This document shows positions 1 through 36,982 of a stretch of DNA of 36,982 nucleotides, in pieces. The notes beneath the pieces are model-generated. The model was not told the DNA's origin, searched no databases, and saw only the letters and a list, made by a program, of their open reading frames with translations. The translations under genes and the position numbers were made by a program. Origin of the DNA: Bacteriovoracaceae bacterium (lineage in GTDB: Bacteria; Bdellovibrionota; Bacteriovoracia; Bacteriovoracales; Bacteriovoracaceae); the NCBI GenBank assembly GCA_018649885.1, contig JABIHA010000112.1, positions 62,001 to 98,982 of the forward strand. Reading direction: 5' to 3'. How positions within the stretch are numbered: position 1 is the first letter of the stretch; each line of letters opens with the position of its first letter.

Positions 1-764
1 ATGATCCAAAATTTTACCGTGTACCTGAGACCAGAGAGCAGACCAGTGAATTACTGCTCTTGTATTCAATGGGTCTTCCCCAGGGAAAAGATATAAATGA
101 CTTGGTCTCAATTGATGAGAGATATATGAGAATTCATGTTCTCTGGAAAATTGAAACTACTAGAGATAGTGCTGAGAAATTCGATAAATTAATTAGTAAA
201 GCAGGAACCATGGGAATTGACGCCAAGAAAGGTGGGAATATGGGTCTTCATGTCAGGATGAACACTATGATTGTGAAATCCTTTTTCAGATCTATGTCTA
301 TTGCACTATTTCTTGTAGGGCTTTTAATTTTGGCCGTATTTAGAGATTTAAAAATCTCAATTATTGCTATGTTTCCAAATATTGTTCCTCTTTTTGTTGC
401 TTTGGCATTAATTAAACTGACGGGTCAATTTCTTGATATTGGAACGAGTTTAGTTGCGAGTGTGTGCTTAGGTATAGCGGTAGATGACACAATACACTTT
501 GTGACTAGTTATCAATTGGCACGAAAGGAAGGTCGAAATCCACTTGATTCGATAAATTTCACTTTTAAGGGTACGGGGGTTGCTCTTGTCATCACAACAG
601 TATTACTCGTTTTAGGTTTTGGAAGTTTCGGATTTGCTGAATTTATTCCCAATAGAAACTTTGGAATTTTAAGTGCCATTGTTTTACTTTTTGCACTCAT
701 TACAGATCTTTTACTTCTGCCAGCAATATTTTATCTAGTTGATCAAAAAAAAGGAAAAAACTAG
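1..764 (+). CDS. MMPL/RND-family transporter, C-terminal part (5' truncated by window edge)
   Basis: Frame is open from position 3. Multiple TM helices and the RND/MMPL motif 'GIAVDDTIHF'. The TAG stop lies inside the CTAG of the downstream repeat. Confidence 0.85.
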   Translation, partial: DPKFYRVPETREQTSELLLLYSMGLPQGKDINDLVSIDERYMRIHVLWKIETTRDSAEKFDKLISKAGTMGIDAKKGGNMGLHVRMNTMIVKSFFRSMSIALFLVGLLILAVFRDLKISIIAMFPNIVPLFVALALIKLTGQFLDIGTSLVASVCLGIAVDDTIHFVTSYQLARKEGRNPLDSINFTFKGTGVALVITTVLLVLGFGSFGFAEFIPNRNFGILSAIVLLFALITDLLLLPAIFYLVDQKKGKN

Positions 765-807
765 TGCTTCGCCATCATCGGGAAAAACTTAATGGAGGGA
801 GTACTAG
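761..807. repeat. CTAG-bounded palindromic element, copy 1 (shorter, degenerate)
   Basis: CTAGTGCTTCG...AAACTTAATGGAGGGAGTACTAG shares both ends with the reverse complement of 30089-30155. Confidence 0.7.
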
Positions 808-808
808 A

Positions 809-1579
809 TTAAGATATTGCATAATCTTTAAGATGTAAGCAGCTTAAAGATCCATCTGCTTTGAGAAATTCCGAGAAATCAATTGTCTTAACACTGAGTC
901 CTCGTTCTTTTAGAATTCGGAGTGTCTTTTGGTTTCCAGCTGGAATTAAAAAGTCGTTTCCATTAGATATTATATTGGCTGCAAGGGCTTCATCTAGAGG
1001 TATTTTTATGCATTCTTCCAGTTCATATAATGGGGAAAGAAAACTGATATTTTCAGTAGCAAAAATATAATCAGAGGTTGGACTTGAGCAGATACATTTC
1101 AAATGAAGAAATTTTGTTAACTTTACTGGAGTGGTGATGATTTTAAATTGTTTTAAAAATTCTGATGCCGCCTCAAACCCCGCACGGTTGGTTCTTTTGG
1201 ATATACCAATAAATGCCAGGTTTTTGTTAATGAGAATATCTCCCCCATCGAGAGTTGCGCCTTCAGGGAGCTCAGTAATTTCAATACCATTTTTTTCTAA
1301 GACGGATCTGGTTAACTCATTTTCGCCTTTTCTGGATTTTGCACCAATATTTGTAATGAGGGCCTGGTTTTTATACACAAGTGCTGTGTCCTCTATGAAG
1401 CAAGAATCAGGGTAATCAGTAATAGGAGGTAGTATTTTAACTTCCCTATTGCCCTCTTTTAAGAAGTTGGCATATTCCTCAAACTGCATTTTTGCTCTGC
1501 TCTTATTTATAACGGCGCCATCCATGGAAAGGGCCTTATCAAAACTAGTAGATGGTTCTCTCAAAAATATTTGCTTCAT
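809..1579 (-). CDS. Dimethylarginine dimethylaminohydrolase (DDAH) / amidinotransferase family
   Basis: Motifs 'YPDSCFIEDTA', 'LDGGDIL', 'LHLK' and C-terminal catalytic Cys in 'GSLSCL'. Start set at ATG 1579, after an AGGGAG RBS. Confidence 0.85.
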   Translation of the reverse strand: MKQIFLREPSTSFDKALSMDGAVINKSRAKMQFEEYANFLKEGNREVKILPPITDYPDSCFIEDTALVYKNQALITNIGAKSRKGENELTRSVLEKNGIEITELPEGATLDGGDILINKNLAFIGISKRTNRAGFEAASEFLKQFKIITTPVKLTKFLHLKCICSSPTSDYIFATENISFLSPLYELEECIKIPLDEALAANIISNGNDFLIPAGNQKTLRILKERGLSVKTIDFSEFLKADGSLSCLHLKDYAIS

Positions 1580-1589
1580 ATATTCTCCC

Positions 1590-2804
1590 TTACAAATCCT
1601 TAGCAGTAATCTCACTAAAATGGGTTGCTTTATTAAGGCCTAGATCGATGTTGTTTGTAACTACTCTCTGCATTGCCCATTTTGGTTTTAATGATTCAAC
1701 ACTAACCTTAATTTTTTTGTCAACTTTTGAGGTGAAAGTTATATGTGCGCATTGATATCCTTGTTTTCCATTTACCTCAGTGACCATATTACATTTAATT
1801 TCCCGAGGTAGTTTACCAAAACGTAAATCTGGAAGCGAGGGATTAAATTTCATCTTAAATATATTTTGATTCCAGACTTTGCGCTCCCCGGAAATTTCAC
1901 ACGGTCGGTTTTGATGACAACTAATTTCCCTAAGTTGGAGGTTGTGAGAAACTTTATTAAAAACAAATTGATATGAAGGAAAAGATTTTTTTGTTCTAAG
2001 CACTATTTTATCTGGATGGTGCTCTAGTTCGAAATCATGGACTATTTCGTTTTTTTCATTTTCTAGAGTGCTGTCAGATTGGAACCAAGCTCCGGAAAGG
2101 ATTCCGCTGCATGACTGGCTCATAAGCCCCGCTACTTTTAAACCAAAAATTGAGTAGGGCTCAATATCCTTTGGGTCAGAAAATATAATGTTATTGGTTA
2201 GATTGACTGATGTAAGATCTAGAATGGCCAGCGCACTATTTTGTGAATGGTTCATGGCGTTGCCATTTCTAAAAAATGGAGGATTATCCTTTATATAAAA
2301 TGAAGCATTATGATTTTTTTTAGCTCCGATTTTTATGCAAAATTTAATTGGATCTCTTTGATTGTTAGTTGGATTTAATCTGCTGTAATCAACTTCTACT
2401 ACCTTTTTTCCCTTGATGTAATTCTCGCTAACTTTTAAGCTCGCATCATAAGTTGCCCTCGAAAAAGCAGAGAGCATCTGCTTTGCGATCTCACTGATGT
2501 GGCTTGGGAGCCCGATATATTGAAGACCATCCAGCCTAGAGTCCAAGGTGAACCAAACGACTTCGCCATTTGGCAGGTAAATCTTTGAGACCTCAATCAT
2601 TCCCCACCCGTCGTTGCCCTGCAGAGCGACCATGATGTCTTGGTCAAAGTGCAGACACCAGGGGATAAATGGAATTACCGGGTGTGAATTGAGAGGTTCA
2701 TGATCAATGACTATGGGCGAATGAGTAGATTTTCCCAGAAATGTCTCTTCGTTTACGACACTATTTTTTGAAATGAAGAATTTGAGAGGGATTCGCTCTT
2801 CCAT
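1590..2804 (-). CDS. Hypothetical protein (404 aa)
   Basis: Long ORF ending 10 bp upstream of the DDAH start; no motif recognised. Confidence 0.7.
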   Translation of the reverse strand: MEERIPLKFFISKNSVVNEETFLGKSTHSPIVIDHEPLNSHPVIPFIPWCLHFDQDIMVALQGNDGWGMIEVSKIYLPNGEVVWFTLDSRLDGLQYIGLPSHISEIAKQMLSAFSRATYDASLKVSENYIKGKKVVEVDYSRLNPTNNQRDPIKFCIKIGAKKNHNASFYIKDNPPFFRNGNAMNHSQNSALAILDLTSVNLTNNIIFSDPKDIEPYSIFGLKVAGLMSQSCSGILSGAWFQSDSTLENEKNEIVHDFELEHHPDKIVLRTKKSFPSYQFVFNKVSHNLQLREISCHQNRPCEISGERKVWNQNIFKMKFNPSLPDLRFGKLPREIKCNMVTEVNGKQGYQCAHITFTSKVDKKIKVSVESLKPKWAMQRVVTNNIDLGLNKATHFSEITAKDL

Positions 2805-3030
2805 CTGGCTATTTTAAGGTTGATTTTTTAAATGAACAACGTGAAATAGATCTTCCCCGAAGGTGCTTTGCATAAAAGAGTCATTAAAATCGCAACTATC
2901 TCCCCCTAGGAGCAGAATACCAGCATTTCGCTCTGGTAAATTTATAGTCTCAGAAGGTAGTATTATAGCTACACACAAATGCATGGAATTTCATCACGGA
3001 TTGGATGGAATAATTTTGGAGAGACGTTTC

Positions 3031-6000
3031 GTGAAACTAAAACTTAAAAGGCTTATCCTTCAAGGATTTAAGTCGTTCAAAGATAAAACTGTTGTTCATT
3101 TTGATGATGGAATTACAGGAATTGTGGGACCAAATGGTTGCGGCAAATCCAATATCGTGGACGCCTTATTTTGGGTAATGGGTGAACAATCAGCAAAGCA
3201 CCTTCGTGGGAAATCCATGAAAGATGTTATTTTTGCCGGATCAGAAAAGCATACTCAGGCCTCATGGGCCGAGGTCTCCTTGGTTCTAGAAAATCTAGGC
3301 GGAAAGCATATCCATATAGGTAATACCGTTCTAAGCCCAAGTGAAATTCAATTAACTAGAAAACTTTATAAAAATGGTGAAACCGAATACAGAATCAATG
3401 GCACCCCAGCTAGGCTTAAAGATATCCAAGAGATTTTCATGGATACTGGGGCCGGTGCTAAATCCTATTCTATTATTGCCCAAGGTGAAATTAATAGACT
3501 CGTTCAAGCAAAGCCTGAAGAGAGAAGGGTGATGATTGAAGAAGTTGCCGGAGTCACAAAATTTAAGGCCAGACGAAGGGAATCAATTAAGAAAATTGAA
3601 AATACAGAGTCCAACTTAGGGCGTTTGGCTGATTTACAAACCGAGATTGAAAAGAATCTTCGGTCATTAAAAAGTCAATCAGAGAAAGCTGAGAGAGCAA
3701 AGTCGCTTAAGGAGAGAGTTCGCAAGTATGATTTGGTTGTTCACTCTCACAAAGTATTTGATTACCTAAAAGATTTTAGAGAAGGCAAAAATTTTATAAT
3801 AGAGAAAAAATCAGAAGTAGCGAGCTGGGTTTTGAAAAAAGATCAGCTTGAAGTTAGCCTTCAAGAAGAAAGAATTAAAAAAGAAGAAAGGCTAAAAGAA
3901 ATTGAAGAAGTCCAATCTCAGTATAACGAAAAGTCTAAAGAATTGGCGGCATCGGAGGAGAGATCTAAATTTGTTGAAAGGTCTTCAGTTGAAAAGAGTA
4001 AGCAAATTGAGCTTCGAAGTGCAGATGTAGTTCAATTATCAGAAGAATTAACTGAAAGAGAAGCCAGGATTAATAGTCTTAATCTTGAGCTAGAAGAATT
4101 AGAAAGTGAGTCTAGTGAAACAGTGGATTTCGACTCTATTCAAGAAAAAGTTGAAATTCTCAAAGAATCTCTAGAATTAAAAAAACAAACCATTGATGAA
4201 AAGTCTGATACCAGCTCAGAGCTTCAAGGAAATCTGCAAAGTGTTGATCAAACCCTTTATAAAAACTCATCTCGCGTAGAAGAATACTCAGCCAGTCTTG
4301 AAGATACATCCTTAGAAATTGAGGAGCTTGAATCACAATACTCAGCTGTCTCTTCAGATATCTCCAAAGAGAGAGACGAAGTTTTCGAATTAAACCAAAA
4401 AGTAGAAACTTTAAAAGTTAAGGTTGGGGAGTTGAAAGAGGGAATCTCTAGCTCTAAAACGGTAAAAAATGAGCTTGAAAGTGAACATCGAAACCAATCA
4501 AGATCATTAATTGAAAAAGAAAGTTTGTTATCCTCATTGAAGCAAATCAATCAATCCCTTGAGGGTGCAACAAAGGGAACCCAGAAATTTTTAGAAAGTG
4601 GTGATGAAAACTACAAACAACTTGGATCGATCATTGAATGTGAAGAAAAATATACTTGTGCAATTCAAAAGATCCTAGATCGATATATTAATTCACTTGT
4701 TTGTAAGGATAGTAGCTATTCAAGTTTTGCAAGTTGGGATAAATCAGAAAAAGAATTAGGCGTTGAGCTAATGATACCAGAGGCAGGTAACACGGCGTCT
4801 GATGAAGTGGTAGAAAGATTGAAGGTTGCGGGCTTCGGTGAAGTGAACTCAGTGAGCTCCTTTGTAAAGGTGAGTGATCCTGATTTTGCAGAAGTTGTCG
4901 GCAAAATATTAAATGGTTACTACATTGTTTCTTCAATTGATGATTCCATAGTTTTTGATTTACCAGAAAATATTGGATTTAGGGGGCTAGTGTCTGAAAA
5001 TGGCCGTTATGTGTTAACCTCACAAGGGAACGCTAGACAATTACTAGTTAGTGGCAGGGAAGAGGGTGATGGAGTCATTTCTAGAAACAATCAAATTTCA
5101 ACCCTAGAAGGTGAACTTCACTCACTTAAAGAAGAACTTGAAAAAGTAAATACTGAGTTTGAAAAATCTCTTGAAAACCATAAACTGTCAGAAGAACAAT
5201 TAGAAATATGTAATAGTGAATATACTGAAATTAAAGCAGAGTATGCTGCAAAAAAATCTACTCTAGATTCTAAAGTCGAAAATCTTACCAATGGAAACTC
5301 AAGGCTTTCAATTCTAAAAAATAGAAAAGATGAAGTATCGAGAAAAAAGCTAGAACTTCTTGAGATGGATGAGAAACTTCAAAAAGATTCGCAGGATTTG
5401 AAAGAGAAATTTGAAATATTAAGTACTGAGTTAGAAAACCTTGAAGAAGAGTATTCTGTTGGATACCAGACCTATCAAGACGAAAGAGAAGTTTTCTTAG
5501 AGAAAAAGGCATTTGCTCAAAATTTTGAAGCCAGATCCAAAGGTTTGAAATCTCAAATTGAGGATGTTGAGACACAAATTGAAAAAACCGCTGACAGAAT
5601 TGAAACAGGTAAAACTGTTATGGAACAAACGAGAGCTGAAAAAGTAGAGCTGGAATCTACTCTTCTTGAGTTGAAAGAACAAAACGCAGAAGTTGCAATG
5701 ACTCTTTCTCTTGAAGAAAAAGAACTTAAAATCAAAAAAGATGATTTGGCTGCCCTTCTTTCTCAAATGCTTGAAAGAGAAGATGAGGTAAAAAAACTAG
5801 CAGTAAAATCAAATAAGTTTGAAAAAGAGATTGCTCAAAAAGAAGTGAAAATTGAACAATATATTGAAAATGAAGCACAGGTCGTTCGAAATGTATTTGA
5901 AAAGCACTGTATTGATTTGAGAGATGTGTTGGGGCAATTTTTAGAATTTTCGGAAGAAGAATATGTAGGCCTTGCTGATATAACAGCTATGTATCATCAA

Positions 6001-6714
6001 GAAGGTGAAGAGGGACCAATTGAAATTGTAAAACAGCCCTACCTTTTTAATAGAAGATATGGGCAAGATCTTCGAGACTGCTCTACCAAATTTAAAAATT
6101 GTAGAAATGAGCTTACCCGGCTCGGCGAAATTAATTGGCAGGCAATTGAAGATTATAGAAAGCAAAAACTTAGGTCTGATTTTTTGAAAGATCAAGAAAT
6201 TGAACTCAAAACATCTCTTGAAGATCTTGAAAGTGCAATTAGACATATTGATGAAAAATCACGCTTTAGATTTGAGCAAGCTTTCGGTGAAGTGAATGAA
6301 AGATTTGAAAAAGTTTTCCCAATTATTTTTGGTGGCGGGAGCGCAAGATTAAATATAGTCGGAAATGTTGATTCTCCAGATTGTGGGATAGATATTGTAG
6401 CTCAGCCTCCAGGCAAGAAAATGCAAAATATAAATTTAATGTCTGGTGGAGAAAAGGCCCTTACTGCTGTAAGTCTTATCTTTTCTATCTTTTTGGTTAA
6501 GCCATCTCCTTTTTGCCTTCTCGATGAAGTTGACGCTCCTCTTGATGATGCTAATGTTGGGAGATTTAATCAGTTACTAAGAGAAATGAGTGAAGAATCT
6601 CAATTTATTTTAATTACACATAATAAGAAAACAATGGAGTTAAATGACACACTCTACGGTGTAACCATGCAAGAGCCTGGTGTTTCATCATGTGTGTCAG
6701 TACAATTGCACTAA
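3031..6714 (+). CDS. smc: Chromosome segregation protein SMC
   Basis: N-terminal 'LQGFKSF', Walker A 'GPNGCGKSN', long coiled coils, signature 'MSGGEK', Walker B/D-loop 'LLDEVDAPLD'. Start set at GTG 3031, after GGAGAG. Confidence 0.96.
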   Translation: MKLKLKRLILQGFKSFKDKTVVHFDDGITGIVGPNGCGKSNIVDALFWVMGEQSAKHLRGKSMKDVIFAGSEKHTQASWAEVSLVLENLGGKHIHIGNTVLSPSEIQLTRKLYKNGETEYRINGTPARLKDIQEIFMDTGAGAKSYSIIAQGEINRLVQAKPEERRVMIEEVAGVTKFKARRRESIKKIENTESNLGRLADLQTEIEKNLRSLKSQSEKAERAKSLKERVRKYDLVVHSHKVFDYLKDFREGKNFIIEKKSEVASWVLKKDQLEVSLQEERIKKEERLKEIEEVQSQYNEKSKELAASEERSKFVERSSVEKSKQIELRSADVVQLSEELTEREARINSLNLELEELESESSETVDFDSIQEKVEILKESLELKKQTIDEKSDTSSELQGNLQSVDQTLYKNSSRVEEYSASLEDTSLEIEELESQYSAVSSDISKERDEVFELNQKVETLKVKVGELKEGISSSKTVKNELESEHRNQSRSLIEKESLLSSLKQINQSLEGATKGTQKFLESGDENYKQLGSIIECEEKYTCAIQKILDRYINSLVCKDSSYSSFASWDKSEKELGVELMIPEAGNTASDEVVERLKVAGFGEVNSVSSFVKVSDPDFAEVVGKILNGYYIVSSIDDSIVFDLPENIGFRGLVSENGRYVLTSQGNARQLLVSGREEGDGVISRNNQISTLEGELHSLKEELEKVNTEFEKSLENHKLSEEQLEICNSEYTEIKAEYAAKKSTLDSKVENLTNGNSRLSILKNRKDEVSRKKLELLEMDEKLQKDSQDLKEKFEILSTELENLEEEYSVGYQTYQDEREVFLEKKAFAQNFEARSKGLKSQIEDVETQIEKTADRIETGKTVMEQTRAEKVELESTLLELKEQNAEVAMTLSLEEKELKIKKDDLAALLSQMLEREDEVKKLAVKSNKFEKEIAQKEVKIEQYIENEAQVVRNVFEKHCIDLRDVLGQFLEFSEEEYVGLADITAMYHQEGEEGPIEIVKQPYLFNRRYGQDLRDCSTKFKNCRNELTRLGEINWQAIEDYRKQKLRSDFLKDQEIELKTSLEDLESAIRHIDEKSRFRFEQAFGEVNERFEKVFPIIFGGGSARLNIVGNVDSPDCGIDIVAQPPGKKMQNINLMSGGEKALTAVSLIFSIFLVKPSPFCLLDEVDAPLDDANVGRFNQLLREMSEESQFILITHNKKTMELNDTLYGVTMQEPGVSSCVSVQLH

Positions 6715-7322
6715 TGATTCGTTTTATTTTGATCACATTCTTTCTTACCAATATTTGCTTTGCTGCAAAAAGAAGCAAGTTTTTACCTAAAACCTTTCAG
6801 GCAAAATTCGAACAAAGCTTTAAATCTGTTTTGTCTGGAAAGCTTGAAAAGAGTAGAGGCGAAATTTTTTATAAATATCCAGGGCATATCTATTTCGATG
6901 TGCAGTTTCCCGACCCTTTTGTTGTTGTGGCTAACCCCAAAAAAACTTGGCAATACACACCACCCTATGTTGTGGGTGAAAAAGGTCAGGTTATTGAGAG
7001 GCCTTCAAGAAAACTAACATTATTTAGATTTTTTGACGTCCTAAAAGATGGATTGAAAAGTAATGCTCTTTACGGTGTTGAGAAAACCAAGAAGTTTCAC
7101 ATTATTGAATTTAATAAAAAAACGGCGAAGGATATAGGTATTGTAAAAACTGAATTGTATTTTTTTAATGATAAGAATCCGGAACTCGTGGATTTGGAAA
7201 AAGCAATTTTGTATTATCACGACAAAAGACAAGTCACCCTGGTCCTGAAGCAAATGAAAATCAATATACCATTTAAAAAAGGTAAATTTATTTTTGATAA
7301 GAAAAAATTTAACGCCGAATGA
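6714..7322 (+). CDS. lolA: Outer-membrane lipoprotein carrier LolA-family protein
   Basis: Signal peptide; 'FQAKFEQ...SRGEIFYKYPG...WQYTP' LolA pattern; TAATG overlap with the smc stop. Confidence 0.75.
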   Translation: MIRFILITFFLTNICFAAKRSKFLPKTFQAKFEQSFKSVLSGKLEKSRGEIFYKYPGHIYFDVQFPDPFVVVANPKKTWQYTPPYVVGEKGQVIERPSRKLTLFRFFDVLKDGLKSNALYGVEKTKKFHIIEFNKKTAKDIGIVKTELYFFNDKNPELVDLEKAILYYHDKRQVTLVLKQMKINIPFKKGKFIFDKKKFNAE

Positions 7323-8587
7323 AAACCATCCTTTTGATTCTATTTCTAATGCTCACAAACTCTGTTTACTCGCAGGATGAAGCAAGCCTTTCACTTTCAA
7401 TTGGAAGTGGTCTTGTGGCCTTAGGGCATGATCTGGATTTAGATAGTTTTAAGATCACTTATGATTTTTCAACTGAACACTCAGTAAAAGTTAAATTTGT
7501 AGAAAATTCTCTTCAATGGATAAGGATACGCGGAAATTTGGTTGTTCCCAAGGCCCGTGTTGTTGTTGAACTGCCCGGTAGCTCTTATGAATATCACCTT
7601 AGTTACCTTGATAAATCCTATATCCTTCAACAGGAGAGGGAAATATCTTCAACTCAAATAGAAATTTCTCTTTTTCACCCACATAATGTAGATGTTTATA
7701 AAAATGGTGAAAAAATAGGAGAGATTGCTTTCGATATTAGATCAGAGCATGATGAGGAAAAGACTAAGATTATAGATAATTCATGTGCGCCATTCGGTCT
7801 TGAAGTCAAAGTACCCAAAGGAGAGTTTATCTCAATAGGTTGTAACTTGCACCTTCGGGGAGTGTTTGGATCTGAAAAGGCACTTCTTGAAATTAGCTGG
7901 ATGGGACCTAACTTAACATTACTTAAAAAGGGTAACCCACCCTACAAAATAAATATGGCCACAAGCGGTCCAGCAAAAATATTAGTCAATGATCAAGCAA
8001 AGAAAAAACACCTGCTTGAGATAAAAGCAAATGTTCCCCCCAGAATGTACCGAATGAAAACGGCTTTAGGTTTTGGACCCTATACCTTTGATTCAAAGTA
8101 TGGAGTAAAGCAAAGAAAGGCGAAGATCAGTGGAGCGGCCATGTTGTACGCGAAATTTGATTTGACCCCACATTCGAGCCTGCGAGCTTTCGACGCCCTT
8201 GTTTGGGAAAAATCAATATTTAATAATTTCGGTCTTTATTTTGCTTATACAGTTGCCTCTGTCATGGATAATAGGGTTTTGTTTGTTCCACTTTTAGGGA
8301 TGCAGGGATTAGTCTTTAAGTATGAAAGTGGTGGAAATGTTTTTACTCAGGCAATCTTTCCTCAGGGTATAGAGATTGTTTACAAGCATGCATTCGGACT
8401 GAAAAATTGGCACCTAATTTACGGAATGTTTTTGAATCCATCAGATGATGAGGAATATTCTAATTTGTGGGTGAGATTTGGAAAGAGGGTATTTGGCGAG
8501 CTTAACTATATCAGTTGGGAAGAAAACGACAAAAAGGCCCGAATGTTTGGACTCTCAATGGGTATTCCATTTTTCAATTTTTTCTAA
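7319..8587 (+). CDS. Hypothetical exported protein, possible C-terminal beta-barrel
   Basis: Signal peptide; amphipathic, aromatic-rich C-terminal half ending in Phe; ATGA overlap with lolA. Confidence 0.65.
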   Translation: MKTILLILFLMLTNSVYSQDEASLSLSIGSGLVALGHDLDLDSFKITYDFSTEHSVKVKFVENSLQWIRIRGNLVVPKARVVVELPGSSYEYHLSYLDKSYILQQEREISSTQIEISLFHPHNVDVYKNGEKIGEIAFDIRSEHDEEKTKIIDNSCAPFGLEVKVPKGEFISIGCNLHLRGVFGSEKALLEISWMGPNLTLLKKGNPPYKINMATSGPAKILVNDQAKKKHLLEIKANVPPRMYRMKTALGFGPYTFDSKYGVKQRKAKISGAAMLYAKFDLTPHSSLRAFDALVWEKSIFNNFGLYFAYTVASVMDNRVLFVPLLGMQGLVFKYESGGNVFTQAIFPQGIEIVYKHAFGLKNWHLIYGMFLNPSDDEEYSNLWVRFGKRVFGELNYISWEENDKKARMFGLSMGIPFFNFF

Positions 8588-8589
8588 TT

Positions 8590-9486
8590 TTATCGTCTTT
8601 TATCTTCTTTAAGTGCTAGGAAGAATCCACTGAAAATCAGCAAACACACAATGAAGAATTTTATTGAAATTGATTCATTTAGGTATGGGACTCCTAGAAG
8701 AGTTGCTACAACGGGCTGTAAGTAGATGAATAGGGCCACATTATCTGGCTTTGACTTGGATATGGCCCAATTGCTAATAAAGTAAGTTGCCAGGGTGCCA
8801 CCATAAATTGAGAAGAAAAATGACATGTAAAATTCAGTGGAAAGCTCGCTTGGGTTAATATCGATATTTGAAACTGTAAATAGAGAGTAGATACTCATTT
8901 GCATAGTCCCAAAAACAAAAATCCAAAATGTCCCTTTAGCATGACCTAATTTGGTAAAAAATTCTTTGCAATAACTAAGAAAAATTGCGGTGGCAGCGAA
9001 TGCAAATAAAACTAGCAGGTCACCTACAAAACTTTTAGAAGAAAAATCGATTTCTTTTTGGGCCTGTAAAATTAGGACACCCAAAAATGAGAGTGCAAAT
9101 CCAATTCCTCTTTTGGTTGTAAGTTTGTCCTGCTTTCTTAGAATTACAATAATGACAGTAAATATTGGTGTTAGGGTGCTCAGAAGAGATGCATTGCTTG
9201 CACTGGTTAATTTTAATCCTGACAGAAAGAAAAACTGTGTGAAAGTGACTCCAGCTAAGGCCAAGGCAAAACCCTTGATGATTGAATCCTTATCAATTTT
9301 AAAAAGATCAGGTTGCATCTTGTATAAGAAAGGAAATAGAGAAAGGGTTGAAAACCAAAAGCGAATTGTCGCCCAGAGAACGGGGTCGAGTTTTTCAACA
9401 ACTATTTTTGAAGTGACGAAATTAATCCCAAATAAAATTTGGACAATGATTAATGAGAAAATGACTAAAGACTTTGAATTTTCCAC
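8590..9486 (-). CDS. DMT/EamA-family transporter
   Basis: About 10 TM helices in two EamA repeats ('GLKLTSASNASLL', 'FIYLQPVVA'). Confidence 0.9.
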   Translation of the reverse strand: MENSKSLVIFSLIIVQILFGINFVTSKIVVEKLDPVLWATIRFWFSTLSLFPFLYKMQPDLFKIDKDSIIKGFALALAGVTFTQFFFLSGLKLTSASNASLLSTLTPIFTVIIVILRKQDKLTTKRGIGFALSFLGVLILQAQKEIDFSSKSFVGDLLVLFAFAATAIFLSYCKEFFTKLGHAKGTFWIFVFGTMQMSIYSLFTVSNIDINPSELSTEFYMSFFFSIYGGTLATYFISNWAISKSKPDNVALFIYLQPVVATLLGVPYLNESISIKFFIVCLLIFSGFFLALKEDKRR

Positions 9487-9651
9487 TATGAATTCTCTTT
9501 TTGGATGTGTCGTCCCGTAATATTTTAACGTAAATCACTGAAAATATGAATGGAGAAAGAATTGGAGCTGAAAACTCGTTGCGTTAAATTTGTCTAGCTT
9601 CAACCCTTTTAGTATGAGATAGATGGAATCAACTTTTCGAAGGGAACCATC

Positions 9652-10833
9652 ATGTTTAAATTAGTTTTTCTACTCTCTACACTTACAGCTCAGGCCTTTG
9701 GCTCCTTTAATGTTGTCCACTATAATATTAAAGAGCTATCCACGTTGAAGCTTTTAGAAAAATCAGAGCAAGTTGAGATGGCCGTTAAAGTTTTAAATAA
9801 GCAATATTTTGATATTTTATCGATTAATGAAATTCAATACGATCTTCCAGGGGTACCCCTAAAGGAATTGAAAACAAGAGGCCAAAATATGAAGCTTCTT
9901 GGAAGTTATCTTGGGCTCGATTGGTCCGATGCTTTTGGTCCAGCAAATACAGGAATGGATGCAAAAAAAGGTGTTGATGGAAACTACTACTTTGACCCAT
10001 ATGATTCCAATGCAAGAAAAAATGCTGACTTTGTTAGCTATGGTCTTTTTCCAGCTCAGTACTCTACTGGGGGTCTTTTTAAATTCAAGGTTAAGGAAGT
10101 TAAAATATTTCAAAACCTAAAATGGATAGACTTCAACCCCTCACTTGATTTGACACCATACAAAGATATTTCAGGTGCAGACTTTCCGAAAGACATGAAA
10201 CTATTTGATAAGAATTTTACAGACGCGACTCTTGAAATTGAGGGAAGGGATGTCCATGTGATATTTTTTCATACAGTTCCAGCTTATCATTTTGGGAACA
10301 AATTAACTCCAAACTATATTAGAAATGAAGATCAACTCAAGTTTTTAGAATGGTATTTAACAGGAAGTACTGATCTGAAAGTTGGAGAGCTAGAAATTAA
10401 GCCACTTCAAAAAGATGATATATTTATTGCAATGGGAGATTGGAATACAGATATAAAAAATGCTGAAAATCCAGGCTCTCTTGTTTTGAATAGTCTTTTT
10501 AAAAAAGTTTCACTATGGATGGAAACTCCTGCAGTCACTTATGTTGGGCAAAGCCTTCACCATGAGACAATCAACTTAACACTCGATTACATCGTTTTTA
10601 GGGGCCTAAAACTAGTTAAGGGCGGGGTTTATAGACCAGAATCGGGATTAAAAACTATTAAATGCACAAGTGGTAAAATTGAAGAAGAAGTAGAAATTGA
10701 AGAGGACCTTGTCTTTTTCACATATTCAAAATCAAAAGATGAAAAATGTAGGGCCCAGGTTTTTAGAGATTACTATCAATTGAAAAATGCATCTGATCAT
10801 CTACCACTTTGGGCAGAATTTGATTTTCTATAA
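9652..10833 (+). CDS. Secreted endonuclease/exonuclease/phosphatase-family protein
   Basis: Signal peptide; 'YNI', 'INEIQ', 'GDWN', 'LDYI', 'SDHLP' motifs. Confidence 0.85.
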   Translation: MFKLVFLLSTLTAQAFGSFNVVHYNIKELSTLKLLEKSEQVEMAVKVLNKQYFDILSINEIQYDLPGVPLKELKTRGQNMKLLGSYLGLDWSDAFGPANTGMDAKKGVDGNYYFDPYDSNARKNADFVSYGLFPAQYSTGGLFKFKVKEVKIFQNLKWIDFNPSLDLTPYKDISGADFPKDMKLFDKNFTDATLEIEGRDVHVIFFHTVPAYHFGNKLTPNYIRNEDQLKFLEWYLTGSTDLKVGELEIKPLQKDDIFIAMGDWNTDIKNAENPGSLVLNSLFKKVSLWMETPAVTYVGQSLHHETINLTLDYIVFRGLKLVKGGVYRPESGLKTIKCTSGKIEEEVEIEEDLVFFTYSKSKDEKCRAQVFRDYYQLKNASDHLPLWAEFDFL

Positions 10834-10837
10834 AGAT

Positions 10838-10861
10838 GTACCATCACATATGTGATGGTAC
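10838..10861. terminator. Perfect 24-bp palindrome between convergent genes; probable bidirectional terminator
   Basis: GTACCATCACATATGTGATGGTAC is its own reverse complement and is followed by TTT. Confidence 0.55.
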
Positions 10862-10872
10862 TTTGCAGTCAT

Positions 10873-11367
10873 TTACTTTTTTGTGAATAATATTTTTTTG
10901 ATTCCAATTGGGGTTCCAAACATTTTCTTTAGTACTAATGTGACCTGATTGAATTCCTTGCCTGCAGGATCAAGTAGCTTCCAATCATCACCATCTCTTG
11001 TGAGATCAATGTCTTTTTCGCCATATTTTTTACTTAAGGCAGACTTAAGGTAGCTCATTTTTATATCACCACCACCGGCTGCAGTGATATTAGTGCTTTT
11101 AAGTTTTACAACATGCATGCCTCTTTCTTCTCTGAGGTTTATGCCTTTTTTGACTTGGGCAACTGAGAAGTAATCAACTTGCTTTAGCCAGTAGAAGAAG
11201 TAAAAAGTTTCCTGACGAAATCTTTTGATATCACCTTTTTCATTGATTTCAATATAGAGATTAGAATTTTCTGCAAGGCCTTTGGACCCCACTTTTGTCA
11301 GCATTACATCTTTTGCAAAAGCACTACTGAGAGATATTAAAAGTAAAAACACGAATGTAAGACGCAT
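10873..11367 (-). CDS. Hypothetical exported basic protein
   Basis: Signal peptide ending in AFA; GGAAGG RBS. Confidence 0.7.
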   Translation of the reverse strand: MRLTFVFLLLISLSSAFAKDVMLTKVGSKGLAENSNLYIEINEKGDIKRFRQETFYFFYWLKQVDYFSVAQVKKGINLREERGMHVVKLKSTNITAAGGGDIKMSYLKSALSKKYGEKDIDLTRDGDDWKLLDPAGKEFNQVTLVLKKMFGTPIGIKKILFTKK

Positions 11368-11493
11368 AACCTTCCTTTTTTCAGTGAATCTAATTATTGC
11401 AATTGGTATTACTAATAGGATAAGGGGAAATCAAAATTTTTGTTAATACTTTCTTAATGTTTGAAAATTAGAGGAGAAGGCTAGTTGGTTATT

Positions 11494-11985
11494 TCAGATC
11501 TTGTGTTCTTGTTTTATTTTATCTAGTAAGCTGGCACAGCTATCTTCAAGAATATCGATAACATTTTCGAATCCCCCGGTACCTCCATAGTACGGGTCCG
11601 GTACGAAGTCGGCTTGGCTTGTGCTGCAAAAATCGGTCATCTTGAAAATTTTATTTTTAAACTTATCCTTATGGTCGAGTAATAATATATTGGTAATATT
11701 TGAATCATCCATGCCTAAAATGTAATCAAATTTTTCAAAGTCCGAGGCCTCTAGTTGCCTCGCTCGACTTAAAAGCTGATAGCCTCTAATTTGACCAAAA
11801 TGCCTCATTCTACTGTCTGCTAGCTCACCTTGGTGGTAACCACTAGTGCCAGCTGAATCAATATATATCTTATCTCTGAGTCCTGACTGCTCAGTTAACT
11901 TGCTCATGACAGCTTCTGCCATGGGAGATCTACAGATATTTCCTAGGCATACAAACAATATGGAGATGGGCGATTTTTCATTCAT
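11494..11985 (-). CDS. Low-molecular-weight protein-tyrosine phosphatase
   Basis: P-loop 'VCLGNICRS' and 'DPYY' motif. Confidence 0.95.
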   Translation of the reverse strand: MNEKSPISILFVCLGNICRSPMAEAVMSKLTEQSGLRDKIYIDSAGTSGYHQGELADSRMRHFGQIRGYQLLSRARQLEASDFEKFDYILGMDDSNITNILLLDHKDKFKNKIFKMTDFCSTSQADFVPDPYYGGTGGFENVIDILEDSCASLLDKIKQEHKI

Positions 11986-12154
11986 GAAAAATATTGTAGT
12001 AGCACTAGATATAATTTGAAAGGACTTTCAGGAGATTAGGGATGGCGCGTAGCGCATGCCGCTCTCTATATCATGTAAATACGAACAAATAGCTCAATAG
12101 AAGTGGACAATGGGCCTAGGTATTTATACGAAAAGCACATAAAGGATTAAATTT

Positions 12155-13546
12155 ATGGATACTACTGGCATTGAAAATACTTTGAACGATAAAGGTGAGT
12201 TGCGCACTATATTTTTCACCTCTCTAGGTTGCTCAAAAAACCTGGTCGATTCGCAAGTGATGCTAGGGCATCTGGGCCTTGGAGGATTCAAGGTAACACC
12301 AGAACCAAAAGATGCTGAAGTTATTATCATTAATACCTGCTCCTTTGTAGAAGCAGCAAAAGCAGAGTCCATCGAAACCGTTTTAGAACTCGCTGATTAC
12401 AAAGACGATGAGAATGGGCAGTGTAAGGCCCTAGTTGTTTCGGGATGCATGGCCCAACGCTATTGTGTCGAGCTTGAAAAGGAAATGCCTGAGGTAGATC
12501 TATTTATTGGAACTGGAGAATATCAAAAGATTGTTCCCCTATTAACGGCCCTTGAAGATGGCAAATTAGAAAAAAAATCATTTGTAGAAATACCAAAATA
12601 TATTCATACGGAATTTGATCCAAGAGTAAATACTTCACCTTTTTATATGGCATGGCTTAAAGTTTCTGAAGGTTGTAATCGAAATTGTACATTTTGTATT
12701 ATTCCAACTCTTAGAGGAAAGCTGAGATCAAGAACTGTTGAATCATTAAAAACAGAAGCAGCTCACTTGGTGGCCTCTGGGGTTAAAGAGCTTAATGTTA
12801 TTAGCCAAGATTTATCTGATTACGGAAGTGATTTTTCTGGAGACAGACAAATTCAAAAATTACTTCTAGGTCTTGATAGTGTTGAAGGTGCATCATGGGT
12901 AAGGCTATTTTATTTTTATCCTGATGAAATTTCAGATGAAATAATTCAAATTATTAAAGATTCCGAAAAGATTGTAAATTATCTCGATATGCCAGTTCAG
13001 CATTTTTCCGATTACATTTTAAAAAGGATGAATCGAAATATAACAGGAGCAGAGGTTGAGGAAAAAATAGGCAAACTTCGACGTAGTATTCCCGATATCG
13101 TCATTAGAACTTCGATTATTGTAGGTTTTCCTGGAGAGAGCGAGAGCGATTTTCAAAAGCTTTTAGACGGTGTGAAAAAAGCAAAGTTTGATCACCTGGG
13201 AGTGTTTAAGTATTCTGATGAAGAGGGCACTGCCGCTTTTAGACTTAAAGATAAAGTTGATAGTGAGACTATTGATGAAAGATTTGAAATTCTCTATGAA
13301 ACTCAAAAAGAAATTGTAAAAGAAAACAACCAAAAATACCTGGGAAGGGTACTCGATGTACTGGTTGAAGGAGTCCATGAGGAAACCGATCTTCTATTAC
13401 AAGGTAGGCATTCTGGTCAAGGCCCAGACATTGATGGAAAAGTGATCATTAATGATGGTCTTGCAAAGCCGGGTGAAATAGTTAAAGTGGAAATCACTGA
13501 TGTCCTTGACTATGACTTGGTTGGAAAAATTATTCCAAATCCTTAA
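12155..13546 (+). CDS. rimO: Ribosomal protein S12 methylthiotransferase RimO
   Basis: 'LGCSKNLVDS', 'INTCSF', radical-SAM 'CNRNCTFC', C-terminal TRAM domain 'PDIDG'. Confidence 0.93.
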   Translation: MDTTGIENTLNDKGELRTIFFTSLGCSKNLVDSQVMLGHLGLGGFKVTPEPKDAEVIIINTCSFVEAAKAESIETVLELADYKDDENGQCKALVVSGCMAQRYCVELEKEMPEVDLFIGTGEYQKIVPLLTALEDGKLEKKSFVEIPKYIHTEFDPRVNTSPFYMAWLKVSEGCNRNCTFCIIPTLRGKLRSRTVESLKTEAAHLVASGVKELNVISQDLSDYGSDFSGDRQIQKLLLGLDSVEGASWVRLFYFYPDEISDEIIQIIKDSEKIVNYLDMPVQHFSDYILKRMNRNITGAEVEEKIGKLRRSIPDIVIRTSIIVGFPGESESDFQKLLDGVKKAKFDHLGVFKYSDEEGTAAFRLKDKVDSETIDERFEILYETQKEIVKENNQKYLGRVLDVLVEGVHEETDLLLQGRHSGQGPDIDGKVIINDGLAKPGEIVKVEITDVLDYDLVGKIIPNP

Positions 13547-13678
13547 TACCAATTACGTTAAATAATGTCGGTTTTTGAACGCCATTTTTGCAAACCTTGC
13601 ACTTTTGCTTAATCACAAAAGCGCAATCTTTACAAAACTGACATCCAAAAATCCCGATATTGTTTGACGTAATTGGTA
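13547..13678. mobile_element. TA-flanked palindromic MITE/ERIC-like element (132 bp)
   Basis: TACCAATTACGTTAAATAATGTCGG...CCGATATTGTTTGACGTAATTGGTA; imperfect inverted repeat of about 60 bp per arm. Confidence 0.6.
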
Positions 13679-13751
13679 TAAGTAGATTTATTGCACGATA
13701 GTAAGTATACTTTTCAATATAATTTCAACCTGACGCTATGGATAGAAACAG

Positions 13752-14555
13752 TTGAAGTACCTCCTCGTATTGTTTATTCTCTTTTCCCAAATTCCAGAAT
13801 CTCATGCAATTGATTGGGGAAAATTAAAAGAAAAATCTAGGCCTCGAATTCAGAGAATTTTGGGTATAAGTTTAACTAACAAGTTGTTAGGTAAAAAACC
13901 AGACACTATAACTCTTCCTGAAATTCCAATTGTTACAAAAGATGCTACTTCAACTGAGTCTTACAAGGAGAGAAGCTTTGAGAGTACACTTTTCAAAAAA
14001 TCTTCCAAGGCCCAAATTAGAACATTCAATTTTAACTATATTAATGAACTATATCTGTCGGTTATTGAGAGAAATGTTACTGACTCTGAACAATCTAATT
14101 GGATTAATGCTCTCGAACAAGGCGGCAGTAGAGATGGTATCTACAGAGCACTAGTTCTCGGAGGTGAATACCTTGAAAGGGAGAGAGCGAGATCTCACTC
14201 TAGTAAAAGTGTAATTAATTTCACGAAGGCCTTTATGGGGAAATATCTCAACCGAAAGCCTTCCGCTGCTGCTTTGAAACAGTTAAATACCTACAGCTTG
14301 AAAAGGGTTGCTGTAGAAACGTCACTTGAAGTATTGGATGCATTTTCAACTGAGATGGATTTGCTTCGCTGGTACGCTGTCTTTTCAGCTGATATGGCTT
14401 CATCATTTCCTAATTATTTAAGTGGCTCACTTAGAAAAAACAAAGATCCTAAGTATCACCTACATTGGGCCAAAAGCGTTCCATATGGTCATATACAGTC
14501 AGAAGTGATAATAAAACTCCACACAATTTATAATTCCCTAGAAAAAGAATTGTAA
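13752..14555 (+). CDS. Exported protein with DUF4214-like helical motif
   Basis: Signal peptide; 'YINELYLSVIER...NWINALEQGGSR' resembles the DUF4214 pattern. Confidence 0.6.
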   Translation: MKYLLVLFILFSQIPESHAIDWGKLKEKSRPRIQRILGISLTNKLLGKKPDTITLPEIPIVTKDATSTESYKERSFESTLFKKSSKAQIRTFNFNYINELYLSVIERNVTDSEQSNWINALEQGGSRDGIYRALVLGGEYLERERARSHSSKSVINFTKAFMGKYLNRKPSAAALKQLNTYSLKRVAVETSLEVLDAFSTEMDLLRWYAVFSADMASSFPNYLSGSLRKNKDPKYHLHWAKSVPYGHIQSEVIIKLHTIYNSLEKEL

Positions 14556-14606
14556 AACTATACTGAAATCCAAACTGGGATCAGTATACCTCTAAATTTG
14601 AGAGTT

Positions 14607-16394
14607 ATGGATAGTAAAACTGATAATTCATTATTTATCCCAGTTGTTAAAGAGCTAGTGAAGCCCTACAAAAAAATATTGGGTTTTGGATGTATCATTG
14701 TTGTACTTATTAATGCGCTTGAAATGATTCCACCACTACTGTTAAAAAATCTTGGGGACTCAATTCAATCAGGTGCCTATAATTACGATCCAAGAATTTA
14801 CGCTGCCATTTTCCTTGGTATATATATTGCTATCGGTGCTTTGAAATTAGTTTGGAGATATTGTTTTTTTATAACTTCTAGATATATGGAAGTTGATCTT
14901 AAGAAAAATCTCTTTGAAAAAATACTGTTGTCTAGATTTAGTAAGGCCTCATCACTAAAGGTTGGAACCACCGTAAGTTTATTAAGTTACGATACTAATG
15001 ATGTGAGAATGTATATCGGTATTGGAGGCTTGATCCTTATTGATACTATAACTTATCTAATTTATATACCTTTTGTTCTTTATACTATTATTGGCATTAA
15101 ATGTTTGATTCTATTGATCCCATTTGCGCTGATTCCTTTTGGGATGCATTTGTACGAGAAAAATGTGAATTTTCTTTACGAGAAATCATCTAAATTGTTG
15201 GGCGATATTTCTGATAAAGTGCACGAGGAGTCTGTTGGAGTAAAAATCTTTAGAGTGCTGAGACTTCAAGGGGTTAGAAGAACAAAATTTAGAGGTCTGT
15301 TGGATAGTCTTTATGAAACGAATAAGAGTATTGGAGTGGTGGATCTTTGTTTCGAATCATTTCTTCTATCACTTATTTTTATGTCTAGGGCAATACTATT
15401 TCTTTGTGCTTACTTTGCTCTCACTTCAAATGAAATGTGGTTAAAGGATTTTGCTTCTCTTGGAGTTATCATTCTTGTTTTAAAACTCCTTGATAAATTA
15501 ATTTGGCCTATGATGTCTTTTTCCTACCTTGCTACACTTTCAGAGAAGGCAAAGGCTGCGGTGAGGAGAATGAGTTATATATATGAATTGGAACCTGCCT
15601 ATAAGGGTGAGCATAAGGTTTTTTCACCCATTCATAGTATTGACGTAGAAGATCTTTATTTTACTTATCCAAACGAAAGAAATCATGTCTTAGATGGCAT
15701 TCACTTTAAAGCATCGCAAGGCCAAAAAATTGGGATCGTGGGGGATGTAGGAGCTGGAAAGTCGACTCTTCTAAGAATACTAGCTTCTCTTCACCAGCCA
15801 AGTGAAATCGATAGTTATGGAAAATTTCAAATTAATGAAATCGATTATCGTAATATTAACTATGATCTCTACCGTAATATTACCTCTTATATTCCGCAGG
15901 AGAGTATTGTTTTTAATTCTACACTTTCAGGTAACTTATCTCCTAACGGTAAAGCTACAAAAGAAGAAATTCACGCTAGCTTAAAAGATGCGTGCCTAGA
16001 TACAGACTTAAAACAACTCCCAAAGGGAATTGAAACTCTCATTGGGGAAAAAGGGGTGAATTTGTCTGGAGGGCAGAGACAAAGAGTCTCCATTGCCCGC
16101 TCTTTTCTTTCTAATGCTTCTCTCTACCTTTGGGATGATACAATATCTGCTTTAGATGTAGAAACTGAAAGAAAGGTGGTTTCCAATATTTTCAAGTTAA
16201 ATCCTGAAGCCATTTTAGTTCTTGCAACTCACAGGCCTTCAGCACTTATGGATTTTGATAATATCTATATCTTGATGGACGGCAAGGTAATCGAAGAGGG
16301 GAACTTTTCTAAATTAATGCAAATTAAAGGACATTTTTATAACCTATTTCAGTATGAAGTAAGAACCAGGGAAGTAGGAGGAATTGATGAATAA
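14607..16394 (+). CDS. ABC exporter TMD-NBD subunit (degenerate Walker B), heterodimer partner A
   Basis: TM domain, Walker A 'GDVGAGKS', signature 'LSGGQ', Walker B 'YLWDD'. Confidence 0.92.
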   Translation: MDSKTDNSLFIPVVKELVKPYKKILGFGCIIVVLINALEMIPPLLLKNLGDSIQSGAYNYDPRIYAAIFLGIYIAIGALKLVWRYCFFITSRYMEVDLKKNLFEKILLSRFSKASSLKVGTTVSLLSYDTNDVRMYIGIGGLILIDTITYLIYIPFVLYTIIGIKCLILLIPFALIPFGMHLYEKNVNFLYEKSSKLLGDISDKVHEESVGVKIFRVLRLQGVRRTKFRGLLDSLYETNKSIGVVDLCFESFLLSLIFMSRAILFLCAYFALTSNEMWLKDFASLGVIILVLKLLDKLIWPMMSFSYLATLSEKAKAAVRRMSYIYELEPAYKGEHKVFSPIHSIDVEDLYFTYPNERNHVLDGIHFKASQGQKIGIVGDVGAGKSTLLRILASLHQPSEIDSYGKFQINEIDYRNINYDLYRNITSYIPQESIVFNSTLSGNLSPNGKATKEEIHASLKDACLDTDLKQLPKGIETLIGEKGVNLSGGQRQRVSIARSFLSNASLYLWDDTISALDVETERKVVSNIFKLNPEAILVLATHRPSALMDFDNIYILMDGKVIEEGNFSKLMQIKGHFYNLFQYEVRTREVGGIDE

Positions 16395-18159
16395 ATTACT
16401 CCTCGATGACCAAGATAGAAAAAATGAAAAGTTTCAGGCAATTAATGATTTTAAAGTTTTGTGGCCATACTTAAAAGAATTTAAATTCCAATTGATAGTC
16501 TGCATCGTTTTGTTTGGATTTAGTACAGTAGGAACTATCGGTGTTCCCTATTCGATGGGACTAGTGATCGATAAGTCTCTCACCGATGGCTCAAATTTTT
16601 GGACCTACTTTCTATTCTTTTGCGGATGTTATCTAATAATGATAATTTTCTCATTTTTACAAAATTATATTTTTCTAAAGTTAGGGCAAAGAGCACTATA
16701 TAACTTACGCGTCGATATCCAAGAGCTACTTTTTAGACTTCCACTAAAATTCTTTGATACAAATTCCTCTGGAAAAATCATTAGCCGTTCAGTCAATGAT
16801 GTTACTGGACTTGCCGTCTTATTTAACTCCAAATTTTTTAGCACTATGAGTGAAGCAGCCACTATTATAGGCTCACTGGCAGCACTCACTTTAATCTCAC
16901 CACTATGTGGTGGTTTTCTTAGTATTTATACAATCCTACTCATTTTCTTTCTTTTTAAATTTATGGGCGAAGCTGGAAAGAAAATGATTGGCTTTAGGTC
17001 CATAAGCTCAAGGATAAATTCCTTTGTTGGCGATACAGTCAATGGACTGGAAATAATTTTTGCTAGTAATTATCACTCTTTTTGGATTCCCAAATATCTT
17101 AGATTTATGAGGTTATTTAAGGTCTCAATTAAAAGAGTCATTTTCGCCTGGGCCAAATTTCCAACCGTTCATACTATTGCCATAGGACTTTCCTATTCTA
17201 CAGTCATATTTATTTGTTACAATCAAGTTCAAAGTGGTGTCATTACATCAGGTCAATTTGTCGCTATTTTAACCTATGTCTCCTTTATATTAAATCCTTT
17301 CCACCAGATTTCAGGCCGGTTCAACGAATTTCAAACGGCCATGTCATCCATGAATAAAATCAATCAAATTTTATCCTTAAAAGATGAAAGAGAAATTGAT
17401 GTAAGCGTTGGAGGCATGTTACTAATCCCTGGATCGGATATTAACTTTGAAAATTTGAAATTTGGTTACGATAGTGAAAATGCTCTATTCGATGGATTTA
17501 ATTGCACTATCCCAGGAGAAAAAACCACAGCAATCATAGGTAGAACAGGCTCTGGAAAAACGAGTTTAATAGGGCTTATTTGCAAGTTATATCCATGGCA
17601 AGGTGGGGATATCAAAATTGGAGACTTTAGCCTTCAAGATTTATCAAAGGAATCTCTTTATTCTCACGTCGGTGTTGTCACGCAACAATTATTTATTTTC
17701 GAAGACACTATTAGAGAAAACCTGAGACTTTATGATGAAAGCATTGATGATGAAAGAATATCGAATGTGCTTGCAGAGATAAAGTTAGATAAAAAAATCA
17801 ATTCTCTTGAAAAAGGGCTTGATAGTTTTTTTGATAAATCATCTGATATTTTCTCTGTTGGAGAAAAGCAGCTTATAATCATTGGGAGAATGCTCCTGAG
17901 AGATCCCAAAATTTTAATTTTTGATGAGGCTACAGCAAGTCTCGATAATCACTCAGAGTTCCTAGTTCAAAATGCCTGCCAAAAACTATTCAGGGGAAGA
18001 ACAACAATTATTATTGCACACAGACTCTCGACCATTCAAATGGCACAAAATATAGTTGTTCTCGACAGTGGCAAGATTGTAGAAGAAGGAGCTCCCGATA
18101 AACTAATTGAAAACAAAGGTGCTTACTACGACTATCTTCAATTTCTATCTGATGAGTAG
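16387..18159 (+). CDS. ABC exporter TMD-NBD subunit, heterodimer partner B
   Basis: Walker A 'GRTGSGKT', degenerate signature 'FSVGE', Walker B 'IFDEAT', 'AHRLS'; AGGAGG RBS; overlaps partner A. Confidence 0.92.
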   Translation: MNKLLLDDQDRKNEKFQAINDFKVLWPYLKEFKFQLIVCIVLFGFSTVGTIGVPYSMGLVIDKSLTDGSNFWTYFLFFCGCYLIMIIFSFLQNYIFLKLGQRALYNLRVDIQELLFRLPLKFFDTNSSGKIISRSVNDVTGLAVLFNSKFFSTMSEAATIIGSLAALTLISPLCGGFLSIYTILLIFFLFKFMGEAGKKMIGFRSISSRINSFVGDTVNGLEIIFASNYHSFWIPKYLRFMRLFKVSIKRVIFAWAKFPTVHTIAIGLSYSTVIFICYNQVQSGVITSGQFVAILTYVSFILNPFHQISGRFNEFQTAMSSMNKINQILSLKDEREIDVSVGGMLLIPGSDINFENLKFGYDSENALFDGFNCTIPGEKTTAIIGRTGSGKTSLIGLICKLYPWQGGDIKIGDFSLQDLSKESLYSHVGVVTQQLFIFEDTIRENLRLYDESIDDERISNVLAEIKLDKKINSLEKGLDSFFDKSSDIFSVGEKQLIIIGRMLLRDPKILIFDEATASLDNHSEFLVQNACQKLFRGRTTIIIAHRLSTIQMAQNIVVLDSGKIVEEGAPDKLIENKGAYYDYLQFLSDE

Positions 18160-19124
18160 AAAATATCTTTTCGACCAGTGATACCCAGAAGTAGTCTTTC
18201 TATTCCTAGAGCAATCCCTGAGCTAACGGGAATTTTTCTTTCTAGGGCATCAAAAAGTATATTGGGAGTAGGAAGGTCGTATCTGTAGAGCTCTTTTTTT
18301 AAAGATTTTGAATTTTGATATCTGTGCTTTTGTTCTTCCAAATCTGTTAGTTCACTGTAGCAGTTGGCGACTTCAATTCCTGAGATGTAGAACTCAAAAC
18401 GTTCACATACCCTAGGGTCGTCTTTTTTGATAGTTGATAGGGCACTTAGATGACGTGGATATTCATAGAGAATCAGTAGCGGGTAGTTTTTAAGTTGAGG
18501 TTCTATTTTATTTAAAAAGAGTAGAAAGAAATAGTCATCCCAAGACATACAATTTTCTTCAGGAAGTGGGATGTCGGGAAATTTAGATTCCATTAAATCT
18601 TTGATTTGGTTTTTTTCTAAAAAATCGAGGATATCAAACCCCATCTCTTTTTGAAAAATTTCTGAAATTGTAAGTCTTTGGACTTTTTGATTGGTAATAC
18701 TCTGACTAATCTCAAGTTTTTTGCTTTGAAAGTATTCGATACAATGTGGAATTAGTTGTTCAATATCAGTCATGATTTTTTCGTAGGCCACATTTGATCT
18801 ATACCATTCACACATTAAAAATTGCTGCCTGTGAATGGGAGATGTTGGCTCATCTCGAAAGCAATAGGAAATGTTGAATATTTTTTCAAGGCCATATGAA
18901 AGTAGCTCTTTCATGTGAAACTCAGGTGAAGTGTGCAAAAATTGTGGAAGAGTTTGGTTTTTATAAATGGATTTAATTTGAAAGGGATGAATATGAGGTT
19001 CAAACCCTGGGTTGTCCACCATGGGCGGAGTTATGACATCTTGAAAATCTTGTTTCAGAAAAAAATTCCTAATGGCCGCCGTCATTGTGAAAAGGTAGTT
19101 TAGTGTAATGGCACGATCTTTCAA
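18138..19124 (-). CDS. epmA: EF-P lysine aminoacylase EpmA (GenX/PoxA)
   Basis: LysRS catalytic core without anticodon domain: 'LHTSPEFHMKELL', 'FRDE', 'ERFEFYISGIEVAN', 'GIALGIERL'. TTG start with AAGGA RBS. Confidence 0.9.
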   Translation of the reverse strand: MKDRAITLNYLFTMTAAIRNFFLKQDFQDVITPPMVDNPGFEPHIHPFQIKSIYKNQTLPQFLHTSPEFHMKELLSYGLEKIFNISYCFRDEPTSPIHRQQFLMCEWYRSNVAYEKIMTDIEQLIPHCIEYFQSKKLEISQSITNQKVQRLTISEIFQKEMGFDILDFLEKNQIKDLMESKFPDIPLPEENCMSWDDYFFLLFLNKIEPQLKNYPLLILYEYPRHLSALSTIKKDDPRVCERFEFYISGIEVANCYSELTDLEEQKHRYQNSKSLKKELYRYDLPTPNILFDALERKIPVSSGIALGIERLLLGITGRKDIFYSSDRN

Positions 19125-19770
19125 ATTTGATTTCCTTAAAGGGGTTCTGCCCCAAAAATTATCTGAGATTCAATATAACTCACGTTTTTCCGAACTTAAA
19201 ACAGTTGTTAGTGTGGAGGACGATTGGGGAGGGGCTGTTTTGTGCTGTATTGTTGAAGACAGCCTGCTCTACATTAAGCGAACTGAGTCTATGCCGACTC
19301 ATAAAGGGCAAGTGGCTTTTATGGGAGGACACAAGCAAGAATCCGAGTGTCCAACTCAGACTGTTTTGAGAGAGTTGGAAGAAGAGGGAGGTATTGCTAG
19401 TGAGCACATTCAAATTCATGGATACCTGCCGGCGCTGTTTACAGCTCGTAAGCAATTGATAATACCTGTTGTTGGGGAATTGAGTCTGACAATTTCTGAG
19501 CTTAAAAAAACCATCGCAAGTAATGGTGAATGGGATATTTGCTTTGCAGTAAAAATCGAAGCTCTATCAGACATTGAAAAGTGGAGCTATGCCCAAAAGT
19601 GGGGGGCCATAAGTGATGAGGCCATTTTATTTCGAGGACTGGGCATTCATGAAGTGGAATTAATGAGAAATTATGGGGAGCTTGTACATAATTTTGTATT
19701 GTGGGGTGCGACTGCACATTTTACCAATAGTTTTTTGAAGGCGATTACTGACCCCGGCTCACCCTTGTGA
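19108..19770 (+). CDS. Nudix hydrolase, CoA-pyrophosphatase-like
   Basis: 'HKGQVAFMGG...RELEEEGGI' Nudix box and C-terminal 'LWGATA'. Confidence 0.85.
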   Translation: MARSFKFDFLKGVLPQKLSEIQYNSRFSELKTVVSVEDDWGGAVLCCIVEDSLLYIKRTESMPTHKGQVAFMGGHKQESECPTQTVLRELEEEGGIASEHIQIHGYLPALFTARKQLIIPVVGELSLTISELKKTIASNGEWDICFAVKIEALSDIEKWSYAQKWGAISDEAILFRGLGIHEVELMRNYGELVHNFVLWGATAHFTNSFLKAITDPGSPL

Positions 19771-19814
19771 TAGATATACTGACTCTATTTTAGTTTTTAA
19801 TGCAAGGGATACAA

Positions 19815-21086
19815 ATGACTGAAATTATCTCAAATTTATTTCAAATGATGGGACTCGATTATGTGGCCAATATGGGCGATGTTGCAGGGCTGGGAATCTC
19901 CTTACTTCTGTTAATAGCTTCAATTGGCACTATTTTAATTCCTGCTCCTAAAAAAGAGTCGACCCAAAAAGAATTGCCTCCTGTAAAACTCGAAGAAAAA
20001 CTTAGTGAGAAAACGGAAGAAATAGCGGAAGTTGAACTCCCTAAAAAGCCTGGGCCGGCCACACCTGAGCCGGCCGCTCCTGAGCCCGCTCCAAAAGCTC
20101 CCAAAGTCAGTTGGCCATCAAGGCTTAAAAAGGGTCTTTCCAGGTCTCGTAGTGAGGTTTGGGGAAAACTAGAAAATATATTCTCTTCAAGTTCATTTGA
20201 TGAAGAAAAACTAGAAGAAATTGAGGAGCTTTTGTATTCAGCAGATATTGGCCCTGTCATGGTGGCCGAATTAGTTGAAGAGCTTACGGCCTTTATTGGT
20301 AAAGATGACTTCGATTTACAAAAATTAAAATCCTTTTTATTTAATTTTTTGAAATCAAAGATGAAGGAATTTCAAGGTGATGTAGATCCTGATCTATTTA
20401 ATTTTGATAGTTCAAAAAAAGGCCAAACAAAAGTGATCATGGTCGTTGGTGTCAACGGAGCCGGAAAAACTACAACCATTGGGAAACTGGCCACCAAACT
20501 AACTGGGCAGGGGGCCACCGTAATGGTTGGCGCTTGCGATACCTTTAGGGCAGCAGCTGTTGATCAGCTCCAAGTTTGGTGCGAGAGAGCAGGGGCCACA
20601 ATGATTCGAGCTAAAGAAGGAGCTGACCCAAGCGGAGTCGGTTATGAGACTTTGCAAAAAGCAATGAGCAGCGGCGCAGATTACTGTATTCTCGATACTG
20701 CCGGAAGACTTCATACAAAAGAAAATCTAATGGAAGAGCTGAAAAAAAGTAAGCGGGTTTTGGAAAAGCTGGATAGCACAAAACCAGATCACACACTTCT
20801 CGTAATCGATTCAATTACAGGGCAAAATGCTTTACGCCAAGCAGAGGAATTCCAAAAAGCACTGGGTCTTACTGGTTTGATTTTTACAAAGTGCGATGGT
20901 TCCTCAAAAGCAGGAAACGCCGTGGCAATAGTTCAAAAATTGAAAGTTCCTATTACCTATATCGGAGTTGGAGAAAGTGTTGAAGATCTCGATGCTTTTA
21001 ATCTGGAAGAATACCTTGGTGCTCTGCTGGATTTTTCATATAATTCCGAGACAGCCACCTTGCATCAAGAGTCTGTAAGGGTCTGA
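19815..21086 (+). CDS. ftsY: SRP receptor FtsY
   Basis: 'GVNGAGKTTT', 'DTFRAAA', 'DTAGR', 'TKCDG' and 'GVGE' motifs; ATG after AAGGGA. Confidence 0.96.
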   Translation: MTEIISNLFQMMGLDYVANMGDVAGLGISLLLLIASIGTILIPAPKKESTQKELPPVKLEEKLSEKTEEIAEVELPKKPGPATPEPAAPEPAPKAPKVSWPSRLKKGLSRSRSEVWGKLENIFSSSSFDEEKLEEIEELLYSADIGPVMVAELVEELTAFIGKDDFDLQKLKSFLFNFLKSKMKEFQGDVDPDLFNFDSSKKGQTKVIMVVGVNGAGKTTTIGKLATKLTGQGATVMVGACDTFRAAAVDQLQVWCERAGATMIRAKEGADPSGVGYETLQKAMSSGADYCILDTAGRLHTKENLMEELKKSKRVLEKLDSTKPDHTLLVIDSITGQNALRQAEEFQKALGLTGLIFTKCDGSSKAGNAVAIVQKLKVPITYIGVGESVEDLDAFNLEEYLGALLDFSYNSETATLHQESVRV

Positions 21087-21091
21087 ATCAG

Positions 21092-21120
21092 TTGACTGGA
21101 AACCTTACTTCGCTTACTGT
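21092..21120 (+). promoter_or_regulatory. Putative sigma70 promoter of zapA-ygfA-rny
   Basis: TTGACT-N17-TACTGT, ending 13 bp before the zapA ATG. Confidence 0.55.
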
Positions 21121-21133
21121 GGTAAGAGTAAAC

Positions 21134-21436
21134 ATGGAAGAAATAAAAGAAGTTATAAATTTTGAAATATTAGGCTATCAGGTCAAATTTAGACCTGAAG
21201 TGCAAGGCGTGGCTGATGCTATGCTGGCCGTGGAAAGAGTTAAAGAAACGGCTGAAGGTTTGCTTGATAAAAATGCTCAGTTAGCGGATACCCAAGCTAT
21301 ATTGCTTGCAGCTCTCAAACTAGCATTGGAAAATATATCTCTAGAAAGGGAATACCAAGTTAACTTGGAAAAATTCCAGTCAGCTGCCTCGGATGCATTG
21401 AAACTTATTGATGAAGTTTCACCAAGGCCACAGTAG
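21134..21436 (+). CDS. zapA: Cell division protein ZapA
   Basis: About 100 aa; 'FEILG...ILLAALKLA' followed by a coiled coil; synteny with ygfA and rny. Confidence 0.75.
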   Translation: MEEIKEVINFEILGYQVKFRPEVQGVADAMLAVERVKETAEGLLDKNAQLADTQAILLAALKLALENISLEREYQVNLEKFQSAASDALKLIDEVSPRPQ

Positions 21437-21482
21437 TCTTCAATTTTAAATTTAGCTCTGCTCCTTTTTATTATTCCAAACA

Positions 21483-22076
21483 TTGAGATGTGTGGTGAGT
21501 CTTAGTCAAAAGCAACTCGTACGCGATGAAATTAAAAAAGTTCTCTTTGAAATGGGAGAGCAAATTCGTCGTGACAAAAGTGAGAGGTTAGCGGCAATAC
21601 TCGTAAAATTCATGAAGGGCAAAATTAAAGCTCTCTCATGGGACTCGGTGGTTTTGGGCTGCTATTTTCCTTTTGATGGTGAACCTGATTGGACTGGAGT
21701 GCGCAGTGAGATGCCTCCCAAATTGTCCTTTTCTAGGATTGCTGATCAGGGAGAGATGAGCTTTCACTTGTGCGGTATAGAAAATTTGTGCAATGAGAAA
21801 TTCGGAAAAATTTCTTTAAAGGCACCCCCAGTTGAAAGCGTTTTAGTAGTGCCAGATGTTCTTCTTATTCCCGGTATGGCCTTTACATCAAAAGGCGACA
21901 GGCTTGGGAGAGGCGGAGGATATTATGATAGGTATTGTGAAAGTAAAAATATATTAAAAATAGCTTTGTGTTTTGAAGAGCAGATTCGCAGTGGGCTTCC
22001 AACCCTTGATCACGATATCAAGATGGATGCAATAATCACTGATGAGAGAATAATATCTTGCTCCTTTGAAACCTGA
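21483..22076 (+). CDS. ygfA: 5-formyltetrahydrofolate cyclo-ligase (start could be GTG 21492 or 21495)
   Basis: 'LIPGMAF...GDRLGRGGGYYDR' and 'HDIKMD' motifs. Confidence 0.92.
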   Translation: MRCVVSLSQKQLVRDEIKKVLFEMGEQIRRDKSERLAAILVKFMKGKIKALSWDSVVLGCYFPFDGEPDWTGVRSEMPPKLSFSRIADQGEMSFHLCGIENLCNEKFGKISLKAPPVESVLVVPDVLLIPGMAFTSKGDRLGRGGGYYDRYCESKNILKIALCFEEQIRSGLPTLDHDIKMDAIITDERIISCSFET

Positions 22077-22088
22077 AAGAGGTTTACC

Positions 22089-23648
22089 ATGGGTTTTGAA
22101 TCAATTGTAATAGCAGTTATTTCCCTTGTTGCTGGTGCCAGTGCTGTGGGAATAATTAGTATGAAAAAGGCCGCTGATAATCAAAAGCGGGATGAAGGTA
22201 AGGCCGAAGGAATAGTAGACGAGGCCAAAAGAGAAGCTGACAAAATTAGGAGAGGTGCTGAAAAGGAATCTCGAAATATTGTTAGAGAAGGCAAAGACCA
22301 AGCTGAAAAAGAAATTCGAGATAAGCAAAGAGCTGTCAGCGATCAAGAGAGAAATTTAGCTAAAAAAGAAATGGTGCTTGATCAAAAAATTGAAAACAAG
22401 GACCGAGAAGTTCAAAGAATTAAAGTTAAAGAAGAAGAAATGGAGGGAAAGAAAAGAAAGCTTGAGGATGAGACTGGAAAATACAGAAGTCTTCAAAGTC
22501 AGCTCAATGAAAAACTTTCTCATATAGCAGGCATGACTCAAGATGAAGCAAAAGAAGAGCTTAGAAAGGGTCTTGTTGAAGATGCCAAAGTAGATGCTGC
22601 TAAGGAAATTAGAAGAATTGAAGAAGAGGCAAAAGAAGATTCTGAGAAGAAAGCAAAAAGAGTTATTGGAATCGCCATCCAGCGCTTTGCTGGTGAATAC
22701 GTCGCTGAGAAAACTATTAGCTCTGTTGAGCTACCATCTGATGATATTAAAGGTCGATTGATTGGTCGTGAAGGCCGAAATATTCGAGCATTCGAGCAAA
22801 TCTGTGGTGTTGATTTAATTATTGATGATACTCCTGAGGTGGTCGTTATCTCCTCTTTCAATGTCGTAAGAAGAGAAATTGCCAAACAAACAATTCAAAA
22901 ACTCATTGCTGATGGAAGAATTCATCCAGCTAAAATTGATGAATTTCATGAAAAATCAAGAATTGAGTTTGAAGCACACCTAAGAGATTTAGGTGAGAAA
23001 GCACAAATGGAAATTGGGGTTCACGGGATTCACCCTGAGATTCTCAAGCTTATTGGAGCTCTTAATTACAGAACTTCTTATACTCAAAACCAATATCAAC
23101 ACGCACTAGAAGCTGCCTTCATTGGTGGTTCAATGGCTGCAGAACTTGGAATGAATGTTAAGCAAGCCAGAAGGGCAGGACTTCTTCACGATATCGGAAA
23201 AGTTTTGGATGCTTCAGCAGAAGCTAGTCACGCTGTTATTGGTGCAGACTTTGCAAAAAAATATGGAGAGTCTCCAGATATTATTCACGCCATTAGAGCA
23301 CACCATGATGATGAAAAGCCTGAATCAGTCTTAGCTCACATTGTAGCAGCATCTGATGCATTATCAGGTGCAAGACCAGGTGCTAGAAAAGCACTAATGG
23401 AGTCTTATGTTTCAAGACTGACTGACCTCGAAGATATTGTGAACAGCTTCGATGGTGTTAGTAAATCTTATGCAATTTCAGCTGGTAGAGAAGTTAGAGT
23501 TCTTGTTGAAAATGATAAGGTTGATGATGACCAAACTGTTATGTTGTCTAGAGATATTGCCAAGAAAATTGAAGAAGAAATGAGTTATCCGGGCACTATT
23601 AAAGTAACAGTTGTAAGAGAAACTAAGGCCATTGGAGTGGCGAAGTAA
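22089..23648 (+). CDS. rny: Ribonuclease Y
   Basis: N-terminal TM helix, coiled coil, KH domain 'KGRLIGREGRNIR', HD domain 'LLHDIGK'. Confidence 0.97.
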   Translation: MGFESIVIAVISLVAGASAVGIISMKKAADNQKRDEGKAEGIVDEAKREADKIRRGAEKESRNIVREGKDQAEKEIRDKQRAVSDQERNLAKKEMVLDQKIENKDREVQRIKVKEEEMEGKKRKLEDETGKYRSLQSQLNEKLSHIAGMTQDEAKEELRKGLVEDAKVDAAKEIRRIEEEAKEDSEKKAKRVIGIAIQRFAGEYVAEKTISSVELPSDDIKGRLIGREGRNIRAFEQICGVDLIIDDTPEVVVISSFNVVRREIAKQTIQKLIADGRIHPAKIDEFHEKSRIEFEAHLRDLGEKAQMEIGVHGIHPEILKLIGALNYRTSYTQNQYQHALEAAFIGGSMAAELGMNVKQARRAGLLHDIGKVLDASAEASHAVIGADFAKKYGESPDIIHAIRAHHDDEKPESVLAHIVAASDALSGARPGARKALMESYVSRLTDLEDIVNSFDGVSKSYAISAGREVRVLVENDKVDDDQTVMLSRDIAKKIEEEMSYPGTIKVTVVRETKAIGVAK

Positions 23649-23660
23649 TAGGGATTTCAC

Positions 23661-24398
23661 ATGGATGGTGGAAAAGAGGATTTCGTAAATTTAGAGGAAG
23701 TTAATATCTTTTCAGATAAAAAAAGCCTCAAATCAATGATCGAAAGACAGCAAAAACTTGTTGAAAGCACTCAGTCTCCCATTTTCCAAAAAGTGGATGC
23801 TTCAGTAGTTGAAGGCCAATCTATCGAGCTTGAAATGATGAGAAATCATCAGCTTCAAGTTTTAAAAGAAATGCTTAATGAGATACCTGCCAAGTTTTCT
23901 GAGTTCGAAGACAAAATGTGTGACATTGCCTCAAAAAGTGAAACGGCCCTAGGAGATATGAAAGAGCTCCAAAGGGAAGGAAATTTTAGAGAGCAAAGAT
24001 TTCACGCCTTTTTAAAGAAAAAAGATAATAAGTTTTTCACCATACTACTCGCTGGATTGATATTAACTGGGATCTCATTTGGATTAATTTGGGATTTCAT
24101 GCAAAGAAAGTCGGATCAAGCGAGGAGAACAAATCTTGAGCTTATGCAGAGGCTTCAGAGCACCAAAGTAAATGAGGCTGCAGCTAGAAAATTATTTGCA
24201 ACTACGAGCTTTGTTAACTTGAGGCTTGGTCCTAGCTTAACTGATGGTATTATTAAAACGCTAAACCCTAACTCTTTAGTTGAGCTTGTTGAGCAAAGAG
24301 GTGGATGGCTTAAGGTTGATGCCAAAAACTATGCAACAGGTGATTCTAAGATTGGCTGGGCATTTTTTGAAAATTTAAAACCCATTCAAAAAAACTAA
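23661..24398 (+). CDS. Coiled-coil + TM + SH3b-domain protein
   Basis: Single TM helix, then 'VNLRLGPS...GGWLKV...GWAF' SH3b pattern. Confidence 0.7.
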   Translation: MDGGKEDFVNLEEVNIFSDKKSLKSMIERQQKLVESTQSPIFQKVDASVVEGQSIELEMMRNHQLQVLKEMLNEIPAKFSEFEDKMCDIASKSETALGDMKELQREGNFREQRFHAFLKKKDNKFFTILLAGLILTGISFGLIWDFMQRKSDQARRTNLELMQRLQSTKVNEAAARKLFATTSFVNLRLGPSLTDGIIKTLNPNSLVELVEQRGGWLKVDAKNYATGDSKIGWAFFENLKPIQKN

Positions 24399-25054
24399 AT
24401 TTCAAATAACCCTTTATAAAGATCCAGCATTGCTCTTTCTAGGTAAGGAGCCGTAAGGCCTGGAAGGATATTTAATTCAGGTATCGAGTTAAAGATAAGA
24501 TAAACAAGATACTCGCCATCATCTTCTAAATATTTAACACTAATGAGCCCACTAAACTCAACTACTCCAACGGCCTTTCTTAAAACTCCAACTCCAGGAA
24601 TAGTGTGAGATTTGTTTATGAGTCCATTAAAATGAAAAACGCTAGATTCAGTGTCTTTAAGATTTTTTTTGTAATCGATAACCATTTTTATTTTTAGTTT
24701 CATTACAGGAAATGGAGCTTTGATTGTGAAGTCTACGTACTGAAGCTTTGAGCTGTCTTGATCTTTTAGTGAAAGTGATTTGTGAACACCGATATTAGGT
24801 TTGTCCCTTGTTATTTTTTTCCAATTACTAAAAGCAAAATAGGTATCGAGGATAACTTGCTCTGAGTCGTAATCATCTTCAGATAGAACTGAAAAGAGTT
24901 CAACTCTTGAGTATTTTTTTACGCCCTTTCTAACAACTTGTGACTTGGAACAATAGTTTTTTACGTTGAAGCAATTTTTTGGAACACTCACATCTAGAGC
25001 AAAGGCTGATGTCGATAAAATCAAAAAAATTACAGTGATAGTCGTCTTATTCAT
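24395..25054 (-). CDS. Hypothetical exported protein (possibly START/SRPBCC-like)
   Basis: Signal peptide; GGAGG RBS; weak 'Y...APFPV' resemblance only. Confidence 0.6.
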   Translation of the reverse strand: MNKTTITVIFLILSTSAFALDVSVPKNCFNVKNYCSKSQVVRKGVKKYSRVELFSVLSEDDYDSEQVILDTYFAFSNWKKITRDKPNIGVHKSLSLKDQDSSKLQYVDFTIKAPFPVMKLKIKMVIDYKKNLKDTESSVFHFNGLINKSHTIPGVGVLRKAVGVVEFSGLISVKYLEDDGEYLVYLIFNSIPELNILPGLTAPYLERAMLDLYKGLFEI

Positions 25055-25164
25055 GAGTTCCTCCGCAAAAACTTATTTCCACTTTATTAATAAAAATAAC
25101 GCCTCACTGTAAAGGATTTAGGGGGATCTTTTTTAATAAAGTGTTCGAAATGTTTGGAAATGTT

Positions 25165-27096
25165 TTAAATAAGGATAATTATCTCATCGTCGGGAGTGAA
25201 TTCGACCTCTTCCTTTCGCTCCGGGTTGAGAAAGAATTCGCGCGTGTTGCCGCCATTTTTCATGACTTTAATATAGCCAAGAAAAACATAATCAGATTGA
25301 TTCACAATTTGTTGGGCCAAGGCCACAGTCATTTTTTTATTTACTAGTCCGAACAGATTACAGTTTACGATAGAGATTTCATGTTCTGTAATGTCGAGCA
25401 GGTCTTCGTAGACTTCATTGATCTCTGGTGTCAGTGCTGCCTGAGAGAGCATGTGAGAGAGAATTAATGGAGGAATGAGAATCTCATCTTTGGAGTGAGG
25501 AAAGAGCTTTTCATTATCTTGATCCATAATTTCAGCAAGTATATCTGGCGGATGGGCCACACCTCGAAGGACATCTTTTAAAAGAAGATGGCCTAGAATA
25601 ATTCTTGCATCTGACTCAAGGTCTGAATCAAGCCAGTCATTACTAAGCATAATAATATCTGTAAAAGTTTCTGGTTTTACTGATGTTAGTTTTTTCACAG
25701 CAGTGTAGTCACCATCTATAAGTTGAAGATTGATTTTTTCATAATTAATTTCAAATTTTGATAATCTTCTTTTTCTATCATTGATATCTACCCGAGCTAA
25801 ATTAACAATGTCATAGGTCTCATTTTTATAATTACTAAAAAACTGAATGAGGTTAGCAGCGTGGTGATTCCAACCCAGAATGAGAATTTTTCTTTTTACA
25901 GCAGGAAGTTCAATGGGGGTATCTCTTATAGGTCTCAGATCAACGGTTTGTTCATTTACTTCAGGTTTAATATCATCCATGCCTCTTGCAATAAGCACAA
26001 TACTGTCATCATCCTCCAAAATGGTGTCAATGGGGGGATTGAGAAATGGAACATATTGGCTTCCAAGCTTTCGAAGGATTCCAATGACGATGGCCTTTGG
26101 AAAAGCATTTTGAATTTCGTAAAAATTTCTTCCCTCAAATTGAGGGTATTCCCTAACGTAAATTCCATTTCCAAAGTTTTGTCTTAGGAGTTCTGAATAA
26201 ATAAAGGCAAGACCTGTGTATCTTGCATTTTGGGCTATGATTCTGCTGATAAGGGAGTCACTTGAGATAATCTCAATATTTTTCCCATAAATACCCTGAG
26301 CAATAGAAGCTTTTTTCTTACTGAGCATTTCAACAACCATTGGAGGAATATCACCTTCATAGCCTTCGAGCTTTCCATAGTTGGCAATGGTCAGAAGTGT
26401 TTTAACATTCTTTGCATCGAGATCAGAGTTCGAGATATTTGTTCCAGGCATAATGACAACTGCTGCTTCTAAAAAATTCACTCTTCTCAAATCATCTAAA
26501 TCGAGACTATCCCCGCCCCTAATAATAATATCTCGACTATTCCACTTGCTACCAAGATCTTCTTTGAATTTGTAATAAACATCGCTATCAAGATCTTTAC
26601 AGAGAATAACAATTTTAATTTTCTTGAGATCAAGTCGGTTGAGAAATTTTTGGCGGTTTATATCTGATGTGAGTATTCCTTCAACAAGTGAGACGGTTCT
26701 ATTGGTTAATCCTAGAATTAAAATATGATCTTCAATGTAAAGAGGAGTCACTCCACTTTCAAGTTCTCGAAGCGCCTTGTACATCCACTGAGTCATTAGA
26801 GCGATCAGGGCACCCAGAAACAAAACATAGCTTAAAACTGAGAGAATTGTGGAAACCAATCTGAGAAGCGTTCCTTTGTCTTGGCCGAGATATCCTGGAT
26901 CTGTGAGCCTTAAAAAGGCCCACCACATTGCGGAGCTAAAACTTGTAAACTCTGAGCTAGCTGTAAAAACCACCAGGCCTGCGATAAATGAAACACCTGC
27001 GATAATGAGAGCAAAAATAAAGACCTGATAGGGAAGTCCTGAAAGGATGAACCTTTCGACCAAGTATTTGAGTCTGTTAAAAAATTGCTTTAGCAT
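25165..27096 (-). CDS. CASTOR/POLLUX-related ion channel with two RCK-like domains
   Basis: TM-pore-TM segment 'MWWAFLRLTDPGYLG'; RCK starts 'DHILILG' and 'KILILGWN'. Confidence 0.8.
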   Translation of the reverse strand: MLKQFFNRLKYLVERFILSGLPYQVFIFALIIAGVSFIAGLVVFTASSEFTSFSSAMWWAFLRLTDPGYLGQDKGTLLRLVSTILSVLSYVLFLGALIALMTQWMYKALRELESGVTPLYIEDHILILGLTNRTVSLVEGILTSDINRQKFLNRLDLKKIKIVILCKDLDSDVYYKFKEDLGSKWNSRDIIIRGGDSLDLDDLRRVNFLEAAVVIMPGTNISNSDLDAKNVKTLLTIANYGKLEGYEGDIPPMVVEMLSKKKASIAQGIYGKNIEIISSDSLISRIIAQNARYTGLAFIYSELLRQNFGNGIYVREYPQFEGRNFYEIQNAFPKAIVIGILRKLGSQYVPFLNPPIDTILEDDDSIVLIARGMDDIKPEVNEQTVDLRPIRDTPIELPAVKRKILILGWNHHAANLIQFFSNYKNETYDIVNLARVDINDRKRRLSKFEINYEKINLQLIDGDYTAVKKLTSVKPETFTDIIMLSNDWLDSDLESDARIILGHLLLKDVLRGVAHPPDILAEIMDQDNEKLFPHSKDEILIPPLILSHMLSQAALTPEINEVYEDLLDITEHEISIVNCNLFGLVNKKMTVALAQQIVNQSDYVFLGYIKVMKNGGNTREFFLNPERKEEVEFTPDDEIIILI

Positions 27097-27203
27097 ACTT
27101 ACTATTACGGAATATGGGCAAAATATATGAAATTACAGGGTATTTAGGCCAATTAAGAGAACAATTTTCCCCCAAAATAGTGAAGATGATCTTGCATTGT
27201 CCT

Positions 27204-27233
27204 TTGACTGAAAGACGTGCTGCATGGTAATTA
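27204..27233 (+). promoter_or_regulatory. Candidate sigma70 promoter for the hairpin/valS transcript
   Basis: TTGACT at 27204 and an imperfect TGGTAATTA -10 region; the predicted start falls just before the hairpin. Confidence 0.35.
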
Positions 27234-27241
27234 AGTTGGTT

Positions 27242-27408
27242 ATGCTCGCGTGATGAAGGTTTTCAAGTAAAGATTTGATTCAATTTGGCGGTAGATTCGC
27301 ATTCAAAACTCCTGAAGGCTTGCCTTTAGGTAAGTTGAGGGATTTTGAATGCGAAGATGCCGTCAAATTGGATCAAAGATTACTTGAAAACCTTCATCAT
27401 GCGAGTAT
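27242..27408 (+). ncRNA. Putative structured RNA or valS 5' leader: 167-nt rod hairpin
   Basis: Helices of 29, 20 and 13 bp plus an 8-bp apical stem; six G-U pairs, all on the + strand; two tandem G-A internal loops; G(CUUG)C loop. Confidence 0.6.
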
Positions 27409-27440
27409 CGTTTCCCTTTATTTATGGCAAAGAGATATCT

Positions 27441-30080
27441 ATGACAAAACGCGAGCTTCCAAAGAAGTACAATCACCTTGAATTAGAGAAGAAATGGGCA
27501 CAAAACTGGAAAGAAACCGATGTTTATGCTTATAACCCAGATGTTGCTAGAGAAAATACCTTCGTAGTTGATACCCCTCCTCCTACAGTTTCAGGTTCAC
27601 TCCATATGGGTCATGTATTTAGCTATACTCAAACAGATTGTATCGTTCGATATCAAAGAATGAAGGGCAAGAATATTTTTTATCCCATGGGCTGGGATGA
27701 TAATGGATTGCCCACTGAAAGAAGAGTGCAAAATCTTTGGGGTGTAAAATGTGATCCCACAGTTGCCTACGATTCATCTTGGACCGGAGAGAGAAAAGAA
27801 AAGGTTGTAAAACCAAGAGACCAACAGCCAATAGGTCGAAAAAACTTCATTGAGTTGTGCCAAAAACAAACCAAGGAAGATGAAATAAAATATGAAAACC
27901 TTTGGAGAAATCTAGGGCTTTCAATTGATTGGAATCAGCAGTATGAAACAATTAATAGTCATTCACAGAAGATGTCTCAATTTTCTTTTTTAGACTTAGT
28001 ATCAAAGAACAAGGTTTACTCTACAGAAGCTCCTACTATGTGGGATGTGACATATCAAACTGCAGTTGCTCAAGCTGAAGTTGAAGACCGCGCGCGAACA
28101 GGTCATTTTTACGATATAAGATTTGGTGTTGAAGATGGCAGTGAGTTTCTCATTTCTACAACAAGGCCAGAGCTACTAGCTGCGTGTATCGCTGTTGTTG
28201 CACACCCTGATGATGAAAGGTATCAAAAGTTTTTTGGCAAAAAGGCCATCACTCCCTTATTTAATGTAGAGGTTCCAATACTTGCGGCTGAACACGCTGA
28301 CCCTGAAAAGGGCACAGGTATATTAATGGTGTGTACCTTTGGTGATGTTCACGATGTGGAATGGTGGAAGCAAAGTGATCTTCCATTAAAGCAGGTACTT
28401 GGTCTTGATGGAAAAATGCTTCCGGTAACTTTTGGCGAAGGTGTTTTTGAGAGTAAGAATTCAAGTGCTGCCAATGCGGCTTATTCTAAAATCGATGGAC
28501 TCTTTATTAATAAGGCCAAATCGACAATGGTAGAAATGCTTTCAGAGGATGGCTCATGTGTCCTAGGAAAAGGTGCGGCCCTCGTAGGAGAGCCAAGGCC
28601 CACACAGCAAGCTGTTAAATATTACGAAAAAGGTGACCGTCCTCTTGAGTTTGTACCCACAAGGCAATGGTTTATAAAAATTCTTGATCATAGAGAAGAG
28701 CTCCTAGCACAAGGTGCGAAAGTTAACTGGACTCCAGCTCATATGAAATCTAAATTTGATCAATGGGTTAAAGGAATTAATCAAGATTGGTGTATATCAC
28801 GTCAGAGATATTTTGGAGTTCCCTTTCCCGTTTGGTACGGCGTAGATGAAAATGGAATGCCCATTTATGACAAGCCCCTTTTTGCAGATATTTCAGATCT
28901 TCCCGTCGATCCGATGCAAGAGACTCCAAAAGGATTTGAAGAGGCCTCGAGAAATCAGCCTGGTGGATTTACCGGAGATCCCAATGTAATGGATACATGG
29001 GCCACTTCATCAGTGACACCACAAATTTCAAGTCACTGGGGAATTGATGAAGCTAGACATAAGAAGCTCTTTCCTGCCGATCTTAGACCTCAGGCCCACG
29101 AAATAATTAGGACCTGGGCATTTTACACGATTGCAAAAAGTTATTTTCATGAAGGAAGTGTGCCTTGGTACAATGCAGGGATAAGTGGTTGGGTTGTGAC
29201 ACCTGATAGAAGCAAGCTCAGTAAGTCCAAAGGAAATAGTAAGGGGAGCCCAGAAGATTTACTGGTAGACTTCTCAGCCGATGCTCTTAGGTACTGGGCC
29301 ACAAAGGCAAAGCTTGGAGTAGACACTATTTATGATGAAGGTGTCTTTAAAGTTGGGAAGAGGCTTTGTACTAAATTATTCAATGTTTCGAAATTTGTGA
29401 TGATGCAACTGGAAGATGAAGACACTCCTGAATATTCGCATTCAGATATATCCAATATGCTTGATCTGGCAATGATCAAAGAGTTAAAGGAATTAGTTGA
29501 TCGTTCAAATAAAAATTTCGAGCAATTTGATTTCGCAGCCGTTTTACTTGAAACAGAATCTCTTTTTTGGAATTTTTGTGATCACTATGTAGAGCTTGTG
29601 AAAAATAGATCATATAAACAGAAAAATACTCAGGGTGGTAAGTCAGCTCTTGCAACTCTTGATATTTGTTTAGGAACATTTCTAAGGCTCTTTGCTCCAT
29701 TTATTTCCTTTGTAACAGAGGAAGTTTGGAGTTGGCGTCAGGATGAAAAAGATTCAACTATTCATAAGGCCAGTTTTCCCAATGCTTCAGAGTTTAAGGA
29801 GATTGACTTAGGACCAGTCAGTGATGAACTGGTAATTGCTAAGGAAGTGCTCGGAGGAATACGAGGCGAAAAAACGAAGGCCCAAAAATCGCTGAAATGG
29901 CCTGTTAAAGCTGTTAAAGTCAAAGGGGAAGCACAGAAAATCGAAGTACTTAAAAAAGTATTAGAAGATTTAACTGCTGCAGGTAATGTAAGTGAGAATG
30001 GATTTAGCTTTGTATCTGAAAAGATTGAAGGTGAGAGCAATTTTGAGTTAGATATAACTTTGTCAGAAAGTGACTCTTAA
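27441..30080 (+). CDS. valS: Valine--tRNA ligase, type 2 (archaeal-like, no C-terminal coiled coil)
   Basis: 'DTPPPTVSGSLHMGH', 'GWDDNGLPTE', 'DWCISRQR', 'MDTWATS', 'KLSKS'. Start set at ATG 27441. Confidence 0.95.
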   Translation: MTKRELPKKYNHLELEKKWAQNWKETDVYAYNPDVARENTFVVDTPPPTVSGSLHMGHVFSYTQTDCIVRYQRMKGKNIFYPMGWDDNGLPTERRVQNLWGVKCDPTVAYDSSWTGERKEKVVKPRDQQPIGRKNFIELCQKQTKEDEIKYENLWRNLGLSIDWNQQYETINSHSQKMSQFSFLDLVSKNKVYSTEAPTMWDVTYQTAVAQAEVEDRARTGHFYDIRFGVEDGSEFLISTTRPELLAACIAVVAHPDDERYQKFFGKKAITPLFNVEVPILAAEHADPEKGTGILMVCTFGDVHDVEWWKQSDLPLKQVLGLDGKMLPVTFGEGVFESKNSSAANAAYSKIDGLFINKAKSTMVEMLSEDGSCVLGKGAALVGEPRPTQQAVKYYEKGDRPLEFVPTRQWFIKILDHREELLAQGAKVNWTPAHMKSKFDQWVKGINQDWCISRQRYFGVPFPVWYGVDENGMPIYDKPLFADISDLPVDPMQETPKGFEEASRNQPGGFTGDPNVMDTWATSSVTPQISSHWGIDEARHKKLFPADLRPQAHEIIRTWAFYTIAKSYFHEGSVPWYNAGISGWVVTPDRSKLSKSKGNSKGSPEDLLVDFSADALRYWATKAKLGVDTIYDEGVFKVGKRLCTKLFNVSKFVMMQLEDEDTPEYSHSDISNMLDLAMIKELKELVDRSNKNFEQFDFAAVLLETESLFWNFCDHYVELVKNRSYKQKNTQGGKSALATLDICLGTFLRLFAPFISFVTEEVWSWRQDEKDSTIHKASFPNASEFKEIDLGPVSDELVIAKEVLGGIRGEKTKAQKSLKWPVKAVKVKGEAQKIEVLKKVLEDLTAAGNVSENGFSFVSEKIEGESNFELDITLSESDS

Positions 30081-30088
30081 GACTCACC

Positions 30089-30155
30089 CTAGCACTCCAT
30101 CCATTAAGTTTGCTTATGCTGCGCATACGGGTAAACTTAATGGACGGAGCACTAG
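30089..30155. repeat. CTAG-bounded palindromic element, copy 2 (67 bp); probably also a terminator between convergent genes
   Basis: CTAGCACTCCATCCATTAAGTTTG...TAAACTTAATGGACGGAGCACTAG; long inverted repeat homologous to 761-807. Confidence 0.7.
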
Positions 30156-30628
30156 AAATAATAATAACCAATCCATATTCTTAGGCTGTTGACTTTGGTT
30201 TTATTGAGGGCGATGGCCAGGCTTATGCCTGAATGTGAAAACCATTTTAAATCAACTCCTGCACCGACTTCATAGCCACCATTAAAATGGGATTTATCAT
30301 CAAATTGGCCAACACCTGCTATCCCTTCGGCGTAGAAAAATGGCTGAATATTTGATTTTTTTACATCAGACAAAAAATAAATATATGGGCCAAGAGAAAT
30401 ATCACCTTGCTTGTAAGTTGATCCAATAGAAAGTGTAAATCCAGTTACAAGTCTTAGCCACTTTGGCTCGGATGAAACAGCGAATTTTAAAAGATTGGCG
30501 GCACTTGTTCTGGACTCACCCTTCTCAGGATCTTCTAATCCATACTGCCAGTTGAACTGTCTTTTGGCAGCAGCAAAACCACTTATGGGTATAGAACAAA
30601 TGATAAATAATAACCAATATCGAGACAT
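30152..30628 (-). CDS. Small outer-membrane beta-barrel-like protein
   Basis: Signal peptide from ATG 30628; alternating beta-strand pattern; ends 'IGYYYF'. Confidence 0.65.
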   Translation of the reverse strand: MSRYWLLFIICSIPISGFAAAKRQFNWQYGLEDPEKGESRTSAANLLKFAVSSEPKWLRLVTGFTLSIGSTYKQGDISLGPYIYFLSDVKKSNIQPFFYAEGIAGVGQFDDKSHFNGGYEVGAGVDLKWFSHSGISLAIALNKTKVNSLRIWIGYYYF

Positions 30629-30769
30629 AGTGCCATTGACTCCTATTATCAATTATTCACAATATTTTGATTTCATTCAATGTGGAAAATTTGACACAGA
30701 TAATTGAGGAAAGAACTACCACTACTGCTAAGATATCAGTGATTTATATTTGTCTGTTAACATATATAT

Positions 30770-31450
30770 ATGGATGAAAAGTCGGCGATAGTTACAGGTA
30801 GTAGTTCTGGTTTAGGCCTTGAGGCAAGTGAGTACTTACTAGAGTTAGGGTATATGGTATTCGGCTTAAGTCAAAGAGGCAGTGATATAGTTCATTCAAA
30901 TTACTTTGATATAGTATGTGATTTGAGTAACGAAGAGGATGTTGAAGAGTTTTACAGACAGGTTTCTGAAACCACCAACTCCATAGATGTGCTTGTACAT
31001 TGTGCTGGAATTGGAAGTGTTTCGCCAATCATTGAAACTTCTTCCAGGGAATTTGAGAGAAACTTACAAGTTAATGCTCTCGGAACATTTCATCTGCTCA
31101 AACACTTTAGTCGTTTCATTATTCCATTTGAAACAAAAGTGATCTCTACTGTTGCCTTTTGTACTGAACAGAATTTACCATTACTTGCGGCCATAAGTGC
31201 CTCCAAAGCGGCAATGAAAGCGATTCTCGATTCATGTGAAGTGGAGTGGAGAGAATTGGGAGTGAATTTTTCAAATCTCTATCCCGGACCTATTGATACT
31301 CCCTATTGGGAAAAATGTGAATATCCTATGCCTAAAGGTGCTGTGCTAAGTACCTCACATTTTTTATACGTTCTAGATATGGTCGTTTCCTCTCCAGCGA
31401 TTATGAGATTTTCTAATATTCAATTCAGGCATAGAGGAAGTTTAGTTTGA
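30770..31450 (+). CDS. SDR-family oxidoreductase (catalytic Tyr substituted)
   Basis: 'TGSSSGLG', 'HCAG', 'ISASK' in place of YxxxK, 'PGPIDT'. Confidence 0.85.
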   Translation: MDEKSAIVTGSSSGLGLEASEYLLELGYMVFGLSQRGSDIVHSNYFDIVCDLSNEEDVEEFYRQVSETTNSIDVLVHCAGIGSVSPIIETSSREFERNLQVNALGTFHLLKHFSRFIIPFETKVISTVAFCTEQNLPLLAAISASKAAMKAILDSCEVEWRELGVNFSNLYPGPIDTPYWEKCEYPMPKGAVLSTSHFLYVLDMVVSSPAIMRFSNIQFRHRGSLV

Positions 31451-31869
31451 TGAAAAAAGTGGTATGGTTTTTAAAAGTATTCACTTGTATCGGTGCTACG
31501 ATTTTATTATTTGGAAATACTGAAAGCAAGGATCTTCTGGCGCATTTTGCTTTTGGCTTTTTTTGGGTTTATTCAATGTCGTCTAAAAAAATGCTAGAGC
31601 GGATTGAATCTAAGTCTTATAGGTACTCGTTTATTAGAGGCATTGGTAAAATAAACTCTATGGGAATAAAGGTTTTTGGAGGTAGGCAACTTCTGGGGAC
31701 AATGGTTACTCCTATAGTAGTCATCACGGTATTTACAATGGTTTTAAGAATAGACACTCCACTGTGGCCTTCTATCTTTGGTTCAGGAGTAGCAGCTTGT
31801 TCAACCCTCTTCCGGGATATGAACTTCTATCAAGAATTAATGAGTGACCCTTTCAAAGAAGATTCCTAA
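31450..31869 (+). CDS. Hypothetical membrane protein
   Basis: About 4 hydrophobic segments; TGATG coupling to the SDR gene; GAGG RBS. Confidence 0.65.
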   Translation: MKKVVWFLKVFTCIGATILLFGNTESKDLLAHFAFGFFWVYSMSSKKMLERIESKSYRYSFIRGIGKINSMGIKVFGGRQLLGTMVTPIVVITVFTMVLRIDTPLWPSIFGSGVAACSTLFRDMNFYQELMSDPFKEDS

Positions 31870-31928
31870 AAGAGCCTGGGTTTAAGATTGCAACTGGTTG
31901 ATATTACAGGAAAAGCCGATGTTTTTGC

Positions 31929-31955
31929 TCTGGTTTTGTCTCTTTTCGCCGATAA
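31929..31955 (+). promoter_or_regulatory. Candidate sigma28 (FliA) promoter
   Basis: TCTGGTTT-N11-GCCGATAA: perfect -10 and correct spacing. Confidence 0.45.
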
Positions 31956-31992
31956 GTTTCAAGTACAAAAATGCCACCTGGAGTGATGAGTA

Positions 31993-32346
31993 TTGAAGTC
32001 AATTGAGCCGAATTTACAGCATACCTTGAAAGTGTGGTGGGCCATGGCCTGGCGGTTATCAATTGTCTTTTTTGGCTCTGCACTTATTATTGGAGGGATT
32101 GTTTGGGCCCAGAAAACACTTTTAAGTGGAGTGCTAAGCGATTCTCAAAATGAAGTATTCTCATTTTTTCTAACTGCTACACTTTATCTCTTTGTAACCC
32201 TTATTCCAGTGAGAATGGTGTTAGGAAAAGATTTTGGAAATTTTAGGTTAGAGTGTGTTGAAGCAAACTCGGAGTTGGACGAAAGTATTTCTCCCATTCG
32301 AGAGGAAGTTTTAGCTGAGCATGTATCAGTAGATGAAGCGGCTTAA
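31993..32346 (+). CDS. Hypothetical 2-TM membrane protein
   Basis: 'LKVWWAMAWR' followed by two TM helices and an acidic tail. Confidence 0.65.
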   Translation: MKSIEPNLQHTLKVWWAMAWRLSIVFFGSALIIGGIVWAQKTLLSGVLSDSQNEVFSFFLTATLYLFVTLIPVRMVLGKDFGNFRLECVEANSELDESISPIREEVLAEHVSVDEAA

Positions 32347-33314
32347 TAAAGTTTAATATAGTTTTCCTTAAATTCATCTAATTCCCTAGATCTTAAAAAA
32401 CTACTTCTTATTAATTGTTGTGAATCATCACCTTCAAGCAGATATTTTGTGACTGACTTAAGCCGTTTTAAAATCGTACTCTCTTTTTGATTCCTTTTGA
32501 ATAATTCAGACTCAAATTCTGAGAGGAAGCTTCTAATTTGAGATCTTCTATAATCTTGATCGCTAAATAGTTGATGATCTTGTTTATAGCAGTTTGCAAT
32601 CCAGGGATTTCTTAAAGCTCCGCGACCTATCATAACCCCATCACAGTTAGTTTCATTAAACATTCGATCAATATCTGTAGGTGAGTTTACATCACCATTT
32701 CCTATAATCGGAACCTGAGATTTGTCTTTGGCCTTTTTTATAAAACTCCAGTTTGCATGGCCTTGGTACATTTGCTCTTTTGTTCTGGCGTGAATAGTAA
32801 TTTGTTGAACTCCAGCATCATTTAGAAGTGAGATGGTGTCTTCAAAGCTATTTGTATCTTTATAGCCGATTCTAATTTTTGCGCTAAGAAAACCATTGAA
32901 GTTTTTCCTAACCCTATCAACTACTCTTTTAAGTGAATGAAGATCTTGCAATAAATAAGATCCTCCTTTGTGTCCATTGACTTTCTTTGATGGGCATCCG
33001 AGGTTGATGTCGCACCAAGGAATTTTGAGTTGCTCTATGGCCTTGATATTTTCTTCAATATTCGCATGCTCTGGTGAGAGAATTTGAAGGGCAGTTTTTT
33101 TACCTGGCAATTGATTGTAAAAGAAATGGCCTAAATGGGAGATAGTCTTTTTTGCAGGCATGGCTCCAATTGTTGGTATTCTTAGAAAGTCAGTGCTGTA
33201 AAAATCAAACCCCTGGGCGTGGTAGAGCTCAAAAATCACCTTTCGGTAAATGTCGTCGGTGATGCCCTCCATAGGGGCAAGGAATAAGATTTTCCTGTTC
33301 AGGTTTTCAATCAT
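32343..33314 (-). CDS. tRNA-dihydrouridine synthase (Dus family)
   Basis: 'LAPMEG', 'DINLGCP', 'IHART', 'GNGDV', 'GVMIGRG' motifs. Confidence 0.93.
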   Translation of the reverse strand: MIENLNRKILFLAPMEGITDDIYRKVIFELYHAQGFDFYSTDFLRIPTIGAMPAKKTISHLGHFFYNQLPGKKTALQILSPEHANIEENIKAIEQLKIPWCDINLGCPSKKVNGHKGGSYLLQDLHSLKRVVDRVRKNFNGFLSAKIRIGYKDTNSFEDTISLLNDAGVQQITIHARTKEQMYQGHANWSFIKKAKDKSQVPIIGNGDVNSPTDIDRMFNETNCDGVMIGRGALRNPWIANCYKQDHQLFSDQDYRRSQIRSFLSEFESELFKRNQKESTILKRLKSVTKYLLEGDDSQQLIRSSFLRSRELDEFKENYIKLY

Positions 33315-33502
33315 TTTGAATGTGTAATTAGTTTTGCTGGTGTTGGCAAGGATACTCTAGTTTTTACTTAATAATTCTTAAATTTCCGATTCAATTCCTC
33401 AATTTTAAGGCTTATGGGGCACTAGTGTTCAATAAATACCGAATACCTGGAGCTATAGTATTGAAATATGAATATGATTCATGTAAAAATATAGCTGTGC
33501 AC

Positions 33503-33529
33503 TAAAGTTTAGCCTTGTGATTCCGACGA
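33503..33529 (+). promoter_or_regulatory. Candidate sigma28 (FliA) promoter
   Basis: TAAAGTTT-N11-TCCGACGA: perfect extended -35, CCGA core in the -10. Confidence 0.5.
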
Positions 33530-33674
33530 GTTGGGCACAGATAAATAATGGCCGATGCGTTTGTAACTTTTGTTGTAATGGGCGTATCGAATCAGGAGAC
33601 AAAAATTATCGAGCCGTCGCTGGTTGATAAGTTCTTTTTAAATATTTATAGAAATTCCTTCTGGGCGAGAGATT

Positions 33675-34985
33675 GTGAATCCTGAGATCCAGTTATTTGA
33701 ATACGTTCTTTTCATAGGAGCTCTTATACTCTCAGGATTCTATTCTGGGTCGGAAGCTGCTTTGCTATCTATTCCCCAAGACAGGGTTAGGCAGCTTATT
33801 AATGATGGGGGCAGAAGAGGCTCGGCCTTAAAATTCTTAGCTGCTAATCAAGGCAGTGTTCTAACCACTATTTTGGTGGGAAATAATCTGGCCAATATTT
33901 TTGCCGCTTCTTTTACTACGAAAATTGCTCACCGGTTTTTTCAAGATGATGCCGTTGCCTTTAGTGTTGGTATTACCACCTTACTCATTCTTATTTTTGG
34001 TGAAATTATTCCAAAGACTTTTGCCAGGTCAAAAGCTGAAAAGCTTGCGTACCCGGTAATTATAATTCTTCGGCTAAATTACTACTTAATGTTTCCAGTG
34101 ATTTACTTTTTTGATCATCTCATAAGATTGGTTTTGGGAAAGAACGCCCATATAAGGGGAAGGCTTATTACCAAAGATGATATTGAGTTTATGGTTAATA
34201 AGGCCGAGCAAGACAAATCAATTGATTCAAAGCAAATTGATCTACTCTGGTCTATCTTGGAGTTTCCTACAATTAAAGTAAAAGATATTATGATTCCTAG
34301 GAACAAAGTAACCTTTATTCAAAAAAGAGATTCACTGGGTGATATTATCGATATGATTAAAGATAAGGGACATAGTAGATACCCCGTTTGTAATGGAGAT
34401 TTAGACAATACAATTGGGTTTTTACACGTCAAGGATTTGGCCTTTATTTCAACAAATGATAAGGGGAAATTTAAGTTAGACCGCTTTTTTAAAGCACCAT
34501 TTTTTGTTTATGAGCATATGAAGATTCAATCTGTGATGGATCATATGAATAGAAAAAAAGTCCATCTTGCCCTTGTAAAAGATGAAAATGGATTAGTTGT
34601 AGGCATTGTAACTTTAGAAGACATTATTGAAGAAATTTTTGGCGATATTAGAGATGAACACGACAACGAAGAGTTGCAAAAAGAAGTGACAGACGAAGAA
34701 TTGGAAAATGGATTTATTGTGGAGGGAAGTATCTCTTTGCGGGATCTATATAACGAAAGTGATATTGAAATTCCTTTAAATGATAATTATTCAACTGTGA
34801 CCGGTTTTATATTAGATAAGCTTGGAAATAGCTTTCCGAAGCAAGGACAGGTTATTATTTGGGAGAATTTCTCATTTGAGCTCGTAAAAGTCGAAGAAAT
34901 GGAAATAAAAAAAGTAAAAGTAAAAATTATCGACACTGAGAAAAGTAAAAAATCAGATTCTGAAGAAAAGGTTATTGGGGAGTAG
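33675..34985 (+). CDS. Hemolysin/CNNM (DUF21-CBS-CorC) family protein
   Basis: 'SGFYSGSEAAL', 'ILVGNN', 'FGEIIPK', CBS pair 'HSRYPV' and 'GIVTLEDIIEEIFGDI', CorC_HlyC tail. Confidence 0.92.
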   Translation: MNPEIQLFEYVLFIGALILSGFYSGSEAALLSIPQDRVRQLINDGGRRGSALKFLAANQGSVLTTILVGNNLANIFAASFTTKIAHRFFQDDAVAFSVGITTLLILIFGEIIPKTFARSKAEKLAYPVIIILRLNYYLMFPVIYFFDHLIRLVLGKNAHIRGRLITKDDIEFMVNKAEQDKSIDSKQIDLLWSILEFPTIKVKDIMIPRNKVTFIQKRDSLGDIIDMIKDKGHSRYPVCNGDLDNTIGFLHVKDLAFISTNDKGKFKLDRFFKAPFFVYEHMKIQSVMDHMNRKKVHLALVKDENGLVVGIVTLEDIIEEIFGDIRDEHDNEELQKEVTDEELENGFIVEGSISLRDLYNESDIEIPLNDNYSTVTGFILDKLGNSFPKQGQVIIWENFSFELVKVEEMEIKKVKVKIIDTEKSKKSDSEEKVIGE

Positions 34986-34995
34986 ATATAGAGTT

Positions 34996-36693
34996 ATGGA
35001 GAATATTTCTGTCAATATTATTGATCTTCCTCACATAGTACCTCTTTTGGGGCTGGCCTTAATGTCCGCCCTTTTTGCTGGAAAAGTCGCAAAGCGTATT
35101 GGTCTTCCCAAAGTTACTGCTTATATGATGGTTGGTATTATACTGGGGCCAACTGGCTTTAATTATATAACTGAGCCCATTGCAGATAAATTTCATTTTA
35201 TTAATGAGATTGCTTTTGGCCTGATTCTATTCAACATTGGTGGTGAATTTCATAGAGGACTATTTGAAAATATTACTTTAAAGCATTTAAAGTTTTCCCT
35301 TGTTTTCTCATTGCTATCAGTTCTATTTATTTCTTGTTTGTGTTTTATGTTTACCTATTTCACTGATATGGCATTAAGCCAAAGATTGTTATTTTCATTT
35401 TATATGTCATTCGTTGCTCTTGCGGCGGCTCCACCAACAACATTACTTGTTATTAAGGAATATAATTCCAATGGACCTCTAACGCAGTCTATATTCGTAT
35501 TCTTAATTGTAAGTACAGTACTGGCCTTAGTTGGTACTGAAGTACTCGAAGTCATTTATGAGTACTTGGGCTTGTGGTCAGGGGGTGGTGAGCAGCTAAT
35601 GCAACATGTGCTGGCTTTGGCCTGGTCATTTGTTGGGGCCATTTTATTTGGAATGATTCTTGGTGTTGTTTTGAGTTATTGGGAGCAGCAAGAACATAAC
35701 ACCAGTGAACTGTATTTTGCTGTTATATGCTTCATCTTTTTTGGAATTACAATCTCACACTACTTAAATTTAAATCCACTCTTTTTGAGTTTGGCCCTTG
35801 GTTTTACCTTGGTTAATACATCCCCTACAGGGATAATTGTCCATCAATCAATTAAGGAAATGGGTCTCAGTGTATTTGCTATTTTCTTTGTTCTTGCAGG
35901 AGCACATATTCATTTGCAAGAACAATTGCAGGCTCTCGGCATTTTGGGTCTTGGCTATATAATAGCTAGGACTATTGGGATTTTTCTCAGCTCCAAAATT
36001 TCGTCTATTCTTACAAATGAAGAAGAAGTAGTTGAAAAATTCTTAGGTCCAAGTGTTCTTTCCCATGCAGGTGCAGCACTTGCCATTGTAATGAGCATTA
36101 AAGGAAGAAGTGAAGAAACTGCTCAAACAATTGTTTCTGTTGTAATGACTTCAATATTTGTTTTTGAAATTGTTGGACCCCTAAGTTTGAAATTTTCACT
36201 GATTAAATCAAAAGAAGCCGCCTCCGTGATGAAATCTAAGAATATTTCAAAGTCTTTTTACGGATTTTATCATTTGATAAGAAATTTCGTAAAAAATATA
36301 AATTCAGGAGGTAGTAAATCAGATATCAAAACTATTAGCTCAATTGTAAACCATGAAATCTTTGCCATTCAAGAAACGGCCTCTATTGTTGAGCTTACAG
36401 AATTTCTTAAACAAAGAAATCAGCCAGTCTATCCAGTGATTGACGCCAATCATATTTTTAAAGGGACATTGTGCCTAGATGCTCTTAAAAGTGCTTTTTT
36501 AGATCCAGGGGAGCTTAAGGTTGGAGATTTAATTGATCATGAATATTTTCTGGAGGAAGGAGCCTCATTCTATGAAGCGCTCTATCTTTTTAGTATGCAT
36601 GAAGAGAGAGTCTTGCCGGTTGTAAAATCTGGTTCAAAGAAGCTTGTTGGTTATTTGATGTATCAAGATTTGATTGTTGAAAATTATTCCTAG
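34996..36693 (+). CDS. Cation:proton antiporter with C-terminal CBS pair
   Basis: 'GLPKVTAYMMVGIILGP', many TM helices, C-terminal CBS motifs 'YPVID' and 'LPVV...LVG'. Confidence 0.88.
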   Translation: MENISVNIIDLPHIVPLLGLALMSALFAGKVAKRIGLPKVTAYMMVGIILGPTGFNYITEPIADKFHFINEIAFGLILFNIGGEFHRGLFENITLKHLKFSLVFSLLSVLFISCLCFMFTYFTDMALSQRLLFSFYMSFVALAAAPPTTLLVIKEYNSNGPLTQSIFVFLIVSTVLALVGTEVLEVIYEYLGLWSGGGEQLMQHVLALAWSFVGAILFGMILGVVLSYWEQQEHNTSELYFAVICFIFFGITISHYLNLNPLFLSLALGFTLVNTSPTGIIVHQSIKEMGLSVFAIFFVLAGAHIHLQEQLQALGILGLGYIIARTIGIFLSSKISSILTNEEEVVEKFLGPSVLSHAGAALAIVMSIKGRSEETAQTIVSVVMTSIFVFEIVGPLSLKFSLIKSKEAASVMKSKNISKSFYGFYHLIRNFVKNINSGGSKSDIKTISSIVNHEIFAIQETASIVELTEFLKQRNQPVYPVIDANHIFKGTLCLDALKSAFLDPGELKVGDLIDHEYFLEEGASFYEALYLFSMHEERVLPVVKSGSKKLVGYLMYQDLIVENYS

Positions 36694-36848
36694 AAAATAA
36701 AACCCTTTATACCTTCACCTTTATGTTGCCGTTGGCGGTTGCCCTTGCCCTCCCAAGAAAAAAATCTTATTTGCACATTTCTACTACCATGCAAATAATC
36801 TCAAAATAAACCCTCTCCCTCTTTAAAATGTTGGTTTCCTGAAGGTCC

Positions 36849-36894
36849 ATTCTCGACACATACTTTACATTTTATTCTCGATACATGGTTTACA
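36849..36894 (+). repeat. Two imperfect 21-bp direct repeats (putative transposase-binding sites)
   Basis: ATTCTCGACACATACTTTACA and ATTCTCGATACATGGTTTACA; 18/21 identical, 25-bp period. Confidence 0.7.
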
Positions 36895-36926
36895 CTTTTT
36901 AAGGTACTGCAAACAAAGGGGGTTGC

Positions 36927-36982
36927 ATGCCTTGGAAGGAATCTTCGGTTATGAATGAAAGAATGAAATTCGTTATGAGAGC
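36927..36982 (+). CDS. IS481-family transposase, N-terminus (partial)
   Basis: Translates MPWKESSVMNERMKFVMR, a typical IS481-family 'MPWKE..VM.ER..FV' start; AAGGGGG RBS. Not in the supplied ORF track. Confidence 0.75.
   Translation, partial: MPWKESSVMNERMKFVMR

What the first reader, a model, noticed from the sequence alone, without database searches (positions are those of the whole stretch)
27242..27408. 167-nt rod-like RNA hairpin with tandem G-A loops directly upstream of valS
Seen: 27242-27270 pairs with 27380-27408 (29 bp), 27274-27293 with 27358-27377 (20 bp), and 27296-27308 with 27343-27355 (13 bp). These helices are separated only by AGA/GA and GA/GA loops, the geometry of tandem sheared G-A pairs. 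An asymmetric bulge leads to an 8-bp stem capped by G(CUUG)C. All six non-Watson-Crick stem pairs are G-U on the + strand and would be A-C on the - strand. A TTGACT promoter candidate precedes it, a U-rich stretch follows, and the valS ATG is 32 nt downstream. Known: G(CUUG)C and tandem G-A are stabilising RNA motifs; no T-box sequence is present. Inference: this looks selected as + strand RNA structure rather than a decaying DNA palindrome. It could be a T-box-independent valS regulator (e.g. an RNase III target or attenuator), a standalone ncRNA, or a domesticated MITE (its ends ATGCTCGC/GCGAGTAT are ERIC-like).
Basis: partly seen in the sequence, partly recalled or inferred. Interest (0 to 1): 0.8.

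Follow-up and report, generated by a model that had tools for sequence, protein, structure and literature searches.

The report
IS630 hairpin mini-transposon with shared core
The hairpin before valS is one of six scattered copies of a small non-coding element that is likely moved by an IS630 transposase, not a valine-sensing switch; its folded tip recurs inside elements with several unrelated kinds of ends, which suggests the fold itself is being preserved.

Summary
The 167-nt rod is real (-110.5 kcal/mol, z -18), but its predicted tip is a UUUA loop, not CUUG. It is not a valS regulator: the genome holds six full and seven partial copies beside unrelated genes, and 0 of 14 orthologous valS loci carry it. 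Its TA-flanked ~28-bp ends (TATACT-N13-TTTTCAAGT) have the layout of the terminal repeats of an IS630 element found in a relative, so it is most likely an IS630-mobilised MITE (RUP/Correia-like); no IS630 gene was found in this 92%-complete genome. Two things go beyond an ordinary MITE. One-sided stem changes give G-T rather than A-C on one strand 23:2 across three genera, and the central tandem G-A loop survives while stems turn over. The same apical core also sits in 165-190-nt rods with about eight end types across the phylum, one matching an IS5 end. No Rfam match. Transcription was not testable; whether the fold matters as RNA or single-stranded DNA is open. The right end may supply a promoter for valS (untested).

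The parts
27241..27242 (.). Left TA target duplication (inferred)
   Evidence: TA on both sides in 5 of 5 full copies of G153; left TA in 5 of 6 own copies; loose ends of contigs from other copies at 27240/27241
27243..27270 (+). Left terminal inverted repeat, IS630-type layout (TACT...TTTTCAAGT; here A>G at 27244)
   Evidence: Same spacing as both ends of the IS630 element in G045
27271..27313 (+). Left arm of the rod with the AGA and GA loops
27305..27346 (+). Conserved apical core: A-run/T-run stem, GAA/GA 3x2 loop, two G-U pairs, 8-bp stem, UUUA loop at 27325-27328
   Evidence: Shared with rods that have other ends
27339..27379 (+). Right arm of the rod with two GA loops
27380..27407 (+). 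Right terminal inverted repeat; holds an outward TTGAAA (27384-27389) 16 nt before TATCGT (27406-27411), a candidate valS promoter (untested)
27408..27409 (.). Right target duplication, decayed (TC for TA; inferred)
   Evidence: loose ends at 27408
27441..30080 (+). valS (alternative-type valine-tRNA ligase), the downstream neighbour, not part of the element
   Evidence: NF000540 alt_ValS 1124 bits, cut-off 900
25165..27096 (-). Divergent neighbour, ion-channel-like protein (Castor/Pollux domain), not part of the element
   Evidence: PF06241 E 9e-22

Best explanation
The feature is one copy of a dispersed, TA-flanked, non-coding hairpin element that is likely a non-autonomous transposon (type II MITE) moved in trans by an IS630-family transposase, and it likely landed in front of valS by chance. 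Shown: multicopy, sharp ends, TA flanks, end layout shared with a real IS630 element, absence at orthologous valS loci, one-strand bias of stem changes, and the same apical core behind other end types. Inferred: the transposase binds the ~28-bp ends and cuts and pastes into TA, as shown for ISY100; the interior is kept by selection on a fold of the purine-loop strand; folding lets one arm be copied onto the other, which would explain two-sided changes and how the core gains new matched ends. Any effect on valS would be secondary, most likely an outward promoter at the right end or an RNase III site in read-through RNA.
For: Six full copies (four at 88-91% identity, one at 73% over 133 nt) and seven partial or centre-deleted copies in the own genome, beside unrelated genes. 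5 full copies in G153 and 17 in G163, other genera of the same family. End motif TATACY-N13-WTTTCMAGT: 33, 50, 25, 25, 18, 17 matches in G000, G153, G005, G163, G045, G116 with 0 for the reversed control in each; 49 of 237 genomes have at least one match, many single and by chance. In G045 the motif is the right end of a 1106-bp TA-flanked element encoding an IS630 transposase (NF033545, 202 bits, cut-off 100), with a left end of like layout. Other interiors (105, 107, 125, 127 nt) use the same ends. 0 of 14 orthologous valS loci match. 20 of 74 pairs change on both sides in 6 copies, 0 of 500 shuffles as high. G-T:A-C 10:0, 6:0, 7:2. Copy C128 has its central GA/GA loop replaced by the exact complement of the other arm. 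ISY100 needs only ~30 bp of each end and inserts at TA (PMC2170065, passages).
Against: No IS630 gene was found in the own genome by Pfam or by two transposase queries (92% complete, 151 contigs). No empty valS site was seen: 4 of 17 listed runs were laid, none showed a joint, and no same-genus genome was among those searched. The end match to the G045 IS630 is in two boxes and their spacing; the 13 letters between differ. Right-hand TA is intact in only 3 of 6 own copies. Cut-and-paste needs no strand-specific fold, so the model does not by itself explain the G-T bias or the kept loops. Arm-to-arm copying rests on one clear case.
Confidence: 0.8

Rival explanations
1. The apical core is a functional RNA (or RNA-binding-protein site) in its own right, selected on the purine-loop strand, and transposon ends are only exchangeable vehicles for it.
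For: Core similarity of the window copy to rods with other ends exceeded all 1000 structure-preserving shuffles for G084, G154 and two G039 rods, 16 of 1000 for G265. A core-only model hit 8 of 151 phylum genomes including the own; the hits read had about eight end types. Core helix cells 93% paired, 16 two-sided cells against 5.7 in shuffles. G-T:A-C 23:2. The core also occurs in 4 viral-collection loci without these ends.
Against: No RNA data. Patchy, lineage-specific expansions and many centre-deleted copies that lack the core argue against a host-essential RNA. Rods with other ends were found with models built from these rods, so the shuffle test is biased upward; pairs with two-sided change in the core (4 of 10) did not exceed shuffles (207 of 500). 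Common descent plus end swapping could give a shared core without function.
Confidence: 0.35
2. The strand bias is mutational or a DNA effect: C>T and A>G damage on an exposed strand, or a single-stranded DNA hairpin in which G-T and G-A are tolerated, with no RNA role.
For: The 16 G-T-making changes in G000 and G153 are 10 C>T and 6 A>G, the products of deamination. DNA energy parameters also favour the same strand (window -59.9 against -50.0).
Against: G>A and T>C do occur on that strand where they turn a G-T into a Watson-Crick pair (7 states in the rods, polarity uncertain). The bias follows the element's strand: the window copy, sense to valS, has 4 private G-T and 0 A-C.
Confidence: 0.3
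3. The hairpin is a dedicated, T-box-independent regulator or attenuator of valS.
For: Position 32 nt before the valS start; stable strand is sense to valS; RNase III is encoded in the genome.
Against: Five other full copies beside unrelated genes; absent from 14 of 14 orthologous valS loci and from the valS of G153, which carries the family; no alternative fold, terminator or leader found; no Rfam match.
Confidence: 0.04
4. This particular copy has been domesticated as the valS promoter (outward TTGAAA plus TATCGT), like Correia-derived promoters.
For: Site at 27384-27411, start would fall about 23 nt before the ATG. The layout is built into every end of the family; 4 of 22 rod ends make a perfect TATAAT with their flank. 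The copy was unchanged in the two run contigs that span it.
Against: 4 of 22 is not above the genome background (p 0.13); spacer is 16 nt and the window's -10 matches 4 of 6; promoter-like sites are no more frequent than in shuffles.
Confidence: 0.25

Closest known systems
RUP (repeat unit of pneumococcus), attributed to IS630-Spn1
   Same: Small, intergenic, TA at the ends, terminal repeats like those of an IS630 element in the same group, long stem-loop (PMC2229807, PMC3049150; passages read).
   Different: 107 bp and about 108 copies against 165-bp and 6 copies here; no sequence comparison made; no shared core with other end types was reported in the passages read.
Correia / NEMIS elements of Neisseria
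   Same: TA duplication, 24-26-bp terminal repeats, outward promoters, RNase III cleavage of transcripts (PMC2229807, PMC3184786, PMC9330008, PMC10969869; passages).
   Different: Here the whole element is one rod; promoter activity and RNase III cleavage are untested; no sequence comparison made.
ERIC / IRU (127 bp)
   Same: The Salmonella copy printed in PMC2759123 begins tatactcg, ends gagtata and has ttcaagt near the end; E. coli copies fold as a rod with a GA/GA loop under the tip and a more stable strand (-65 against -50); orientation-dependent RNA effects are reported.
   Different: No significant similarity: model E 2.7 and 4.8, alignments at shuffle level; box spacing and length differ.
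YPAL / RU-2 (167-168 bp) and Rickettsia palindromic elements
   Same: Similar length and rod fold. I recall that RPE families have a similar tip behind different ends; this is recalled and was not tested.
   Different: YPAL lacks TA ends and has 3-26-bp duplications. The RPE primary paper was not held.
T-box riboswitch
   Same: Position before an aminoacyl-tRNA synthetase gene.
   Different: No Rfam hit, no T-box core motif, no terminator/antiterminator pair, not conserved at valS.

Membership tests
Bacterial MITE (type II) | Short (<500 bp), non-coding, multicopy, intergenic | tested here: met
   165-bp interior; 6 full copies, all between genes
Bacterial MITE (type II) | Terminal inverted repeats related to those of an autonomous IS | tested here: met
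   Two boxes and their 13-nt spacing shared with IS630 ends in G045
Bacterial MITE (type II) | Target-site duplication shown by filled versus empty sites | tested here: inconclusive
   TA on both sides in 5 of 5 G153 copies, 3 of 6 own copies intact on the right; no empty site found
IS630-mobilised MITE | Cognate IS630 transposase in the same genome | tested here: inconclusive
   Not found in G000 (92% complete); present in 3 of 5 motif-rich relatives searched
IS630-mobilised MITE | Mobilisation in trans by the transposase | not testable with these tools
   needs a binding or excision assay
ERIC / IRU | Sequence similarity to the 127-bp consensus | tested here: not met
   (two E. coli K-12 copies)
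T-box riboswitch | Rfam T-box model, T-box motif, terminator | tested here: not met
REP / REPIN (RAYT-mobilised) | GTAG or CGTC end tag and presence beside a RAYT gene | tested here: not met
   The three Y1-domain genes are flanked by other sequences, not this element; ends read TACT/AGTA
Rickettsia palindromic elements | Sequence similarity of the core | not tested
   no RPE locus fetched; paper not held
Standalone non-coding RNA | Discrete transcript | not testable with these tools
   no RNA run listed

The most novel reading that the evidence does not exclude
The real unit is a conserved, strand-specific structured core, in no Rfam family, that persists across a phylum by repeatedly acquiring the matched ends of unrelated insertion sequences (IS630, IS5 and others), probably through arm-to-arm copying in its own hairpin. 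Bacterial 'type II MITEs' would then not be hollowed-out transposons but an old folded module with a job of its own, as RNA or single-stranded DNA.
Probability: 0.4. Interest if true: 0.8.

Novelty: new variant of a known kind. Interest (0 to 1): 0.5.

Why it matters
As a valS regulator it falls. As a MITE it gives an unusually clean link between a hairpin repeat and its likely mobiliser, and it makes an old question testable: why bacterial MITEs keep long RNA-like folds that cut-and-paste transposition does not need. A core shared by elements with unrelated ends, with a 23:2 one-strand bias, points to selection on the fold and names the exact loops to mutate.

Tried and rejected
Rfam: nothing at gathering score in the window; nothing for 6 loci at E<=1; only weak off-family hits for 13 more loci. 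BLAST-type DNA searches missed the relatives: 0 of 236 family genomes at E<=1e-4, although patterns and covariance models later found them in G153 and G163. Metagenome pattern scan: 6 loci, 5 identical to the own genome, 1 without a rod. Viral scans: 0 for the end pattern, 1 unclear for a strict core pattern. Plasmid blastn with the window copy: no match. E. coli blastn with a 127-nt relative: no match. No RNA holder listed among 17 runs, which says nothing on expression; no joint skipping the element in 4 laid runs. RAYT-like genes as mobiliser: rejected. CUUG tetraloop: rejected. Enrichment of perfect -10 boxes: not significant. Orientation bias: none in the 105-nt family (5:5). ERIC membership: not met. 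Partner IS for the G265 and G039 end types: not found. Two papers were not held.

Full report
Observation. The rod folds as described for its three long helices and two purine loops (-110.5 kcal/mol, z -18.1; minus strand -78.4). valS (alternative type) starts at 27441; an ion-channel-like gene diverges from 27096. No Rfam family matches.

It is a dispersed repeat. The own genome (G000, 5.45 Mb, 92% complete) has six full copies and seven partial or centre-deleted ones. Neighbours are unrelated: ThiF, MAPEG, response regulators, a dicarboxylate symporter, a radical SAM enzyme. In one laid run depth over the element is about six times that of the flanks and contigs of other copies leave at 27240/27241 and 27408, marking sharp ends. 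Of 121 family genomes searched, 14 others have the orthologous valS; none of these 14 loci matches the element model (best other hit E 0.049, within or beyond the gene) or has the end motif. G153, which carries the family, has none at its valS. A valS-specific regulator is therefore unlikely.

The ends point to IS630. A two-ended pattern over 185,579 species genomes returned 4 loci, all from one genome titled 'Bdellovibrionales bacterium', which is G153, same family, other genus. It has 5 full 168-bp rods, all TA-flanked. A covariance model found 17 further 165-nt rods in G163 (151 genomes searched). The motif TATACY-N13-WTTTCMAGT is abundant in six of 237 family genomes (17-50 matches, control 0). 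In G045 it is the right end of a 1106-bp, TA-flanked element whose protein passes the IS630 cut-off: of 14 G045 loci read, 11 showed this right end, one a related end, and two were cut off in the print-out. The same ends enclose other interiors: about 21 copies of 105 nt in G000, 107 and 127 nt in G005, 125 nt in G116. IS630 member ISY100 moves by cut and paste into TA and needs about 30 bp of each end (PMC2170065, passages); RUP is attributed to IS630-Spn1 on the same kind of evidence (PMC2229807, passages). Against: no IS630 gene was found in G000 and no empty site was seen.

The fold is kept on one strand. Among six own copies 20 of 74 pairs change on both sides, most from one diverged copy. 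Counting distinct one-sided transitions at consensus Watson-Crick pairs, with pairs defined from either strand's fold, gave G-T:A-C of 10:0 (5 own copies; the diverged C54 left out), 6:0 (5 G153 copies) and 7:2 (16 of 17 G163 copies; one at a contig edge left out); 23:2, nominal p 2e-5. Copies are kin and polarity is taken from a consensus, so the p value overstates. The 105-nt family gave 17:7. The central AGAT/AGAT loop is kept in all three genera while the stems around it are rewritten, but is lost in C128 and altered in C54. In co-directional gene pairs the stable strand is antisense in 12 of 15 rods (nominal p 0.035; ORFs by a simple heuristic; one G153 copy was taken because a short ORF over the element misled); the 105-nt family shows 5:5. 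DNA energies favour the same strand, so RNA is not proven.

The core outlives the ends. The model also hit 178-181-nt rods with other ends in G084, G154, G039 and G265. Their tips align with the window's. The G154 end equals 21 letters at the end of a Vibrio plasmid IS5 (blastn E 2, but exactly at the element's end), and an IS5-like element in G084 starts with a similar end. A core-only model hit 8 of 151 phylum genomes; the 17 new hits read showed further end types, including three ~185-nt rods in G000 whose ends resemble a second IS630 in G153. In all about eight end types were seen; only three could be tied to an IS. Model E-values are rough (short calibration) and the hits were found with models built from these rods. 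Four viral-collection loci hold the core without such ends. Rfam has no match for these.

How it most likely works. Shown: a TA-flanked multicopy rod with IS630-type ends and a shared core. Inferred: an IS630 transposase supplied in trans, now lost or unassembled, moved it; the fold lets one arm template the other (C128 is the clear case), which keeps the ends matched and would let a new IS end spread to both arms; imperfect purine loops are kept by selection on one strand. For valS the likeliest effect is incidental: each end read outward gives TTGAAA, 16 nt, TATA plus flank, as for fusion promoters of IS and Correia elements (PMC9330008, PMC3184786, passages), but enrichment of good -10 boxes is not significant.

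Known kin and novelty. It works like RUP and Correia elements; it is not ERIC and not a T-box. Ten literature searches were run; none listed a description of these repeats in Bdellovibrionota or of one core behind several IS end types, but the library lacks most subscription journals and I read passages only, of PMC2759123, PMC3049150, PMC10969869, PMC2229807, PMC9330008, PMC2170065, PMC3184786 and PMC2267715; no supplements were read. I recall a similar tip in Rickettsia palindromic elements; untested. After reaching this reading I found that other agents in this scan noted like cases in other phyla; these are unchecked notes, not support, and they mean this window is one instance of a recurring pattern. 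Verdict: new variant of a known kind, interest 0.5.

Noticed in passing
window 13544-13681: A 134-nt hairpin with TA-flanked TACCAAT ends; it is a centre-shortened relative of three ~185-nt rods elsewhere in the genome (C72, C20, C83) that carry the same core and ends like a second IS630 in G153.
   Followed up: partly
window 14559-14588: A 30-nt TA-flanked mini-copy of the 105-nt MITE family's ends.
   Followed up: partly
G000, about 21 loci, e.g. C76:40044-40148: A 105-nt MITE family with the same IS630-type ends and a purine-rich interior; no Rfam match; a 107-nt relative in G005.
   Followed up: partly
window 776-808 and 30085-30160: Another short dispersed inverted repeat; the 30085-30160 stretch has 7 blastn places on 5 contigs.
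   Followed up: no
G000 C65:4340-4663, C118:4571-4909, C93:3660-3947: Three Y1/RAYT-like genes; two are flanked by short tandem direct repeats rather than hairpins.
   Followed up: no
L049 (G153 C31) and L063: An IS630-end mini-element is nested inside a rod copy with TTA on both sides; the full IS630 in L063 is also flanked by TTA, so this clade may duplicate three bases or have an uneven end.
   Followed up: partly
G153, 76 matches against 15 for the control: Many 45- and 57-nt TA-bounded hairpins, often joined in fixed order through a shared TATA, like BOX modules.
   Followed up: no
L133 (G005 C4), 127-nt element: ERIC-sized element with IS630-type ends and a 20-nt stretch like an E. coli ERIC copy (7 of 1000 shuffles, one of 20 comparisons, so weak; no blastn match).
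   Followed up: partly
window 27441-30080: The alternative-type ValS was found in only 15 of 121 family genomes at E<=1e-30; G153 has a 37%-identical ValS, suggesting two ValS types in the family.
   Followed up: no
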